DNA from: a virus
Lineage: Duplodnaviria > Heunggongvirae > Uroviricota > Caudoviricetes
Strand: one strand, 5' to 3'
DNA length: 63,851 nt
IMG/VR virus record: IMGVR_UViG_2879469214_000003
Coordinates: 64,001 to 127,851 of that record
The translations under genes and the position numbers were made by a program. Positions 1-63,851 of the stretch are shown here, piece after piece. The notes under the pieces were generated by a model, which saw nothing but the letters and a program-made list of their open reading frames with translations, made no database searches and had not been told where the DNA came from. Numbering within the stretch: position 1 is the stretch's first letter; the number at the start of each line of letters is the position of its first letter.

Positions 1-384
1 CTTAGTTAAAAACATTGTATCTTGTACAATAAACTCTTCTTCTTTTACAAACACTGAACCAAAATATCCATCATCGTTAAAATTATTTGCTATGTATCTC
101 CACAAAAGTTCTAAATCTTCTTGGTTAAAATACCAAATCAGTTCATCATCAATATCTTCTTCATAATATTCCTCTAGGAACTCTTTTAAATCATTGAATT
201 TGCGAAATGGCGTATAGTCCCCATCATTATGGTAATATTCGTATTCACCACAGTCATAGTCTTCGTTTCCGGGTGACTTTCTGTAGTCCATAATTGCCCA
301 GAATCGCGGAGCTGCTTGGCAATCGTTATCTTGAGTGTTTAATTCAGTTTGTAACTCTTTTAGAAACTTTAGATCCTCGTTCAT
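1..384 (-). CDS. Hypothetical phage protein, runs off window start
   Basis: Open frame MNEDLKFLKELQTELNTQDNDCQAAPRFWAIMDY... read manually; not in ORF track because truncated. Confidence 0.7.
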   Translation of the reverse strand, partial: MNEDLKFLKELQTELNTQDNDCQAAPRFWAIMDYRKSPGNEDYDCGEYEYYHNDGDYTPFRKFNDLKEFLEEYYEEDIDDELIWYFNQEDLELLWRYIANNFNDDGYFGSVFVKEEEFIVQDTMFLTK

Positions 385-388
385 TCAC

Positions 389-598
389 TCACTCCCTGTT
401 CGATTTTTCTTTTAATCTGCTACCTAATTCAGAAGCAATGCTATCGTATTTATCAATCATCGTATTAAATTTATCTACTGAAACCTTGTACTCTTGGTTA
501 GTCTTGTGTTTTTCGTATGTAACTCCCAAATTTAATATAACTCCAAAAATCAACAAAGCTAATCCAATCCAATACCAAACTCTTTGTTTCTGGCTCAT
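389..598 (-). CDS. Small membrane-anchored protein
   Basis: SD GGAG, one N-terminal TM segment (WYWIGLALLIFGVILNLGV). Confidence 0.7.
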   Translation of the reverse strand: MSQKQRVWYWIGLALLIFGVILNLGVTYEKHKTNQEYKVSVDKFNTMIDKYDSIASELGSRLKEKSNRE

Positions 599-652
599 AT
601 GTACACTCCTTTCAATTTCATAAATCTTTTCTCAGTAAATGATCGATTTTAT

Positions 653-847
653 CTAATCCTGATGGTCATATATGTATTCAAGTTCAAACTCCACATCTAA
701 TGCTTCTAATAAATCCTTTACAACATCTATGTAAATATCTGTGTATGTGCCAACCAACTCTTCATTAAGAATTAGCTCTGTTCCCCATTCTCCACAACAA
801 CCATCTGAGCAACTGTAGTGATATTCTCTGATTAAAATTTTGTTCAT
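653..847 (-). CDS. Hypothetical acidic phage protein
   Basis: ORF co-oriented with array; overlaps upstream stop. Confidence 0.65.
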   Translation of the reverse strand: MNKILIREYHYSCSDGCCGEWGTELILNEELVGTYTDIYIDVVKDLLEALDVEFELEYIYDHQD

Positions 848-972
848 TTGATTATCGCAACTATTAGTGCAGCGAATGACAATACAACAGATATGTATAA
901 AAGTAAGTAAATCTCAACGACACTCTTTAGATATTCCTTTTTCCATAGATACGCTTTAAACTTTTTAAACAT
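844..972 (-). CDS. 42-aa membrane peptide (not in ORF track)
   Basis: SD AAGGAG then MFKKFKAYLWKKEYLKSVVEIYLLLYISVVLSFAALIVAIIK*; stop overlaps next ATG. Confidence 0.65.
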   Translation of the reverse strand: MFKKFKAYLWKKEYLKSVVEIYLLLYISVVLSFAALIVAIIK

Positions 973-1282
973 AGTTACCACTCCTTTCTTGTTGAATTAT
1001 CAATTTCATTGAAAAATAAGTCTCTCAGTTTCTTCCATCCAAAGAACCTACGTGCTACTGGCTAGTTTTACACATAAATATAGGACTAAGATACTAAAAC
1101 CAAAGCAATCCCAAACAAAAAATTAGGTATTTGGGGTTCATTCAACATATAGTCCTATATATAATATGGTATAAAACATTACCATAAACACTATATGTAC
1201 ACCACAATACAATTGACTTATCTATATATGGTGTTGTAAGCTAATCTTGTTCCAATATTTTCTTTAGGACTAGGAGGTGAAT

Positions 1283-1432
1283 TTGTTGACAACTAGATCT
1301 AGCACTCGAAAGGTATCTTCTACTGCAATGTCTAAAAAGGCTTCTTCAGTTTTAAGAAGTAAATCCTCAAGTAAAACTGCCAAGTCTCTAGCAGGATCTG
1401 TTCTGGCACAATCTCGGTCAGGGCGCAAATAA
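1283..1432 (+). CDS. 49-aa Ser/Lys-rich basic peptide (not in ORF track)
   Basis: SD GGAGGTG, TTG start, LTTRSSTRKVSSTAMSKKASSVLRSKSSSKTAKSLAGSVLAQSRSGRK*. Confidence 0.65.
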   Translation: MLTTRSSTRKVSSTAMSKKASSVLRSKSSSKTAKSLAGSVLAQSRSGRK

Positions 1433-1457
1433 CTCTAATTCGAAAGGGGTCATTATA

Positions 1458-1589
1458 GTGACTAAAAAGATTAAGATTAACCTATCTGGGTCTAAATCCC
1501 AAATTAAAAGTCAGTTGAGAAAGGCTGAACGAGAGATTACGCGAGATATTGAGAGACAGTTAGAACGTCAGATCAACAAGTTGAGGTAG
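1458..1589 (+). CDS. 43-aa basic helical peptide (not in ORF track)
   Basis: SD AAAGGGG, GTG start, TKKIKINLSGSKSQIKSQLRKAEREITRDIERQLERQINKLR*. Confidence 0.6.
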   Translation: MTKKIKINLSGSKSQIKSQLRKAEREITRDIERQLERQINKLR

Positions 1590-1620
1590 TATCTCTTCAT
1601 TCTTCATAATCTTTTGACTC

Positions 1621-1646
1621 CTCCAGATGCCGGATAACATCTGGGG
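1621..1646. terminator. Hairpin between convergent units
   Basis: CTCCAGATG / CATCTGGGG stem. Confidence 0.55.
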
Positions 1647-1690
1647 GAACCTTATAAATTCTTTATTTGATTAAAACTTCTAAAGACTGT

Positions 1691-2056
1691 CTACTGCTCA
1701 TATGTATTAATAGCTTTCTCAATGTCACTTAGTATCTTTTTCATTTCTTCAGCATTCTTACTATAAACTGAACCACCACTTGATTTAATCTCAAACTTGA
1801 AGTCGTCTTTGTTCGTCTCTGGTTCAACTGGAACAGTGTTGTAAATCAGCGTTCCTTTTGGGAATGTCTTTTTAGTGTAACTGTCACAATAATCTTCTTT
1901 AAGTTCAGTTAAACCTTTACATCCTCTAATTTGTTTAACACTTTTCTTTGATCTAATCCAGCAATGACCGAGCGTTTTAAACTTATGAACCTCTAAGAGT
2001 AAACCTTCTCTTACTCGCCAAATATCTTTAATTGCGTGTGATTGTATTTTTTCCAT
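1691..2056 (-). CDS. Hypothetical phage protein
   Basis: 121-aa ORF in array. Confidence 0.65.
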   Translation of the reverse strand: MEKIQSHAIKDIWRVREGLLLEVHKFKTLGHCWIRSKKSVKQIRGCKGLTELKEDYCDSYTKKTFPKGTLIYNTVPVEPETNKDDFKFEIKSSGGSVYSKNAEEMKKILSDIEKAINTYEQ

Positions 2057-2393
2057 ATGTATCGATCCGTTTCTGAATTTTCTTTTTTATCCGATTGCTT
2101 TTAGTTTTAGTTAGGATACTTTGTAGTTGCTTGATTTTATATCCCTTCTCAATAGCCTTAACCATTTTTTCAACACTTCGCCACTCAACAATTAACTGAT
2201 CAACTTTATACTTCAGTCCTTCAACTTCTACTTCATCAGATACAGTTACGTTCATTTTCAAATCACTTGCTTTCACATTGCCTTGCATATCAATCTTAAA
2301 CTTTTCTTCCTCAAACACTTCTGCTGCTAATGGTTTAACTGGTGTACTAAATTTACTTGCTACCTTTTTGATGAATTCTTTAAATTTACTCAT
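2028..2393 (-). CDS. Hypothetical Lys-rich phage protein
   Basis: 121-aa ORF with upstream SD AAGGGG. Confidence 0.65.
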   Translation of the reverse strand: MSKFKEFIKKVASKFSTPVKPLAAEVFEEEKFKIDMQGNVKASDLKMNVTVSDEVEVEGLKYKVDQLIVEWRSVEKMVKAIEKGYKIKQLQSILTKTKSNRIKKKIQKRIDTYGKNTITRN

Positions 2394-2452
2394 TCGATTT
2401 CCCCTTGTTATGTGAATTTATGAGACTCTTTATTTCCGATGAAATACAGCTT

Positions 2453-2626
2453 TTACAGTGACTCTAATCGTTTGATTAACACCTGAACCTTTAACCCATA
2501 TTCAGTTCTACTTTCTTTTGCTGATTCAATTACTTTATCTATATCGCTCTGTCTAGAGACGATCTGTTTGACCATCTCATCCACAGAGGTTTCACTTATG
2601 TATTTGATGGTTCTAAGCCTGTCCAT
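2453..2626 (-). CDS. 57-aa hypothetical protein (not in ORF track)
   Basis: MDRLRTIKYISETSVDEMVKQIVSRQ...KRLESL*, start abuts gmk stop. Confidence 0.6.
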   Translation of the reverse strand: MDRLRTIKYISETSVDEMVKQIVSRQSDIDKVIESAKESRTEYGLKVQVLIKRLESL

Positions 2627-3154
2627 TTATCCTTTTGACTCAACTTTGATAATGTTTCGGATAATTTTCACTGCCTTATCAAAATCATAGTTAATTACTT
2701 GATAGTCGTAACGTTTCTTTTTAAATTTCAGTCCATCAGTATTAACTCGTGAAAGAATTCGAATTACATCGTCTCCACGCTTTTGCATACGTTTCATTCG
2801 TGTCTCTTTATCCACTTTCAGATAAATTACTACAAACTCGATGTCTTCCATACGCTTCTTCAAATCCTCGATACCTACAGGATCTACAACATAGATATCT
2901 GATAGCATTAGCTGCCGCTTAGTGGCGAAGTAGTGGTAGCCTTGAATTTGAGAATAAGCAGCAATTTCATCTTTTTCTTTAAATTTCTCATATTCCTCAT
3001 TATTGCAAAAAGTATGCCCCCATTCATTCTTATGTCTTTGTGGCCTTGTAGTATATGACTGTAAAACTTTGTATCCATCTTTCTCTAGCTCTTTTACAAT
3101 TTCAGTCTTGCCAGCTCCTGAATAAGCCATAATGCAAAATATCTTTTTCTTCAT
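2627..3154 (-). CDS. gmk: Guanylate kinase-like nucleoside monophosphate kinase
   Basis: P-loop AYSGAGKT, SYTTRPQR, GHTF, YHYFAT motifs. Confidence 0.85.
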   Translation of the reverse strand: MKKKIFCIMAYSGAGKTEIVKELEKDGYKVLQSYTTRPQRHKNEWGHTFCNNEEYEKFKEKDEIAAYSQIQGYHYFATKRQLMLSDIYVVDPVGIEDLKKRMEDIEFVVIYLKVDKETRMKRMQKRGDDVIRILSRVNTDGLKFKKKRYDYQVINYDFDKAVKIIRNIIKVESKG

Positions 3155-3171
3155 ATGTATACCTCGTTTTC

Positions 3172-3678
3172 CTAATCAATAATTCTAACCTTTATATGCT
3201 TCTTTCGACCAAAATTTAAAGCTTCTTTTTCAGTTTCAAAGTACACGTCAATCCGTTTATTCTTAATGTCTCCACCTTTATCTTGCACAACTCTTTCCCC
3301 TACTCCATCTATGTAAACACGAGTTCCCTTTGGGAGTACTCGCCAGTCAGCAGCTATGGTAACTCCTTCTTTGGTCTTTTCCCCGCTTGCTGTGATTCCA
3401 TAATCTGCATCGCCCTTATTCTTGCCAGTGCTATTTTCATGGTTGGAATATGCGGTTAATTCGAAATACATCCAATCATATTCACCATCACTTTTTTTGC
3501 TAGATACTACTTTTACTTGCTTAACTTCCTTTTTGACAACCTTCTTGGGCTCCGCCGACTGTTCAACTTTAACACTCTCAATCTTAGTCGTGTTTTTCGC
3601 TTCTCGTGCTTGATTGGCACTTTCTAATCCTGCCTGACCAATGGATAGTGCCAACAATAGAGATAGGAGTACTTCCAA
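3172..3678 (-). CDS. Secreted 3D-domain (lytic transglycosylase-like) protein
   Basis: Signal peptide; LTAY, TASG, IAADWRVLPKGT, DKGGDIKNKRIDVY 3D motifs. Confidence 0.85.
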   Translation of the reverse strand: MEVLLSLLLALSIGQAGLESANQAREAKNTTKIESVKVEQSAEPKKVVKKEVKQVKVVSSKKSDGEYDWMYFELTAYSNHENSTGKNKGDADYGITASGEKTKEGVTIAADWRVLPKGTRVYIDGVGERVVQDKGGDIKNKRIDVYFETEKEALNFGRKKHIKVRIID

Positions 3679-3755
3679 CGTATCACCTTCCTGATATTTG
3701 ATTATAGTAAAGCCCCACTATTTCAAGTGAGGCTATATGTGCAACTACATTAATG

Positions 3756-4277
3756 CTAAAGGATATTCCTGCCTTTTAATTCTTCCATTACTTTTAGGAG
3801 CTTTTCAGTGGCCTGTTGGGATAAAATTACTTCTGAATTACTAATGGTTATTAACTTTTCAACATTCGGCTGCTTATCCTCTGGCTTATAAAATCTCTCA
3901 ATACGATAGTGATTCAATTCATCTTCCAATTTTTTTGATAATGTCCTTCCATACTTGAACGATTCTTGGAGTTCTTCGGACATGTAATCAAGAAAAGTAC
4001 TATAATCAGTGACACATTGCAGTTCAGCATCCTCATCTTCATAGTAAAGTTTTGTTATATGCTCACTGATATCTGAATTACTGTTTACTTGCTTGATGTG
4101 CTCAATCATTCTATCTTTTAAACAACTTTTAACTTTAGCTTTTGGATCAACTTCGACCACTGAATAACTGGTGCCTAGGACTTCATAAAACACATTTGGG
4201 TTATCTTTCGAATAAACAACATCGCCCTTTTTAAGAACCATTGGGAGTGGGGTCCAGTTAACTTCAATATCTGACAA
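3756..4277 (-). CDS. Hypothetical phage protein
   Basis: 173-aa ORF with SD AGGAGG. Confidence 0.7.
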   Translation of the reverse strand: MSDIEVNWTPLPMVLKKGDVVYSKDNPNVFYEVLGTSYSVVEVDPKAKVKSCLKDRMIEHIKQVNSNSDISEHITKLYYEDEDAELQCVTDYSTFLDYMSEELQESFKYGRTLSKKLEDELNHYRIERFYKPEDKQPNVEKLITISNSEVILSQQATEKLLKVMEELKGRNIL

Positions 4278-4293
4278 AATACGTCCTCCTATT

Positions 4294-4340
4294 TATCTAT
4301 ATGTAGATCGGGATGTTTACTTCTGATCTACATATAGATA
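4294..4340. repeat. Perfect 16-bp inverted repeat (15-nt loop) in intergenic region
   Basis: TATCTATATGTAGATC ... GATCTACATATAGATA. Confidence 0.85.
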
Positions 4341-4380
4341 TTTATTCTTTATGAAATCTGTCTTATATGAACTCTATGTA

Positions 4381-5553
4381 TTATTCAGGTAACTTGAAAT
4401 CAGTAATGAACTTGACCGCTTTAGTAAGTGCATCAACATCTGTAACTGTCGGATATGCTGCTGTACCCATAAGCTTTTTAAACTCTGGAACGACAAACTC
4501 AGTGAGTTGAGCATGTGTAAAGCGTTCTTTTTGTTTATGAATAGATTCGATCAATTCCTCAGCGGTAAACTTGGCCTCTTCCTGCTCACCAAACTCTTTA
4601 GCTTGCTCATCGCGCTCTTGTTCCTGTTCAACTTTTAACTCATCAATATTTTTCGTAGTCTTTTTAAGTTGACCTTTAACAGCATCTTCAAACACTTTCA
4701 GGAAGTTTTTGGCGCTGTACTCTACTGGTTCCTCTGGAAGATCCGTATACCGACCACCTGCAATGGAAATATACTCTGTAGGACGGAACACCATAACAGT
4801 GCGAGTCTCATGGAAGTTACTTCCCTTTTCTCTTCCTTTTTTGTCCTTGATATTGTCTGACATCTCGTCACCATCTTTATTTGTTACAACTACTTCATTG
4901 AACAAGCAACAAATCAAACTAGCTTGTGATTCAAAGATTTTACGTGCAGTAGCATGCATCATTAATTCAACAGAGTTATATTTCATACCGTTATACAGAG
5001 TCGTTTCTTTTTCTTTTGTCCAGCCTAATCCAAGCAAGCCGTAACCTGCATTACGAAGAGCATCAAACGGTTTCTTCATTTCTTCATAAAGAGCTGTGTA
5101 TCCATTTTCTTTATTGCTTGATGCATCACCAAGATCCTGTAATGAAATAATTGATGGTTTACCATAGCGTTTTGCTCTATCCTTTAACAACCACGAAGTT
5201 GCTGCATCCACACATCGGTCAGCAGTATCAATACCAATGAGTTTTACAATTCTTCCTTCCTTGGCTTCTTTTACGAGACCCGGAACAACTTCTTTCTTGA
5301 AAAATTCCCATTGTTTCCATGCATCTTCATCTGATCCTTCTTTATGAATTGGAATGATGTTGTCCAATTCCCATGTCTCATATCCGGGCTCAAACGCCAA
5401 CAGGAGTGCCTCATCAGGTGAATTATAGTGTAGCTCAGTTACCTCTTTCCAAAGGCGTGTTTTACCTGTTTTGTATGTACCAACAATAAGACTCATGATT
5501 GAATGAAGTTCCACTTTAGGCGTATTTTTTTGTACTTTATTTCTCCAACTCAT
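4381..5553 (-). CDS. AAA-family NTP-binding protein (recombination-associated, SPbeta YorG-like)
   Basis: Walker A GTYKTGKT, Walker B IGIDTAD, AFEPG, C-terminal coiled coil; next to SSB-like gene. Confidence 0.75.
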   Translation of the reverse strand: MSWRNKVQKNTPKVELHSIMSLIVGTYKTGKTRLWKEVTELHYNSPDEALLLAFEPGYETWELDNIIPIHKEGSDEDAWKQWEFFKKEVVPGLVKEAKEGRIVKLIGIDTADRCVDAATSWLLKDRAKRYGKPSIISLQDLGDASSNKENGYTALYEEMKKPFDALRNAGYGLLGLGWTKEKETTLYNGMKYNSVELMMHATARKIFESQASLICCLFNEVVVTNKDGDEMSDNIKDKKGREKGSNFHETRTVMVFRPTEYISIAGGRYTDLPEEPVEYSAKNFLKVFEDAVKGQLKKTTKNIDELKVEQEQERDEQAKEFGEQEEAKFTAEELIESIHKQKERFTHAQLTEFVVPEFKKLMGTAAYPTVTDVDALTKAVKFITDFKLPE

Positions 5554-5576
5554 TTAAATAAATCACTCCATTTATG

Positions 5577-6149
5577 TTATTTTATTGTATTAAAGAAGTT
5601 CACATATTTCTCAATCAAATCCCATCTACCTGCAAACTCATGATACTTCTTCCCATTAGCATTTATTTCAATAGTGCTTACTCTTGCATAAACAGAAGGT
5701 ACTATGTATGTATTATCAATTTCTCCATTAACATCAAGCGCGAACAGCAGATAGATATCGCACGTTGGATTAGGTTTGTTTGTTGCAAATGTATGAACCA
5801 ACGACTTGTATTCATATGTCTTAGGGTTGGCGACTTTAACATCTATCTTTACGCAATTGTTAATTAAGAGGTCGAATGGATGTCTCAACGCCATTTTTTC
5901 TACTTTATATCCTAAAGACTCTAGCATATTTAGTGCATGAAACTCATAATCTATTCCCGTTTTCGAACATGAATCCTTAATCTCAAGATTTAAGTAGTTA
6001 GCCCATTCTCTAAAACCCTTATTTTTACAAATCGCACCTGCAAAACTGTAATTCTTATCTAACTCTACTATTTCGTTAAAAGTAGGCATACGATTTAGTC
6101 CTAATATCTCTTTCCTTTTAAGTATCCCTTCCTCAATTGACTTAAGTAT
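5577..6149 (-). CDS. PD-(D/E)xK endonuclease, probable free-standing homing endonuclease; likely ATA start
   Basis: PFDLLINNCVKIDVK core; frame extends 20 codons above the ATG at 6089 to an ATA 7 nt after GGAGGTG. Confidence 0.65.
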   Translation of the reverse strand: MLKSIEEGILKRKEILGLNRMPTFNEIVELDKNYSFAGAICKNKGFREWANYLNLEIKDSCSKTGIDYEFHALNMLESLGYKVEKMALRHPFDLLINNCVKIDVKVANPKTYEYKSLVHTFATNKPNPTCDIYLLFALDVNGEIDNTYIVPSVYARVSTIEINANGKKYHEFAGRWDLIEKYVNFFNTIK

Positions 6150-6200
6150 ATTTTCTCACCTCCTTTGATAAGAAAGTGAGAAAAACAATAGTTAAATTAA

Positions 6201-7346
6201 TTATTTGAATGGATCATCGCTGTCGTTAGAGAATGGATCATTCCCAACTTGACTAAACGGGTCATCGGATTTATTTGTGTTGTTAAACGGATCGTCGCTT
6301 GTCAGTGTTGCTGTTTTTCTAAATTCCTCTTCAGTCAACAGCTCACGCATAATACTACCTTGTACATAGCTAATTACTTCCAATCCCTTTTTGTCTCCGT
6401 TGGTTACACGTTCTTGACGAGTTACTTTCTCATCGCTATCAACTTGACTAAATGGGTCATCAGAGGGAATCTCTTCAACAATATCTACATAAGCAAATGT
6501 TGCTCTGTTATTGTCTTGACCTGTTACTTCAATAAAATCATATGTATTAAGTGATGCGAATGCATCTGCCATTGGAATACCTTTCTCTACTTCTTTATGG
6601 TATACCATGAGTTCCACATCTTTCGGTTCGGAACGTTCTTTCCCATAATCTAAAAACACTGCATTAACTTTTGTGTCTTTGTTTTCATCTTGATATGTAC
6701 TACGAATTCCTAATTGCATACTAAAGTAATTTACTTCTCGGAATGCTTCACTATTGAAGTCTGTTACATAATCAAATTCTTGTCCTGCATGTTTTACTGT
6801 CTGTGTTGTGCCGTCATCATTTACAAGCAATCCATCTTTAATTGGTCTAATTGATGAAATAACTCGTTTAACAAATACTTTCTCTTCGGCGCTATTGTCT
6901 GGAGTAAATGTATCGAACTGGTATTGACCGCGAACTTCGTACCATCCATCCTCCTCGACCATTTGACCAAGACGCTCTGTCTTATCCCAATCTACTTCAA
7001 TTGCGTGATATGAATCATCAGGAAACTTTGTTTTATCATTGCGGTCTGCCCACACAACTTTAGCAGCCTTATTATTTGCACGACTGTATGGATAAGCGAA
7101 AGGTTGTTCCATGCCCGCAAGTTCAACTCGTAGTCGATTACTCAATGCTGTTTCAATTTCGAACTGGAGTACTCGACGCGGCTTATTCGTACGAGTAGTT
7201 GTTTCTTGATAAATCGGTTGCTTTTCCCAACTATCAGTTACTGGATCTTTCTTATTTACTGCACTAACTTTACCAATAAAACGAAACGAACTCTTAAACT
7301 CTTTACCTTGATGATTTTTGTTTACCTTGATTTTGTAGTCTGCCAT
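6201..7346 (-). CDS. Putative single-stranded DNA-binding protein
   Basis: Beta-rich OB-like segments, acidic tail with repeated DDPF motifs, adjacent to AAA ATPase. Confidence 0.55.
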   Translation of the reverse strand: MADYKIKVNKNHQGKEFKSSFRFIGKVSAVNKKDPVTDSWEKQPIYQETTTRTNKPRRVLQFEIETALSNRLRVELAGMEQPFAYPYSRANNKAAKVVWADRNDKTKFPDDSYHAIEVDWDKTERLGQMVEEDGWYEVRGQYQFDTFTPDNSAEEKVFVKRVISSIRPIKDGLLVNDDGTTQTVKHAGQEFDYVTDFNSEAFREVNYFSMQLGIRSTYQDENKDTKVNAVFLDYGKERSEPKDVELMVYHKEVEKGIPMADAFASLNTYDFIEVTGQDNNRATFAYVDIVEEIPSDDPFSQVDSDEKVTRQERVTNGDKKGLEVISYVQGSIMRELLTEEEFRKTATLTSDDPFNNTNKSDDPFSQVGNDPFSNDSDDPFK

Positions 7347-7619
7347 TAATTAATTTTATCTCCCTTTGTGTATATGTATTTTTTGATTGGTGTCTCTCTA
7401 GATAATCAGTTACATTGGAGGACTTCTCAATCTGCTCGTCATTTGTTCCACCACCTTTTCAAAATGAACTTGCTGCCTCTATATAATCACGCAAAGCGTG
7501 TTATTTTAATCTCCGTCATTCTTTCATATGCTCTCTTATGCTTCTCTATTCAAATCCAATTTCTTGATGAAACTATTATTTGACTAACTTCTTCTGTTCT
7601 TCGTTTAACTTACTCTCTT

Positions 7620-7664
7620 AATATAATCCAAATCATTTGTATTGTAAAGTATTATTTTAGTGTA
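7620..7664 (-). promoter_or_regulatory. SigA-like promoter with upstream TACACTAAAATAATAC box
   Basis: TTTACA-17-TATATT on minus strand, box abutting the -35. Confidence 0.7.
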
Positions 7665-7687
7665 TTTATTTTACCGGGAAATCCCGG

Positions 7688-8140
7688 CTACATAAACTTC
7701 ATGGCAAATCTATCGAATCTAATTTCTGGTTCTGCAACATGCAACTCATAAATAACTCTAGTATCATTGCATTGGAATCTTTCCAATTGGTATTCGCTAA
7801 GACACTCTTGAAATAGTCGCTCCAAGGAACTCTTACGATCTTTTATATATGTATCATTAAAATTTTCATAAGAGTCGAAGCGAGTCATCTTTATCATCTC
7901 TTTTCTGTATCCATATAAAAAGGAGTGAATAAATTCAGTAGATTTGTCTTTGCAGTTATCTACAAAATAGTCCATGTTTCCTTTAAACATAAACTCGACC
8001 ATGTTTAAAAAAGTTCCAGCTCTCTTGCTAACCCCCAAAATCTCCATGACTTGTTGCATATGCTCATACCTCTCTCGTAAAAATGTATTTTCTGGATGTA
8101 AATTCTTCCTATGTACAAATTTTAATCCATCTTTATACAC
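7688..8140 (-). CDS. Hypothetical protein downstream of Agr-like cassette (start may be ATG at 8059)
   Basis: 150-aa ORF; GAGGT SD precedes the internal ATG at 8059. Confidence 0.6.
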   Translation of the reverse strand: MYKDGLKFVHRKNLHPENTFLRERYEHMQQVMEILGVSKRAGTFLNMVEFMFKGNMDYFVDNCKDKSTEFIHSFLYGYRKEMIKMTRFDSYENFNDTYIKDRKSSLERLFQECLSEYQLERFQCNDTRVIYELHVAEPEIRFDRFAMKFM

Positions 8141-8333
8141 TTGACAATCATATTTGGTAGGTGACTAAATTGTATTGACATATGCATAAATATGGAATCG
8201 ATCCCATAATAGTGTCGTAAAATGTCGACACTGTGTTTTACAGAACTAGTGTTCGTATTTATTATACAACAAATCCTTTGGTATAACTATACTTACTTAG
8301 AAACATAACCTGATCTTCTATGTATTTAGCTGT

Positions 8334-8711
8334 TTACTTACCAAACAGCTTTTTAATATAATTCTTTACTAATTCTATCTTGCTTTGGGCTATCGTTATG
8401 TACTCTTTTCTTTCATCATCAAAGTACACTTTACCTGTTTCATAGTCTACATCTTTCATCTTATAGAGGTTTCCTAGAATTCCTGAGTCGGTCAACATCA
8501 TACCTTCACGTTCATTCATTAACTTTAAAAATGCATCATTGCTATCGGATCTTATAAACTCTCCGTAACTGGTGTAGATAACGACCTTGTAATCTCCCTT
8601 TTTAAACAACTCTCTTCTGCACTGCCTAATGTCATCCACATCTAGCCATTCAGCAACATCACTTATTTTTTTACCCTCTCTCCTTTGAACCATAATTCTA
8701 TCTCTTATCAA
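8334..8711 (-). CDS. Stand-alone LytTR DNA-binding domain protein, no receiver domain
   Basis: 125 aa; VIYTSYGEF and LTDSGILGNLYKMKDVD resemble the LytTR RxHRSxLVN..I motif; follows agrBD. Confidence 0.7.
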   Translation of the reverse strand: MIRDRIMVQRREGKKISDVAEWLDVDDIRQCRRELFKKGDYKVVIYTSYGEFIRSDSNDAFLKLMNEREGMMLTDSGILGNLYKMKDVDYETGKVYFDDERKEYITIAQSKIELVKNYIKKLFGK

Positions 8712-8734
8712 GATGTTTCACCTCTTTTGAAATA

Positions 8735-8766
8735 GCTCTTCAACTTAACATTCTAAATTGAAGAGC
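8735..8766 (-). terminator. 9-bp hairpin between agrD and LytTR gene
   Basis: GCTCTTCAA / TTGAAGAGC with weak U-tract. Confidence 0.6.
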
Positions 8767-8778
8767 CCATTACTAAAA

Positions 8779-8913
8779 TTATTTCAATTCTTCTGGTACT
8801 GGCTCTGAGTGAATCAAAGTCCAGCTTGCTGTGTTAACACCAGCATAGGCAATCGCAGTAAACAAAAATCCAATTGCTGTCATAGTGAGTTTCATTACAT
8901 TCATTTTAATCAT
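8779..8913 (-). CDS. agrD: AgrD-like cyclic lactone autoinducer peptide precursor, 44 aa (not in ORF track)
   Basis: SD AAGGAGGTG; ATG overlaps agrB stop; MIKMNVMKLTMTAIGFLFTAIAYAGVNTASWTLIHSEPVPEELK: amphipathic leader, S-x4 ring, PxP acidic tail. Confidence 0.85.
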   Translation of the reverse strand: MIKMNVMKLTMTAIGFLFTAIAYAGVNTASWTLIHSEPVPEELK

Positions 8914-9440
8914 TTTACTTCACCTCCTTTCAAGCGAACCAAAAGGAGACTCTGAGCTAACATCGCTAGGCTAACTACTGGATTCTGAATTAAAAATCCT
9001 ATTAAAACTGTTAACATTGATATGTACTTTAGATACTTAAAATACTTTTTCAGTATCTTGGTTTGGTTTTCAATGTTGGATGGTGCATATACAGTAACCA
9101 AGATAAAAGCTATCCCAGAACAAATCCATTCAAATCCACCGATTAAACCTCCAAATTCAGCAATCGATAGTATTAATACAGATGAGTAGATTAAGCATAA
9201 TTCTGGATAGTCGCTATGATATCCACCCGATGTCATTCTGAGAATTGAAAAGGATAAAACGCTGATAAAAACATTCGATAAATTCCCTGTGAATACACCT
9301 ATTAACAATAATAATGAAATGGGAATCACATTTGTAAAGATGAATTTCAAACTATATCGAGTAATCCCAAATGGCGGCAATTCATTGGGAAACTGTGCCA
9401 CCAACCTTGTAGCAGTGTTGTTTACAAATTTATCAATCAT
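8910..9440 (-). CDS. agrB: AgrB-family peptide-processing membrane protease
   Basis: LRMTSGGYH and C (ELCLIYS) catalytic motifs, YAP motif, multiple TMs. Confidence 0.9.
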   Translation of the reverse strand: MIDKFVNNTATRLVAQFPNELPPFGITRYSLKFIFTNVIPISLLLLIGVFTGNLSNVFISVLSFSILRMTSGGYHSDYPELCLIYSSVLILSIAEFGGLIGGFEWICSGIAFILVTVYAPSNIENQTKILKKYFKYLKYISMLTVLIGFLIQNPVVSLAMLAQSLLLVRLKGGEVK

Positions 9441-10081
9441 CTAGCCTCACTCTTTTCTTTTACAACATCTACGAAAATAATATTAACTAAACAGATCAAC
9501 CAAAACAGTAATCCCAAATATATGTTTTCGATCTGTTTAACATTGTATAGAAGCGAAATGGCCAACAAACCGATGAAAACGCTAATTATATTTGTTCTAT
9601 TTATTTTAATTTTAAATGTGTAGTCATATGGCATTGTAGTATACCAAATTCTTCTTCTTTGTAGTGTTAAGGTAAGAATGATCAGCAATGAATTTCCGAT
9701 TAGTTGAATGTAAGATCCCAATTCGTCAATTGTTGCTGTGTAACTCTTGCTAGTAGCGAACATCATTATTATAGCAACCAGCATTTGAGAGATGAGTTGA
9801 GCCCCAAAACCATATATACTTAATTTCACACTGCTCCATGGACGAATTCTAAAATAAAAAGTAAGAAGTGTGACTAATAGAATAAAACAAATGAGAGGTA
9901 TGAATCCTGAGATCGCTTCATTTGATCTCATTAGAAATGTTCCTATTGATATTAAAACATTGCTAACTAAAATCTCTTTCCAATAATCTTTAAAACTAAC
10001 CTTAAAACACCCAAATGCAAACATGAAAATTGTAATCCCGTCCATTAAGCTCATTGCTGCATAAATTAAATCATTCTTCAT
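9437..10081 (-). CDS. Polytopic membrane protein resembling an AgrC sensor domain without a kinase domain
   Basis: 214 aa, about 6-7 TMs, no H-box or HATPase, stop overlaps agrB start. Confidence 0.65.
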   Translation of the reverse strand: MKNDLIYAAMSLMDGITIFMFAFGCFKVSFKDYWKEILVSNVLISIGTFLMRSNEAISGFIPLICFILLVTLLTFYFRIRPWSSVKLSIYGFGAQLISQMLVAIIMMFATSKSYTATIDELGSYIQLIGNSLLIILTLTLQRRRIWYTTMPYDYTFKIKINRTNIISVFIGLLAISLLYNVKQIENIYLGLLFWLICLVNIIFVDVVKEKSEAR

Positions 10082-10115
10082 TCTGGTTATCTCCGTCCTA
10101 ATGTGTTTTCTTTAA

Positions 10116-10176
10116 TTACACTAAAATAATATGTATTTCATGAATTAAATATATCATATAGACCCATAGGAGTCAA
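10116..10176 (-). promoter_or_regulatory. Promoter of Agr-like cassette with inverted repeated box in the leader
   Basis: TTGACT(10176-10171)-17-TATATT(10153-10148); TTACACTAAAATAAT box on plus strand from 10116. Confidence 0.7.
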
Positions 10177-10190
10177 CTATTTATACAACA

Positions 10191-10221
10191 AAAAAAGAAT
10201 AAAGTTTTCACTCTATTCTTT
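10191..10221 (-). terminator. Terminator after mrpR
   Basis: AAAGAATAGAG / CTTTATTCTTT stem followed by U run on minus strand. Confidence 0.55.
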
Positions 10222-11230
10222 AAAGTCCATACACTTTTTCAATTGTGGGAATATTCAAGAATTCTGACCTCATAGGCCCAGATTGATACTGACCCATTTT
10301 ATCTTTCTTTATGTTGAAGTGTTCAAATATTTCCGAATATTCTTCTGCCTCTAACTTATTCCGCTTATGATACAAGTCTCTTGCCACTTTCAACATTCCA
10401 CTATTTCTTACGTTTTTTACAGTTAATTGAGGTAAGTTGTGCCACTCCGCTATTTTTTTCAGTCTTGATTGAACTAAATATATAGAAGTTGGCTCATCTA
10501 TTCCCTGTTTGATTGTAGAATTAACAGCGGATCTAAGAATATAGTCGTTATCAATCAATTCATTTACACTACTTTTAATGTTGGGCTTTAGTATGCCATT
10601 ATTCTTAATGTATTTCTCTTCTTTATTTGCTATTCTTAAAATGTTATATAAAAAATTAGATATTTTTATTTCTCTACTTTCTTTAGTCCCATCTCCATTA
10701 TCATTGAATAAGGTAATTCTATATTTCCCTTCACTTCCAGTTATGTGTTCCATTTTCATATTAAGAATTTCACTGTTTCCTTTACCCATAATTCCCTCAA
10801 ATAAAGCTTGAACTATTAGCTTATCCTGAAAATTCAAACACCCATCTACGACCTCACCTATATCATCTTCACTAAACAATGATTGATGGTTATCAATTAT
10901 AAATTGGCTATACCACTCAAAAGATGTTACCGCACTTAATGGGTTTATATTGTCTTTACGCAAGTCTTGATCTATCGCCCATCCTATGTAGTTATTAATA
11001 ACACTACCTGCTTGCCTTAAAGATGATATTTTTTTTGCCTTCAATAAATACAGAAATTGAGATATTTCATCAAGATTAAAATCATAAAGATCTTTATCTA
11101 AACTTTTTTCCATTATAGCAGCCCTTTTGAAAACACGTCCATAGGCCAGTTCTGTTGCTGGGCTCAAGTCTTTAAGGTATCTGCTTTTTTGATCTTTGTT
11201 AAAAAAATCTTCATTGTATATTTTATTCAC
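10220..11230 (-). CDS. mrpR: SPbeta-type master repressor MrpR/YopR (inactive tyrosine recombinase fold)
   Basis: FNKDQKSRYL, KDLYDF, YIGWAI, NFQDKLIVQALFEG, LTVKNVRNSG match YopR pattern; catalytic residues degenerate; GTG start at 11230 after GGAGGAG. Confidence 0.85.
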   Translation of the reverse strand: MNKIYNEDFFNKDQKSRYLKDLSPATELAYGRVFKRAAIMEKSLDKDLYDFNLDEISQFLYLLKAKKISSLRQAGSVINNYIGWAIDQDLRKDNINPLSAVTSFEWYSQFIIDNHQSLFSEDDIGEVVDGCLNFQDKLIVQALFEGIMGKGNSEILNMKMEHITGSEGKYRITLFNDNGDGTKESREIKISNFLYNILRIANKEEKYIKNNGILKPNIKSSVNELIDNDYILRSAVNSTIKQGIDEPTSIYLVQSRLKKIAEWHNLPQLTVKNVRNSGMLKVARDLYHKRNKLEAEEYSEIFEHFNIKKDKMGQYQSGPMRSEFLNIPTIEKVYGL

Positions 11231-12545
11231 CTTTATCGTCTCCTCCAAACAGCTCAACAAAGTAATTAAAAAGTTGTTCACGAAGTCTTTTGTTATTAGT
11301 CAAAGAAGCTTTAGAATTTAATTTTGTCTCTAAATTCACTAAGTCATTTTCAATAATATTAATGTACTGTTCAATATCAGCAAATTCAATCTCATTATCC
11401 TTTAAAAATCTAGACAGTACAATGTAACCAATAAACATTAAAGGGTGACTCATCCATCCATTCTCACGCAATTGAGTATTTTTCGAAAACTCATTTGGAT
11501 AATAACCTACGAGATAAACAAAAAAGTCATTTAGATACTTAGAGACCTGTATTACATCAAATTTTCTTTCCATCTTAAATGCGCGGTCTATAGCATAAGA
11601 TAGAATATCGAATGTCGTTAGCTCACCAGCTAAATCACTTACAGTACTCCCTGAAGCAATCTGTTTACCAATTTCTGATTTGCGCTGTAGTTCGACTACA
11701 ACTTTATCAGATAATTTTTCTTGAGCGAGCTCCTTTCTTCTCTCTTTATTCAATACGTTAATAGTATTGAGTTGACTAAAAAACTGCTTAGATGTCTCAT
11801 AATCATAAATTCTAACTGATAGTATTTCATTAAAATCCGTCAAAGGATTAATGCTAATAGCGGCAACAAATCCCTGTAATCGATGGAAGCCATCAAGGAT
11901 AGAAATTACTGCTCCATCATTTATAGTCAACATTCTTGTATCTGAATTATAACTTACAGGATCAATTTCTGTAGAGTATACATTTAATGTTATCATGTCC
12001 TCAAAATACTTGTTATCAGAGGCTTTAGCAGCAATTCTCTTTACACTTGCTCTGTTTAAAATTGGAGATTTAACTATCCCACCTGATTTATTCTGCTTAT
12101 AAGTCACTCCACGCTGAGTTTCTTCTTCATAAATTATAAGTTGACTATTTACCATCTTGACCAATTCTTTAATTGAAATTTTAGTGAGATAACTGTCATA
12201 TTTAACTTCAATTACATCATTTAAAGTGTAAGGTAAATAAATTTTATTTTGTTCTTTTTCTTTTAATGATATTAAAGCTTCTCTAATTTCACGTTCTCCA
12301 AAATATCTTTCTCGACTAGGGTTGGATTGATCCACCTCATGTAATGCGCTAACAATGCCCACTAAATGAGGTATAGATAACTCAGTTATTGTTTCTTCAT
12401 TTTGATAAATTCTCTGTATCATTCCAAACGGTACATTGTATTCAACCAGTTTTAGATTTAACTCGTACTGAGATTTTCTTGAATTTTGTGTTGATTTTAA
12501 AGTTTCTAAAATTTCTTTCTCAATATCAGATCGATCAAATTTCAT
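11223..12545 (-). CDS. DndB/DGQHR-like protein, SPbeta YopQ (SroE)-like
   Basis: ILDGFHRL motif, 440 aa, directly upstream of mrpR as in SPbeta. Confidence 0.75.
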   Translation of the reverse strand: MKFDRSDIEKEILETLKSTQNSRKSQYELNLKLVEYNVPFGMIQRIYQNEETITELSIPHLVGIVSALHEVDQSNPSRERYFGEREIREALISLKEKEQNKIYLPYTLNDVIEVKYDSYLTKISIKELVKMVNSQLIIYEEETQRGVTYKQNKSGGIVKSPILNRASVKRIAAKASDNKYFEDMITLNVYSTEIDPVSYNSDTRMLTINDGAVISILDGFHRLQGFVAAISINPLTDFNEILSVRIYDYETSKQFFSQLNTINVLNKERRKELAQEKLSDKVVVELQRKSEIGKQIASGSTVSDLAGELTTFDILSYAIDRAFKMERKFDVIQVSKYLNDFFVYLVGYYPNEFSKNTQLRENGWMSHPLMFIGYIVLSRFLKDNEIEFADIEQYINIIENDLVNLETKLNSKASLTNNKRLREQLFNYFVELFGGDDKGE

Positions 12546-12721
12546 CTATGTACTCACCTCTAATAAGCATTATAGCACATATAGCTTAAAATAATACAGG
12601 GATTACTCGACCAAAAGAACTATTAGAACTATTTCTTATAATCTTATTTAACACTTTATTAACATCTACTTAGATAATACTACACAATAAATAGCATTGC
12701 AAAATAAAGAAAAGCCTCCAT

Positions 12722-12928
12722 TTAGAGACTTTTATCTTCCATCCATTTATGTAAATCTAGATTAGTCTTAATAACTTTTTTTTCAACTATGTCGTAAATT
12801 CTATATCCATTAAACATAAAATTGTTGAGTTCGTGAGGCTTTTCTGATCCCAAGTTCAAGCACTTCCAAGTTTGCATTTTTGTGTCCACATTATAATCAG
12901 TAAGTTTCATTAACCAATATCTCTTCAT
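12722..12928 (-). CDS. Hypothetical protein between mazF and yopQ-like gene
   Basis: 68 aa with SD GGAGGGG. Confidence 0.65.
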   Translation of the reverse strand: MKRYWLMKLTDYNVDTKMQTWKCLNLGSEKPHELNNFMFNGYRIYDIVEKKVIKTNLDLHKWMEDKSL

Positions 12929-12997
12929 AGCCCCTCCGTCTCGATAGTATTATGCAAATTATATTTGTGCAATTATCTCAAGACAAGCGGTAAAATA

Positions 12998-13369
12998 TTA
13001 CAAAGACAACGATAGTTGTAGTGCCTTGTTAATTGAATTTCCAAAGTGTCTTGGAAGTTCTGCAATTTTAAAGTCTAACTGATCTTTTGAAACTGTCATG
13101 ATTTGTTCCAACAGAATAATACTATCTTCATATAATCCAATTTCATCTTTATTTACTTTAACATGTGTGGGCATAGCCTTTTTCACTCTACTTGTAACTG
13201 GGGCCACAATCACTACTGGACTATATTTATTTCCCATGTCGTTTCCTAAAACGATACACGGTCTCTCTCCACTTTGGACGCTGCCTTTATTTCTTCCTAG
13301 GTTTACATTCCACATATCTAATCTCTTAACTTCTTTCATTACTCTCTCCATTACTACTGCCATAATCAC
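12998..13369 (-). CDS. mazF: MazF/PemK (EndoA-like) endoribonuclease
   Basis: GSVQSGERPCIVLGNDMGNKYSPVVIVAPVTS, PTHV, LEQIMTVSK; catalytic Arg and Thr present. Confidence 0.9.
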   Translation of the reverse strand: MIMAVVMERVMKEVKRLDMWNVNLGRNKGSVQSGERPCIVLGNDMGNKYSPVVIVAPVTSRVKKAMPTHVKVNKDEIGLYEDSIILLEQIMTVSKDQLDFKIAELPRHFGNSINKALQLSLSL

Positions 13370-13608
13370 CGCTCCTTATTATTTTTCAATTAAACTCTAT
13401 AATCTATATGTACCACATTCAATTAGTTTTTAAACCTTATGTACTATATAAGTATTATAATCGTTTAATTGATTTTTAACAATAGGAACATACGTTTGTC
13501 AAGAACATTTAGTAGGTGACTAAAATTTTCCTTAGATACCCGAATAACCTATTGACTTTTAGGATATATATGGTATTAAGACTAATCTAATCAATTTGGA
13601 GTGATACT

Positions 13609-14097
13609 ATGAAACGAAAAGATGAATGGAATGCAAATGATGATTTCAAACTTGCAGAGATGGTTTTGTCATACATTAAATATGGTAAGTCTCAACTTCA
13701 AGCGTTTGATGATGTAGGTGAGAAACTAGGTAGAACTCCAGCCGCTTGCGGATTCCGCTGGAATTCTAATGTAAGACATAAATATAAAGATGCAATTTAC
13801 ATGGCAAAAATGGAGAAATTAAATAGTAAAATAAAATCTTCTTCTGGTTCTAAAGAAAAGTCATTTTCATTCGATGATGTTATCGCCCATCTATTAGCTG
13901 CTAAGGATGGATTACAGCACCTTGAAAGAGAAAAAGAAGTCATAAGACAAAAGATACAGAATGTATCCTTAGAGATCGAAAATAAGCGTTCTGAGATGAA
14001 TACAGTTACGCTTCAGAATACTCAGGCTCTAGCAAAGATATTATCTAAAGCCGCAGATTTGGGACTCTTTGAACATAACAAAAAACCCGCCATTTAA
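13609..14097 (+). CDS. rsfA: RsfA/YlbO-family transcriptional regulator
   Basis: RKDEW..DD..LAEMVL..I..G.SQL.AF..VG.KL.RT.AACGFRWNS.VR signature. Confidence 0.9.
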   Translation: MKRKDEWNANDDFKLAEMVLSYIKYGKSQLQAFDDVGEKLGRTPAACGFRWNSNVRHKYKDAIYMAKMEKLNSKIKSSSGSKEKSFSFDDVIAHLLAAKDGLQHLEREKEVIRQKIQNVSLEIENKRSEMNTVTLQNTQALAKILSKAADLGLFEHNKKPAI

Positions 14098-14109
14098 TTG
14101 GTGGGTTTT
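14081..14109. terminator. Bidirectional terminator
   Basis: AAAACCCGCCA / TGGTGGGTTTT stem between convergent genes. Confidence 0.7.
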
Positions 14110-14149
14110 AATATTGTATTTATATAAAATCTACATTTTATTATAATTT

Positions 14150-15040
14150 CTATCCCTTAAAAGTCTGAATAACATCCTCGATCATTCTTTTCTTATCTTC
14201 GTTGCTTGATAGTTTTAGTCCTCTTCCTGCCGCTGCATAGAAGTGATGAAGCAGTACAACACGACGATTTCCCCAATAGTAAAGAGAATAGGCCCTATCT
14301 GCTTTGTGATCCTTGACAAGTTCCAAAGACCCTAATTGTTTATTTCTTGATACCATCTCAAGCAGAATATCACAAGAGTTACTACCATTACACACAATCC
14401 AGCCATCTCTAGTAAGTGATTTATGTATTGTATCAAAGAGTAAAGTTAAGTAATTTTTAAATTCAGGAATTGTATTAAAGAGCTTTTCAACATCTGAACT
14501 GTGGGGTTTAAACCTATGCGAGTGAAAAGGAATAAATTCTGCGGCGCAAAAATTTTCAAGTGATTTAATAACTTTTGCGCTCGTTTCTTCCTTGGTCAAG
14601 CCCTGTTTAAATTCCAACCAATTTGTGTACTCCCCTTCAATTAGAGATGTTGCCAATGGTGTCATTTCTCTATAGTACCTTCCAATTGGCACCGCAACAT
14701 GTTTAAATATACCTTCTGAATTATAGAATCTTGAATATTCCTCCCACGTTGATAAAGCAGCTTGTTTCTCCTTGACAGTTTTGTTGGTATTCTTAGTGTC
14801 TAGATGAGGGTTCAACCCCAGAGTTACAAATTTTATTTCTTTTCCTCCAGAAGCAAAAGGAACTGGAGCAATCAATTGTCCCATATACTCACTAACTAAT
14901 AATGTTTCATTTTTTAAACGCAGCGCTGAATTGAATCTGTTTACTATGTCACTGAAGTCAGAGCTCTGATTAATTATGTCACCAGTTAACTTGTCATCTT
15001 TAGTAAAACAAGAAATTAGATTTAGAAATTCCTCTTCCAT
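14150..15040 (-). CDS. UDG-superfamily DNA glycosylase-like protein (Brig1-like?)
   Basis: LGLNP, AEFIPFHS, IVCNG, LLHH motifs in UDG-fold order. Confidence 0.5.
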   Translation of the reverse strand: MEEEFLNLISCFTKDDKLTGDIINQSSDFSDIVNRFNSALRLKNETLLVSEYMGQLIAPVPFASGGKEIKFVTLGLNPHLDTKNTNKTVKEKQAALSTWEEYSRFYNSEGIFKHVAVPIGRYYREMTPLATSLIEGEYTNWLEFKQGLTKEETSAKVIKSLENFCAAEFIPFHSHRFKPHSSDVEKLFNTIPEFKNYLTLLFDTIHKSLTRDGWIVCNGSNSCDILLEMVSRNKQLGSLELVKDHKADRAYSLYYWGNRRVVLLHHFYAAAGRGLKLSSNEDKKRMIEDVIQTFKG

Positions 15041-15079
15041 ATGTATCCCCCTAACAGAAATTTAGATCAAACTTGCATT

Positions 15080-15328
15080 TTACTCAGAATCAATCTTGGT
15101 CCATCGAGTTTGGTTGCCCATCTTGTTATAATCCATATCAAATAATCTTTTTGCGCCAGCTAATTTATCATGCCACAAACCCTCTATGAGTGAATAAGAT
15201 CCATCATCGAAACATTTTCGGATTTCGATATCGTATCGCTCTCCCAACACTTCTGAATCCACTCTGGTTATAATTGCTTTATAGATGAATTCCTCATCAT
15301 CGAAACTGATTATTTTCTCCCACTTCAT
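15080..15328 (-). CDS. Hypothetical protein
   Basis: 82 aa, SD, array context. Confidence 0.6.
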   Translation of the reverse strand: MKWEKIISFDDEEFIYKAIITRVDSEVLGERYDIEIRKCFDDGSYSLIEGLWHDKLAGAKRLFDMDYNKMGNQTRWTKIDSE

Positions 15329-15361
15329 TGCTCATCCTCTTTTCCAAATGAAACATGCCTT

Positions 15362-15568
15362 TTACTTAATCGCAATCACTGTTCTAAGTCCATCTTCATT
15401 TAGGCTCACACCATAACCGCCAATTGACTTCACTGTCTTATATAAATCCTCAGCGATTCGCTTGTAGTTGTCTCCATAGTGAAATGAATCAAGAGCAACT
15501 TCCTTATTCGTATGTAATTCTTGCAGCAGATTAACCATTACAGGAATACTGCTGTTCATCGTAGGCAT
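15362..15568 (-). CDS. Hypothetical protein
   Basis: 68 aa, SD GGAGGAG. Confidence 0.6.
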   Translation of the reverse strand: MPTMNSSIPVMVNLLQELHTNKEVALDSFHYGDNYKRIAEDLYKTVKSIGGYGVSLNEDGLRTVIAIK

Positions 15569-15703
15569 ACAGTTCTCCTCCCAGTATGTTTGTGTTCTAT
15601 TGATCTATTGGTATGTACGAGCGACCACGAAGCCTTCAGGGCAGTCTCTGAGGTCATCTAAGTAAAGGTTTATCTTGTCTGTCATGATCGCACCACTTTC
15701 TTT

Positions 15704-16198
15704 CTATTTATAATCTTTTGTTAGGTCTACTCCAATCGAGATGGAGTTAAATCTGCATGTTAAGTGAGTTTCAGAAACTTTCAGATCCTCAAAATTGCCT
15801 CTTGTTACGGTTTGAACCATATCAATAGAATTCTCTTTGTCAATTGAAGAAATCTTTTTCAGATGAAGCCGAATTGTTTCGCCAATATAGTCAACCTTCC
15901 CAATATAGTATTGATCCACCACACTCGCTATGCTTAAATGCGTAACTCTTTTATTTGTAAGTCGAAATGAGCGATCAGTAAAATTCTCAAAATCTCTAGA
16001 TGCTCTACGTTTTTTTAAAAGACCATAGGCAACCGCACTTCCACAAATCATGAAAAGGTATAAGAAGACTCCAAAAAACGAACCACTTCCAAATAAAATT
16101 GCAATTGAAGGAAGGATTAAAAAAACAAAAACGAGACCTTCATTAGTAGTTGGATTTACTGGGCCTCCACCGAATCGTCCAATCATTGCTTGTGACAC
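15704..16198 (-). CDS. Two-TM membrane protein
   Basis: Two hydrophobic segments, SD GAGGAG. Confidence 0.65.
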   Translation of the reverse strand: MSQAMIGRFGGGPVNPTTNEGLVFVFLILPSIAILFGSGSFFGVFLYLFMICGSAVAYGLLKKRRASRDFENFTDRSFRLTNKRVTHLSIASVVDQYYIGKVDYIGETIRLHLKKISSIDKENSIDMVQTVTRGNFEDLKVSETHLTCRFNSISIGVDLTKDYK

Positions 16199-16241
16199 TC
16201 CTCATTTTATCATCAGGATGAAACACATCTTTTATCTAAAC

Positions 16242-16691
16242 TTAAAATTTCAAATCTTTGCGGATATCTTCAGACTTAATATTGGTTTTTTCAATTTCAA
16301 CCAATAATCTTTTTAAATGTGGCAAGTTCAAAGTTTTTAATGCATTATTTATTGTTTCCCGATCAAGATTTTCTAGTTTGCCTAAGATTTCTTCTTTGGT
16401 TAAATTGACTGCATTACCTCTCTTGTTGTTCTTGAGATAAAGCTGCCAATTACCTCTTAATTTTGAGTATATTGAAGTGTTTTTGTTGGCTAATATTTGA
16501 CCTACCCGTTGCTTTGAAAGTCCAACTTCGGATGCAATAGATCCGTTCGTTCCTCCTTCAAGGAATAAAGTTAAGATGTTATTCTCTTCTTCGCTCAGAA
16601 GATCATTATATGATAGCCCATTCTCGTTAAACTTCTCTACCATTCCCAATAAACTCGCCTGTTGACTTGAAATATTACTTCTTTCCTTCAC
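16242..16691 (-). CDS. HTH protein, sigma region 4/LuxR-like N-terminus
   Basis: LSEEENNILTLFLEGGTNGSIASEVGLSKQRVGQIL. Confidence 0.65.
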   Translation of the reverse strand: MKERSNISSQQASLLGMVEKFNENGLSYNDLLSEEENNILTLFLEGGTNGSIASEVGLSKQRVGQILANKNTSIYSKLRGNWQLYLKNNKRGNAVNLTKEEILGKLENLDRETINNALKTLNLPHLKRLLVEIEKTNIKSEDIRKDLKF

Positions 16692-16734
16692 TTAGTTCAC
16701 CTTCTATTCAATTAAAATAGCCATTTCATTGCAA

Positions 16735-16962
16735 CTAATGAATTACTCGACGCTTTACAATTTCATTCTTTATTTCGTCAAACACGCTAATGGTCTCAAT
16801 GTTCCGATTTTTATAGTCCTCACCGTAGTTTAAAGGAATATCAAACTCAACTGCCATATCGCTAAGCAATCTCAAAAGGCTCTCCATTATTTCTTCATCA
16901 CTTTTTTTCACACTGTTAATAATCTCATTTTTTCTTTCCATATAGTCATATGGGTTATTCAT
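16735..16962 (-). CDS. Hypothetical protein
   Basis: 75 aa, SD AAGGAG. Confidence 0.6.
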   Translation of the reverse strand: MNNPYDYMERKNEIINSVKKSDEEIMESLLRLLSDMAVEFDIPLNYGEDYKNRNIETISVFDEIKNEIVKRRVIH

Positions 16963-17011
16963 TACTAAATCATCTCCTTATAATAAAACAGTCATTTCAC
17001 CTTGAATACTT

Positions 17012-17221
17012 TTAAAAATCGTAATTATCAATACAATTTTCGATATTTGCAACATCATCAACGCTCAAATTCTTACTATCTTTAGAGAAAACTTTAACAG
17101 TCATATCTCCTTTTTTTCCTGATACAATAACATTAAATTCATTACCAAGATCCCGATTAATACCACTTTCCACAACTTCAGGATCTTTATTAATCCCAAT
17201 GTTGCGTGTCACCATATTCAT
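17012..17221 (-). CDS. Hypothetical protein
   Basis: 69 aa, SD AAGGAG. Confidence 0.6.
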   Translation of the reverse strand: MNMVTRNIGINKDPEVVESGINRDLGNEFNVIVSGKKGDMTVKVFSKDSKNLSVDDVANIENCIDNYDF

Positions 17222-17251
17222 GTCATCATCTCCTTATGAAATAGTTATTTC

Positions 17252-17611
17252 TCAGAAATTAAATTCTGCTTTCACTTCTGTTTTATAATAATTTACAAAC
17301 AGATCAGCAAAATACTTTACATGCTCTTCTGTACCGTAATACTCGTAAAAGTACTTGTACATTTTCTCTACTATTTGCTTCTGCTCAACTTGATCATATT
17401 CCCAGACACTCATATTCCCAAGGGCTTCATGAAACTCATTTAGAATAACCTCTTTGTCTTCATCAGTAGCTTCATGCATAAATTCAAGCCAAGTGCCCAA
17501 CGAATCGCAAACGACACCAGTCAGTGTACTCTCTCTGTCTGATAAGAATTCATTAAGATCGTCCATTATGATCTTTACCAAGAATGAAATAGATTCATTG
17601 CCAATCCCCAT
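17252..17611 (-). CDS. Hypothetical acidic protein
   Basis: 119 aa, SD GAGG. Confidence 0.6.
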   Translation of the reverse strand: MGIGNESISFLVKIIMDDLNEFLSDRESTLTGVVCDSLGTWLEFMHEATDEDKEVILNEFHEALGNMSVWEYDQVEQKQIVEKMYKYFYEYYGTEEHVKYFADLFVNYYKTEVKAEFNF

Positions 17612-17712
17612 ATTGAGACCTCACTTCTCTATGAAATAAACCTTTCACAACCTTATGTATGCTGCTACTATAACTTAATTATATAGTAGCAGTGAAATAA
17701 GTGAAATATGCA

Positions 17713-18048
17713 CTACTTAGTTTTTTCTAGTGATACTTGCACCCGTTTAACGGCAGATTTTGCAATCTCTATTTGCTTCCCATTCACAAACTCGATCATC
17801 GCCTCATCTGTTTTCAAATTGATAACCTTAGCTGGATTGATGTAAGTGTCTGCATCTGATTTAATAAGATTTTCTGAATCTCTCAACATTGAGACCCACT
17901 CAGCATTATTTAACATTCTATATTCAGAACTGTCAGTCACCAATTTTATTACAGACCCCTTTACTCCAGTTCGATTTAAATACTGAATCTCAGAAGCATT
18001 TAGAGTCTTAATTTCATCTGTCAAAATATCAATTACAGGAATAATCAA
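17713..18048 (-). CDS. Second stand-alone LytTR-domain protein
   Basis: IQYL, LVTDSSEY, LIKSDADTYINPAKV resemble LytTR; own promoter upstream. Confidence 0.65.
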   Translation of the reverse strand: MIIPVIDILTDEIKTLNASEIQYLNRTGVKGSVIKLVTDSSEYRMLNNAEWVSMLRDSENLIKSDADTYINPAKVINLKTDEAMIEFVNGKQIEIAKSAVKRVQVSLEKTK

Positions 18049-18134
18049 ATGGATTCACCTCGTGTATGTTTATATTACATTATCTAAATATATTGTTTCT
18101 GTTTACAGTACGTTGTTACCTTTTAACTGAAATA

Positions 18135-18180
18135 ATCATAACACATATTTTATTTTATTTTCAATATTATTTTAGTGTAA
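18135..18180 (-). promoter_or_regulatory. Promoter with TTACACTAAAATAATA box
   Basis: TTGAAA-18-TGnTATGAT; box abuts the -35. Confidence 0.6.
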
Positions 18181-18332
18181 TAAAAAAGACGGAGAATTAC
18201 TCTCTCGTCTTAGCATATATATATTCTTGTTGTTTGTGTGTACTATAATTTTCAGCAGCGTCGATTAAACTAATCCATTCTCCATCATGCTTTTGTACCC
18301 ACATATGACCGTCTGAGAGTCGCTTTCCACGT

Positions 18333-18515
18333 TTATACACTGTAATAGTATGCCTCCCCTGTTTGAGCAATACGAACGTCTACGGCCTGTTTAAATTCCA
18401 TTGTAAGTGAATAAACTCTGTCCATTAGAATATGTGCAATAGTATCTTTGCAACGTCCATGTTCCTCAACTGTATCGATTACCTCATTATTTACGATGAT
18501 GTTGTATGTGTTCAT
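18333..18515 (-). CDS. Hypothetical protein
   Basis: 60 aa, SD AAGGAG, repeated box just upstream. Confidence 0.6.
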   Translation of the reverse strand: MNTYNIIVNNEVIDTVEEHGRCKDTIAHILMDRVYSLTMEFKQAVDVRIAQTGEAYYYSV

Positions 18516-18730
18516 TGTATATATCTCCTTATTTATATTATTTTTGTGTATATAAATTTTAAAGAAAAACTTATTTTATTTACTTATTCTAAGATCAGCA
18601 ACCAGAACTCTGCTCTTTTTACCATTGATTACAACTTTTGCCCACAATCGTTTTTTATATTTATAATACTTTACTACATAGCCTATAGGATTCAACTATT
18701 GTCATCTCCTTTCTTAATCAAATACTTCTT

Positions 18731-19039
18731 TTACTGTAAACGCGGATTAGTCTCACAATAATCGTTTATATGTTTTATTTTATCTTTTATGAATTCATTC
18801 AATGTCTCTAATGCTTGTAAGAAACCTCCATCATTAATGAATTCTGTTTCAAACATTGATACACTCCATCTGTCAAATGTCTCTGGGAAATCAGCTCTTA
18901 AACAATACTGAAAGCCTGTACCCTGATGTGGCTCAATCAGTTGTACATACAATTCATTTCCTTTAAGCACAGTAACGCCATACTCAGACCAGCTTTGAAC
19001 GAGATTATGCTTTTCTGATAATAGTTTTATATAGTCCAT
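18731..19039 (-). CDS. Hypothetical protein
   Basis: 102 aa, SD AGGGGG. Confidence 0.65.
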   Translation of the reverse strand: MDYIKLLSEKHNLVQSWSEYGVTVLKGNELYVQLIEPHQGTGFQYCLRADFPETFDRWSVSMFETEFINDGGFLQALETLNEFIKDKIKHINDYCETNPRLQ

Positions 19040-19080
19040 TGCTTCCCCCTATCTTATAATGAAAGAATCCTTTCATTAAA

Positions 19081-19284
19081 TCATTCATTCCAAACGTGTA
19101 TTTTAACAGTTCCACACTTTGGACAAGCAAATAATTGATGTTGTTCTGGCTCATCCCACTTATCACCTCCAGATAGTACCTTAACTTCATTACTTAATCT
19201 CAATTGAATGAAATCTTCCTCTTGTTCATAGCCATCTTCCCACGAACTAAGATCATAGGTGTGCCCACACGCTCCACATTTCAC
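19081..19284 (-). CDS. Zinc-ribbon protein
   Basis: CGAC...CPKC. Confidence 0.65.
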   Translation of the reverse strand: MKCGACGHTYDLSSWEDGYEQEEDFIQLRLSNEVKVLSGGDKWDEPEQHQLFACPKCGTVKIHVWNE

Positions 19285-19322
19285 GTTGAATCATCTCCCC
19301 TCAAAACATGTTATCTTGTTTA

Positions 19323-19601
19323 CTAAGCACTTAAAAAGTCAAAGGAGCCATCTTCATGTATCAAGAGAATATTAGTATGTTTATCAATTATGTATTCCCA
19401 ATCTTCATGATCAAGTTTTCTGCTAAATTTTAAATCATAAGGATAATATCTTGTTTGTCTCAAATAATTTTCTCCTTCCAATTCCACAACAATAGTATTT
19501 GACTGGTTCCAAACGTCAACTTCTTTTGAATCCTTGGAGTATTTACTTCCAAAGTAATCATTGATTATGTGAGAAAACTCATCATTGTTCTTCATGATCA
19601 T
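19323..19601 (-). CDS. Hypothetical protein
   Basis: 92 aa, SD GGGAG. Confidence 0.6.
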   Translation of the reverse strand: MIMKNNDEFSHIINDYFGSKYSKDSKEVDVWNQSNTIVVELEGENYLRQTRYYPYDLKFSRKLDHEDWEYIIDKHTNILLIHEDGSFDFLSA

Positions 19602-19814
19602 CTAATTCAACTCCCTGTAAAATAATCTTTTCATAAACTTAATATTTGATTCTCAAAATCTACTATGCGATGATAAACGTCCTCCATACACTCTTTATCT
19701 GTTGAGTTAAAATTAGGTGAATTAACAATGGTATCAAGTAAACTCTGTCTAACCATCTCTCGCTCTGAGTCAGATAAAATTAGTTCCATTACATGCACAC
19801 TCCTTATAAAATAT

Positions 19815-20153
19815 TCATTTCATTTTATGACAATATACACATAGTAATTGTGCATTAGAAATATGATTTATTTGCTTCTCCGTTGCATTTGCTGGAAAAC
19901 TACTTACCTCTTTTATATGATCAACATCAAGTACTTTTTCTGATAAAGATACACCTCGTTTTGTTAGTTCACAACTAGGATTCATACATCTCACTCCGTA
20001 AGTTTTTATTGCATTTTTTCTGAATTTTTCGCGATATGTACCTGTTCTAACCTTACATTTACCACATCGCTTGTTGTTATTCGCATTACTAATCACTGTT
20101 GTACATCCATTCCCTTTGTATCCTACACATTGAATCATCATAATTGTGCTCAT
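19815..20153 (-). CDS. HNH endonuclease
   Basis: CRMNPSC...DVDHIKE...SNAQLLCVYCH. Confidence 0.8.
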   Translation of the reverse strand: MSTIMMIQCVGYKGNGCTTVISNANNNKRCGKCKVRTGTYREKFRKNAIKTYGVRCMNPSCELTKRGVSLSEKVLDVDHIKEVSSFPANATEKQINHISNAQLLCVYCHKMK

Positions 20154-20178
20154 TAATCACAGCCTCCTCATGAAAGGA

Positions 20179-20403
20179 TCATTTTACACTAACCAACTCA
20201 TCAATTTTCGCTTTCGCTGCTTCACTAGCTTCCTCTTTAGTGTCAAAAAAGGTTTTATTCCCATGCCATTCTGAATCATATAGATGTGAGCCATCTTTGT
20301 ATAATTTGAATTTCCATTTGTAATTACTTCTCTCAGATAAATTAATCTCAACATTATGCTTTTTGTATTTGCCCTTATACCCACTCCATTGCTTTTCTGT
20401 CAA
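20179..20403 (-). CDS. Hypothetical protein (start revised to TTG at 20403)
   Basis: SD GAGGTG precedes TTG ACA GAA AAG. Confidence 0.55.
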   Translation of the reverse strand: MTEKQWSGYKGKYKKHNVEINLSERSNYKWKFKLYKDGSHLYDSEWHGNKTFFDTKEEASEAAKAKIDELVSVK

Positions 20404-20612
20404 TTTCACCTCGTTCAACTCCTTATCCAAATTGTTCGCAGAGTTCTTCTTCTTCAACAATTTTATCTTTAATCATGCAATGCAACTTATTGTCGTCAGT
20501 TGAAAAGGAATTATCACAACCCATGCAATCAAAGTAAAGTCTACTAGGGAAGTCTTCTTGCAATTGATCAATTAACTCTTCTCGGTCCACACAATCTACT
20601 CCCTATAGTTAT

Positions 20613-20966
20613 TTATTTTACAATCACTTGTTTACCGAATCTGTAGCTATGCTTTGTGATTTCTTCCAACTCATAAGTGAAAGCCAGATTGGCATAAAAG
20701 ATACGCACTATATCACCAATACTCGGTTTCTGCGATTTAATTTGTTCTATGAATACAGGATTTGTAATTTCAGATAATTCCCCGTTGTCTTCCTTATATT
20801 CAAATGACTTCATTTCATCTGGTAACTCTGCGATCTCTCTATAAAAATCCAAAGCTGGTATCGTACCAGACCCAAAACCAGATTTGTTAAATGCTTTTTC
20901 AATGCTTTCACCTGAGATAATATTTTTTGTGCCATCCATCCATTTCAACTCAAATAGTTTTTCCAT
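20613..20966 (-). CDS. Hypothetical protein
   Basis: 117 aa in array. Confidence 0.6.
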   Translation of the reverse strand: MEKLFELKWMDGTKNIISGESIEKAFNKSGFGSGTIPALDFYREIAELPDEMKSFEYKEDNGELSEITNPVFIEQIKSQKPSIGDIVRIFYANLAFTYELEEITKHSYRFGKQVIVK

Positions 20967-21185
20967 TTCGTTTTATCCTTCTTTCTCCATAAAATTATAG
21001 ATTCATTTAAACTGCAACCAAATCTCTTTGAAAAACAAAAACGTCATCATCCTCACACAATTCCATAAACATATCACGCTGCGCTTCAGTTGGAAATCCA
21101 TATGTATTCTCTGTAACTATATCAAGAATCTTCTCAATGACAACCACTTGATACATTGTGATCACCTCTTCTATTTGATAATCTT

Positions 21186-21231
21186 ATTATACATCTTATA
21201 TTTACAATTGTACAGTATTATTTTAGTGTAA
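21186..21231 (-). promoter_or_regulatory. Promoter with TTACACTAAAATAATAC box
   Basis: TGTACA-17-TATAAT with box abutting. Confidence 0.75.
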
Positions 21232-21280
21232 TTATAATGAAAAAGAGATGCTTTAGGGCATCTCCATAGTCTACAGCATA

Positions 21281-21559
21281 TCAGTGTTTATCAATATTAC
21301 TCATAAAGTCTATATAATGTTTCCTGCATCTATTCCTCATGAATAATCGCTTCTTACAGCTCTTAACACTACAAACACTATATTCAAATTTCATCATATC
21401 TGCTTTTGACTTGTAAGCGACATTCTTTGTTGACTCTCTGATTGTTCGAGCGGTATCAATCATATACTCTCTACAAGGATAACAGATCCCTAACGGAGCG
21501 CTGCTGTGTCTGTAATTGTTACACCCTTCTCTTAAGCATCTAACAAGAATCTCGCTCAT
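21281..21559 (-). CDS. Cys-rich hypothetical protein
   Basis: CxxxxC, CYPC, CSVKSC, CRKHY. Confidence 0.6.
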   Translation of the reverse strand: MSEILVRCLREGCNNYRHSSAPLGICYPCREYMIDTARTIRESTKNVAYKSKADMMKFEYSVCSVKSCKKRLFMRNRCRKHYIDFMSNIDKH

Positions 21560-21668
21560 ATAATCACCATCCAGTAAGTTCTAAGTTGTCTATGTGATTA
21601 TATTCTAACACTGGGGGTCTTCTGGGTAAAATTAATCTTTCACAGGAAAAGAAAAAGCAGCCCGAAGG

Positions 21669-21884
21669 CTACTCTTTGATGATTTTATTCCATGCGTCTT
21701 CAATTGCTTCTTCTACATTATCACAAGCTTTAGAGATTGATCTTTTACGATTCTCAAAATCTTCTAAGTAACAAGTAAACCCACCAACTGCGTTTAATTG
21801 GACAATATATGTACGACCATCCAATTCCATAATTGAAGTATCAACTTTCGCGTTGTTAAATGTAGTTCTAGTCACCATTAGCAT
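21669..21884 (-). CDS. Hypothetical protein (ATG at 21884)
   Basis: GGAGGTG then AAATAC ATG. Confidence 0.6.
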   Translation of the reverse strand: MLMVTRTTFNNAKVDTSIMELDGRTYIVQLNAVGGFTCYLEDFENRKRSISKACDNVEEAIEDAWNKIIKE

Positions 21885-22110
21885 GTATTTCACCTCCTTT
21901 ACTCATAATTCTATATTACCATAATCAAGTAGAAGTTTAAATGATATCAGACTTTCACAGACTCTTTAATCGACTCAATTTTCTCCATATATATCTTTCT
22001 GTCAAACTGTCTATAAAACTCTCTTCCTGCACGAAAGAGGTTAGTAGCTTTGATTTCTACAGTTTGTGTCTGACATGCAAAGCGATTATAAAATGCGATT
22101 ATGTAATTAT

Positions 22111-22326
22111 TCATATCTCATAACCTCTTTGTCTATTATCGTATGTTCTAAGCTTCTCAAAATCTTTAATATATCTACTCATATAACTTGGTGATATTCC
22201 AAGAGAACCCATCTTAACAACTACATCGTGATCTTTCTTGCATTTTTTTATATTTTCATCAAGTAATTCCACTAATTCTTCACGACTCATTTCCGTCAGT
22301 TCCTTCAGTAGCCCCAATGTTTTCAC
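22111..22326 (-). CDS. Hypothetical protein
   Basis: 71 aa in array. Confidence 0.5.
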
Positions 22327-22531
22327 CTTCTTCTTCTAGAATTTCATTACAAATCTCAATACATTCATTGCAAATGAACACCATTGGGCCAGCTACAATC
22401 CTTGATACCTCTGATTGCGCCTTACCACAAAAAGAGCAGCACAACTCTGGATTCTTGCCCGAGAATTTCAACAGATCATCATACTTCTTTGCTTTATCCG
22501 TTATTTCGTAAAATTGTTCAGTTGTTATCAT
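22280..22531 (-). CDS. Stand-alone ClpX C4-type zinc-binding domain protein
   Basis: [37 protein letters not shown] is the ClpX N-domain signature. Confidence 0.85.
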
Positions 22532-22752
22532 TGTAATCTCTCCTTATGTATCTAATTGAAATTCAACTTTCATTTGCTTTCTTAAATTCCCTCAACATTT
22601 CTCGCATCTTATCCATACCTACACTCTTAGTCTTAGTTGTGCGCGCCGCGTATTCTACAAAGTCCTTGTAATCCATTTCATTAGTGAATATTGCTTTGGT
22701 TGGTCGTATTGGTTTATTGTTCATATTCATATGCTCTCTTTTCTGTAAGGAA

Positions 22753-22986
22753 TCAACTTTTATATGTAATATTGTCCATCATAGTAACCAAGATGTTACC
22801 AATCTCTTTATTTTGTTCATTTAAACGATCCTGTTGTCTTTTCCACTCCAGTTGTTCATTTTTACGTAACAATTCATTCTCTGCTCTTAGTTCTGCCACT
22901 TCATGAACTAAGCTCACAATTGTTTCGGATCTAACCAATAGATCAAGTTCATTCTGATTCAAATAGTCAAATATTGATTCCCTCAT
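22753..22986 (-). CDS. Coiled-coil hypothetical protein
   Basis: 77 aa, SD GGAGG. Confidence 0.6.
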   Translation of the reverse strand: MRESIFDYLNQNELDLLVRSETIVSLVHEVAELRAENELLRKNEQLEWKRQQDRLNEQNKEIGNILVTMMDNITYKS

Positions 22987-23024
22987 CTTATTACCTCCAT
23001 TTTTGTTTTAGTAAAATAACTGTT

Positions 23025-23207
23025 TTATCCAAATACAGCGACTGTCTTGTTTATGGTCTTAACAAAGAGATTGCTGCCTTCTCTTTTGTGTACGAAATAA
23101 CGTTCGTTTTTAAACACAATACAGTCACTTTCAAATATTTGGAGATTTGAATCTACACAAAATTCTTCTTGTTCGTGGATCATTACTTTATATATCATAT
23201 AGTTCAC
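23025..23207 (-). CDS. Hypothetical protein
   Basis: 60 aa, stop within junction palindrome. Confidence 0.55.
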   Translation of the reverse strand: MNYMIYKVMIHEQEEFCVDSNLQIFESDCIVFKNERYFVHKREGSNLFVKTINKTVAVFG

Positions 23208-23235
23208 CTCTTATTTTTATAATATCCTGCATTCA

Positions 23236-23433
23236 TTAAGTATTAAACTCGCTATCTGTTTTGTCATTATTAGTTAATACTTTCTTGATTCCATCAATCT
23301 GTTCAAAAAGATATTGTTTATCAGTCTCATTTAATGAACTATATTCAATATCAAATTTTAAGCATGACAATAACTCCCTAGCTCTCACAATCCTCTTCGC
23401 TTTTCTACGAACAATCTGCTCTACATTGTTCAA
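23236..23433 (-). CDS. Hypothetical protein
   Basis: 65 aa, SD GGGAG. Confidence 0.55.
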   Translation of the reverse strand: MNNVEQIVRRKAKRIVRARELLSCLKFDIEYSSLNETDKQYLFEQIDGIKKVLTNNDKTDSEFNT

Positions 23434-23462
23434 AAATACCCACTCCCAGTGAAATACTGTTT

Positions 23463-23729
23463 TTACTCAGAATCATCTATATTACTTCTTACAAAATCTT
23501 TAATGTCGCTAAGAATTTCATATTGCCAGCAAGAGAAATCATTGCTCTCTCCATAGCGTTCACAGGCTTCAGCTTTGGCAATTACTACTCTACCTTCCCA
23601 CTCATCGAACCTGTGAGTTATCTGCCAATCATTAAATGATCTAATAACTACATTCACTCTCTCCCTGTTACTATTCCACCAGTCAATACCCGTATCGGTA
23701 TCTAGTTCCTCAATAAGTTTAAAATTCAA
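23463..23729 (-). CDS. Hypothetical protein
   Basis: 88 aa, SD AAGGAGG. Confidence 0.6.
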   Translation of the reverse strand: MNFKLIEELDTDTGIDWWNSNRERVNVVIRSFNDWQITHRFDEWEGRVVIAKAEACERYGESNDFSCWQYEILSDIKDFVRSNIDDSE

Positions 23730-23837
23730 TATTAGCCCTCCTTTACTAAATGAAATCGTTGTTTTAACTCCTTATGTATCACATTAACAATACCTTGTTT
23801 CTATCTCCAACACTCTGTTACTTGATTCCATAAACAA

Positions 23838-23882
23838 ATTTTACATCATATTTATTATATATTCAAGTATTATTTTTGTGTA
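23838..23882 (-). promoter_or_regulatory. Promoter with TACACAAAAATAATAC box
   Basis: TTGAAT-17-TAAAAT. Confidence 0.65.
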
Positions 23883-23894
23883 TAATAAAAACAA

Positions 23895-24275
23895 CTAAGC
23901 ACTTGCCAACATGCCTAGTGCTCTTCCGAATCTAATTGTTTTATCTTCAGCCCATACAGTGTACATATCATCAAAGTGTACATTGTACACATACATCTGT
24001 TCTATATGATACTTAGTGATTGCCTCATTAAACATCAACATTAATGTATTGATAGGATTTGTCATAAAGTCTTGATTAGTGAACACTTTTACAATAGAAT
24101 TACTTTGATGTATCTTTCTGATCTGATATAATTTTCTATGTATCTCGGTATCAGTAATATTTTCATTCAGACACAAATAGAACTCGCTAATATCATCAGG
24201 AGTCTTCAAGATTGCTTGTAAGTTAGAATTTAATATATATGCCTCTTCATTGAATTCATAAGATTTAATTGTCAT
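23895..24275 (-). CDS. Hypothetical protein
   Basis: 126 aa, SD AAGGAG. Confidence 0.65.
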   Translation of the reverse strand: MTIKSYEFNEEAYILNSNLQAILKTPDDISEFYLCLNENITDTEIHRKLYQIRKIHQSNSIVKVFTNQDFMTNPINTLMLMFNEAITKYHIEQMYVYNVHFDDMYTVWAEDKTIRFGRALGMLASA

Positions 24276-24503
24276 AGATAAATCTCCTTATGTATGTTTT
24301 ACTGTGGCGTTTGGAGGTCATTTAACTATTTTTTGCACTAAGAAAACTTAACAGACCAGTCTATTAAACTGCCAGTTAAGCACTCTCTTTTATGGGGGTG
24401 CTTTTGTTATGCAAACTTTCTGTTACCCAAATGGTAACACTCTTCTTAATTTAAACCAAATACTGTCTGTTGTCAACTGAATTTGTATAAAGGGGGATTC
24501 TCT

Positions 24504-24725
24504 ATGGTTTCTCGTAGATTAAAGATACACTTAGGAAATATACTTGATAGCAAAGATATATCAGCTAGAGAACTATCAAGACGTACAGGAGTTCGTCATG
24601 TAACTATAAGTAAGATTGTTAATGGTGAAGCTGTATACATATCATTTGAAAATATTGAGAAGATCTGCAATGAGTTGAAAATTGATGTAAATGAAATTAT
24701 GTCTATGATCGAAGAAGATGAATAA
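24504..24725 (+). CDS. XRE/Cro-family HTH regulator
   Basis: ISARELSRRTGVRHVTISKIVNG...IEKICNEL; SD AAGGGGG. Confidence 0.85.
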   Translation: MVSRRLKIHLGNILDSKDISARELSRRTGVRHVTISKIVNGEAVYISFENIEKICNELKIDVNEIMSMIEEDE

Positions 24726-24879
24726 GAGCACAACAATATGGATTACGGGCAATACATTGGCTTTAGTAGCATATTTATTGTATCTAAGAACATCATTAGA
24801 ATGGTTAGTTTATGCGGTTTTACTTTGTGCTGTGACTTTATTGATTCTATCAATCTATTTTATAATTAAGAAGAAATGA
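24718..24879 (+). CDS. 53-aa two-TM membrane peptide (not in ORF track)
   Basis: MNKSTTIWITGNTLALVAYLLYLRTSLEWLVYAVLLCAVTLLILSIYFIIKKK*, overlaps HTH stop. Confidence 0.65.
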   Translation: MNKSTTIWITGNTLALVAYLLYLRTSLEWLVYAVLLCAVTLLILSIYFIIKKK

Positions 24880-25136
24880 AAAAGGAGCTGCTGTTTGCAG
24901 TCTCCTCTTCTTTATGTAAAAGTAACATTTGATCTAAACTTTAATACCAGAAACTTCTTGGAAGCGTATGTTTCCGATCAATCTTTCAAGTTTACGAATT
25001 GCGAGATTTTGGAGCTCTTTATCAGCAGTATCGGGAGTACAAGAAACAAAAACTTCTACAATAACGTCTTCACCCAAATCAACATTTACGATCTTTCCAT
25101 ACATCTGCATTCTCCTATTCTTGTAAAATTAAAATT

Positions 25137-25436
25137 TTATTTAGATATTGTCTTTAAAAGTAACTCATTAATTGAATTCAAAGTTGTTTCATTAACATTG
25201 GCTAATTTATCTCCATGAATAATGGAATCACTCTTTACCATTTTTATCATATAAGGATTCACTTTTAGGGTTTGACCTTGAGTTGTTTCGATGTCTAAAA
25301 TATCTACTTTTTTATGAGTGTCTCTCAAAATATCTAACACGCTCACAGTTTCTCCCATGTTGTGAACAACTAAGTATTTATTAAGCCCAACTCCAATTAT
25401 GTCACCGTTCTTAATCTCCATTGCGATCGCCTCCAT
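25137..25436 (-). CDS. Hypothetical protein, weak PemK/CcdB-like appearance
   Basis: IKNGDII...YLVV and C-terminal TLNSINELL helix; no clear catalytic motif. Confidence 0.4.
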   Translation of the reverse strand: MEAIAMEIKNGDIIGVGLNKYLVVHNMGETVSVLDILRDTHKKVDILDIETTQGQTLKVNPYMIKMVKSDSIIHGDKLANVNETTLNSINELLLKTISK

Positions 25437-25443
25437 AAATTTA

Positions 25444-25647
25444 TTATCTCATGAATCTAAAGTTCAATGGAATACCCAACTTGTCTTCAATTGTATTAAT
25501 TCGATTCTTAATGTTCATTCTCTCTTCCCAGTTTAAGTTGTCATTCATTAAATAATCTTCTTTGAGACTTTTCAGTATATCTCTTACACTCAACCTTAAC
25601 ACCTCTTTATGTATTATCTTCTCTATCTGAATATAATTATACAACAA
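25444..25647 (-). CDS. Hypothetical protein
   Basis: 67 aa; real start probably internal. Confidence 0.5.
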   Translation of the reverse strand: MLYNYIQIEKIIHKEVLRLSVRDILKSLKEDYLMNDNLNWEERMNIKNRINTIEDKLGIPLNFRFMR

Positions 25648-25678
25648 TAAAAATAAATATACAAGTATTATTTTATCG
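25636..25678 (-). promoter_or_regulatory. Promoter with AAAATAATAC box
   Basis: TTGTAT-17-TATAAT. Confidence 0.65.
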
Positions 25679-25733
25679 TTATTGATGATAAAAGTCTTGT
25701 TTTACCCAAAACAAAAACAGCCCGCTAAGGCTG

Positions 25734-26174
25734 CTAGTTAACTGTCTCTGCTGTTGGTATATCAACACCTAAAGACAATCCGGTTACGATAAATGAGACG
25801 ATGAAGATGAGTACATACAGCCATATAACTGTAAACCTTGATCTACCATCCATAAAAGCCAACGCAGGATGTATAATACCGAACACCATCAATGGCACTG
25901 AACTTACCATTATCGTAAACGGTATAGCTGCAAAACGATTGAATGGTGCAAAGACAAAGCAGATAAAGAAGAAGACTGTTATTGTGGCAATTGTCATGTA
26001 CTTGAATGTCTGAAGCTTCTTAATGCGCTTTCTAGCCTTTGGTTCTCTGTCGTAATAATCACTTATGTACCTATCTTGGATGTAGCTGTAAATCTTGTCT
26101 GATCCCCTCTTTGATGATTGTCGTTCTATCTTGTTCATTGATCTCTGAAACTTCTTCTGAGTCGGTGTTGGCAA
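25734..26174 (-). CDS. Three-TM membrane protein
   Basis: Basic N-terminus and three hydrophobic segments. Confidence 0.65.
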   Translation of the reverse strand: MPTPTQKKFQRSMNKIERQSSKRGSDKIYSYIQDRYISDYYDREPKARKRIKKLQTFKYMTIATITVFFFICFVFAPFNRFAAIPFTIMVSSVPLMVFGIIHPALAFMDGRSRFTVIWLYVLIFIVSFIVTGLSLGVDIPTAETVN

Positions 26175-26280
26175 GCCGTATCCCCCTTTTCGTTTTGTAT
26201 ACAGAGTGTATCATCATTCGAGTGATTTGAGAACAAAAAAGAGCCCAAATGGACTCCGTTTTCTTTGTGAAAGACTGGTT

Positions 26281-27321
26281 TTACTGGGTCTCCACTACGC
26301 CATTCTTCAGCAGATACTTCTTACTATTAACGCTTTCCGTTTGGCTCTTATCTACAACTTTATTACTATTGATTATTTGGGAAATAAAGCTTAGCTTATG
26401 TTCAAGTTCTGCTATTTCCTTTTTAAGTTTACTGTTCAGTTTAGATTTATTGTTAATCTGGGCATCTTTACCCTCTATAATTACGTCCTTCAGTTTAAGC
26501 TGATTCTTCAGTTCAGCAACCTCTAATTTCAATTCATTAATCTGAGAAACCTGACCTATACTAGCTTTCATATCGTTCAGAATGCTTTCTAATTGCCCTG
26601 TTATAGTTTGGGCCACATCTGGAGCCGAATCCGTCTCAGGATGCTTCTCAATTTGTTCTGTACGCTTTGTGCTACCCAAATAGATAACATTCTTTTCCAC
26701 TAAATAATTTTGAACAGATCCATGTTTCTTGGTGATTTGATAATACTTCTGATTAATGTTATTTTCTTTCCTATTTAATATCTTTGATACTGCTTTTATC
26801 GCAGCCTTCTTTGTGTTACCTTTCTTCTTTTCTTCCTGAATTGTTTTTTCCACTAACAACAATTCGTCATCATTCCAATCGCCCAGAATTTCACCCTTTT
26901 GACTATCTGTAAGAGTCTCCTCAACCCTTAATAAGTACTCTCTTACTGTTGCTGCCACTTTACTATCTCTGAGGAGCATTCCAAGACGTAGTAAACATCT
27001 ACGATTCAAAATTATTGCTGAGGGCACTCTGTCCAACTCTGGGACATCATGTCCTAGAGTCAGCCTATATTCCTTCAAGTCCTTGCTGTACAAGGTTTTT
27101 ATCCCATCATCTGAGAGCTCTTGTCTGTTTCTTTGAATAACCTTTCTAATTGTTTCGATACTGACTTCATAGTACTCCGCTGCTTGTCTGAGGGTCATAT
27201 TCTCACCATCTGGTAGCATACTCAAGGCTTTAACCTTGTTGAGTATTTCTGTTTTGACTATGTATTCATTCCGCAATGTTTGATCATCCATAAATCTATC
27301 CAATTGTAGCGCTTCATTCAT
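26281..27321 (-). CDS. Antirepressor-like DNA-binding protein with internal RsfA/Myb-like helix bundle and coiled coil
   Basis: ATG at 27321 after GGAGG; MTLRQAAEYYEVSIETIRKVIQRNRQEL HTH, RLGMLLRDSKVAATVREYLL; WNDDELLL segment. Confidence 0.6.
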   Translation of the reverse strand: MNEALQLDRFMDDQTLRNEYIVKTEILNKVKALSMLPDGENMTLRQAAEYYEVSIETIRKVIQRNRQELSDDGIKTLYSKDLKEYRLTLGHDVPELDRVPSAIILNRRCLLRLGMLLRDSKVAATVREYLLRVEETLTDSQKGEILGDWNDDELLLVEKTIQEEKKKGNTKKAAIKAVSKILNRKENNINQKYYQITKKHGSVQNYLVEKNVIYLGSTKRTEQIEKHPETDSAPDVAQTITGQLESILNDMKASIGQVSQINELKLEVAELKNQLKLKDVIIEGKDAQINNKSKLNSKLKKEIAELEHKLSFISQIINSNKVVDKSQTESVNSKKYLLKNGVVETQ

Positions 27322-27343
27322 TTTACAAACCTCCAATGTTATT

Positions 27344-27523
27344 TTATTTTTTATAGGTGGAAATGAAATTCTCAAGTTTATCAATCTCAGGCTTTTGTAA
27401 AGGCTGCTTTCCATTTATAAACAGTGAAAATAATGCATTACTGATTCCTAGTTTCTTTGCAATGAAGGATTTCTTGATTCCATAGTCATCAATAACTGTT
27501 TGTGTCCTCTCTTTTAATGTCAT
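27344..27523 (-). CDS. Cro-like HTH protein
   Basis: GIKKSFIAKKLGISNALFSLFING; SD AAGGAGGTG before ATG at 27523. Confidence 0.8.
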   Translation of the reverse strand: MTLKERTQTVIDDYGIKKSFIAKKLGISNALFSLFINGKQPLQKPEIDKLENFISTYKK

Positions 27524-27586
27524 GGCTCTCACCTCCTTAAAATATATTTTAATTGTTAAGCAAAAAAATTTAGTCAAATAAGCATT

Positions 27587-27781
27587 TCATTCAATCTCAT
27601 CTTTGCAAGAATAACACTCATTACTCTCTTCAATGGCTTGTCCCTTACTATTTACCACATACGAAATTGTGGAAAGTTGATTGCAAATGTAGCATTTTCC
27701 CAATCCGTTTCGCTGCTCATATTGCCCAATAAAGATTGAATTGTCTTCCTCCAAGTAAAATACGGACACAAATATCACCAC
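27587..27781 (-). CDS. Small Cys-containing protein
   Basis: CYIC...CYSC. Confidence 0.55.
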   Translation of the reverse strand: MVIFVSVFYLEEDNSIFIGQYEQRNGLGKCYICNQLSTISYVVNSKGQAIEESNECYSCKDEIE

Positions 27782-28092
27782 CTATCACCAGTATTAATAA
27801 TTATGCATGTTTGCGTATATAATTATCATTACTTGCGAGTGTTAAACTTTTTAGTTTGAATATTCATGCAGTAGACAACTTTACTGCTTAAGAATTGATC
27901 TTATAAATCTCAATTTGAATTTGATTACTATTTTCCGATCTTGGCAACACCAATGCGGACAAGTTGTTCGTTTTATTTACTGCTGTTACAAAGTCTGTAA
28001 TATCTGCGACACTATTAGTTAATTTCAATGTGATGACTAATTCATCTTTCATAATTCTCAATCCAACTCCTATGTATTTATATTTTTATTCC

Positions 28093-28362
28093 TTAGGGCA
28101 ACAAAGCTACACTTTCACCAGTTTGGACATAGTATGCACGTTGTAAGAAAGTTAAGGTGTGATCAGCCTTCCCTTCCATTACTTCCTTTGCTTCTTCTTT
28201 ACGCCATGCAAAATATGATTCTGGATCGTTTACTCTCACTTTTCCACATTCAACTTCTTCAATACAGGCTAATGAAATATCGGCAAATAATTGCCTTGTT
28301 TTTTGGATTGATTCTTCTGTAAGTTCTAGGCCATTAAATCTCAAAGTTTTTCCTCCCAACAT
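28093..28362 (-). CDS. Hypothetical phage protein
   Basis: 89 aa in array. Confidence 0.6.
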   Translation of the reverse strand: MLGGKTLRFNGLELTEESIQKTRQLFADISLACIEEVECGKVRVNDPESYFAWRKEEAKEVMEGKADHTLTFLQRAYYVQTGESVALLP

Positions 28363-28574
28363 TCCTTTGAAACAAGAATTTTATAAAGTCTGCTCTTTCG
28401 AGTAGTACTCCATTATTGTGATATTTGGATTGTCTTGCTCAGTTTCTTTAATCCAGTTTTCAATATCATCTGTTTCGATTTCCTTGTACATATAAGGCAG
28501 GAATAATCCTTCTTTATGATAATGAATGCCGTACTTCATTTCGTGCCTCCTTATGAAATCACTCTTTTACCTAG

Positions 28575-29210
28575 TTATGAGACGTTCCATAGGCTCAGTT
28601 CATACTCTTTTACTTCGTCTATTGTTAACGGTCTGTCATATGCGATGATTCCATGTCTACCTTTTGTGTCATCTGTCTGCGTAAATCCATTCGGCTGACA
28701 ACCAATAGACACAGGGCGTAGCCGCAATTCGTACCAATACAACCCATCTATATCTTTATTCCTGTTACTGTTTTGGTGTTCTGTCATATACTTCTCAAAA
28801 GCTTTTTCGGCTTTATATTGCTTTATGAATCCTTTGTAAGCTGCTACTTCTTGGCTCGCACTTTCTAGTTGTCTGCTATCATTCTTTAGTTGTTGCATAT
28901 CTTCACTGTTAATTGATAACTCCAAACATTCCGACGTATCCTCAATGATTGTTTCACCTTCATAAAATACATCTGTCGTAATTTGAATGTTTTTGAATCC
29001 CTGTTTCTGGTACAGATTAAACTTTTTCATAACTTCATTCATTGACTTACAAGAACTCTTGTTCACGTTCGAAAAATCGATTTTTACTTCTTCATCATGT
29101 TTTGTTGTCTCGATAGTGTAGATTAGCTCCATTTCTTTAGCTATTCCCCAATACTGCACTCCCTCTTTTGTTCTATGGCTGCAATCGGATTTCCATATAA
29201 TATTCTTCAT
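28575..29210 (-). CDS. Protein with C-terminal DarA_C-like (defence against restriction) domain
   Basis: YWYELRLRPVSIGCQPNGF...GRHGIIAYDRPLTIDEVKEYEL. Confidence 0.6.
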   Translation of the reverse strand: MKNIIWKSDCSHRTKEGVQYWGIAKEMELIYTIETTKHDEEVKIDFSNVNKSSCKSMNEVMKKFNLYQKQGFKNIQITTDVFYEGETIIEDTSECLELSINSEDMQQLKNDSRQLESASQEVAAYKGFIKQYKAEKAFEKYMTEHQNSNRNKDIDGLYWYELRLRPVSIGCQPNGFTQTDDTKGRHGIIAYDRPLTIDEVKEYELSLWNVS

Positions 29211-29313
29211 TTATATTCCTCCATGTTTTAATGAAATGAGTATTTGACTTAGTTACATTACAATGTTTCTCGTTCAGGTACGGTGTTTATGTATTGCTTA
29301 ACTTGTTAATGTA

Positions 29314-29358
29314 ATTATAGCATCATTACATAATATTGTACAGTATTATTTTAGTCTA
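29314..29358 (-). promoter_or_regulatory. Promoter with TAGACTAAAATAATAC box
   Basis: TGTACA-17-TATAAT. Confidence 0.75.
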
Positions 29359-29396
29359 ATAAAAAGAGATTCCGCTGTGGAATCCCTTAGTCGCTA

Positions 29397-29738
29397 CTAT
29401 TTAAGTTTAACACTCCAGATCTCAACTTCTTCATCCGAGTCAACAGGTTCAACATATGTAACAACAATAATCTTTCCTTGATACTGCTTACGTAATACAT
29501 CAGTAAATGATTTATCCTCTTTTCCTGTAGCGATATCAGTCACCTGTAGCACCCAGAAGCGTCCTTCCTGATCCTTTGTAGTGTGAGCTACATAATAACC
29601 GCTACCCTTCATGTAATACACCTTTTCAATCGTCGTAGTGGCCTGTTTAACTTCTTCTTTAACTCCACTTGCCATAGTTACACTAGACACCATCAGAGAC
29701 AATACAAACAACATCAACATAATAGTAATCTTTTTCAT
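29397..29738 (-). CDS. Secreted hypothetical protein
   Basis: Signal peptide MKKITIMLMLFVLSLMVSSVTMA. Confidence 0.65.
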   Translation of the reverse strand: MKKITIMLMLFVLSLMVSSVTMASGVKEEVKQATTTIEKVYYMKGSGYYVAHTTKDQEGRFWVLQVTDIATGKEDKSFTDVLRKQYQGKIIVVTYVEPVDSDEEVEIWSVKLK

Positions 29739-30354
29739 TTTAAATACACGTCCATTCTTATGTTATTTTAGTTTAATTAGATAATGAATTAAGTAGTTCA
29801 AGGTGTTGACTAAAGGATAGCCCTATCGATGACCGTTTAGTCTGCATTTGTGAGTTTACTCTTTGCTCTGGCTGCTTAAACGCTGCATATGGATTAGTTT
29901 TATGTACTGGATGTATGTAATAGATTCTTAACATGTGTTTACCTCCTTCCTCTGAATGCATTATCTATGTAAAAGGCCACTTTCATGGACTCTTGATATA
30001 TCTCATTTGCAGCTCTCATGTGTTTCGTCTCCATTTAATATCCACTCTCTCACAATTGAACGAAGTTCTTCTGTACTAATGTCATCTGGTAAATCCATGA
30101 CATCAACAATATCATTTTCCAAAATAGCCATTTCCAATTCATCTTTATTCATGTTATCAATCATTTTTATTACCACCTTTTAATTTGTATTGTTTTATTT
30201 ATGTGTAATTATATATTAACGAAGGATCAATGCTCCTACGATTGTTTTACTCTTCAGAGCTTGTTTACGTGCCCATTGAGACTTCATAATAGCCAGTTTA
30301 GTTTGACACATTGGTTTCAACTCCTTATTTCGTTATCCTTTACCTTATATACTT

Positions 30355-30400
30355 ATTGTACATCATAAATATATATTTGTACAGTATTATTTATGTGTAA
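30355..30400 (-). promoter_or_regulatory. Promoter with TTACACATAAATAATAC box
   Basis: TGTACA-17-TACAAT. Confidence 0.7.
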
Positions 30401-30698
30401 TTAACACAAATAGACCACTTTTATTAGTGATCTAAATGAGTTATAGATGAGATAGATTGTTAAAGAAGAAATAAACCAAATGACAGACACAACGGTTTAT
30501 GTTGTGGATGAAGGTGAGCGACAGCCATGGAGTGAAACGGAATGGATCTCGCCACCTATTATTAAGTGAATTATTTAAATTATTATGTATAAATATATAC
30601 TATTTTATCTTTAAATTATTAACCTTTTTCCTTTAAGACTTAGGGTCATTTTTCCCAGTGTTTATGCGGGTTTTTTGAATGATTTATAAGGTTTGTTC

Positions 30699-31940
30699 TT
30701 ATAAACTTATTTCATCATTCAACCATGACACTAAAATTGAACGCATTCTTTCAGATGGTATGTATAGATTAATAGGTTCATTGTTTCTGATTGCACTTCT
30801 CCATATCCATTGAATTAGTTCAGATAAGGCATACATGTCTTGATTAACTTCAATATCTCTACTTTTAAAGTATCCATCCAATACAGGATTCAGAAACCTA
30901 TTAACAGCGTATACTAAAACTATCTTGTTTTGATATTTGTTTGTACTACGCTCATTGACTGAAACATAGCCCTTAGTATAACCTACACCTGATATTTTAC
31001 CTTTAAAATCTTTATATGTAGTCCACATATTTTTATCAGATCGAGAATTCATTATATTATTAAAATAGTTTAAAGTATTATTCTTAAGTTGTTTGTGTAG
31101 ATGTTTTTTATTTATATACCAAGACTTTGAAAGTGAATACTTACCTTCTCCTACTTTATTCAAGCTGCCATCATATATTTTAATTTTACTTTTGATATTG
31201 TTTTTGATATCTCTTATAGATGACGACTTTTTATTAACAAAAAAGTATCTATCTTTTTCATTCATTACTGACCAATATTCATATTTAATACTATGAATGT
31301 CAAAGTAGTACTTCTGTAGTTGTGACTCAAATAGATATGTGAGGATGTAGGTATCTTTAAACAGTTCAAATACATTAGGTGGAAAACTCCATAACAGAAT
31401 GACTCCATTATGTATAGCTAAGTTATTGTTTAATGCATATCTTCTCACTAATTGAAATTTACCACTATATATCTCATTCTGCTTGTCCTCCTTAGCGGTA
31501 TCCCACAACAAGGCTCCATTATCAGATTTAATAAGCCATTCTTTAAGTAACATCTTAGTGTCTGAGGCAGATATATTTACCTCTTTTACTACCTCCAACG
31601 CTTCATCAAGTATTAAGGTATATCCACCATTGTAAATTAGATCCTTAGTTACATCCGTAGCCATTTTGAATAGTTCATGAGTCGTTGCAATATTCTTTCC
31701 TTCAGATAATAGCTTATGCAATGAATCCAATTTAAAATACAATTCGCCATCTAAAGAAAATACTTTTGGTTCATAGAATTTTCGTTCATTACAAGATTGT
31801 TTAATTCTAGTCACCTCATCTAGATAAGGTGTAATGTAAATGTACTTATTGCTATCAGGTTTGTTCATTAATTCAATAGATGCGGAAGTTTTACCGCTAC
31901 CCATAATTGAATCCACAATTTTAACTGGAATACTGTTCAT
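30699..31940 (-). CDS. SF2 helicase-like P-loop protein
   Basis: DSIMGSGKT, YITPYLDEV, LILDEA, SELIQWIWRSAIR. Confidence 0.75.
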   Translation of the reverse strand: MNSIPVKIVDSIMGSGKTSASIELMNKPDSNKYIYITPYLDEVTRIKQSCNERKFYEPKVFSLDGELYFKLDSLHKLLSEGKNIATTHELFKMATDVTKDLIYNGGYTLILDEALEVVKEVNISASDTKMLLKEWLIKSDNGALLWDTAKEDKQNEIYSGKFQLVRRYALNNNLAIHNGVILLWSFPPNVFELFKDTYILTYLFESQLQKYYFDIHSIKYEYWSVMNEKDRYFFVNKKSSSIRDIKNNIKSKIKIYDGSLNKVGEGKYSLSKSWYINKKHLHKQLKNNTLNYFNNIMNSRSDKNMWTTYKDFKGKISGVGYTKGYVSVNERSTNKYQNKIVLVYAVNRFLNPVLDGYFKSRDIEVNQDMYALSELIQWIWRSAIRNNEPINLYIPSERMRSILVSWLNDEISL

Positions 31941-32052
31941 CCTTTCAAATTATTATTGTAATTCATATATGTAAAACTCTATAAGAGAGTGGAAGCGTCA
32001 ATACATTTATACGTAAACATTTTATTATCGTGTATAAAAGTGAGGGAAAAGA

Positions 32053-32301
32053 TTATTCCCCTTTAACAATACTCAATAGCTTAACAGTATACTCTTCTAA
32101 GAATACTCTAATCTGTTCCTGTGCTTCAATCTCATCAGTAATAGATCCATGTTTATATGCTTCCATAGTTCCCAATAGATCGTCCACTGCATAATCTACA
32201 GCGTTATTGTAAGCTTCATTATTATCAGGTGTAATGACATCATTGATGATAGTCTGCTTAAGCTGCTTATCATTGTTGTATAAGTTATCAAAGCTATTCA
32301 T
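32053..32301 (-). CDS. Acidic hypothetical protein (ATG at 32301)
   Basis: SD AAGGGG then AATTACAT ATG. Confidence 0.55.
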   Translation of the reverse strand: MNSFDNLYNNDKQLKQTIINDVITPDNNEAYNNAVDYAVDDLLGTMEAYKHGSITDEIEAQEQIRVFLEEYTVKLLSIVKGE

Positions 32302-32409
32302 ATGTAATTCCCCCTTAGTTATTGTATTGGCTACTACATTGCCATATGTAATCATATTGTATTATACCCCATTCGTATGTAGTTGTAATAGGTGAAGCAG
32401 TAGCCACAG

Positions 32410-32709
32410 TTAGAACACCGTGACTACCTTGATATATGTATTACTTATGATAAGACTGACTACTGCATGACGCTTATTGAACCCTTTAACCTTATACTTA
32501 TATACTTGCCTACCATCATCCCATTCAGGCGTTATACTCATTGGATGCTTGAGTATGAACAGTAACCTTTCAAAAGTAAAATTCCTATCAGGCTGAGTTA
32601 ACCTTTGTTCAGCATGTGATGAGAGTTCGATGTGTCGTTGTGATGCTAGTTGTGGTATGAGTGTTAACAGTGTATCGGTAGATAGTGGTTCATGAGTCAT
32701 GTTGTTCAC
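32410..32709 (-). CDS. DUF4258-like (RelE/BrnT-fold) protein
   Basis: IELSSHAEQRL...YKYKVKG...VVTVF. Confidence 0.55.
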   Translation of the reverse strand: MNNMTHEPLSTDTLLTLIPQLASQRHIELSSHAEQRLTQPDRNFTFERLLFILKHPMSITPEWDDGRQVYKYKVKGFNKRHAVVSLIISNTYIKVVTVF

Positions 32710-33247
32710 CCCCTGTGATGGAATCTATTTGATAATACTATTATAACATTTAATACTTTAGATTACCAGTGTTATTTAAGTGTAAATGAATTGGGAGTGA
32801 TAGATTAGGAATGATAATATGGAAATGAGAGATTGAATTTTGAAAAGTTAAAATTGAAATAGGAATAGCGAGATGAGAAATAGAGTTGCAATCAATTGTG
32901 ATGATATGATGTGGATAGTGTTGAGTTGTGCATGTAAGATGTGAGAGATAAGATATAATGGATAGGAGCGATATAGATTAATATATGGATAGTTAAGAGT
33001 GTGACAATGATAAGATGAGTAATAGGTAATAGCTATAGGTGAAGATGAGATGATAGTTAATATATAATAAGTCATGATTTATGCAAACACTGTTACCCAG
33101 CGATTATATTATACCCCCATAGGGTATAGTGTGTGTAAGATGAAATTTATAGAAAATTTGAAAGTTTAAAATATTTTTTTGAGAAATGTATTGACAATTG
33201 GGTAGCTGAGTGGATCAGTGCTGCATGTTGGTAGAGGTGTCTCTATC

Positions 33248-33273
33248 TACCCTATAATATATCTTATATGGTA
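33248..33273. other. dif-like tyrosine recombinase core site
   Basis: TACCCTATAA-TATATC-TTATATGGTA: 10-bp arms with 9/10 inverted identity, 6-bp spacer, about 550 bp from a recombinase gene. Confidence 0.5.
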
Positions 33274-33826
33274 CATAGAACATGGATGGGGGGCTATTTT
33301 AAATCTGAAAATCGATCAAAATTGGAAAATAGTGGCCTAGCACTTCCACTTCCACACCCTGATTTATATTTTATCCCTCCCATATATTTACCATTTAATT
33401 GTAATTTTTTTGTAACCATTTCCTCCATTTTCACTAAAATTCAATCATAAACTCAATCACAACTCATCTTCTTTTCCTATGTCCCATCTACATTTTTCAA
33501 TTAATTACAACTCTGTAACCATACCAATATAGTCAATTCCATTCCTCTTTTCATCCGTTTTCCTTGATATATCAATGTTATTGCGATGCACATGTGTGGT
33601 CATCCTCGACTATCATACCTTCATCTTCACTTTCCCTTGATAAATCAACGCTTTTTATCTTATAAGTTAAATTGACGATTAACATTCAATCGTAATGATC
33701 ATTGAACACAAAAAAAGCCTACTGGACGTTTTATCCAATAGACTTGATCAAACACTAATTTTTTTCTTTAAGACTCTCGTCGCGGGTACATCATTTTTTC
33801 AGGTGTTAACTTCAATTCAATAACGC

Positions 33827-34879
33827 TCAATTATTCACCTCTCCTTCTTTATTGTTAACAACATCTTGTGCATCTCTTTTAATTTGCGACACAACACCAT
33901 AATCTTGATTCATTAGTATGCGAATCAATTCATCTTTGGTTAATTGTTCAAGAATAGAATTATCTATCTTATCTTCAATTCTCAAGCTGATGCTATTTGA
34001 TAAATCTTCGTTAATATGTCTGTAATATGTTTCAGTTGTGGAGATATTTGAGTGATTTAAGTGTTTTTTTGCCTCTTCTAGAGTTCCGAAACCAGCAGCA
34101 ACATTTCTGAAGCTATGGAATACCACATTTCTTTCGGGTAAAATTCCTAGTTGTTTTTTCAGAGACTCTAGCATCAATCTAATTGTCTTATCTGTTAAGT
34201 GGAATATGCGACCGTCTTCATATTTTTGATAATACTTAAATGTTTTAATCTTAAGGAGTTCATTGTAAAGGTCTGTTGAAATAGGAACTACGTGCTTTTT
34301 CCCTCCTTTTCCCACTACCGAAACTTCATAATAACTACTACTAATATTCGGTTTTATATCAGTCCATTTAAGGCCTTGTAATGTGCTTTTACGAAAACTG
34401 GTTGTGTAGGCCATACGTATAAAAGCTGACTTTTCCTGTCCTTGCTTTCTGTCTTCTAAAACAAGTTCTGCCATTTGCTCTGCTTCGTGAAGATATAGTG
34501 CTCCTGCGTGTTCGCTATCGTTGGAAAGAATATCGATTTTTAAATGTTTTGACTTTACTGGGTACTCGTTAATCTCAAAAAACTCATACAAACTTTGAAC
34601 TGCCTCTATGTAATTGTTCACTGTGACATTGGCATAGTCTACCTCATGTTCCTTTAAATAAGTCTGATATCTAACCATATCTGTATTTCTAATTTTTATA
34701 TCTTCAATTGTAAGTTGTTCAATATCCTTATTTCTATACCACATAAAAAAGTTCCTAATACTTCTCTCGTAACTCTTTCTTGTGTGCTGACTCTGAAATT
34801 TTCCTATAAATGTTTTTATATCTTCATCAACTGATCCTCTGTGAAGTCCCACTACATTTTGTGTCATGCTCATTTCCAT
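33827..34879 (-). CDS. Tyrosine recombinase/integrase with intact catalytic residues
   Basis: SAM-like N-domain; TSFRK, GKGGK, FHSFRN, LNHS, TETYY. Confidence 0.9.
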   Translation of the reverse strand: MEMSMTQNVVGLHRGSVDEDIKTFIGKFQSQHTRKSYERSIRNFFMWYRNKDIEQLTIEDIKIRNTDMVRYQTYLKEHEVDYANVTVNNYIEAVQSLYEFFEINEYPVKSKHLKIDILSNDSEHAGALYLHEAEQMAELVLEDRKQGQEKSAFIRMAYTTSFRKSTLQGLKWTDIKPNISSSYYEVSVVGKGGKKHVVPISTDLYNELLKIKTFKYYQKYEDGRIFHLTDKTIRLMLESLKKQLGILPERNVVFHSFRNVAAGFGTLEEAKKHLNHSNISTTETYYRHINEDLSNSISLRIEDKIDNSILEQLTKDELIRILMNQDYGVVSQIKRDAQDVVNNKEGEVNN

Positions 34880-34923
34880 TCCTCCTCTACTCTTGTAATT
34901 TCATTATATACTATTGATTTTAA

Positions 34924-34970
34924 TTACACAATAATAATACTTTACAAATTATAATGTAAATGATTATAAT
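34924..34970 (+). promoter_or_regulatory. Promoter for RNA polymerase operon with TTACACAATAATAATAC box
   Basis: TTTACA-18-TATAAT at the minus-to-plus transcription switch. Confidence 0.7.
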
Positions 34971-35032
34971 GAGAACACGGACATCAAATCCGAATACATA
35001 AGAAGCTCACTGAAGCTGAAAGGGATAACTGA

Positions 35033-35227
35033 ATGATCAACAGAAACAAAGGAAACCACTCTATTAATACTTGGGAGGATCAATACTATGACGGATACGA
35101 GGTAGATACATATGATCATAGAATGGTATCAGATGAAATTAAGCAAGGAACAGAAGATTGTGTTAAATACATAGAAGAAATTGTAGATAATGAATACTTT
35201 TGGTACAAGAATATTACACGTAAATAA
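35033..35227 (+). CDS. Small acidic protein upstream of phage RNAP
   Basis: 64 aa, SD AAGGGA. Confidence 0.55.
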   Translation: MINRNKGNHSINTWEDQYYDGYEVDTYDHRMVSDEIKQGTEDCVKYIEEIVDNEYFWYKNITRK

Positions 35228-35268
35228 TACATCTTAACTATAATATTAAATATGCAAAGGGTGTTTGA

Positions 35269-37845
35269 ATGGCATTGGATAAGCAAGTATACATATATAG
35301 CGTCGATACTAGCGCTTTTTTCACTCAAAAAGAAAGTTTGCTAAGAAAAGAAATCAACAAAGCTAAACAAAAGAATGAGAATGAAAAAGTTAAAGAGCTC
35401 GATAAGAGTTTTCGAAACATTATTGACTCAAATATCCACTTGAAACGAAAACTAAACCCGCATAGCTTGTCCATTAACAACAAAGTTTCTTTGTTTGAAT
35501 CTTCTCTGACGCGGACGTTGCGTCTAGAAGAAAATAATACATATGAAGATGTAATAATTGTAGAAACACACTATTATAGTATCTTTGATAGTCTCATTGA
35601 AAATGGATTTACTCTAAATGGTCAAGACTACGTTCCATTCACGGCTTCAGCGGGTCAAATAAGAACTAAAAAAACTGTATTTATGAAGAAAACGACTTGG
35701 GATAATGTTAAGGATACGCTAACATGTGGACTTTCTGAAGAAAAAATAAATAAACACTACGATGTTAACAAAGAAAATAAGAGATTCTATGGTGTAAGCA
35801 TTAATAAATATTTGGCTTATCTTGCACTGTGTTCAAGTGCTACAGATGAATGGAAGGATTTCAACATTGACCGTTCGATTGTAGTTGAAGATTTTGAGAC
35901 TTCAATTAATACAACCGTAGATTTTGTTGACGATGTAACTTATAACGTTAAACGCAGAAAGATGGATATTCCTATTAATCATACTGATGGGTGCGGCATG
36001 ATTTTGCCAAAGAAAAGTAAAAAGTCGTTCATGGTTCGACTTCCTTGGGTCAAGGGATTGCTAGTTCCCTTCCCATACGACAAATTCATAGATAAGAATA
36101 ATTCCACAGTTACAGATATCTATGGCAAAAAACATGATGTACTTAAAGAAAAAATTGAAGTAATTTTCACCAAAAGCCAGTTTAAAATGTGGAAATATTA
36201 TGAGAATTGGGATGAATACAAAAAACTTTACAAGCAATACAAGTGTCATGCTAGTTTAACTAATATAGAAGAAGATGAACTGAGCTCTGCTAGACTATGT
36301 TACCAGATGTTGCAAACTCTGACCCTCATCTCAGATGAACAACTGGACAATCTAGTTTCAATAACTAGAGGAGAAATTCAAGAGACAGTTAGCAACCCCG
36401 AAGAAATGCTTAAACTAATGGGAGCATCTAAAGGACGTTTTGAAGATAAAAATAATTTACAACAAGCTCTCTTCATATATCCTGAACTCCTATTAGACCC
36501 ACATGTAAAAACCAAACTAAAAGAAGCCAAGGCTAGTCTTATGAGAAAAGTGTATACAGGTAAAATTAAAGTTGATGGCTGCTATACTTTTATTGCTCCT
36601 GATTTGTATGCATTTTGTGAACATTTGTTTAATGGAGAGGAAAATCCTCAAGGTTTACTACAAAACGGTGAAGTTTCATGCAAGGCGATAACGGGAGGTA
36701 CAAAGGTTGACCTACTGCGTTCTCCACACCTGTATAAAGAACACGCAGTAAGGATGAACACAAGAATAGAACTCACAGAAAAATGGTTTATCACTAAAAA
36801 CGTTCACACTTCAATTCATGATCCAATTAGTAAAGTTCTTATGTTTGATTGTGACGGGGATAAAGTTACAGTTAGCTATGATGAGACGTTGGTTTCTGTA
36901 GCTGAAAGGAATATGGTTGATGTTGTTCCGCTTTACTATGATATGAAGAAAGCTCCAGCAGAAAAAATAAACAGAAAAAGCGTTAAAGAGAATTTGAAAA
37001 GAGCGTTCTCTGGAAATATCGGAATTGTAAGTAACGACATTACTAAGCTATGGAATAGTGACTCAGTTGATATTGATTTAGTTAAAATTAGAACAATGGA
37101 AAATAACTTTGAGATTGATGCAGCAAAAACAAACTATAAGCCAGTCCGACCAAAGCATATCAAAGCAATGTTTAAACCTTTCAATAAAATGAAAATGCCC
37201 CATTTCTTTACCTACGAAAAATATAGGCTTAAGCCACAAGACAGGAAAAAGAAAAAGCCTAAACGTACCACCGAACCATGGAATGACTCAACAACAGTAA
37301 ATAGAATTAAAAATCTTTTTCCAGACGTTCGTATCAAATTTAAAGCAGTCTCTGATATGTATGAGTTTGACTATAGAAATCTAATGCACACCAGCAGAGA
37401 TAGAAACGAGTTGTATTATTTAATTAGAGATAGATATGAAGAGCTAAATAATGAAAAATGGAAGTTTTCCTCAAAAAGTAGCAATGGTGATATTAATAAT
37501 TCTGACCACCTTCCTGTATATGTCTATATTAGACAAGAATTATTGAAATTATGTAATGACCCATTCTTGGTTGCGGATGTTATTGTCGAACATCTGTATA
37601 CAGGTCCGAATAGCAATTATAAAACTACACTATGGTCAAGTTTTGGTGACATCATTGTGGAGAACTTGAAACAGAACCTTTCTACTAGATTGAAGCTCTG
37701 TGAAAAATGTGGAACCGTGTTCTCCAATAAAAGAGATAAAAGTATGAACAATAAGAAATATTGCGACCCCTGTTCGGTTGAAGTGAGAAAGGACAAAGTA
37801 AGAGAGAATGTTAGAAATTTGAGAAGTAAGAGTGAAAATACATAA
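35269..37845 (+). CDS. yonO: YonO-like single-subunit RNA polymerase (RdRP-related double-psi barrel)
   Basis: TDGCGMI, LRSPHL, catalytic MFDCDGD, IDAAKT, C-terminal zinc ribbon; upstream of HU and late genes as in SPbeta. Confidence 0.9.
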   Translation: MALDKQVYIYSVDTSAFFTQKESLLRKEINKAKQKNENEKVKELDKSFRNIIDSNIHLKRKLNPHSLSINNKVSLFESSLTRTLRLEENNTYEDVIIVETHYYSIFDSLIENGFTLNGQDYVPFTASAGQIRTKKTVFMKKTTWDNVKDTLTCGLSEEKINKHYDVNKENKRFYGVSINKYLAYLALCSSATDEWKDFNIDRSIVVEDFETSINTTVDFVDDVTYNVKRRKMDIPINHTDGCGMILPKKSKKSFMVRLPWVKGLLVPFPYDKFIDKNNSTVTDIYGKKHDVLKEKIEVIFTKSQFKMWKYYENWDEYKKLYKQYKCHASLTNIEEDELSSARLCYQMLQTLTLISDEQLDNLVSITRGEIQETVSNPEEMLKLMGASKGRFEDKNNLQQALFIYPELLLDPHVKTKLKEAKASLMRKVYTGKIKVDGCYTFIAPDLYAFCEHLFNGEENPQGLLQNGEVSCKAITGGTKVDLLRSPHLYKEHAVRMNTRIELTEKWFITKNVHTSIHDPISKVLMFDCDGDKVTVSYDETLVSVAERNMVDVVPLYYDMKKAPAEKINRKSVKENLKRAFSGNIGIVSNDITKLWNSDSVDIDLVKIRTMENNFEIDAAKTNYKPVRPKHIKAMFKPFNKMKMPHFFTYEKYRLKPQDRKKKKPKRTTEPWNDSTTVNRIKNLFPDVRIKFKAVSDMYEFDYRNLMHTSRDRNELYYLIRDRYEELNNEKWKFSSKSSNGDINNSDHLPVYVYIRQELLKLCNDPFLVADVIVEHLYTGPNSNYKTTLWSSFGDIIVENLKQNLSTRLKLCEKCGTVFSNKRDKSMNNKKYCDPCSVEVRKDKVRENVRNLRSKSENT

Positions 37846-38042
37846 TTATTATCGTGTAATCATTTCTAAAATTGCTCTTGATGCTGAAAGCCTTATATAT
37901 CAACGTTTTGCTATATTTGAGTGTTATTTTAGATAGGTGTTTTAGGGGGAGGTATGCTATTGAGCTTAATGCCAAGTAAGAGAAGTTTTAACTGGCATAC
38001 TTTCACCACATCAAATAAAAAAACATAAAGGGAGATTTATAA

Positions 38043-38318
38043 ATGAATAAAACAGATTTGGTAAATGCAGTAGTAGGTAAAACAGGATTGGCTAAAAAGG
38101 ACACAGAACAAGTAATTAATGAAACACTTAGTGTTATTACGGATGCACTTGCACAAGGCGAAAAAATTCAGCTATTTGGATTTGGTAATTTTGAAGTTCG
38201 AGATCGTGCAGCTCGTAAAGGGCGCAATCCTCAAACTGGCGAAGAATTGGATATTCCAGCTAGCAAAGCTCCAGCTTTCAAGCCCGCCACAGCACTAAAA
38301 AATGCCGTAAAAGAGTAA
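38043..38318 (+). CDS. hup: HU DNA-binding protein
   Basis: MNKTDLV...[22 protein letters not shown]. Confidence 0.97.
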
Positions 38319-38449
38319 TTTTATATACTTTTAACAATAAAATAATACATATAATCATTATAAAAAATACAGTAATATGGACAGGATGAGATAATCCATC
38401 TCTCCTCTCCACCTTTTTTTACATTAAAATAATTTGGGGGCAATATAAT

Positions 38450-38632
38450 ATGGCAAAACGCAATAATTCTATTCAATTCAAGGGATTTCTTAATACAGAA
38501 GTAATGGAGATCACAGAGAAAGATAAGGATAGCTTGAAGGTGTATGATTTACTTGAAGAACTTAAATTTTATGATGGAAAAGATGTAACAATCTCAATCA
38601 AAGAAGATTTGCCAGTTATTCCAAAGGGGTGA
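38450..38632 (+). CDS. YonK-like protein
   Basis: 60 aa, MAKRNNSIQFKG...YDGKDVTISIKE; SPbeta synteny. Confidence 0.65.
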   Translation: MAKRNNSIQFKGFLNTEVMEITEKDKDSLKVYDLLEELKFYDGKDVTISIKEDLPVIPKG

Positions 38633-38636
38633 TTGA

Positions 38637-39818
38637 GTGACTCCTACAGTTATTAAAAGAGGTTCAAATGAAACAATTACAGACTACCATATTCGGTTAG
38701 GTGACAATCTTGAATTATATGAACTGAATTGGACAAAAGCAGCGGAGCTATTAAATCAAGAATCAGAGGAAGAATATACTGAATCGAGATGGCGCAAGAA
38801 ATATGCTTCTTATATCGAATGGAAACCAATTATTCTTGAGAAATATGCAACCAATGAACTTGCTGATGAAGTCAGAGATGCCACCTTACAATTAAAAAAA
38901 GAAAATGTTAAACTTCGTGACCAAAAACGTGAATATAATCAATTAATCTTTAAAGAGGCGCGCTTTGAAAACCTTCAAAGTATCGTTAAAGATGCTATTC
39001 TGGATTTAGAAAGGCTCAAGCCCCTCTCTCCACCTTCTTCTCCACTCTCACTAGTAACTAACAAAAAAAGCATTTCCCTGTGGAGCGATTGGCACGTTGG
39101 AAGTGAATTTAAGAATGGCTTAAATACATATAACATAGATATTTTTAGATCAAGATTGTCAAAACTAATTGCAAAAACACTCAGCTATAGTAAGAGAAAT
39201 GAAATTGATGAAATTATTGTAGCTAACCTCGGAGACATTATACATGGAGCTATTCATGTATCTGCACGAGTTCAATCTGGCGAAGACGTAATTAATCAGA
39301 TTCAGATTGCTGCTGAGAGTGTTGCAGAAGCCCTTGCAGAACTTTCCCTGCATCATCGTAAAGTTAAATTCATTAATATTATTGGCAATCATAGTAGACT
39401 AATTTCAAATAAACACGACTCAATTTTCCGAGAAAATTTAGAATATCTGATTCCTTGGTTTTTAGAAACAAGACTGAAAGAATTTAATAATATTGAGATA
39501 GTAAAAGATACTGACGGAATTTATGTTGAGGAAATTGAAGGAGAAAATCATGTCTTCGTTCATGGCGATCTCGATTCGGCATACACCTCCGCGAAGAATC
39601 TACCTCAATTGCTAGGATTTGTCCCTAAATATATTTACTCGGGACATATTCACCATAATTATGAAAAAGAGTTTGGCAAAACCGAAGCAGTGGTGAACGG
39701 TAGCTTGATGGGTGTAGATGACTATGCAATTTCTAAACGTTATTATGCAACACCTATGCAAAAATACATAATTTTAGATGGTTCCGATATTGAGTGTACA
39801 TATAAAATTAAATTTTAA
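38637..39818 (+). CDS. Calcineurin-like metallophosphoesterase (YonJ-like)
   Basis: SDWHVG, NLGDIIHG, IGNHSR, HGD, GHIHH. Confidence 0.85.
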   Translation: MTPTVIKRGSNETITDYHIRLGDNLELYELNWTKAAELLNQESEEEYTESRWRKKYASYIEWKPIILEKYATNELADEVRDATLQLKKENVKLRDQKREYNQLIFKEARFENLQSIVKDAILDLERLKPLSPPSSPLSLVTNKKSISLWSDWHVGSEFKNGLNTYNIDIFRSRLSKLIAKTLSYSKRNEIDEIIVANLGDIIHGAIHVSARVQSGEDVINQIQIAAESVAEALAELSLHHRKVKFINIIGNHSRLISNKHDSIFRENLEYLIPWFLETRLKEFNNIEIVKDTDGIYVEEIEGENHVFVHGDLDSAYTSAKNLPQLLGFVPKYIYSGHIHHNYEKEFGKTEAVVNGSLMGVDDYAISKRYYATPMQKYIILDGSDIECTYKIKF

Positions 39819-39975
39819 AAGAATACATAAATCGACTACCTGATTAAAAATAAAATCGGGTTTTTTCTTATTTATTTTTACATGGGGAGATCCTGCCATA
39901 AGGTTCTTTAAACCGGACGCTCCCTCCTACCCCATGATTTTTCATTAAGGAGCATGTTTAGGAAGGTGATGCAGA

Positions 39976-40878
39976 ATTACTGCCTCAAAGAATATAAAAT
40001 TAAAATGTTTAAAGTGTAATGAGTTAAAAATGCCAACCACTTTCTATGTGAACACGAATCCGCTGTTCTCCACCGATAAGATTCAAATATGTAAGAAATG
40101 TATATCTGATCACATTGGATCAAAAGAGTCAAATGGCTATGAGGATAGGATTAAATCTGTGCTAGCAATTATGGATAAGCCCTTCATTTACGATGCATGG
40201 GTGAGTAGCGATAAAGATTGGAGTAAGTACATCCCTCAAATCTCATCGTTGTCACACTACAAAGGAAAGACTTTTTCCGATAGTGTCTTTAATTCAACGC
40301 CAGAATATAGCGCTTCTGATGATTTGAATGAATACTCAGAAACACAGGTTACTCTAAACGACGATGAAAAAAATAAATATGTCTCTTTCTGGGGAAAAGG
40401 ATATGAAATTGATGACTACTTATATCTGGAAAATGAATACGAAACACTCTTAAGTTCATATGAGTGTGATTCTTATGCTCAAGAGATGCTTTTTCAAGAA
40501 ATAGCTCATGAAAAATTATCCATTAGAAAAGCAAGAGAAGCTAACAAACCCACAGAAAAGCTACTTAAAACACTACAAGAACTACTTGGTTCGTCTAATA
40601 TCAAACCAGTTCAAGAAACTGGAGCAAACGCAACAGAACAGGCAACTTTTGGAACATTGATTAAAAAGTACGAAAATGAACGACCTGTGCCTGAACCAGA
40701 TCCGATGTGGGCTGATGTTGACGGTATCAAAAAGTACGTTCAAATTTGGTTCTTAGGTCACTTATGCAGAATGTTGGGAATTAACAATGAATATTCGCAG
40801 ATGTATGAAGATGAGATATCTAAATACAAAGTTGATGCACCCGAATACGTTGAAGATGATGAAACGGTGAGTTCATGA
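39976..40878 (+). CDS. Putative terminase small subunit (YonG-like), probable ATT start
   Basis: Directly precedes terL; CLKC upstream of the ATG at 40030 pairs with CKKC; ATT 7 nt after AGGAAGGTG. Confidence 0.6.
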
Positions 40879-42656
40879 GTGGACATAAAAACTTCCAAGT
40901 AAATAGGAATAAGTCCTCAAAGGGAAATAATCTGTTCGATAAAGGAAGAAATTACAACAAGCATTCTGATAACCTGTCTAAATCCGACAGATTAAATCAA
41001 GGTATTGGAATCTGGGCAAGTTTTTATCGAGCAAATCCACAAAGATTTGTTAAAGAATATCTAGGGATCAATTTAAAAATGTTTCAGATGATACTCATCT
41101 TTATGATGAATCTGTCTCACTACTTCATGTATCTTGCCAGTCGTGGACAAGGAAAAACATTTCTTACCTCTATATACTGTTGTGTGAGAGCCATCCTCTA
41201 CCCTGAGACTAAAATAATTATAGCATCAGGAACTAAAGGTCAGGCAAGAGAAGTAATAGAAAAGATTGATGATCTTAGGAAAAACTCCTCTAACTTGGCT
41301 AGAGAAATATCCGATTTATCCACCTCAGCAAACGATCCAAAAGTTGAGTTTCACAATGGTAGTTGGATAAAAGTAGTTGCTTCAAATGATGGTGCTCGAA
41401 GTAAACGCGCGAATCTCCTAATAGCAGACGAATTCCGCATGATTGATCTTGACATCATTAATAAAGTTCTTCGAAAGTTCCTCACAGCGCCCCGTCAACC
41501 CAAATATTTAAACAAACCCGAATATGCACATCTTCAGGAAAGAAATAAAGAAGTGTATCTCTCCTCCTGTTGGTACACTGTTCACTGGTCATGGGCAAAA
41601 TTAAAGTCATTTTATAAATCTATGGTATCTGGAAAAAGTTATTTTGTTTGTGGTCTACCCTATCAATTAGCAATCAAAGAAAGTTTGTTGATGGAAGATC
41701 AAGTTAAGGACGAAATGTCTGAAGAAGATTTCGATGCTACAGCATTTTTCATGGAAATGGAATGCATGTTTTTCGGTGAATCCGAGAAAGCATTCTTCAA
41801 ATATGAAGACTTGAATAAGAATCGCAAACTTAATAAGCCTTTATACCCTAGAGATTATTATGGACTTATAAAAGATAAAACATTCCAATATGAAACTAAA
41901 AAACTAGGTGAAATAAGATTAGTTAGTTGTGATATTGCAGGTATGGCTGGTAAAGAGAATGACAGTAGTGTTTACACCATTTTCCGGCTAGTTCCAAGTG
42001 CAAAAGGTTTTGATCGCCATATCATTTATATGGAAAGTATATCTGGAGGCCACACCACTACACAGGCAGTTAGGATCCGACAATTATTTAATGATTTTGA
42101 CTGCGACTATCTTGTTTTAGATACACAAAGTATGGGACTTGGTATTTATGATTCTTTGGTTCAACCTCTATTCGATCAAGATAGAAATATAGAGTACGAT
42201 CCTTGGAACTGTATTAATGATGAGAAGATGGCTGAGAGATGTACCTACCCAACTGCTCCAAAGGTTATCTACAGTATAAAGGGTAATCAAGTATTTAACA
42301 GTCAGTGTGCTATCTTACTTAGAGATGGACTAAAAAAGGGCAAAGTTAAACTCTTGCTTAACGATATGGAAGGAAGAGAATATCTCAAGAAGCTAAAAGG
42401 CTATTCAGATTTGCCAGTAGAATTGCAGGTTAAATACGAAATGCCATTTAATCAGACTACACTGCTCATTAATGAAATGATAAACCTTGAAGGCGAAATT
42501 ACTGATAATGGCCTAGTACGACTTAGAGAACCTAAAACAAAAAGAAAAGATAGATACAGTTCAGTTACATACGGAAATTATATTGCTACCGAACTAGAAA
42601 GAAGTCTCTTTAGAGAAACAAACAACGATGATCATCATTTCTTTATTTATGGCTAG
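40875..42656 (+). CDS. terL: Terminase large subunit
   Basis: [19 protein letters not shown] nuclease motif, KRKDRYSS. Confidence 0.92.
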
Positions 42657-42680
42657 GATTATGTTGTAAGCAGAGAGTAG

Positions 42681-44192
42681 GTGAAAAAAATAACTGATAA
42701 TCACAATGGGTTGCTAGACAGTAGTTATTACGAACTATCTTCGTTTCATGATTTTTTATCTCAATATAGTCAACAGGGCGCTGTCATTGATGTCAATTTA
42801 AAAGATTTGTATCTATGGCTTAGAAATCCTATGCAGCATCGCAAGAATTTAATTAAATTAAGTAGGTACTATTACAATAAAGAGGGCATAGTTACAGATA
42901 TTTATGATCTATTTAAGACCCTTCCTGTTTTAAACTACTCCGTTAACTTAAATAATGAAGCTACTGCCTTCAAAAAAAATAAAACTCTGATAAACGGATT
43001 CATTAAGAAGATTAACGTTAAGAAGCTTGCAAGAGACACTCTGTTCACACAGATCGTCGAGGGTGTTTGTGTATGGTACAACCGAGGGAATAAATACATA
43101 CAGTTTTTAGAGACTGACCAAATATGCATTGAATACATGGTCAATGGTCGTTGGCAAGTGCTTTATGACTTAGAATACTTGTCTAGTTACAAACTCAACG
43201 CAGGGCTTGCGCAACAAATAAATGCAGCACCTGATGAGGTCACAACTAGGAAATATTTAGACTACAAGGCTGGCAAAGGTGAGCGTTTCGTCCCTCTTGA
43301 TATTCACAAAACTCAAGTGTTTAAACTTCGAGGCTCAAGGAATGAACCTTATAGTATCCCCTACTGCATCCCCGCTGTTGCAAGTATTCTCCATCGAGAC
43401 CTATTGGAGAAAACAGAGAAAGCATTGGCAGATAGGGTTACCAACCAAATTATCATCCAGAAAATTGGCACTATCCCCAGCCAAGACGGAAAAACTCAAC
43501 TTCCCGTATCTAAAGAGGCATCACAAGGATATCACGATAACCTAAAAAACCTAGTTCAAAAGAAACACGATCATCATTCTCCTGATAGTTCATCTACCGC
43601 TCCTCTCACTGTCCCCTCTTTTATCAGTATAGAAGAACTCAAGGTTAATATGAATACTTTCCCAAAAGAAGTGTGGGAACGTATTGAAAGAGACATTTAT
43701 AAGAAGCTCGGATATTCGATGTCATTAAATATGGGTGGCGCGAATGGACAAAGTTTTGGCTCATCTTCTATTAACGTAGAGAAAATCTACTCCACTATCT
43801 TCTACATGTTAGAGGATATTGAAGAAGCTTTGAACTTTTACATGGAGCAGATAGCAACAAATGATAACTTAAACCCTTCTATTCGATTCAGCCGCGCAAC
43901 GATTTTAGATAAAGAGACCGGATTCAAACAAGCTGAATCCCTATATCTCAAAGGCCGGGGTAGCCTAAAAGACTATGTCGAATCTGCTGGATACAATTTT
44001 GATCACTGGCTTGCTCAGGTTAAGTATGAAAATGAAGTTTTGAAGCTTGATGAGTTGCCAGTACACGCAACCAGTTTTACACAGAGCGGCGACAGTTCAT
44101 CTGGAAGAAAGAGTGAGAACAAGTCAACGGACGAATCAGATAAAAATAGCAGCAGCAACGCAAATGATAGTCCATTCCCTAGTAATACTTAA
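42681..44192 (+). CDS. Portal protein
   Basis: 503 aa directly after terL; start may be ATA at 42690. Confidence 0.75.
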   Translation: MKKITDNHNGLLDSSYYELSSFHDFLSQYSQQGAVIDVNLKDLYLWLRNPMQHRKNLIKLSRYYYNKEGIVTDIYDLFKTLPVLNYSVNLNNEATAFKKNKTLINGFIKKINVKKLARDTLFTQIVEGVCVWYNRGNKYIQFLETDQICIEYMVNGRWQVLYDLEYLSSYKLNAGLAQQINAAPDEVTTRKYLDYKAGKGERFVPLDIHKTQVFKLRGSRNEPYSIPYCIPAVASILHRDLLEKTEKALADRVTNQIIIQKIGTIPSQDGKTQLPVSKEASQGYHDNLKNLVQKKHDHHSPDSSSTAPLTVPSFISIEELKVNMNTFPKEVWERIERDIYKKLGYSMSLNMGGANGQSFGSSSINVEKIYSTIFYMLEDIEEALNFYMEQIATNDNLNPSIRFSRATILDKETGFKQAESLYLKGRGSLKDYVESAGYNFDHWLAQVKYENEVLKLDELPVHATSFTQSGDSSSGRKSENKSTDESDKNSSSNANDSPFPSNT

Positions 44193-44218
44193 TATTAATC
44201 CTATGACTGGTTAAGGAG

Positions 44219-45703
44219 GTGAGAAATATAAAAAGAGAAAAGATTATTTCCCTCAAATCAAAAAATCTTGAGCTGAATAGCACATCAAATGACGTATATA
44301 TGGAATTGAGCATGTGTATTTTGACCGATCAGCCAAACCTTAATAAATTAAAGTTTAATGATAACTATATCAAAGGCGTGGTTGCGAACAAGGACAAATT
44401 TATAGGAATACCACTGGTTGTGAATCGTACAAAACTAGAGAATGGATTCTTTGCAAGTCTTGATCATGAGTTGGATAAACATACTAGCCTTCTTAAAACA
44501 GATACAATAGGCACATTCGTAGATTTCCGTGAGGAAATGGATGCAGACGGGGCTCTTAAGCTTATGGGCGAAGTAAGAATACTTAAACGATACCCTACTG
44601 TTTGTGAGTCGATAATAGAATTATATGAGTCGGGCGATCTTGAGTTTAGTTGTGAAGCAATGGTTTATGGATATGAGTCTATAGATGATGAAACTGGAAT
44701 TCGAAGCGTGAACTATGAATTTGAAGGAAAAGTAAATTCATTATTCGGTTCATGTATTGTATCTGAACCAGCGGAGGTAAAATCAAAACCTACTCTATTG
44801 ATTGCACAGGCTCTAGAAAAAGATTTGGGAGAAGAAATCAGGATGACTAAAACAGATATTGGATTTAATAAAGATATTGAAATTACGTACCATGGAAAAC
44901 TGGAGCTATCGTCGCTAAAATTCTCTGATGTTTCAAATCAAATTTACAACATCCTTAATCCTATCAATCCTCGAAGTAACTTTCGTTCGTACAACTACTA
45001 TATTCAGGAAATGTACGTTGATCATGTAATTGTTGAAGATGAAGATGATTATAAAGTTCTCTTCAAGATCAACTATAAGATTGAGAACGATATTGTTATT
45101 CTGGACGACAAAGAAAATTGGATTGAAGGCTATAAAGGATTTATCCCAAAAGGTGTGAATGTAGATGAACTGATTGAAGCAAGAGAAAAATCAGAAACAG
45201 AAGCAGCGACAATTACGACAGAACTAAATGCAAGACATAAGGAGGCAACTGAGAAAATGGAAGAAGAAGTTAAAGAACTAAACAGTAAAATTGAAGAACT
45301 AGATAGACAAGTCAAAGAACTCAATAGCGCTCTAGTTGGTAAACAAGAAGAGATTCAGACTCTTGAGGAAAGCAAAAAAGAGTTAAACTCTAAGATTGAA
45401 GAATTGGAGCCATATAAATCTAAAGTTGAAACCGCAGAAAAAGAACGACAAATTAATGAGCTCCAAAGCAAATATCAAAAAGTACTTACTGAAGAGTCAA
45501 TGCAGTCTGAAGAAGTAGTACAAGCAATCAATGAACTAAACTCTAGCAAACTAGATGCTATTGTAGTTGCTCAGATTTTGAGTAAGTCTTCTAAAGGTGA
45601 AGAAGAAGAACAAAAAGAAGAAACTGTAATTGTTACTGCTTCAGCACAGCAAGACCTTATCCCTCAATCAGCAAAAGAACGTCTCTACGCACCACGAAAC
45701 TAA
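44219..45703 (+). CDS. Prohead protease / scaffold fusion (YonD-like)
   Basis: N-terminal protease-like domain (LDHE, FSCE) and long acidic coiled coil; start likely ATA at 44228. Confidence 0.7.
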   Translation: MRNIKREKIISLKSKNLELNSTSNDVYMELSMCILTDQPNLNKLKFNDNYIKGVVANKDKFIGIPLVVNRTKLENGFFASLDHELDKHTSLLKTDTIGTFVDFREEMDADGALKLMGEVRILKRYPTVCESIIELYESGDLEFSCEAMVYGYESIDDETGIRSVNYEFEGKVNSLFGSCIVSEPAEVKSKPTLLIAQALEKDLGEEIRMTKTDIGFNKDIEITYHGKLELSSLKFSDVSNQIYNILNPINPRSNFRSYNYYIQEMYVDHVIVEDEDDYKVLFKINYKIENDIVILDDKENWIEGYKGFIPKGVNVDELIEAREKSETEAATITTELNARHKEATEKMEEEVKELNSKIEELDRQVKELNSALVGKQEEIQTLEESKKELNSKIEELEPYKSKVETAEKERQINELQSKYQKVLTEESMQSEEVVQAINELNSSKLDAIVVAQILSKSSKGEEEEQKEETVIVTASAQQDLIPQSAKERLYAPRN

Positions 45704-45729
45704 TTTTTAAATACTAGGAGGATTTATAA

Positions 45730-46182
45730 ATGTCCGCAATTATTAATCAATCAACAGATAATACATATATTGGAAATCTCAAATCTACAGTAACAACAGC
45801 TAACGGTGTATTCGTAACACCGAATTATGGCACCCAATCAGCAACACCTGTGGTGGATGCCGCCGCTGGTGATAAAGCAGGGCTATTGATGGTTTATAAC
45901 CAAAATACGCACATTGACCAAGAACTAGTAGCTGATGCCGACTTCGTTGTTCGTGCTGACAAATTCCTACGACTTAAGCCTTTTCTTCCGGGTAACGCTT
46001 TTACCACTGATCAAATCAATGGCAACATCACCGCTTTTAATGTAGACAGTATTGTAGCTATTGGTGCTGGTGGCAAACTTGAAGCGGTGGGATCACGTAC
46101 CCCTGCAATGACTTTTGTTGTAAAAGAGAAAACAACTCTATATGGTAAGCCAGCTCTTAAAGTTCAAGTAGTAACTGTTTAA
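45730..46182 (+). CDS. Head decoration / minor capsid protein
   Basis: 150 aa between scaffold and capsid genes. Confidence 0.55.
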   Translation: MSAIINQSTDNTYIGNLKSTVTTANGVFVTPNYGTQSATPVVDAAAGDKAGLLMVYNQNTHIDQELVADADFVVRADKFLRLKPFLPGNAFTTDQINGNITAFNVDSIVAIGAGGKLEAVGSRTPAMTFVVKEKTTLYGKPALKVQVVTV

Positions 46183-46213
46183 TAATACATAACATTCGGA
46201 GGAATAAAAATAC

Positions 46214-47206
46214 ATGTCTAATATTAACAAAAGATCAGCAATTATTGAAACAATGTCCAAAGCTACCACCAACAAAAAATATGATGAGATGGATTATGAG
46301 GATTCTGTTAAGCTAATCAAAGAATTGGCTTCTAACCCCAACCCAATGAACCTATATGAGCTCAACCAAATCGTTGCATACTCTGTGGATACTATTTTGG
46401 ACACTCGACTTAAGTATATTGAAATGATTGCTGAAGTTAAGCGAACAGATTTCAATGAACGACCAAAATTCAAAACAAAAACAGAAGGAATTAAAGCTTA
46501 CTGGCAAGCAATTGGTGGCACTGCGGATCGCTCTAAAGTAGGACATAAATATTCTGGTTTGGATATTGAAGAGTTGTCAGCAATGCCAGTTGCCGAGTGG
46601 GCTGAAATTGCTGCTGGTCGATACGATTTTGTGGAATTGCTTCGTGATACCGCAAATGAATTTGAAATCAAAGCAGCTCAGAAAGTGCAAAACACCCTGT
46701 ATGCTGGTTACGAAGGTCTTGCTGCTCCAATTTATGCTTCAGGCAACGGTGTTATTGCAAATGCGTTTGATCCACTCCTTACTGCTATGCAACGCTTTGG
46801 TGGTCGAGCCGCAATCATTGGTGACTACGAAGCATTGCAAAAACTTCCTAATTTGACTTCCATTCAAGGTCGTACAAGTGACAACATTATCGATGAAGTA
46901 AATTCGAATGGTTTGATTGGTACATATAAAGGAGCTCCAGTCATCAAATTGGATAATCCTTATGTTGGATTCCAAGGATATGAGACTGCACTCGATAAAG
47001 GTTTGATCTATATCGTTCCAGCAGCTTCAGATGACCTTAAAACTCTTAAAGTTCAATTTGCTGGCGATGTTGTTCCTATGCAAGAACAAACAATTAAGGA
47101 TCGTTCTTATACAATGCGCTTTGACAAGCATATGGGTGCTGGTTTGGTTGATGCAGGTCGTCACACTTTGGCAATCTACAAAGATGAGACTCTCTCCACT
47201 CTTTAA
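46214..47206 (+). CDS. Major capsid protein
   Basis: 330 aa, strong SD, followed by terminator, head-module position. Confidence 0.75.
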   Translation: MSNINKRSAIIETMSKATTNKKYDEMDYEDSVKLIKELASNPNPMNLYELNQIVAYSVDTILDTRLKYIEMIAEVKRTDFNERPKFKTKTEGIKAYWQAIGGTADRSKVGHKYSGLDIEELSAMPVAEWAEIAAGRYDFVELLRDTANEFEIKAAQKVQNTLYAGYEGLAAPIYASGNGVIANAFDPLLTAMQRFGGRAAIIGDYEALQKLPNLTSIQGRTSDNIIDEVNSNGLIGTYKGAPVIKLDNPYVGFQGYETALDKGLIYIVPAASDDLKTLKVQFAGDVVPMQEQTIKDRSYTMRFDKHMGAGLVDAGRHTLAIYKDETLSTL

Positions 47207-47235
47207 TAGTAATTAGAAACATACAATACATAAAT

Positions 47236-47258
47236 GAGGGAACAGAAATGTTCCCCTC
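47236..47258 (+). terminator. Terminator after capsid gene
   Basis: GAGGG(G)AAC / GTTCCCCTC stem. Confidence 0.6.
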
Positions 47259-47279
47259 TTATCTTTTCGGGAGGAATAT

Positions 47280-47717
47280 ATGCAGACGAAAAAAGTTAAA
47301 GTTACTAATCCATATGCGAGTGCGGTTGGATTGCGTCTAATGGATGGCATGAGAGAAGTTCTTGTGCACCCTAAAGGTTTTATTATGTTGGACTCAGAAG
47401 AAATCTTCTACATCAACAATATGTCTAGTATTTTTAGTAAACGTAGGTTGTTAGTGCAAGATGATGAGGTAAATATGGAGCTTGGATTGATTTCAGAATC
47501 TACAGATGTCGTAGGCATGACTGATGAACAAATCGAGACACTGCTTAAAGGAAACATCATGACAATGAAAAAACATCTCTCTGGAATCACAGATAAACAA
47601 GTGATTGGTCGAGTAATTGAAGTGTCTAAGAAAATCGAAGATTTGGCAACTGGTAAACTAAAAATCATTCAAGAGATTAGCGGATACGATTTTGATCAAC
47701 TTATTTCCGCCGAATAG
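47280..47717 (+). CDS. Hypothetical head-module protein
   Basis: 145 aa after capsid gene. Confidence 0.6.
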   Translation: MQTKKVKVTNPYASAVGLRLMDGMREVLVHPKGFIMLDSEEIFYINNMSSIFSKRRLLVQDDEVNMELGLISESTDVVGMTDEQIETLLKGNIMTMKKHLSGITDKQVIGRVIEVSKKIEDLATGKLKIIQEISGYDFDQLISAE

Positions 47718-47725
47718 GTGGGGAT

Positions 47726-48130
47726 ATGTATACAGGCTACGATTCAATATATGATAGGTTTCTTACCAAAATTACTGACTACGAAATGGCAGAGCTTTTA
47801 GACGAAGAACTTGAAGTACAACTTTTGAAGTATTTGCGTAGCGCGATTTCAGATTTTAAATACGCCTCAAAAATACTTGCTGAAAGAGATGACTCTCAAC
47901 TTGTCTTTCTAAGAGAATTAAGCGATCTCGAACAAGAGATCTTAGCCAAATTTATGATCATACATTGGTTAACTCCTCAGATTTTACGGCTTGAAAACGT
48001 TAGGAATGAGCTGGGAAATAAAGACTTTAAACTGTATTCTCCTGCAAACTTCCTCGATAAAATCAGTAAAATGAAAACCGATATCAAGGCAGAAGTTAAT
48101 CAAGATATGGTTTTTTATTATTACAGTTAG
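47726..48130 (+). CDS. Head-tail adaptor-like protein
   Basis: YDSIYDRFLTKITD...YLRSAI, helical; position. Confidence 0.55.
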   Translation: MYTGYDSIYDRFLTKITDYEMAELLDEELEVQLLKYLRSAISDFKYASKILAERDDSQLVFLRELSDLEQEILAKFMIIHWLTPQILRLENVRNELGNKDFKLYSPANFLDKISKMKTDIKAEVNQDMVFYYYS

Positions 48131-48133
48131 TAG

Positions 48134-49354
48134 GTGTTGCTATTGAATTCAATTAGCGACTACAAAAAAAGAATTGGTAAACAAAAGAATGTTGAGACTG
48201 CGACAGTTAAACATGCAAAACACTCAATCAAAACTTTTTTTCGGCACTCACCATCTTTTGAAGAAGTATTGTTAAATAATGATGAAGTAAAAGTTCCGGT
48301 TCAGATTGTGTCCGATGCAAAAATACCAACTGTAAAAACTATATTGATGGAGCCCGATTATTCTATTAAAGCTGGACATAGCATCAAGCGATCAAATAAT
48401 GAAATTTGGCTTTGCCTTAGCGATGACCCCAATGATGTATATGTCAGTGGAAAAATTGAAAGATGTAATTTCGATTTAAGGTGGATCGACCAAGATGGGT
48501 TTATCCAGTCCTTCCCCTCTATCCTATACTTCAATGCACGTTCAAATTTTGGTACTGAAGAAGATAAGCTAATGAACCTTCCTGCTGGACGTAGACAAAT
48601 TGTAGTGAGTAAAAATGTTGAAACACAATTAATACAACGTGACACACGTTTCATTATTGGTAGCGAAGCATTTAAGGTAATTGATACCGATTATATGTCT
48701 GATGATGGATTGGTTAATCTTAGCTTACAGTCTGATCAAATTGATCCAGTCAAAGACAATCTGGAATTGGGTATTGCTGATTATAATAAACTTAGTAAAT
48801 ATGAATTGATTATTCTTAATGACAATCCATTATCCCTTAGTGCTCACCAATCCGCAAAAATCAACGTCAAAGTATTGAAAAATGGGACTGAAACAATTAA
48901 TCCTCAACTTGAATATTCAAGTTCCAATACTGATTTAGTCAGTGTCGATGAACAAGGGATTGTTACTATTCATGAATCTGGTGAAGTAACTATAACTGTC
49001 TCAGCGTATGGAATTGAAAAACAACTGAATATTTATGTAGCCCACACTATCCATTATGACTATGACGCTACAATAGACGGAGCAAATGATATTTACTTAA
49101 ACCGCGAGTCTACATATGTAGCTAGTTTTTATAATAATGGTATTAAAATTTCTGATGAAAGTTCATTTTCATTAACAAATTTGGATGGCTCCCCTACTCT
49201 CCTCGCCTCAATAACCTCGCAAGATCCTATAGCAAATGCATGCACAGTCAAAGCTAACAGTATTCGTAAATTAGGTACTGTTATTTTACATGTTAAAAAT
49301 GCTAATGGACTGTCTTCGGGACAGAAAGAAATAAAAATTAAATCACTAATATAA
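48134..49354 (+). CDS. Head-closure-like protein with Ig-like (Big_2) domain
   Basis: YSSSNTDLVSVDEQGIVT Ig motif. Confidence 0.55.
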   Translation: MLLLNSISDYKKRIGKQKNVETATVKHAKHSIKTFFRHSPSFEEVLLNNDEVKVPVQIVSDAKIPTVKTILMEPDYSIKAGHSIKRSNNEIWLCLSDDPNDVYVSGKIERCNFDLRWIDQDGFIQSFPSILYFNARSNFGTEEDKLMNLPAGRRQIVVSKNVETQLIQRDTRFIIGSEAFKVIDTDYMSDDGLVNLSLQSDQIDPVKDNLELGIADYNKLSKYELIILNDNPLSLSAHQSAKINVKVLKNGTETINPQLEYSSSNTDLVSVDEQGIVTIHESGEVTITVSAYGIEKQLNIYVAHTIHYDYDATIDGANDIYLNRESTYVASFYNNGIKISDESSFSLTNLDGSPTLLASITSQDPIANACTVKANSIRKLGTVILHVKNANGLSSGQKEIKIKSLI

Positions 49355-49366
49355 AGGAGCGTGTAC

Positions 49367-49879
49367 ATGGGACAAGCTATTGTAAGACTTGGAGAACTTA
49401 AACCGGAGAGATTTGTTGAAGGTTTAGTAAACAACTATCTGGTATATTCTCCTCTTCCGCTATCTAAGCAACATTCATCAGGCTTAGATGGTGACATTGT
49501 AATGAGTGCAACTCCAACACTTGAGATCATTGATGCAGATCTAGATGTAGCTATCAATCCTCAATACGAGTATGTTTACTCAGTAGGTACTGATAACAAG
49601 CTCAAAGTTGCCTTTGACAAGTCTAAACATACTAACAAAGGTAGCGCAATTGATGCTTTGAAATGTGTTAGCGTGATTTATGAGCAAGGAGAATTGATTG
49701 TTACAGGTAACGAATATATTCTCACTGTACATAACAGCCGTGGAGAAGAAATTCACAGGACTGTACCACAATCGCCAGCACAGCTATTAACAGTTATGTC
49801 TACGTTTGACGACACCCGTCAAGTCGATGAAGTTGGTCCTCTCGATTATAAGATACGCCGAAATTATACTGTAAAGTAG
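49367..49879 (+). CDS. Hypothetical structural-module protein
   Basis: ATG at 49367 after AAGGAG. Confidence 0.55.
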   Translation: MGQAIVRLGELKPERFVEGLVNNYLVYSPLPLSKQHSSGLDGDIVMSATPTLEIIDADLDVAINPQYEYVYSVGTDNKLKVAFDKSKHTNKGSAIDALKCVSVIYEQGELIVTGNEYILTVHNSRGEEIHRTVPQSPAQLLTVMSTFDDTRQVDEVGPLDYKIRRNYTVK

Positions 49880-49886
49880 GTGTACT

Positions 49887-50357
49887 ATGTCTAGATTCGA
49901 GAGTATAGCAAGAGATAAAACAACCGTTATTGACAAGATACTTTCTTCTAATGAAATCATGAAAGCTCTGAAGTATAATGAATTAAATTTCCTTGAGCAA
50001 CCAGACTTTGATAATGCCTCTTTACTTTACAGTTCGCTGTTCCCCCATCGCTTCATCCCCGGAACCTCTGATCAGAAAAAGACATATATAACTATCTCCT
50101 TTGGTAAGTATAGACCGACTAAATCCTCTTTTAAAAGTGGACTGATCACATTTAGCGTTTTTACCCATCAAGATCTATTTAGAACAGCTTATGGTTGTCT
50201 TCGTACAGATTATATAATCACAAAGCTAGATGAGATATTTAATGAAGCTGAAGGTTTAGGTGTCGGTAAGGCAGAGTTTTATGATATGGATGCTCTAAGC
50301 ATGAACCCTGATTATCATGGCTCATACATAAGTTACAAAGTGTGTGATTTCAATTGA
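49887..50357 (+). CDS. Tail terminator-like protein
   Basis: 156 aa, position before tail tube. Confidence 0.5.
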   Translation: MSRFESIARDKTTVIDKILSSNEIMKALKYNELNFLEQPDFDNASLLYSSLFPHRFIPGTSDQKKTYITISFGKYRPTKSSFKSGLITFSVFTHQDLFRTAYGCLRTDYIITKLDEIFNEAEGLGVGKAEFYDMDALSMNPDYHGSYISYKVCDFN

Positions 50358-51073
50358 TAGAAGTAGATCGGTTAGCTTTGTTTTTGGGTAACCCTTATAC
50401 ATTGGAATCTGGCTTGAGAGTTTTCTCACCTACGGTTAACGATATCTCCTTGGTTGGGTATCAGGATTACATGATAAAGCTTACATTATGTTCGTTTGAC
50501 AAAAATATGATATTGTCTGATTTATTTGGAGTTTCAGATGATGCAATTAACGAAATTTCTGAGCTAGATGATTTTGAGATATTAACCAGCGAGGAGGCAA
50601 TTAGAAACCACATTGCAAGCTCGCTTAGTTTCTTTGTTCGTGGTGAAGTTGAATTTGACCCCATTTATCAAGCATTCATGTTAGAAGATAGAGTTTTAAT
50701 TTCTAAAAATAACTATTTAAAAGTTGCAGACGTAATTAAGCAATTGAATTGCAGTAAGGCTGAGTCTGAGAAACTCAACACAACAAGCAGCAAGGCTAAA
50801 GAGATGTTGAAGAAAATGATGATGTTTGAACAAAAACAAAAGAAACAAGATGATGGACTTGATTTTAAAGATATCCTCTCTGTTCTTTGTGCTGCCAACG
50901 GGAATGGAATAGATATCTTCAACGTTAAGAATCTGACTATTTACCAAGTTTATGAGCAGTTCGAACGTTTAACTACCAAAGACAGCTTTGATCGTATACT
51001 GCCCGTATGGGCAAATGGACACTTAGGAAAAGACGATCAACTTCCTGAATGGATCAAAAAAACAAAATTATAA
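50354..51073 (+). CDS. Hypothetical tail-module protein
   Basis: 239 aa. Confidence 0.55.
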   Translation: MIEVDRLALFLGNPYTLESGLRVFSPTVNDISLVGYQDYMIKLTLCSFDKNMILSDLFGVSDDAINEISELDDFEILTSEEAIRNHIASSLSFFVRGEVEFDPIYQAFMLEDRVLISKNNYLKVADVIKQLNCSKAESEKLNTTSSKAKEMLKKMMMFEQKQKKQDDGLDFKDILSVLCAANGNGIDIFNVKNLTIYQVYEQFERLTTKDSFDRILPVWANGHLGKDDQLPEWIKKTKL

Positions 51074-51093
51074 TTTAATACGGAGGTTTTTTA

Positions 51094-51885
51094 ATGGCTC
51101 TACATCTTGATCGTTACGGTTCACGTAACAATCTCAACTTACAAATCTTCAACTATGTTTCTAGTACGCCCAATGTGCTTGATCCAATTATGACATTTGA
51201 TTATGCCACCACCACTAGCAATGAGTGGACTGGTGAAACTGTATATAGTCGCGGTGGAGATGGAAACCCAAAACGTCACTCTTGGTCTGGGGACAAAGAC
51301 TCTACATTGACAGTCGAAACACAAGTTTTTACATTCCAGCACTTGGCGATGCTTGCAGGAGAACCAATCCAACACGGCGCTCAGAATATCAATAAATCTG
51401 AGGTACTGACTGTCGAAGATGATGGCAGTGGAGGCAAACAAGTAACTCTTACTAAGACTCCGATTGGTGGAGCAGGTACAGTTAGCGTATTCTCGTATAT
51501 CGGTGGTATTAAAACAGACACCCAAGAGATTGATTCTGTGACGGGCAGTGTAGTGAAACTTGCAAGCACATCCACATCTAATATTGGTGAAGATGTTGAA
51601 GTTTACTACCAATTCACTGTAGCTAATGCTGCTAAGCTTTCTTATACCACTAAAGGTTTCCCGGGCTATGTTAAACTCATTGGTGATACTGTGTATGCTG
51701 AAGAAATTGGTGGCGATATTACCTCTTCTCAACAAATCTATTATAAAGCAAAATTGCAACCAAACTTCACTGTCACATATTCTCCTACAGGAGATCCAGC
51801 ATCCTTAACTCTGGTGTTTGATTTGTTCCCTGTTCGAATTAATGGTGTTGAAGTTATGAAAGATGAGATTATCTATAAAGATTAA
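51094..51885 (+). CDS. Major tail (tube) protein
   Basis: 263 aa, beta-rich, strong SD, terminator after. Confidence 0.65.
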   Translation: MALHLDRYGSRNNLNLQIFNYVSSTPNVLDPIMTFDYATTTSNEWTGETVYSRGGDGNPKRHSWSGDKDSTLTVETQVFTFQHLAMLAGEPIQHGAQNINKSEVLTVEDDGSGGKQVTLTKTPIGGAGTVSVFSYIGGIKTDTQEIDSVTGSVVKLASTSTSNIGEDVEVYYQFTVANAAKLSYTTKGFPGYVKLIGDTVYAEEIGGDITSSQQIYYKAKLQPNFTVTYSPTGDPASLTLVFDLFPVRINGVEVMKDEIIYKD

Positions 51886-51895
51886 AATACATATG

Positions 51896-51928
51896 GGCTG
51901 AGTCTAATTGGCTTAGCCCTATTTTTTT
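51896..51928 (+). terminator. Terminator after tail tube gene
   Basis: GGGCTGAGTC / GGCTTAGCCC then T run. Confidence 0.7.
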
Positions 51929-51940
51929 CTAGGAGTAAAC

Positions 51941-52693
51941 ATGAAGACAATAACAATAGCTGCACCAGTCCGTAATAGAGCATGGATACTTCCACAGTAT
52001 TTGTTGAAGATATTTGAGATCAATTATCCCAAATCTTTAATCGATCTACATTTTGTTGTTAATGATAGTTTAGACAGAACATTTGAATTGTTGACAGAAT
52101 TTAAAAAAGACCACAAGGGATTGTATAACAACATCCGAATAGACGTAATTAACAATGGTATACCCGAAGATGAACGTGAGTTTTCAGTAAGAAATAAATA
52201 CATATATAAGAGTTTGAGCAACTTAAAGAATTACATTATGAGCAAAGTTCGAACCGATAAATTGATTTTTATCGATACAGATATCCTTGTAAAACCTGAT
52301 GTTATTACTAAGTTACTCAAACATGGGAAGAAAATTATATCGGGATTAATTTACAACGGGTATCTGACCAATAATGATAAGCCATTTCTATACCCAAACA
52401 TTATGCAGTTAGATGACAAAGGGCAATATCGTCATATTACAAACTATCACGTTAAGACTGCCCCTGCTCTACTCTGTTCAAAATTGCAACGCGTGGATTT
52501 AACAGGAGCAATTATTTTATTGGATAAATCAGTGTATAAGTCTATAAAATACGGATTTCATCCACAAGGAGAAGACGCACACTTTTGTAAGATGGCTCAA
52601 GACAATGGCTTTGAGCTTTTTTGCGATTTGTTTGCCTATAGTCAGCACATTATGTCACCAGAACAATTAAGGGAGTTTATAAGGAGAAAATAA
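51941..52693 (+). CDS. GT-A (family 2-like) glycosyltransferase
   Basis: IAAPVRNRAWILP, VVNDSLD, FIDTDI (DxD), GED. Confidence 0.85.
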   Translation: MKTITIAAPVRNRAWILPQYLLKIFEINYPKSLIDLHFVVNDSLDRTFELLTEFKKDHKGLYNNIRIDVINNGIPEDEREFSVRNKYIYKSLSNLKNYIMSKVRTDKLIFIDTDILVKPDVITKLLKHGKKIISGLIYNGYLTNNDKPFLYPNIMQLDDKGQYRHITNYHVKTAPALLCSKLQRVDLTGAIILLDKSVYKSIKYGFHPQGEDAHFCKMAQDNGFELFCDLFAYSQHIMSPEQLREFIRRK

Positions 52694-52695
52694 AT

Positions 52696-53838
52696 TTGTT
52701 ACTAACTGAAACCGTAACTGTTAAAACAAATCCTAGGAGCTACAAACACTATTTGAATAAGGGATACTCAGTTAAGTGCGGAGGAACAGTATGTGTAAAA
52801 GTAGAAGACTTAACCCCAAGCAGCACTGTTGTAGTGTCAGTAAAGTGTGATTATTGCAGTAATGTTATTGATAAAAAATACTATAAATATTATAGATCTC
52901 ATAACAAACAATCGATAAATAAAGACTGTTGCAGTAAGTGTAATATGGAAAAAGTTAAAGAGACAAATCTTCTACTTTATGGAGAAGAGCATTGTATGAA
53001 AGTAGAGTCAATAAAAAATAGAGCTCAACAAACCAATCTGACCAAGTATGGATTCATAACGCCCTCCTCCTCAGATCTGGTTAAAAATAAAGTCAAGAGC
53101 ACTAACAGAAATAGATATGGAGTTGACTATTATTCTCAAACGAAAGAGCACATTGAGACAGTAAGAAATACATGTCTTAGGAAATATGGTGTGAGCGCAT
53201 ATTCACAAACAGAAGAATGCCGTATAAAAATTAAAAATACTTGTTTAAAAAAGTATGGCGTAACCCATCATACAAAATTAGAAAAAATCCAGAATAAAAA
53301 ACGAAAAACAAATTTATTAAAATATGGTGTTGAGAATTTACTACAAGATAAAGAAGAACTTAAAAAGAGAAAGATTAAAGCAACGCTAACATTATCAAAA
53401 AATGGAACAGTCAATACATCTAAACAGCAATTATATTTACATAGGTTAATAGGTGGAAAAATCAACTATCCAGTTGACAGGATTATGATTGATATTTTGA
53501 AGGATAATATCGCAATTGAATATGATGGAACTGGACACGACATCCCTGTTAAATATGGTAGAGTCTCAAAGAAGGAATTTAATTTAAAAGAATTAAAAAG
53601 AGATAAATTTTTGAATTCGAGAGGCTACAAAGTTTTAAGAATAAAATCTCTCACACAAACAAAACTTCCCGAAGATAGCATTATTGTCAAATTAGTTAAT
53701 GAAGCAACAATTTTATTTCAAAATGAGGATTTTAAATGGTTCGAAATAAATCTCGATGAGAATTGTGTTCGCTATAAAAATGTGAAAATTGACTATGATT
53801 TCGGAGCACTTTTCGAAATCAAAACTATAGGAGCTTAA
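52696..53838 (+). CDS. Free-standing homing endonuclease-like protein (Zn/KYG repeats plus Vsr/PD-(D/E)xK domain)
   Basis: KCDYC, six KYG-type repeats, IDILKDNIAIEYDGTGH. Confidence 0.7.
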   Translation: MLLTETVTVKTNPRSYKHYLNKGYSVKCGGTVCVKVEDLTPSSTVVVSVKCDYCSNVIDKKYYKYYRSHNKQSINKDCCSKCNMEKVKETNLLLYGEEHCMKVESIKNRAQQTNLTKYGFITPSSSDLVKNKVKSTNRNRYGVDYYSQTKEHIETVRNTCLRKYGVSAYSQTEECRIKIKNTCLKKYGVTHHTKLEKIQNKKRKTNLLKYGVENLLQDKEELKKRKIKATLTLSKNGTVNTSKQQLYLHRLIGGKINYPVDRIMIDILKDNIAIEYDGTGHDIPVKYGRVSKKEFNLKELKRDKFLNSRGYKVLRIKSLTQTKLPEDSIIVKLVNEATILFQNEDFKWFEINLDENCVRYKNVKIDYDFGALFEIKTIGA

Positions 53839-53839
53839 A

Positions 53840-54847
53840 ATGAAACAAAAAACTATTTTGTACCCATGCACGTTAGACTATTCGTTTCTTTTTCAGCGAC
53901 CCCAACAGATATTGAGGCAACTTGCTAAGTTGGGGTGGCGTGTCATATTTTGCAATAATACTCAATCAGGCAGAACTCCAGAAGAAGTGGAGCCAAATTT
54001 GTTTGTATACCACAATTTCGAAGAAGTTTTGTCTTTAATAAAACATAATAAAATAAAAATAGATGTTTTTTATTATACATGGGCCAAATCAGCTCAGTTT
54101 GCAGATAATATAAAAGCAAAAATCAACATTTACGATTCAGTTGATTCTTTTTCTGATTGGTATGAATTCGAAGAGTATGCAACTAAGAGAGCGGATATTG
54201 TATTAACTTCAAGCCAATTCCTATTTGATCTTCGAAGTAAAGATAAAGATAGTACGTATTTAATTAGAAATGCTTGTCCCGAAGACTATATCGACCACCC
54301 TTCTCAGGTTCCTGATGAGTATAAAAAATTGAGTGGTCCCATTGTTATTTTTTCGGGGGCTATTGGATCGTGGGTCGATACACGACTTATACGAAAAGTT
54401 GCAAATAGATATACTACAGTTCTAGTCGGTCAGGAATTTGGTAAGGAGTGTCCTTCTAATGTACTAAAATTAGGAACCAAATCGCATGAAGATTTATACA
54501 ATTACTATGCTCATGCTGATGTTTGCTTGCTACCATTTAACACGAAGCTAGAAATTACTCAGGCTGCATGTGCAATCAAGATGTTTGAACATATGGCTGC
54601 GGGTAAAATCACCGTTGCTACAAAATGGCTGGAAACTGACTTGTATCCCGATGCAGTACTGACCTCAGAATCGGATGAAGAATTTCTTCAGAATGTTGAT
54701 CGTGCGATAGAGATGGCAAAGCTCGATTCACACAAGCAGACTTGTATAGATTACGCAAAAAGAAACACATGGGAATTAAGAGTTAAACAAATTGAGGAAG
54801 CAATTGAGGAATATTCACTGAAAAGTGGTGTTGTGATTGGGTCTTAA
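53840..54847 (+). CDS. GT-B (GT4-like) glycosyltransferase
   Basis: FLFQRPQQI, YDSVD, FSGAIGSWVD, IKMFEHMAAGK. Confidence 0.85.
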   Translation: MKQKTILYPCTLDYSFLFQRPQQILRQLAKLGWRVIFCNNTQSGRTPEEVEPNLFVYHNFEEVLSLIKHNKIKIDVFYYTWAKSAQFADNIKAKINIYDSVDSFSDWYEFEEYATKRADIVLTSSQFLFDLRSKDKDSTYLIRNACPEDYIDHPSQVPDEYKKLSGPIVIFSGAIGSWVDTRLIRKVANRYTTVLVGQEFGKECPSNVLKLGTKSHEDLYNYYAHADVCLLPFNTKLEITQAACAIKMFEHMAAGKITVATKWLETDLYPDAVLTSESDEEFLQNVDRAIEMAKLDSHKQTCIDYAKRNTWELRVKQIEEAIEEYSLKSGVVIGS

Positions 54848-55808
54848 AGTTTTATTCACGAATAACAGTGCATTGATAAAATATGGTATATCTTCAGGAT
54901 TTAATAACCTTGGACACGAAGTATATATTATGGATGGAAAATATCAGTTGTGGGACAAAGATAAGGAAACTCAAGTTGAGTTGTTTAAAGAATACATAGA
55001 GAACAATCATGTAGATATAGTGTTCTCCGAATGCTTCGCTAACTTTGCCGAAGGTATATTCGAGCATACAAAAGAAAAGGGAATATTCCATGCATTGTGG
55101 TGTATAGAGGATACCCCATTCGACCATTGGATTGGTGACTACTGGTCTGATTATGCTGATTACATTTTTACAACAACTGCCGAATGTCTGCCTAACTATT
55201 GGAATAAAGGTAAATCTGCTGAATTGATGTTGTTTGGATGTAATCCTGATTTTCACAAGCGAGTCGATACAAGTATCCATAGAGACATTGTGCTAATTGC
55301 CAATAACTATGAACGTAGATTTGAGCAGACTAAAAAGTTCATTATGCCAGTTGTAGATCATGGTTATGATGTAAGCATATTTGGTAATGAGTGGTGGATG
55401 GATTCTAACCGTGATGTAAATTTGCTGAACCATCCTTCCACTTACAAAGGATATGGAGCATATGAAGATCTTCCATATTTGTATTCAACGAGTAAGATAA
55501 TTCTTGGGCAAAATTTAGATGACAAGTCAATTACTCAAACATCAATGAGACCTGCGGAAAGCTTAGGAATTGGAGGAGGCATTCTAATCTCCCCTTTCAC
55601 CCCTGCACAGCAATATCTATTCCATGATCATGTCTACCTGCCTAGAAGCACTGATGAGATGTTATTGATGATTGAAGAAGTGTTGAATATGACAGATATA
55701 CAACGTGAACAGAAAGCAAAAAAAGCACAGGATTTCGTGTACAAGTATCACAATTACAATTTAAGAGCTGAACAAGTGATCAATGCTTATCATGGTTACA
55801 AACCTTAA
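54837..55808 (+). CDS. CgeB-like GT-B glycosyltransferase
   Basis: WCIEDTP, FGCNPDFHK, SMRPAESLGIGG, HNYNLRAEQV. Confidence 0.8.
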   Translation: MGLKVLFTNNSALIKYGISSGFNNLGHEVYIMDGKYQLWDKDKETQVELFKEYIENNHVDIVFSECFANFAEGIFEHTKEKGIFHALWCIEDTPFDHWIGDYWSDYADYIFTTTAECLPNYWNKGKSAELMLFGCNPDFHKRVDTSIHRDIVLIANNYERRFEQTKKFIMPVVDHGYDVSIFGNEWWMDSNRDVNLLNHPSTYKGYGAYEDLPYLYSTSKIILGQNLDDKSITQTSMRPAESLGIGGGILISPFTPAQQYLFHDHVYLPRSTDEMLLMIEEVLNMTDIQREQKAKKAQDFVYKYHNYNLRAEQVINAYHGYKP

Positions 55809-55821
55809 GGGAGATGAATAA

Positions 55822-56304
55822 ATGGCAAAATCAAATAAACTAACACTTGCTAAGTTAAATACGGTTGATAATAAAAAGAATCAGCGCAAGACAATTTATG
55901 TGACTCCTGAGCGATATGAAGTAAATATTCATACATTCTTCCGAGAGTCATTTATGGAAGATGTCGTTGCCGAGTATATGACATTCGTTGAGGATTTAAG
56001 AAGCAATAAAGAAATTGACGATGCGTTGATCCGTGGAACACTTAGTCTATTTAATGTGTTAGTGATGAAGAAATTTACCGATATGCCATTCCCAAGAAAG
56101 ATAAATTTGAGCGGATTGATCGGCCTCGCTCGAAAATTTATGGACAATGGTATTACAAATGAAGTTATTAATTCCTTCCCTAAAGAGGAAATGAAGAAAC
56201 TTGAAGATCGTTTCAAAGCAGCTCAACAAAATGCAGCTAAAGTGATTGCTGAAATGGCGGTAGCCTCTGTTGCACAAGCTCAGGAAATTTCTGATGCAAG
56301 TTAA
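55822..56304 (+). CDS. Putative tail assembly chaperone
   Basis: 160 aa helical, upstream of tape measure. Confidence 0.4.
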   Translation: MAKSNKLTLAKLNTVDNKKNQRKTIYVTPERYEVNIHTFFRESFMEDVVAEYMTFVEDLRSNKEIDDALIRGTLSLFNVLVMKKFTDMPFPRKINLSGLIGLARKFMDNGITNEVINSFPKEEMKKLEDRFKAAQQNAAKVIAEMAVASVAQAQEISDAS

Positions 56305-56719
56305 GACGCAACAGGATCTAGTCAAATTCCTACAAAAGTTGAATCAGCCTATTGCACAAGCATTGAGTAATGATGTGGCTAAGACAGTTAAGACAGTCAT
56401 GAAGGAAAAAGTTAAAGAAGAAGTCTATGACGTATATGAGCCTACCATGTATTCTCGTACAGGATTATTAGGTAGTGAAGACAGCATGAAATCAGAACTG
56501 ATCAATGACACCACTTTAATAGTTGAGAATGTTCGTTCAGATGGCGATAGAAATGTTGCTGAAGTTGTGGAGTCAGGCCAGAATTATCAATACGGATTTG
56601 AGTATGCAGGAGTACCTCGCCCATTTACCGAAGCAACACGAGAAGAGTTGAGGAATACTGGAGCTCACAAAGCAGCTATGTATAAAGGATTAAAATCTCA
56701 AGGAATCAATTTGAAATAA
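56270..56719 (+). CDS. HK97 gp10-like tail completion protein
   Basis: VYEPTMYSRTG, PRPFTEATREEL; ATG at 56294 probable. Confidence 0.55.
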   Translation: MHKLRKFLMQVKTQQDLVKFLQKLNQPIAQALSNDVAKTVKTVMKEKVKEEVYDVYEPTMYSRTGLLGSEDSMKSELINDTTLIVENVRSDGDRNVAEVVESGQNYQYGFEYAGVPRPFTEATREELRNTGAHKAAMYKGLKSQGINLK

Positions 56720-56788
56720 TAGAACACAGGGAGCGTGTTATTTATGGCATTGGAAAGTTACGATCAATATACATAAGGATGATGTTAA

Positions 56789-57790
56789 TTGAGTAAAAAA
56801 GAAGTTAAGCAAAACACATTACGTGAACCAGCAAAGAAGCAAGCAGAAGTAACTGAAGAAATGTGGCTTCAGGTAAATGAAGATTATCGGTTAATTGTAG
56901 ATGAATTCATATCAGTTCAAGATCTGTCCCCTGCTTCACGAAAGCAATATACAAGTGTGCTTCGACAATTTGGTTGGTATCTTTTTAGTTCGATGAATGA
57001 CAAACCATTCTACAAAATAACCAAACGTGATTTCTTGCGCTATTTGAGTTTCATACGCGACAATCGTAAAATGTCATCTTCCGCTATTAGTCTGAGAAAA
57101 TCTGTCGTGTCTAGTCTGTGTAATCACATTGAAAACATTATTGCAGATGAAGAGGAAAATTATAAAGGTTTTAGAAACTTTACTCGTGGACTCCCTGCAA
57201 TCGCACGGAATAGAGTTTATGAGAAAGTAAAAGTTACCAAAGATGAGTTTGACTCAATGATGAAGATTCTTGAAGAAGATCAAAACTGGCTAGGTATGGC
57301 ATGGCTTGCTACAGCTTTCCTTGTAGGTGCTAGACGTTCAGAGATTATTCAGTTCAAGTCAGAAATCATGGATTATAAAGTACCTGAAGGTCAAAATTAT
57401 GTGCTATCTCACGTAGTTCGAGGTAAGGGCCCTTCAACCGATGGCAAACCCCTAGAGTATATGGTTCCATTAGAGGTTTTACCATATTGGCAAAAGTGGA
57501 TTGATACACGAGGGTACGAAAGTGAATATGTTTTCACAACTAGATATGGAAATGAGATCAAAGCAATGTCTTCGGCGTGGGCAAATGATTTCTGTACTAA
57601 TGTGTTGTCAGACATGTTAGAGCGTAGAATTAACGTACATATATTTAAGAATTCATGTATTACTTATCTCCTTGAATCCGGTGTGCCAATGCATTTGGTA
57701 TCTAAGTATGTAGCTCACCATAACGACATTTCAACAACACAGATTTATGATTTGAGGGATTTTGAAGAAGAAAAGAATCAAATTTTCTAA
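56789..57790 (+). CDS. Tyrosine recombinase-family protein (YomM-like)
   Basis: GARRSE, RGKG, HIFKN (K at HxxR Arg), AHHN, TQIY. Confidence 0.85.
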   Translation: MSKKEVKQNTLREPAKKQAEVTEEMWLQVNEDYRLIVDEFISVQDLSPASRKQYTSVLRQFGWYLFSSMNDKPFYKITKRDFLRYLSFIRDNRKMSSSAISLRKSVVSSLCNHIENIIADEEENYKGFRNFTRGLPAIARNRVYEKVKVTKDEFDSMMKILEEDQNWLGMAWLATAFLVGARRSEIIQFKSEIMDYKVPEGQNYVLSHVVRGKGPSTDGKPLEYMVPLEVLPYWQKWIDTRGYESEYVFTTRYGNEIKAMSSAWANDFCTNVLSDMLERRINVHIFKNSCITYLLESGVPMHLVSKYVAHHNDISTTQIYDLRDFEEEKNQIF

Positions 57791-57840
57791 TTTAATCACT
57801 GTAAAATTACCATTTCATTTTGATTTAAAGGGAGCAAAAA

Positions 57841-58254
57841 ATGAAAATACATAATTATCAACTTGAGAAATTAATTGTCTTCCTCCACTCGCTTGAGTTG
57901 GAGCGGAAAGATTCTCGCATGAGAACACGTTTTAAGAATTTATTGATGGATAAACTGCAAACAGTTATGGATGAAACAGTTGAGATCAATAAACAATACA
58001 TAGCACATGATGAAAATAATCAACCAATTAAAGAGAATGGTGATTATCTAATCAAGGATAATGTGAAACGTGTAGCCGATATCAAAGAGCTAATGAATGA
58101 AGTATATGAGATTCCACAGGATATCAACAATGGAGAAATGTTGTTGTCCATTAAAGATAGTGTCCTCAACCATTCCCCAGCTACATTCAAGGGTGAAGAA
58201 GCAGATGTCTATGATATGGTCTGTGAGTTGGTTGAACAAATTACATACGAGTAA
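57841..58254 (+). CDS. DUF1617-like protein
   Basis: L.LERKDSRMRTRFKNLL motif. Confidence 0.5.
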   Translation: MKIHNYQLEKLIVFLHSLELERKDSRMRTRFKNLLMDKLQTVMDETVEINKQYIAHDENNQPIKENGDYLIKDNVKRVADIKELMNEVYEIPQDINNGEMLLSIKDSVLNHSPATFKGEEADVYDMVCELVEQITYE

Positions 58255-58261
58255 ACATTGG

Positions 58262-58290
58262 GAAGCGATCATTTGAATCGCTTCTTTTTT
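58262..58290 (+). terminator. Terminator before tape measure gene
   Basis: GAAGCGAT / ATCGCTTC then T run. Confidence 0.65.
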
Positions 58291-58336
58291 ATTTCTCTTT
58301 AGACATTAGAAGCAAAAAGGAAGTGATTTAAGTAAC

Positions 58337-59763
58337 ATGACTGATTTGAAGATTTTGATTGAGGCTGGCCTAAATATGGGTCTTAGCGTCAAAAATGTAA
58401 ACCAAGAGATAAAGGCTTTAGCTTCTCATCCCTCCCTCAAATCTCTGAATTTGAAAGTGGATATTGATAAGTCATTTGTTAAAGCAATGAATGAGTTTGT
58501 CTCAGCTACTAAAGTATTAAGTCATGCTTTAGAGCAGCAGCAAAAAGTTGTAAATGAGTCAGTTAAAACAACTAAAATGTTGGATGGCTCAATTGAAAAG
58601 GTAGTACAGCGCCAAATGGCTAATGGCGATATTATCACTAAAAACAGTAAAAAGATTAACGAAGAAACTAAAGCTTACAGCGAGCAAAAGAAAACATTGC
58701 AGCAACTTGAAAAAGAACTAGATGGATACACCTTAGCAAGAACCCGAGCCAATAAGAATAAGCTTGGCGAGATCAATAGCACGACAAATACATATAAAAA
58801 TCAGGCTGGGCAACAAGTAAGCGTCAATGTTGACAATGAAGGCAACGTTAAGAATTACAGTCAGATTACTGATTATCTAAAACAGCAACAAGATGCATTG
58901 CAAAAAGAGCAAGCGATTAATAAGCAACGTGAGCAAGCAGCACAACAGGAATATGCAACACGTAAAGCTTTGGCTGACAAAAATCTCAAAGAAGAAGAAC
59001 AGCGGAATCAGCAATTTCTTAATCAATTGAGAACACGTTTTACAGAGGAGCAGAAAATTGCTCGTGATAGAGACGCTGTAGATAAAGCACATACAGCAGC
59101 TATTAGTGAGAATTTAAACAGGCAAAAAGCTGTTGCAGATATGCAAGCGAAGATAACGTCAGCACAATCCAAGTTTAAGGGTAATTCTTCTGCTGTTGCT
59201 GAATTAAGTGCTCTAAATGCCCAATTGGGCAATGTGTCAAAAGTGAGTAATTACAAGAACGCATTAACTGAATTGCAGACAAAACTCACACAAATTACAT
59301 CTCAAGCTAAATTAGCGGGAAATGAAACTAGAACACTGGGACAACGTTTTGGTGATGCTGCATCTAAGGTAGCTATGTGGGCAGGTGCAACTTCATCTGT
59401 TTATATGGTGACAAGAGCGTTGAGAGATATGGTCAGTGTAGTTATTCAAGTAGATAGCCAAATGACTCAATTGAAACGTGTAATGGATGAATCGACTGAC
59501 TTTGAGGGCATGTTGAGTCGTAGTATTCAATTGGCAAATGAGTTAGGTCGAAGCATTACAGAAGTAAACGAGAATGCTATTGGGTTTGCACGTATGGGAT
59601 TCGATGAAGATCAGACGATGAATCTAGCTAAGACAACCACGTTACTACAGAACATATCTGAGTTAACGCCACAGGAATCGGTAGATACTTTAACAGCAGC
59701 TATGACTATTTTTAACGTTGAAGCTGGTAAGAGTATTGAAATTGCGAATAAGTTGAACGAGAT
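58337..59763 (+). CDS. Tape measure protein, exon 1
   Basis: Coiled coil then TP901-type TMP domain ...SIEIANKLNEI; frame completes with exon 2. Confidence 0.9.
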
Positions 59764-61013
59764 TAAACCGAGTCTCCTCATGCAGCAATGTATGTAGAAA
59801 AATTTGGCTATATCAGGGGAAGCCGAGAGGTCGGTAATCCTGAGGAAAGACCTGTTTATTTACTTTCATCTCCCCCCAAATTCTGGAGGTGCAAGTTTGT
59901 TAATTAAAGATAAATTAATTGAAGTTAAAATCACGAATTACAATAAGAAACATTATCAGAGTTTGGGATATAAATGCGAAAATGAATCTGAGATTTATGT
60001 ATCTCAAGAACAAATACCTCCCTCTTCTAGAATTAAGGTTGAGTGCAGATGCGACTATTGCCTTGAGAACTTTGAAAGAAAAAGAGTTGACGTAAAAACC
60101 ACTACTCTTTGTAGCACAAGATGCAGAAATGAATATTTAAAATTAAACAATCCTAATCCATCAAAAGATAAAATTGAGGTTGCATGTGCTGTCTGTCGCT
60201 CTACATTCTTAGTGAACGAAGCTAAGTACAAAAATCAAACTCACTTTTTATGCTCAAGAAAATGCTACAGCACTCACAGATCAATGTTGTATCATTCAGA
60301 TAATGTGTATAACTATCAGTCCATCTATCGAAAATGTTCGAATTGTGATAAAGAAGTCAAGATTATAGAATATGATTTAACAAATAGGAATAACTCCTTT
60401 TGCTCTCCATCTTGCTATCATGTACATAAAAAGAATAACTTTAGCACTTATTACTTCAATGACAGATTAAATAATAGCAGAAAAGAAACAAAACCAGAAA
60501 AGGCTGTTAGAGAATATTTATCTAAAAGCAATATTAAATTTGAACAAGAGTTTTGCATCCATAATACCTATTTTGCTGATTTTTATTTACCCGACTACAA
60601 TGAAATCATTGAAGTATACGGAGATTACTGGCATTGTAATCCATCCAAATATCCAGAGGATGCGATGCGAACCGAGATGCAAATTCGCAGTATAAATAGA
60701 GATAAAAAGAGAAATGGACATCTAAAACATCTTGGATACAGTGTAAATATTATATGGGAAGAACAAGTTAATAAGAATATTGACCATTTCATGGGGGAAA
60801 TCGTCAATAATATAGTAAATAAACAGGAATCCGCAACGACTACACGCCAAAGTCCTTAGATGATAAGGAACAAGATATAGTCTGAACTGCATAGAACCTA
60901 ATAAAGAATATGCAGAGAGACGGTCAAGTGTAAAGACACTTTGAAGGAGTACCGTCTCCGCTATACTGCTTGTATAGTCAGTAAGGCGAAATATGCCTGA
61001 AAGTAACAGAATG
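59764..61013 (+). mobile_element. Group I intron 1 (1250 nt) with endonuclease ORF
   Basis: P1 GAGAU/GUCUC with U59763-G59772 wobble; R GCAACGACTAC, S AAGATATAGTCT; ends in G; removal restores NEIDNNY. Confidence 0.9.
59897..60859 (+). CDS. Intron-encoded homing endonuclease (Cys-rich repeats plus Vsr-like/EDxHD-type domain)
   Basis: TTG start 6 nt after GGAGGT; CSxxC repeats; ETKPEK...FADFYLP...IIEVYGDYWH; C-terminus overlaps intron core. Confidence 0.8.
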   Translation: MLIKDKLIEVKITNYNKKHYQSLGYKCENESEIYVSQEQIPPSSRIKVECRCDYCLENFERKRVDVKTTTLCSTRCRNEYLKLNNPNPSKDKIEVACAVCRSTFLVNEAKYKNQTHFLCSRKCYSTHRSMLYHSDNVYNYQSIYRKCSNCDKEVKIIEYDLTNRNNSFCSPSCYHVHKKNNFSTYYFNDRLNNSRKETKPEKAVREYLSKSNIKFEQEFCIHNTYFADFYLPDYNEIIEVYGDYWHCNPSKYPEDAMRTEMQIRSINRDKKRNGHLKHLGYSVNIIWEEQVNKNIDHFMGEIVNNIVNKQESATTTRQSP

Positions 61014-61167
61014 TGATAACAACTACGCAATTACAACTCAGAACCTTGCACTGTCTATGACAAAAGCAGGTGCAAGCGCCAATACCTTTGGTGTTTCAAT
61101 GGAAAAATTGTTGGGCGATACAACTGCAATTACAACAGCGACAAGAGAAAGTGGATCAGTGGTCGGT
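61014..61167 (+). CDS. Tape measure protein, exon 2
   Basis: 154 nt encoding DNNYAITTQNLALSMTKAGASANTFGVSMEKLLGDTTAITTATRESGSVVG. Confidence 0.9.
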
Positions 61168-61436
61168 AAAAATGTTGCCGCCTAATATGGGAACATATTA
61201 GTGAAAAATCTCTACTTATTGACTTGGATCTCCCACTGGGACAACAAGGGGCAAGTTTAAATACAGCCTGAACGACTAAGTGTAGAGATGTCCAGAACGG
61301 ACAAAGCGATAGTCTGAACTCTATGGGAACATAGAGAGAAGTACTCAAGTGTAAAGACACTTTTGGAAGAAGTGCTTCCGCTATACTGTCAATGTATAGT
61401 CAGTAGGATATTGATGTATCTGAAAGTAACAGAATG
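61168..61436 (+). mobile_element. Group I intron 2 (269 nt, no ORF)
   Basis: P1 CGGU/GCCG with U61167-G61177 wobble; R GAACGACTAA, S GCGATAGTCT; same 3' end CTGAAAGTAACAGAATG; removal restores VVGNSLKSIYSRI. Confidence 0.9.
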
Positions 61437-63851
61437 AACTCACTTAAATCCATTTACTCGCGTATCACCTCAATGAGTAAATCAGAAGACGTACTAAGTG
61501 GCGTTGGTGTAGCCATGAAGGATATGAATGGTGAAGTTAGAGATGTCTCGTCCATTCTCGACGATTTAGCAGGAAAATGGTCAGGATTATCCAAAGAACA
61601 ACAACAAAATACAGCAGTTCAACTTGCCGGGCGTTATCAGCTAAGTCGGTTTTTAAGTCTCATGCAAAATTATGACATATCTGTTCAAGCTACAGAAACA
61701 GCCCTCAACTCTCAAGGTTCAGCTACACGAGAAAATGAGAAATACATGGCATCCCTCGAAGCACGTATCCAGAAGATGAAAACTGCTTGGGAAACAATGT
61801 CCCTTGCCTTCGGAGACGCAATAATCTCCGACTCAATTGTAACTCTTACCTCTCTCATAGCCTCCATGTTAAACGGTGTTGCTAAAGTAGTCGATGTGGT
61901 AGGCGCTCTCCCTGTCATCTTTGGTGTGGCAAGCGTTGCTCTTCTCGGCCTTCATCTAGGCTTCCGTATGCTTATTATCGAGATGACTAAAACTATTGCA
62001 TCTCTGTTTGGTCTCACTATTCAAACTGGCACAGCTTCCGCAGGACTAAATAGATTCTCTCTTTCTACTATTGCATCTAAAATATCTCTTTTGGGTCTAT
62101 CCGGTGCAGCAAATATAGCTAAAGTTGCTTTGCGTGGACTGATGATTGCCACTGGTGTTGGAGCTGCTTTTGCCGTATTAGGTTGGGCTATCGAGGGAAT
62201 TGTCGGCCTCTTCTCAGATGCCACTCAAGCTACTGAAGATTTTACTGACAAAACTGAAGCATTAAATGAAAAACAATATGATTTAGCTAACCTCAGAAAA
62301 CTTCAAGAAGAGTACGATTCGCTCTCCAAGAAAACCAGTTTGAATTATGATGAAAAATCAAAATTGGCTCAAATTGAAAGTGAACTGTCTTCAAAATATG
62401 GAATCACTGTTCAAGGAATAGATGGACAAACCAAATCTATTCAAGAAAATAATGAAGCAATAAAATCCGCAATTGAACTCAAAGAAGCGGAACTAAAGAT
62501 AGAACGTGATCGCGCTGAAATTGAATACGCTGCAAACTCACGAGACATTGAAAGTAATATTTCTAAGTACAAAGAGCAATTATTTGCTTTAGAAAAAAGT
62601 AAACAAGCAGCACAAGAAGAATATGATTTACGCACAAAGATTCTTAGTCAAACCAGCACATCAGATCCTTCATATGATGCAAATAGTCGTCACGCTCAGA
62701 ATGCAGCTAAAGCACTGCAAGAAGAATTATCTGCTTACGATGAAACTAACACTAAACTTCAAGAGTATACAAATAAAAAAGCTTTAATTCTTAAAAATGC
62801 AGGTCAAGAATACGTTGATGAGCAGGAACGAAACAACGTTAAAATAAGCGGCATGACTCGCAAATTTATCGATATTTATGCACAGGCTGCCGCTGAAAGT
62901 AAAATTCCAGCCGATCAGATTAAAAATAATATCGGTCAAGTTTTTCAGGGTGTTCAAAGTGGCAACATAAAGAACGCTGAGCAAGGAATGAAACTCTTAG
63001 AGTCCCTACCGGGTGTAGCAAACTTAACTGCTGAATCCTATAGAAATATGGGTGCTGCTATATCTCAAGTTGACTATGCTCCAGTAGTTGAGGGTGTTGA
63101 AAATACCGAGGATGCCGTAGATGGGTTGGGTACTTCCGCTGACCAAACAGGACAAAAAGTTAGCGAAATGTCCAAGAAACTTGATGAACTATCAGTTTGG
63201 GCTACCAATTCAAAAGAAGAAGTTGAACTTTTAAATAAAGCTCAGTCTGAACTCGCGAAAAAGAACACTCTTTCTGCCGACACGATCAAGAAGATGAATG
63301 AAAAGTATGGAGACTTTATTAAGATCACTGGACTTAGTAAAGATTCTATTTTGAAGTTCATAAAAGCAAAAAAAGAAGAGAAAATAGAATTTATCAATGC
63401 TGAAATTAAGAAAACTGAGGCTGCAATTAAAGCTTCAATGACTAGAATCGCTACTGTTGAGCTAGAAATGAGTGCACGACAAAAACTCATTGATCAGATG
63501 AAAGAAGATTACTCGGATATCGCTGGTAAAGATCCATTGGAAGATATCAAGACTGAATCCAGAATGGGTGCTGTAAGATCTGCTGGCGGCAAGCAAGCTG
63601 ACTTAACTTACGAAAAGGAAAAATTATCTGAGTTAATTGCAACGCTACAGACGTGGAAGAGTATAGGGTCTGATACTACTGAGATGATTAAGAATGGCGA
63701 TAAAGCTGTAGAGGATGCAACTAAATCTAACGATAAGTCTAACCAATCTTATACCGACACCAATGAGATTCTAACTGAAACTCAGAAACAGTTTATCAAA
63801 TTGGCTGATGCAATCAAGAAGGTTCAGAATGAGCGCAATACAATGGTTAAG
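61437..63851 (+). CDS. Tape measure protein, exon 3 (continues beyond window)
   Basis: Frame NSLKSIYSRITSM...LAGRYQLSRF read at both ends and in register with the window end; antisense shadow ORFs typical of TMP. Confidence 0.85.

Follow-up and report, generated by a model that had tools for sequence, protein, structure and literature searches.

The mazF locus and its gene neighbourhood

The window analysed here is a stretch of 63,851 nt, positions 64,001 to 127,851 of IMGVR_UViG_2879469214_000003, and all coordinates refer to it. The source phage is a 128-kb SPbeta-like Paenibacillus prophage; no near-identical DNA to the window was found among known phages. The features discussed below are collected in Table 1. 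The minus strand carries an open reading frame at 12998-13369, within which the ATG at 13363 is the likely mazF start, giving a product of 121 aa; the GGAG core of the ribosome-binding site ahead of it is invariant in an alignment of nine loci.

Table 1. Features of the mazF region and of the second LexA-boxed gene, in window coordinates
Feature	Position	Strand	Remarks
123-aa protein gene (long ORF called p150)	7691..8059	-	all-helical product; second gene with a LexA box and the shared operator
Operator-like element, second copy	8152..8170	-	ATTTAGTCACCTACCAAAT
Second LexA box (strict)	8243..8254	.	GAACTAGTGTTC; upstream of the 123-aa gene; conserved in 17/18 loci
MrpR/SroF-type master repressor gene	10220..11281	-	recombinase fold; PF22822, PF22823; 29% identical to phi3T_97
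YopQ/SroE-like gene	11223..12545	-	DndB-DGQHR protein; DndB/DGQHR matches; 31% identical to phi3T_96
Intrinsic-terminator-like hairpin and T run	12710..12733	-	after p68
p68 gene	12722..12928	-	68 aa; beta-beta-alpha-beta-beta-alpha model, pLDDT 94; co-occurs with mazF in 18/18 loci
Promoter-like site	12958..12986	-	ahead of p68; TTGTCT, 17 nt, TATAAT
mazF	12998..13363	-	PemK/MazF (EndoA-like) endoribonuclease; PF02452 profile match; catalytic residues kept
Ribosome-binding site	13372..13377	-	AAGGAG, 8 nt ahead of the mazF ATG
UACAUA hexamer 2	13407..13412	-	mazF leader, inside the conserved GTACATATAGATT element
UACAUA hexamer 1	13438..13443	-	mazF leader or transcription-start region
Sigma-A promoter of mazF (predicted)	13454..13482	-	TTGTTA, 17 nt, TATAAT; 10/12 consensus matches
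LexA (Cheo/SOS) box (predicted)	13486..13497	.	GAACATACGTTT on the plus strand; 7/8 core positions
Operator-like element, lineage-specific	13507..13525	-	TTTTAGTCACCTACTAAAT; arms TTTAGT / ACTAAA
rsfA-like (Myb-type) regulator gene	13609..14097	+	divergent from mazF; conserved promoter block 13544-13569

The mazF product matches the Pfam PemK_toxin family (PF02452) along the entire profile (positions 1-109 of 109; E 6.9e-25; 87.8 bits, cut-off 23.1), as well as PHROG 1936 (E 1e-26), and can be aligned over its full length to B. subtilis EndoA (4MDX, E 1e-23; 1NE8 was also aligned). It keeps the equivalents of the catalytic EndoA residues R25 and T48 and of the groove residues S19, Q21 and E78-Q79 (B. 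subtilis numbering). Like the chromosomal MazEF toxins of Bacillota (EndoAI/EndoA, ydcDE), it thus combines the catalytic Arg/Thr pair with the RNA-groove motifs at a similar length, and its identity is 45% both to EndoA and to the MazF of the host. It differs from them in a conserved N-terminal MAVAxE extension of 9-13 aa and in the absence of the C-terminal IDF tail; compared with host MazF, the beta1-beta2 loop is also different and the beta3-beta4 loop is one residue shorter. Purifying selection on the gene is strong (dN/dS 0.03-0.18), including in lineages without the HTH gene described below; between the window and locus L111, dN/dS is 0.03, with dS saturated. MazF-like genes occur in about 100 phage records.

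Upstream of mazF, across a 245-nt spacer without any minus-strand ORF of at least 30 aa, lies the divergent gene for an RsfA-like protein, which matches Myb_DNA-bind_6 and, at 117 bits (E 8.8e-34), falls just below the 126-bit cut-off of TIGR02894. The co-transcribed antitoxin gene, of MazE, RHH or AbrB fold, that in a canonical type II mazEF pair immediately precedes the toxin is therefore lacking, and tblastn with host MazE over the whole 128 kb, at E up to 1, recovered no MazE homolog in the phage. Downstream, the MrpR/SroF-type repressor gene is preceded by that of a YopQ/SroE DndB-like protein, as in the SPbeta-type repressor (sro) operon, and is followed by an agr-type cassette. The earlier note had described an intact EndoA-like toxin gene with no MazE upstream, facing a divergent rsfA and lying upstream of a yopQ-like gene and mrpR, and the profile matches, the 4MDX alignment with its retained catalytic residues, and the empty spacer bear this description out.

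The same order (divergent rsfA-like gene, mazF, p68, yopQ-like gene, mrpR) was found in 18 non-redundant prophage loci. Scanning viral contigs with an MrpR alignment as query recovered relatives; YopQ as a single query against the viral contigs yielded no confirmed relative. Three MazF types, about 40% identical to one another, fill the same slot across the 18 loci, with the catalytic Arg invariant and either Thr or Ser at the second catalytic position. The genes between p68 and yopQ vary among loci; the position of mazF and its promoter layout are fixed. One further locus, L117, keeps rsfA and its promoter block; mazF, p68 and the LexA box are all absent from it.

Promoter, LexA box and shared operator of mazF

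The TATAAT of the predicted mazF promoter and the TTGT of its -35 element are conserved in all relatives. Three nucleotides upstream of the -35 lies a predicted LexA box, GAACATACGTTT, overlapped by an invariant TTGACA at 13497-13502. A strict GAAC-N4-GTTC stands at the homologous place in 16 of the 18 mazF loci, and also in the unrelated prophage L142; the layout cTTGACA-GAACAAAYGTTC-CgTATTGT-N20-TATAAT is likewise strict in 16/18. The deviating boxes are those of the window, off at a single core base, and of L118, which has only 6/8 core positions. The promoters of host lexA bear the same box types, including the GAAC-N4-GTTT variant to which the window box belongs. Strict boxes are not scattered: 33 of the 34 in 366.6 kb fall at two conserved sites. 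Thus, the mazF promoter region carries a Cheo box of the kind that marks the LexA regulon (7/8 in the window). Located at about -50 to -39, the box precedes the -35 and leaves the -10 uncovered, a placement in which repression by LexA is plausible without being certain. This conserved predicted box, overlooked by the earlier note, is the strongest restraint signal found. Because mazF sits behind it, transcription is probably the stage at which the toxin is restrained, and the gene probably belongs to the lysis-lysogeny circuit.

The second conserved LexA site precedes the gene for the 123-aa protein, which lies across the repressor/agr module from mazF. The two promoters are linked by more than their boxes: the operator-like element occurs just twice in the 128-kb phage, before mazF (TTTTAGTCACCTACTAAAT) and before the p150 gene (ATTTAGTCACCTACCAAAT). 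Relatives pair the same two promoters through other core sequences, so that the operator core is lineage-dependent. The 123-aa protein has no PDB match, and a Sar/YopT-like fold is therefore unsupported; no similarity to Sar/YopT was found for MazF or p68 either. In L142, a holin gene is followed by a Cheo box, a MazF gene (46% identical), two small genes and a Rha/ANT antirepressor gene.

These features bear on whether mazF might be a moron or a defence gene carried as cargo, such as an abortive-infection RNase directed at other phages, with no part in the phage's own switch. PHROG 1936 places phage MazFs under 'moron, auxiliary metabolic gene and host takeover', such genes recur in phage records, and there are accessory genes near mazF. 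Between p68 and yopQ, however, the cargo differs from locus to locus, whereas mazF keeps its position and promoter layout throughout the 18 loci and with all three MazF types; its operator is common to the other LexA-boxed promoter, and the mazF region has no PADLOC match. We regard the cargo explanation as highly improbable. What we favour instead is that the product would be an active MazF-type endoribonuclease of the phage rather than the stray half of a mazEF pair, that mazF is a constant part of the region controlling lysis and lysogeny in this family of SPbeta-like Paenibacillus prophages, and that MazF may be silenced by LexA and released upon DNA damage to serve the switch. Taken jointly, these propositions seem to us about evenly poised between right and wrong.

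Candidate protein partners of MazF

The earlier note had proposed that MazF might be restrained by p68, which would make the two genes a toxin-first toxin-antitoxin pair, with p68 neutralising MazF in an addiction or abortive-infection module. p68 stands beside mazF in all 18 loci and the two are missing together from L117; in the window and three other loci it follows mazF directly, with a gap of 69-76 nt. The gap in the window holds no terminator; p68 has its own promoter-like site, and a terminator-like hairpin follows it. The protein is small and confidently folded, with an invariant KPHELNNF.NGYRIYD patch. In 14 of the 18 loci, however, a convergent antisense HTH gene lies between mazF and p68, so the two do not form one operon; in most relatives the lysogeny-side operon opens with p68. 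Nor do the two proteins diverge together: p68 divergence follows RsfA, YopQ and MrpR (Pearson r 0.72-0.75) and MazF only weakly (Pearson 0.52, Spearman 0.26). MazF types that share about 40% identity have replaced one another while p68 itself changed little. Thus, neither the single operon nor the joint inheritance and divergence of a toxin-first pair is seen. A p68 homolog occurs without MazF in L119, and a LexA-boxed MazF without p68 in L142. Moreover, p68 is basic (pI 9.1), as is MazF (pI 9.3), and matches no antitoxin in fold or in sequence, the best Z being 3.8 and that to T4 Dmd, 3.2, being noise. The proposal is weakened chiefly because p68 divergence tracks the repressor genes rather than MazF, and we consider it unlikely.

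Searches with p68 gave no match in Pfam, NCBIfam, PHROGs or PADLOC, none by tblastn against the phage collection, none with E below 0.4 by Foldseek against the PDB, nothing above 0.76 in the ESM Atlas, and a best Z of 3.8 in a wide VIA structure search. Kinship with phi3T_92 or phi3T_93 was rejected (phi3T_92: BLASTP E 0.026, hhalign probability 0.1; phi3T_93: no alignment), as was a relationship of the HTH protein to phi3T YopS, with which it gave no alignment.

The intervening HTH gene raises a different possibility, in which this Cro/C1-type protein is the true partner of MazF and the window lineage, having lost it, retains a decaying or deregulated remnant. MazF and the HTH protein are the best-correlated pair tested (Pearson 0.87, Spearman 0.79), although this covariation may reflect only tight physical linkage; their stop codons are about 10-30 nt apart, with no space for a terminator. 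Xre-type HTH antitoxins exist in other families (HigA, HipB), and the matches of the HTH protein to HipB are weak. Against this, mazF is under strong purifying selection in the four lineages that lack the HTH gene and thus shows no decay. The HTH protein consists of nothing but a DNA-binding domain of 70-75 aa; its gene is divergent from p68, and in L119, which has no MazF, a different small HTH gene is divergent from the p68 homolog. An HTH antitoxin lost from the window lineage is therefore very improbable.

The earlier note had also named host MazE as a restraint, and the phage toxin could in principle plug into the host antitoxin pool, cross-neutralised by the product of a chromosomal alr-mazE-mazF locus. 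Each of four Paenibacillus genomes examined has one canonical 116-aa MazF, and in the two loci read (L092 and L095) host mazF has a MazE-like gene and alr as immediate neighbours. Phage MazF retains the core motifs GS.Q.G.RP, ND.GN..SP, PTHV and DS.ILLEQI, and host MazE is manipulated by SPbeta-type phages (PMC10516654, PMC10769878). Yet phage and host MazF are only 45% identical, with a different beta1-beta2 loop, a shorter beta3-beta4 loop and no C-terminal tail in the phage protein, and one host MazE would have to fit three mutually divergent phage MazF types. Cross-neutralisation thus appears to us decidedly unlikely. Transcriptional silencing by LexA remains the restraint that we favour; a leaky mazF promoter would need a buffer, which p68 or host MazE might supply.

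UACAUA sites and the lysis-lysogeny switch

A third restraint suggested earlier was self-cleavage, from a UACAU in the mazF leader at 13408. That site is confirmed (13412-13408) and is accompanied by a second (13443-13439), both being full UACAUA hexamers. A lone upstream UACAU is unremarkable, since 33-39% of the upstream regions of this phage contain UACAU and 24-31% contain UACAUA. Of the 13 clade loci examined, 11 carry the UACAUA hexamer in the leader, and all of 13 phage mazF coding sequences are free of it, which lends modest support to self-cleavage. Two other leader features were set aside. A leader hairpin folds well in the window (z -4.0), but it is not conserved in the closest relative and lies partly upstream of the predicted start, for which reasons we did not retain it as a conserved RNA element. 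The GTACATATAGATT element was unconvincing as a dispersed operator, with 10 matches at no more than two mismatches, one of them exact, against 3.8 expected.

Across the phage, UACAUA is the most over-represented sense-strand hexamer (rank 1 of 4030; 147 occurrences against 46 expected, z 14-16), a 3.2-fold enrichment to which all three frames contribute; the antisense hexamer is as frequent as expected, and the host chromosome shows no enrichment (14 against 14 expected). MazF of B. subtilis, Listeria and S. aureus shares U^ACAUA specificity (bioRxiv 10.64898/2026.08.06.743204), and UACAU is enriched in phi3T and SPbeta transcripts (bioRxiv 10.1101/2023.04.27.537455). UACAUA is also enriched in SPbeta-like relatives without a MazF of their own, so that it may be host MazF, and not the phage copy, to which these sequences have adapted. 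UACAUA cutting by phage MazF is likewise an assumption, given 45% identity to MazFs of known specificity. In the lysogeny module, UACAU/UACAUA is not significantly depleted (0.4-1.5 per kb, phage mean 1.3), and a protected gene set is thus not evident.

Among the closest known systems, SPbeta and phi3T use the nuclease of the host. In agreement with the earlier note's statement that arbitrium phages tune host MazEF through AimX and YosL, both proteins inhibit host MazF (PMC10769878). SPbeta YopM and the YopN homolog phi3T_93, which later work names SroA and SroB (bioRxiv 10.64898/2026.08.06.743204), head the repressor operon, bind MazE and free MazF (PMC10516654; PMC10769878; bioRxiv 10.64898/2026.08.06.743204). 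In phi3T, MazF gates lysis-lysogeny and induction (PMC10769878; bioRxiv 10.1101/2025.11.27.690993), and LexA controls the Sar antirepressor (bioRxiv 10.1101/2025.11.27.690993). As in SPbeta and phi3T, a MazF-linked function heads the yopQ-mrpR (sroE-sroF) operon here, the transcripts are rich in the MazF site, and a LexA-boxed gene flanks the repressor module (bioRxiv 10.1101/2025.11.27.690993). Unlike in those phages, the nuclease is phage-encoded, the LexA box is on mazF, and an agr-type cassette after mrpR stands in contrast to their arbitrium system. The MazE-binding proteins at the operon head and the upstream aimR-aimP-aimX genes of the sro arrangement were not seen: tblastn over the whole 128-kb phage detected no homologs of AimR, AimP, AimX, YosL, phi3T_92/93 or Sar, although remote structural homologs could escape sequence searches.

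The region also resembles LexA-controlled antirepressor modules (phi3T Sar/SPbeta YopT; Rha/Ant) in that an SOS-boxed gene adjoins the repressor, and in L142 the LexA-boxed MazF gene heads the Rha/ANT antirepressor on the same strand, with the two small genes between them; unlike in Sar/YopT modules, the boxed gene here encodes an RNase toxin rather than a repressor-binding protein. Whereas chromosomal mazEF is an operon behind alr, phage mazF has its own LexA-boxed promoter and no mazE. ORF37 of Psychrobacillus phage Perkons, a 'MazF-like growth inhibitor' of PHROG 1936, is a further orphan MazF in a large phage with an MrpR-like gene, followed by a small ORF and preceded by a leader UACAUA, but its distance from mrpR is 13 kb, a LexA box is absent, and the following ORF has no evident similarity to p68. 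Toxin genes behind a LexA box are also found in the E. coli chromosome (tisB, symE, yafNO and dinJ-yafQ). There they come with a cognate antitoxin or an antisense RNA, the toxins are of other families, the host is of another phylum, and none of the four is known to belong to a phage switch. The LexA box at mazF, the operator shared with a second LexA-boxed gene, the UACAUA enrichment, and the contrast between two such sites in the mazF leader and none in its coding sequence are new here.

A working model can be drawn from these features. In the lysogen, host LexA on the Cheo box abutting the -35 would keep mazF transcriptionally silent, and a second, phage-lineage-specific regulator would act on the operator common to mazF and the other LexA-boxed promoter, with MrpR, YopQ, the RsfA-like protein and the LytTR protein as candidates. 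DNA damage would remove LexA, so that MazF would be made at prophage induction along with the product of the second LexA-boxed gene. The nuclease would then cut UACAUA-type sites, abundant in the phage's own sense transcripts, and would serve the switch as a brake or timer that works on RNA and belongs to the phage, by analogy with host MazF, which in phi3T and SPbeta cleaves phage mRNAs and controls the choice between lysis and lysogeny; the two leader sites, with none in the coding sequence, would provide negative feedback. LexA binding, SOS induction, toxicity, UACAUA cleavage specificity and any effect in favour of lysis or of lysogeny are all steps that we infer from sequence or by analogy. 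The earlier suggestion of a phage-borne nuclease serving the switch agrees with the constant position of mazF in 18 loci, the purifying selection, the shared operator and the UACAUA enrichment, albeit short of proof. More tentatively, and as something possible rather than probable, the MazF arm of an arbitrium-type switch may have been taken into the phage genome as a self-targeting RNase wired to LexA and a phage operator, cutting the phage's own UACAUA-rich transcripts to set the timing or the commitment at induction, without a dedicated protein antitoxin and perhaps read together with the agr-type peptide signal behind mrpR.

These observations suggest that one branch of the SPbeta-type phages took the nuclease aboard, dropped the antitoxin and placed the gene under the SOS repressor of the host. 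If so, what keeps the toxin safe would be the silencing of its transcription and not a protein antidote, and an explanation would be offered for the strong enrichment of MazF cut sites in these phage genomes. MazF-mediated RNA control would then be a conserved, portable part of SPbeta-type switches rather than a quirk of B. subtilis.

An orphan mazF at the head of the repressor region

The provirus is 127,851 bp long (IMG/VR), the window being its second half, and all of its close relatives reside in Paenibacillus genomes. The mazF ORF described in the earlier note proved to be real, with the ATG at 13363, preceded by AAGGAG, as its likely start and a product of 121 amino acids. The protein matches Pfam PemK_toxin across the entire domain (E 6.9e-25), as well as PHROG 1936, "MazF-like growth inhibitor". 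It aligns end to end with the structures of B. subtilis EndoA and S. aureus MazF (E 1e-23), and the counterparts of EndoA R25, T48, S19, Q21 and E78-Q79, catalytic and groove residues, are retained, in agreement with the description of an intact EndoA-like toxin. Among the relatives, this position is filled by one of three MazF types, which share ca. 40% identity pairwise. In all three, the catalytic Arg is retained and the T48 position is Thr or Ser; they also share a conserved N-terminal extension, beginning MAVA(M/I/V)(E/D/N), that is not found in chromosomal MazF. The dN/dS of mazF is 0.03-0.18, with dS saturated; thus, the protein is under strong purifying selection. Each of the four Paenibacillus genomes examined also encodes one canonical host MazF of 116 amino acids, with 45% identity to that of the phage; in both genomes whose locus was read, the host gene is part of an alr-mazE-mazF arrangement.

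As previously noted, no mazE lies upstream of the phage gene: the 245-nt spacer contains no ORF, and the neighbor is a divergent gene for an RsfA-like regulator. In tblastn searches of the 128-kb phage, no MazE homolog was found with the host's own MazE as query, and no homologs of phi3T AimR, AimP, AimX, phi3T_92, phi3T_93 or Sar were detectable; homologs of YopP, YopQ and SroF are present. Downstream of mazF follow p68 (a 68-amino acid ORF), a DndB/DGQHR YopQ-like gene and MrpR, the order given earlier. Protein searches and locus scans yielded 18 non-redundant prophage loci, all with the order rsfA-like (divergent), mazF, p68, cargo (variable, 0-2 kb), yopQ-like, mrpR, a gene for a 214-amino acid protein, and agrB. 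In the window, AgrB (PF04647) is directly behind mrpR, beside the 214-amino acid protein, which has no Pfam match (8334-10081, minus strand); this agr-type cassette accompanies mazF and p68 in the relatives. One 152-kb viral contig (IMGVR_UViG_3300012153_000089, comprising loci L113 and L118) has two MrpR-type genes ca. 13 kb apart, only one of which has the mazF-p68-yopQ module.

Coordinates of the features discussed (window positions unless a related prophage locus is named)
Feature	Position	Strand	Remark
mazF ORF	12998-13369	-	confirmed
MazF N-terminal extension	13331-13363	-	present in window and all relatives
UACAU in mazF leader	13412-13408	-	part of UACAUA
Second UACAU in mazF leader	13443-13439	-	part of UACAUA
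Operator-like element, copy 1	13507-13525		before mazF
Operator-like element, copy 2	8152-8170		before the other LexA-boxed gene (123-aa)
123-aa protein gene	7691-8059	-	strict LexA box 8243-8254 and operator copy 8152-8170 ahead
HTH gene between mazF and p68	L004:6374-6601	-
HTH gene between mazF and p68	L006:6388-6609	-	also in L129 and other relatives; absent from window

The LexA box and a shared operator-like element

Alignment of the rsfA-mazF spacer from nine loci (mean column identity 61%) contains two conserved blocks. The block at 13544-13569, beside rsfA, would be the promoter of that gene. The mazF-side block, cTTGACA-GAACAAAYGTTC-CgTATTGT with an invariant TATAAT ca. 20 nt further on, is a Cheo/SOS box (GAAC-N4-GTTC) abutting the -35 element of the predicted mazF promoter. 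A strict box is found here in 16 of the 18 loci, the two divergent MazF types included; that of the window, GAACATACGTTT, has 7 of 8 core positions, and that of L118 is degenerate. Across 366.6 kb of these loci, 33 of 34 strict boxes fall at two conserved places, in the promoters of mazF and of a gene, beyond the agr cassette, for a 123-amino acid protein. Because locus L117 retains rsfA and its promoter block and is missing mazF, p68 and the box, the box goes with mazF rather than rsfA. The lexA promoters of two host genomes carry the same kind of box, including a GAAC-N4-GTTT variant like that of the window.

An unrelated prophage in the Paenibacillus sp. QZ-Y1 chromosome (L142:9435-11477) provides independent support for a LexA box on mazF. 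Its MazF is 46% identical, and the Cheo box ahead of the gene shares the arrangement of -35 and -10 elements described above. The order is endolysin, holin, Cheo box, MazF, 72-amino acid gene, 110-amino acid gene, Rha/ANT antirepressor, Bro (Bro-N) and large serine recombinase. An orphan MazF with a LexA box, placed ahead of induction genes, is thus a recurrent design.

Just upstream of the mazF LexA box is an element, TTTAGTCACCTAC(T/C)AAA, with exactly two copies in the 128-kb phage, one before mazF and one before the gene for the 123-amino acid protein. In relatives, these two promoters are likewise paired, by versions particular to the lineage: L111, L007 and L118 share the core CGGCT, and a different sequence is found in each of L005, the L120/L129 group and the L123/L125 group. 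Such pairs would be expected of an operator bound by a regulator specific to the phage lineage. The 123-amino acid protein is conserved, with an all-helical model (pLDDT 90) for which no PDB match was found, and may be an SOS-controlled induction factor of the phage, a positional analogue of Sar.

Candidate restraints on the toxin

The earlier note proposed restraint by host MazE, the 68-amino acid protein or self-cleavage. Host MazE is a possible buffer. A possible antitoxin or buffer role for p68 would fit its co-occurrence with mazF in all 18 loci and, in the window, the terminator-free gap of 69 nt between the genes, with a separate promoter-like site before p68 and a terminator after it; however, several observations weaken this proposal. 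The two genes are separated in 14 of 18 loci by an antisense gene for a 70-75-amino acid Cro/C1-type HTH protein, and p68 divergence tracks RsfA, YopQ and MrpR (Pearson r 0.72-0.75) rather than MazF (Pearson 0.52, Spearman 0.26), whose types were exchanged while the p68 backbone changed little. Each protein also exists without the other (a p68 homolog in L119, a boxed MazF in the QZ-Y1 prophage), and the p68 model, although confident (pLDDT 94), matches nothing known. At L119:1586-3899, genes for an HTH protein and for a p68-like protein (35% identical) form a divergent pair with no MazF; the 387-amino acid protein after this pair, with an N-terminal HTH, might be an RRNPP/AimR-like receptor.

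The HTH protein is itself a candidate restraint, as its divergence covaries with that of MazF best among the neighbors (Pearson 0.87, Spearman 0.79), but it is a bare DNA-binding domain and its gene is missing in the window lineage, in which selection on mazF is still strong. The gene is convergent with mazF, ca. 10-30 nt from the mazF stop, and its transcripts would extend into mazF in the antisense direction. A paralog (41% identical) is encoded elsewhere in the phage (24483-24725, plus strand), with a small membrane-protein ORF after it, within an otherwise minus-strand block. In one lineage, p68 is followed by a 144-amino acid protein (L006:7016-7450, plus strand; = L114) whose N-terminal part is an AbrB/SpoVT "MazE_antitoxin" domain (PF04014, E 3e-8) and whose C-terminal region appears, by eye, to be Cys-rich and HTH-like; this protein could be a lineage-specific MazE-fold regulator or antitoxin. 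Overall, the sequence evidence therefore points first to transcriptional silencing, by LexA together with the second, operator-like element; p68 or host MazE may act as buffers.

Cut sites and the lysis-lysogeny circuit

Bacillota MazF cuts at U^ACAUA (bioRxiv 10.64898/2026.08.06.743204), and UACAU is enriched in phi3T and SPbeta transcripts (bioRxiv 10.1101/2023.04.27.537455). In the whole provirus, TACATA is the most over-represented sense-strand hexamer, with 147 observed versus 46 expected from codon shuffling (rank 1 of 4030; z 14-16). The excess is spread across all three reading frames, the reverse complement is at expectation, and a host chromosome has 14 versus 14 expected (120 kb sampled, 95.6 kb in called genes). 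SPbeta-like relatives without MazF and a phi3T segment also show an excess, which therefore characterizes the phage family as a whole rather than MazF carriers in particular. Clear depletion in the lysogeny module was not found. The leader UACAU reported earlier is present, together with a second; of 13 clade loci examined, 11 have UACAUA in the mazF leader, often in two copies (base rate 0.24-0.31 per upstream region), and it is missing from all 13 phage mazF coding sequences. This pattern lends modest support to negative feedback on mazF by self-cleavage.

In SPbeta and phi3T, proteins that bind host MazE and thereby free MazF come from genes heading the repressor operon (YopM in SPbeta; phi3T_93, a YopN homolog, in phi3T; SroA and SroB are later names of phi3T proteins), MazF is inhibited by AimX and YosL, and Sar, a LexA-controlled antirepressor, adjoins the operon (PMC10516654; PMC10769878; bioRxiv 10.1101/2025.11.27.690993). 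In the Paenibacillus phages, the YopQ-MrpR core is retained, but arbitrium is replaced by an agr-type cassette, and the region is headed by a MazF gene that carries a LexA box. Phage-borne MazFs are already known (PHROG 1936; about 100 records); in the incomplete set of literature searched, no description was found of a phage MazF that is regulated by SOS or belongs to an SPbeta-type switch.

The earlier observation of an orphan phage MazF heading the repressor region thus stands, and its interpretation is supported in part. We see a roughly even chance that this phage-owned MazF is silenced by LexA and released by DNA damage within the lysis-lysogeny circuit. In this reading, LexA would keep mazF silent until DNA damage released the toxin, which would then act on UACAUA-rich phage and host transcripts, with possible feedback through the mazF leader.

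Follow-up and report, generated by a model that had tools for sequence, protein, structure and literature searches.

The window, a stretch of 63,851 nucleotides whose last base is also the end of the source record, stops inside a tape measure protein (TMP) gene that is interrupted twice by predicted group I introns. The source is an SPbeta-like provirus, probably of Paenibacillus, and an integrase-like gene upstream is conserved in the phages FADO, PK-3 and the SPbeta-like BUCT083. All features described here lie on the plus strand. Exon 1 (58337..59763, 1427 nt) ends with the first two nucleotides of an Ile codon and is followed by intron 1 (59764..61013, 1250 nt), which holds a homing endonuclease gene in the loop of P6a. 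Exon 2 (61014..61167) is 154 nt long, or 51 codons plus one base, and is followed by intron 2 (61168..61436, 269 nt), which has no ORF, and by exon 3 (61437..63851), whose ORF is open at the 3' end. The last base of both 5' exons is U. Joining the three exons, join(58337..59763, 61014..61167, 61437..>63851), gives a frame of 1332 amino acids with zero stop codons that stays open up to the last base of the window; all coordinates of this join, as proposed in the first-pass annotation, hold. The resulting junction peptides are KLNEI/DNNYAI and SVVG/NSLKSIYSRI, the slash marking the join.

The continuity of the TMP domain after splicing, also proposed at that stage, was confirmed at both the protein and the DNA level. 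The spliced protein aligns across both joins without gaps to the intronless TMPs of phages FADO, PK-3, Tsamsa and BUCT083, with E-values of 1e-91 to 1e-111 against annotated TMPs. The spliced DNA is likewise gap-free against empty-site alleles of Paenibacillus sp. NPDC057886, Paenibacillus sp. QZ-Y1 and P. illinoisensis and against the IMG/VR contigs L096 and L102; overall, the empty-site alleles aligned were L124, L122/L123, L144, L096 and L102. Exon 1 shares 86–88% amino acid identity with Paenibacillus prophage TMPs and matches intronless TMPs by BLASTP with E-values down to 1e-106 to 1e-111, exon 2 is colinear with intronless homologues, and exon 3 is colinear with the TMP of Paenibacillus sp. 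QZ-Y1 up to residue 1332 and has no intron at a third site (site 3, residues 592/593) that is occupied in relatives. The Pfam PhageMin_Tail profile (PF10145) is divided between exon 2 (profile positions 87–135) and exon 3 (positions 136–201), so that it is contiguous (135/136) at the second join, with the two pieces scoring 21.7 and 32.2 bits, each under the 33.2 cut-off.

If the transcript were left unspliced, the TMP frame would be restricted to an ORF of 486 amino acids (58337..59797), the truncated product foreseen in the first-pass annotation, which is ended by an in-frame TAG (59795..59797) located just past P2 and ahead of the catalytic core of intron 1. A second in-frame stop, TAA (61183..61185), is found where P2 of intron 2 begins, six codons past the 5' splice site, and closes the ORF 61057..61185. 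Skipping of exon 2 by splicing from the 5' site of intron 1 to the 3' site of intron 2 was considered and rejected, because 154 is not divisible by 3 and the frame would be shifted, giving no useful product.

Gene callers would give the 486-residue ORF, a nuclease ORF and an ORF of 806 residues starting from the ATG at 61434, as might be expected if the gene were split with no RNA splicing involved, either into separate TMP polypeptides or as a pseudogene carrying unrelated insertions such as a free-standing nuclease gene, an IS element, an intein or a group II intron. We regard this as very improbable. Exon 2 would then be a 51-codon piece of a conserved domain, and the sole ORF that covers it starts at an ATG (61057) 15 codons in, so that the peptide DNNYAI would not be encoded, while the ATG at 61434 belongs to the terminal AAUG of intron 2. 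An intein is excluded because there are stops in all frames. The readings as a group II intron, an IS element or a split gene were likewise rejected. Both insertions contain a group I core with covariation, and both sit, with single-base precision, between codons that are directly adjacent in the empty-site alleles.

Both predicted introns can be folded into the full set of helices from P1 to P9.3, and every one of these helices is 100% complementary. Intron 1 comprises P1 (59759-63/59772-76), P2 (59779-84/59789-94), P3 (59803-08/60846-51), P4 (59814-17/59839-42), P5 (59822-26/59831-35), P6 (59844-46/60830-32), P6a (59851-63/60815-27), P7 (60836+60838-42/60878-83), P8 (60853-58/60864-69), P9 (60887-93/60909-15) and P9.1 (60917-24/60951-58), together with P9.1a, P9.2 and P9.3. 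The more compact intron 2 comprises P1 (61164-69/61175-80), P2 (61182-89/61194-201), P3 (61208-15/61282-89), P4 (61223-26/61245-48), P5 (61231-34/61238-41), P6 (61249-52/61266-69), P7 (61272+61274-78/61310-15), P8 (61290-93/61299-302), P9 (61320-25/61330-35), P9.1 (61338-45/61371-78), P9.1a (61347-52/61357-62), P9.2 (61380-86/61394-400) and P9.3 (61406-11/61416-21).

The hallmarks that the first-pass annotation had listed, namely a U-G wobble in P1 at the splice site, the P7 elements and a terminal G, are present in both introns. P1 is formed by GAGAU/GUCUC in intron 1 (5/5 paired) and by CGGUAA/UUGCCG in intron 2 (6/6), with the U·G pair at the splice site in each case, and among relatives the guide sequence follows the exon, as in GAGGU/GCCUC of L047. 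P7 reads A-U, bulged C, G-C, A-U, C-G, U-A, A-U in both, the bulged C and the G-C pair providing the guanosine pocket of a P3–P8 core that includes the P3/P7 pseudoknot. The J6/7-P7 and J8/7 motifs are intact, J6/7 and J8/7 align to the Rfam consensus, and the terminal G (omega-G) is at 61013 in intron 1 and 61436 in intron 2. P10, read off the sequence, is weak, with about 3 bp in intron 2 and about 1 bp in intron 1. In introns of the IA1 and IA2 classes, P7.1/P7.2 lie between P3' and P8; in the present introns a single hairpin (P8) was seen between P3' and J8/7, spanning 13 nt in intron 2 and 17 nt in intron 1, and no P7.1/P7.2 was seen.

The Rfam group I model RF00028 matches both introns, and neither reaches its gathering cut-off of 50 bits. 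In a 2-kb search, intron 2 scored 40.9 bits (E 1.7e-8) and intron 1 scored 21.9 bits (E 8e-3, on 60714-60894). The default Rfam scan of the whole window at the gathering threshold returned no match and the introns surfaced in E-value mode only, and when the entire 127.9-kb record was searched with RF00028, only the intron 1 core was listed, with no further introns. A family covariance model of the P3–P9 core (R1), built without intron 1, nevertheless recovers the intron 1 core (60774-60916) with 26.6 bits (E 6e-4); under stricter filters, a strong R1 match was found in 2 of the 151 sampled genomes of the P. barcinonensis family. Among six ORF-less relatives, compensatory changes are seen in 24 of 64 RNAalifold pairs, and in P7 an A-U pair is exchanged for G-C. 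In the alignment of 62 distinct family members, which was fitted to the model so that pairing is somewhat inflated, 94.1% of cells are paired versus 59.5% in shuffled and 40–49% in slid controls, and double (compensatory) changes occur in 26 of 27 pairs. The covariation score of this same model-fitted alignment is 0.599 versus 0.160, and none of 500 shuffles scored as high.

The sub-threshold RF00028 scores, particularly the 21.9 bits of intron 1, and the weak P10 are the features that would be expected if the two elements were group I introns by descent of which one or both no longer splice, the ribozyme having decayed or depending on a host or phage factor, in which case the TMP would be inactive and no tails would be made. 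That decay occurs in this family is shown by the endonuclease genes of related introns, several of which contain stop codons (L103, L009 and L057) that are evidence of gene decay. A loss of splicing is nonetheless unlikely here, given the perfect complementarity of the P1–P9.3 helices in both introns, the intact J6/7-P7 and J8/7, exons that are undamaged over 1332 codons and an endonuclease ORF that is itself intact.

This endonuclease gene (59897..60859, 320 amino acids) lies within the P6a loop of intron 1 and begins with a TTG codon 7 nt past a GGAGG Shine-Dalgarno sequence, which would be hidden in a predicted hairpin (59862..59896; folding energy −11 kcal/mol, z −2.57). The final ~45 nt or so of the ORF overlap P6a'-P6'-P7-P3'-P8, and because of this overlap with the core its translation could interfere with the folding of intron 1. 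The N-terminal part of the protein contains three CxxC...FCS-type zinc-finger repeats and the C-terminal part resembles the Vsr/I-Bth0305I-like nucleases. Pfam DUF559 matches with 26.4 bits (cut-off 20.6), and Pfam Vsr scores 15.5 bits, under its cut-off. A profile of the endonuclease family matches I-Bth0305I (PDB 3r3p, E 5e-7), Vsr (1cw0, E 3e-3) and an FCS finger (2l8e, E 3e-3), whereas the single-sequence match to I-Bth0305I was not significant (E 0.46). Eight residues (E218, D228, E239, G242, H246, D269, W287 and E288) are invariant in six homologues, and homologues of this endonuclease, both intact and decayed, sit within other TMP introns.

The position of the present ORF in the P6a loop and its predicted Shine-Dalgarno hairpin are similar to the arrangement in the td intron of phage T4, where I-TevI is encoded in a loop of P6 and its translation is limited by an RNA structure masking the ribosome binding site. 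The td intron differs in encoding a GIY-YIG endonuclease and in interrupting a gene of nucleotide metabolism, and it is an IA2 intron with P7.1/P7.2. I-Bth0305I, on the other hand, is located in a recA intron, a host gene unlike TMP. It is comparable in that it is intron-encoded, has a Vsr-like fold and comes from a Bacillus-type phage (B. thuringiensis phage 0305phi8-36, PDB 3r3p), whereas the endonuclease in the window has in addition the three N-terminal FCS-type zinc-finger repeats.

Introns of the same family were found adjoining TMP exons in named genomes of Bacillales as well as in dozens of contigs from IMG/VR. In the genome-contig scan the relatives were found with a four-sequence alignment, and exon 3 alone as the query found none. 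The region had no megablast match among GenBank phages, and for intron 2 blastn against the same set gave only two short matches, in faecal phage contigs. Presence/absence polymorphism is observed among the relatives, which carry from zero to four TMP introns at about seven recurring sites in one TMP domain, up to four of them within about 120 codons. Even among close relatives (86–89% amino acid identity) the number ranges from zero to four, with differing combinations of sites. The P1-P2 of intron 1 is shared with the ORF-less introns at site 1 of L064 and L096, and the core and endonuclease family of intron 1 recur at other sites (L102, L146 and L143-L145).

The first-pass annotation had considered introns in structural genes to be few among phages, and this could not be upheld for TMP, which is a documented recurrent target (PMC2504315, PMC10448857, and the family scans reported here). 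In prophages of the B. cereus group, three group I intron sites are described in TMP genes, some neighbouring sites being occupied by paralogous introns (Tourasse and Kolsto 2008, PMC2504315). As judged from the published description, the introns TMP-IVS1, TMP-IVS2 and TMP-IVS3 resemble those in the window in interrupting the same host gene, a prophage TMP, at several sites per gene, in differing mainly in P1/IGS between paralogues at neighbouring sites, in having homing endonuclease genes in some members that are absent from others, in their in-frame stops in P1/P2, and in their patchy spread over related prophages. They differ in their lineage, that of the B. cereus group rather than an SPbeta-like prophage probably of Paenibacillus. 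They are reported as IA1/IA2 (PMC2504315), and in the introns of the window P8 was the only hairpin seen between P3' and J8/7. Splicing of TMP is reported from RNA-seq and RT-PCR in Vibrio phage ICP1, in a paper that terms the gene 'frequently interrupted', and in one isolate two intronic endonuclease genes are present at the TMP locus (PMC10448857). By its published description ICP1 is alike in that TMP is interrupted by one or more introns with homing endonuclease genes, and it differs in that the endonuclease is of the HNH-3 type and the phage is a Gram-negative myovirus.

We consider it highly probable that the TMP gene is split, within PhageMin_Tail, its most conserved domain, by two paralogous group I introns 154 nt apart that excise themselves, the first of them carrying a homing endonuclease. 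Following late transcription, each intron would fold as P1–P9 with a P9.1–P9.3 extension and bind guanosine in P7, and two transesterifications per intron, at the P1 U·G pair and at the terminal G, would lead to self-excision and to the joining of the three exons in a single mRNA encoding a TMP of >1332 amino acids. The in-frame stops in or just after P2 would serve to hold ribosomes off the catalytic cores. The endonuclease of intron 1 presumably cleaves TMP alleles that lack the intron in relatives, whether co-infecting or resident, with repair copying the intron in, and the ORF-less intron 2, 154 bp away, would most simply have moved by co-conversion. More tentatively, the two introns may form one mobile unit in a multi-site hot spot, with intron 2 co-converted via the 154-bp exon by the endonuclease of intron 1, and the family may diversify by recombining a site-specific P1-P2 guide module with interchangeable core/endonuclease and P9 modules; if so, this would account for the accumulation of as many as four introns in ~120 codons.

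Since introns in TMP genes have been documented since 2008, the present locus is a clean new example and not a new phenomenon, and it leaves the knowledge of phage intron targets unchanged. For annotation, gene callers split such a TMP into a 486-residue fragment, a nuclease and an 806-residue fragment, and a default Rfam search misses both introns. Many related prophages and IMG/VR contigs are equally affected, so that both TMP length and prophage 'intactness' are underestimated. The locus adds a well-resolved case to the view that group I introns land preferentially in the conserved PhageMin_Tail domain, and it offers a natural system for testing the co-conversion of ORF-less introns and the swapping of modules between introns.

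The window makes up the latter half of an IMG/VR provirus record of 127,851 bases, which ends while the gene for the tail tape measure protein (TMP) is still open. ORF listing divides the region among three plus-strand ORFs, of 486 aa (58337–59797), 351 aa (59804–60859) and 806 aa, the last starting at 61434 and open at its 3′ end. Joining exons 58337–59763, 61014–61167 and 61437–63851 (1427, 154 and 2415 nt) gave a frame of 1332 aa with no stops, and with the peptides KLNEI|DNNYAI and SVVG|NSLKSIYSRI at the joins, exactly as the first-pass annotation had placed them. The 486-aa product that it predicted for unspliced RNA is likewise borne out: reading ends at TAG 59795–97, right after P2 of intron 1 (59764–61013), and TAA 61183–85 closes the frame that runs into intron 2 (61168–61436). 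In-frame stops near P2 of both introns are the arrangement described for prophage introns (PMC2504315).

The predicted spliced product was compared by BLASTP with the uninterrupted TMPs of Bacillus phages FADO, PK-3 and Tsamsa and of the SPbeta-like phage BUCT083, which it matched with E-values of 1e-91 to 1e-111. In a multiple alignment with uninterrupted TMPs there were no gaps across either join, confirming the continuous TMP domain claimed earlier, and both joins fall within its best-conserved motifs; exon 2 corresponds to positions 87–135 and exon 3 to positions 136–201 of the Pfam PhageMin_Tail profile. The DNA of empty-site alleles was also gap-free over both joins, as seen in Paenibacillus sp. 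NPDC057886 (L124), Paenibacillus sp. QZ-Y1 (L122/L123), P. illinoisensis (L144) and two IMG/VR contigs, L096, in which the intron 2 insertion point (site 2) is empty, and L102, in which that of intron 1 (site 1) is empty. Over exon 1 the TMP is 86–88% identical to those of prophages of P. barcinonensis, P. illinoisensis and NPDC057886, which suggests from sequence similarity that the host of the provirus is Paenibacillus. A short way upstream of the TMP gene and inside the tail module, with one small gene between, lies a tyrosine recombinase gene (56789–57790, plus strand; Phage_integrase and SAM-like N domains). An integrase gene is also found upstream of TMP in FADO, PK-3 and BUCT083, and the Tsamsa gene at that position is annotated as hypothetical.

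The helices of both introns were mapped by hand and their complementarity was then checked by script. P1, P2, P3, P4, P5, P6, P7, P8, P9, P9.1, P9.1a, P9.2 and P9.3 are 100% paired in each, and the U·G wobble of P1 at the cleavage site, the P7 elements (a bulged C, then a G-C pair) and the terminal G reported previously are present in both. Intron 1 is set apart from intron 2 by P6a, a 13-bp stem (59851–63/60815–27) closing a loop of about 950 nt that contains the ORF. Both introns have a single hairpin between P3′ and J8/7 and are therefore not placed in IA1 or IA2. An Rfam scan at gathering level returned no matches. The covariance-model check proposed at the outset was positive in part: in E-value mode the group I family RF00028 spanned the whole of intron 2 at 40.9 bits (E 1.7e-8), and in intron 1 it matched the 3′ core at 21.9 bits; neither score reached its cut-off of 50 bits. 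Elsewhere, at 54136–54337 (plus strand), Rfam gave a weak match to the drz-agam-2-2 ribozyme, whose gathering score is 38; at 22.8 bits (E 0.087) it is probably due to chance.

The two introns are paralogues; their 3′ halves align well and differ by compensatory changes in P3, P8, P9, P9.1 and P9.3. Among six site-1 and site-2 relatives that lack an ORF, double changes were found in 24 of 64 RNAalifold pairs, and P7 shows a swap from A-U to G-C. A covariance model of the P3–P9 core (R1), built from 13 relatives with intron 1 left out, recovered intron 1 (26.6 bits, E 6e-4) as its sole match in the window and gave 72 matches across 100 IMG/VR loci. In the alignment of these matches 94.1% of cells were paired, compared with 59.5% in shuffles and 40–49% with partners slid, a figure that leans towards structure as the alignment was fitted to the model, though by a large margin over the controls; 26 of 27 pairs showed changes on both sides.

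For the ORF in intron 1 the most likely start is TTG 59897, 7 nt after GGAGG, giving a product of 320 aa; the last ~45 nt of this ORF overlap P6a′ to P8. The Shine-Dalgarno sequence is predicted to sit within a hairpin (−11 kcal/mol, z −2.57). The predicted endonuclease carries three cysteine repeats of the CxxC...FCS type and, towards its C-terminus, a nuclease, with a DUF559 match exceeding the Pfam cut-off; a profile of six homologues matches I-Bth0305I (3r3p) at E 5e-7, and both Vsr and an FCS zinc finger at E 3e-3. The family also occurs in introns at 502/503 in Paenibacillus and at 527/528 (L102 and Sporosarcina globispora). Homologues with in-frame stops (L103:3153–3938, six; L009:9828–10460, one; L057:7039–7503, two) represent decay of the endonuclease gene within introns that can otherwise be recognised. 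A free-standing ORF at 52696–53838 (plus strand) resembles the N-terminus of the intron endonuclease over its own N-terminal ~55 aa (33% identity, E 1e-6) and is different in the remainder.

A 17-mer of P9.1a is present in more than 116 IMG/VR contigs, within which nhmmer found 130 intron-like stretches, at least 51 of them immediately 5′ of a TMP exon. Junctions cluster at aa ~471, 476/477, 502/503, 527/528, ~536, 592/593 and ~600, where ~536 is a large cluster of exon starts that may coincide with 527/528. Intron content varies among close relatives: four introns are found in contig L064 (792–3412) and in Paenibacillus sp. Marseille-Q4541, three in P. barcinonensis, one in P. illinoisensis and none in QZ-Y1; L096 has introns at sites 1 and 3. 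Introns at site 3 (aa 592/593; L096:8980–10470, L064:1991–3412) encode a different ORF, of 381 aa, which by tblastn is unrelated to the endonuclease of the window. For the L096 site-3 intron, its last ~20 nt and the first exon bases occur twice, ~65 nt apart, beside an N in the contig. Several TMP introns lie inside ~120 codons in L064:792–3412, L143:1885–4000 and L145:1873–4525, usually with an endonuclease gene in just one or two. Strong matches were found in 2 of 151 sampled genomes of the P. barcinonensis family, and the element is sporadic, as prophage cargo would be.

Group I introns were described at three sites of TMP genes in B. cereus-group prophages in 2008; among them are paralogues whose differences lie chiefly in P1, as well as different introns occupying one site (PMC2504315). 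TMP has since been called a frequently interrupted gene, with splicing of the ICP1 TMP reported from RNA-seq and RT-PCR (PMC10448857, 2023), and splicing of capsid and tail introns is documented for Cluster J mycobacteriophages (PMC3706429). The introns described here are therefore of a kind already known, to which this provirus adds one more example, and the premise of the first-pass annotation that structural-gene introns are few is out of date.
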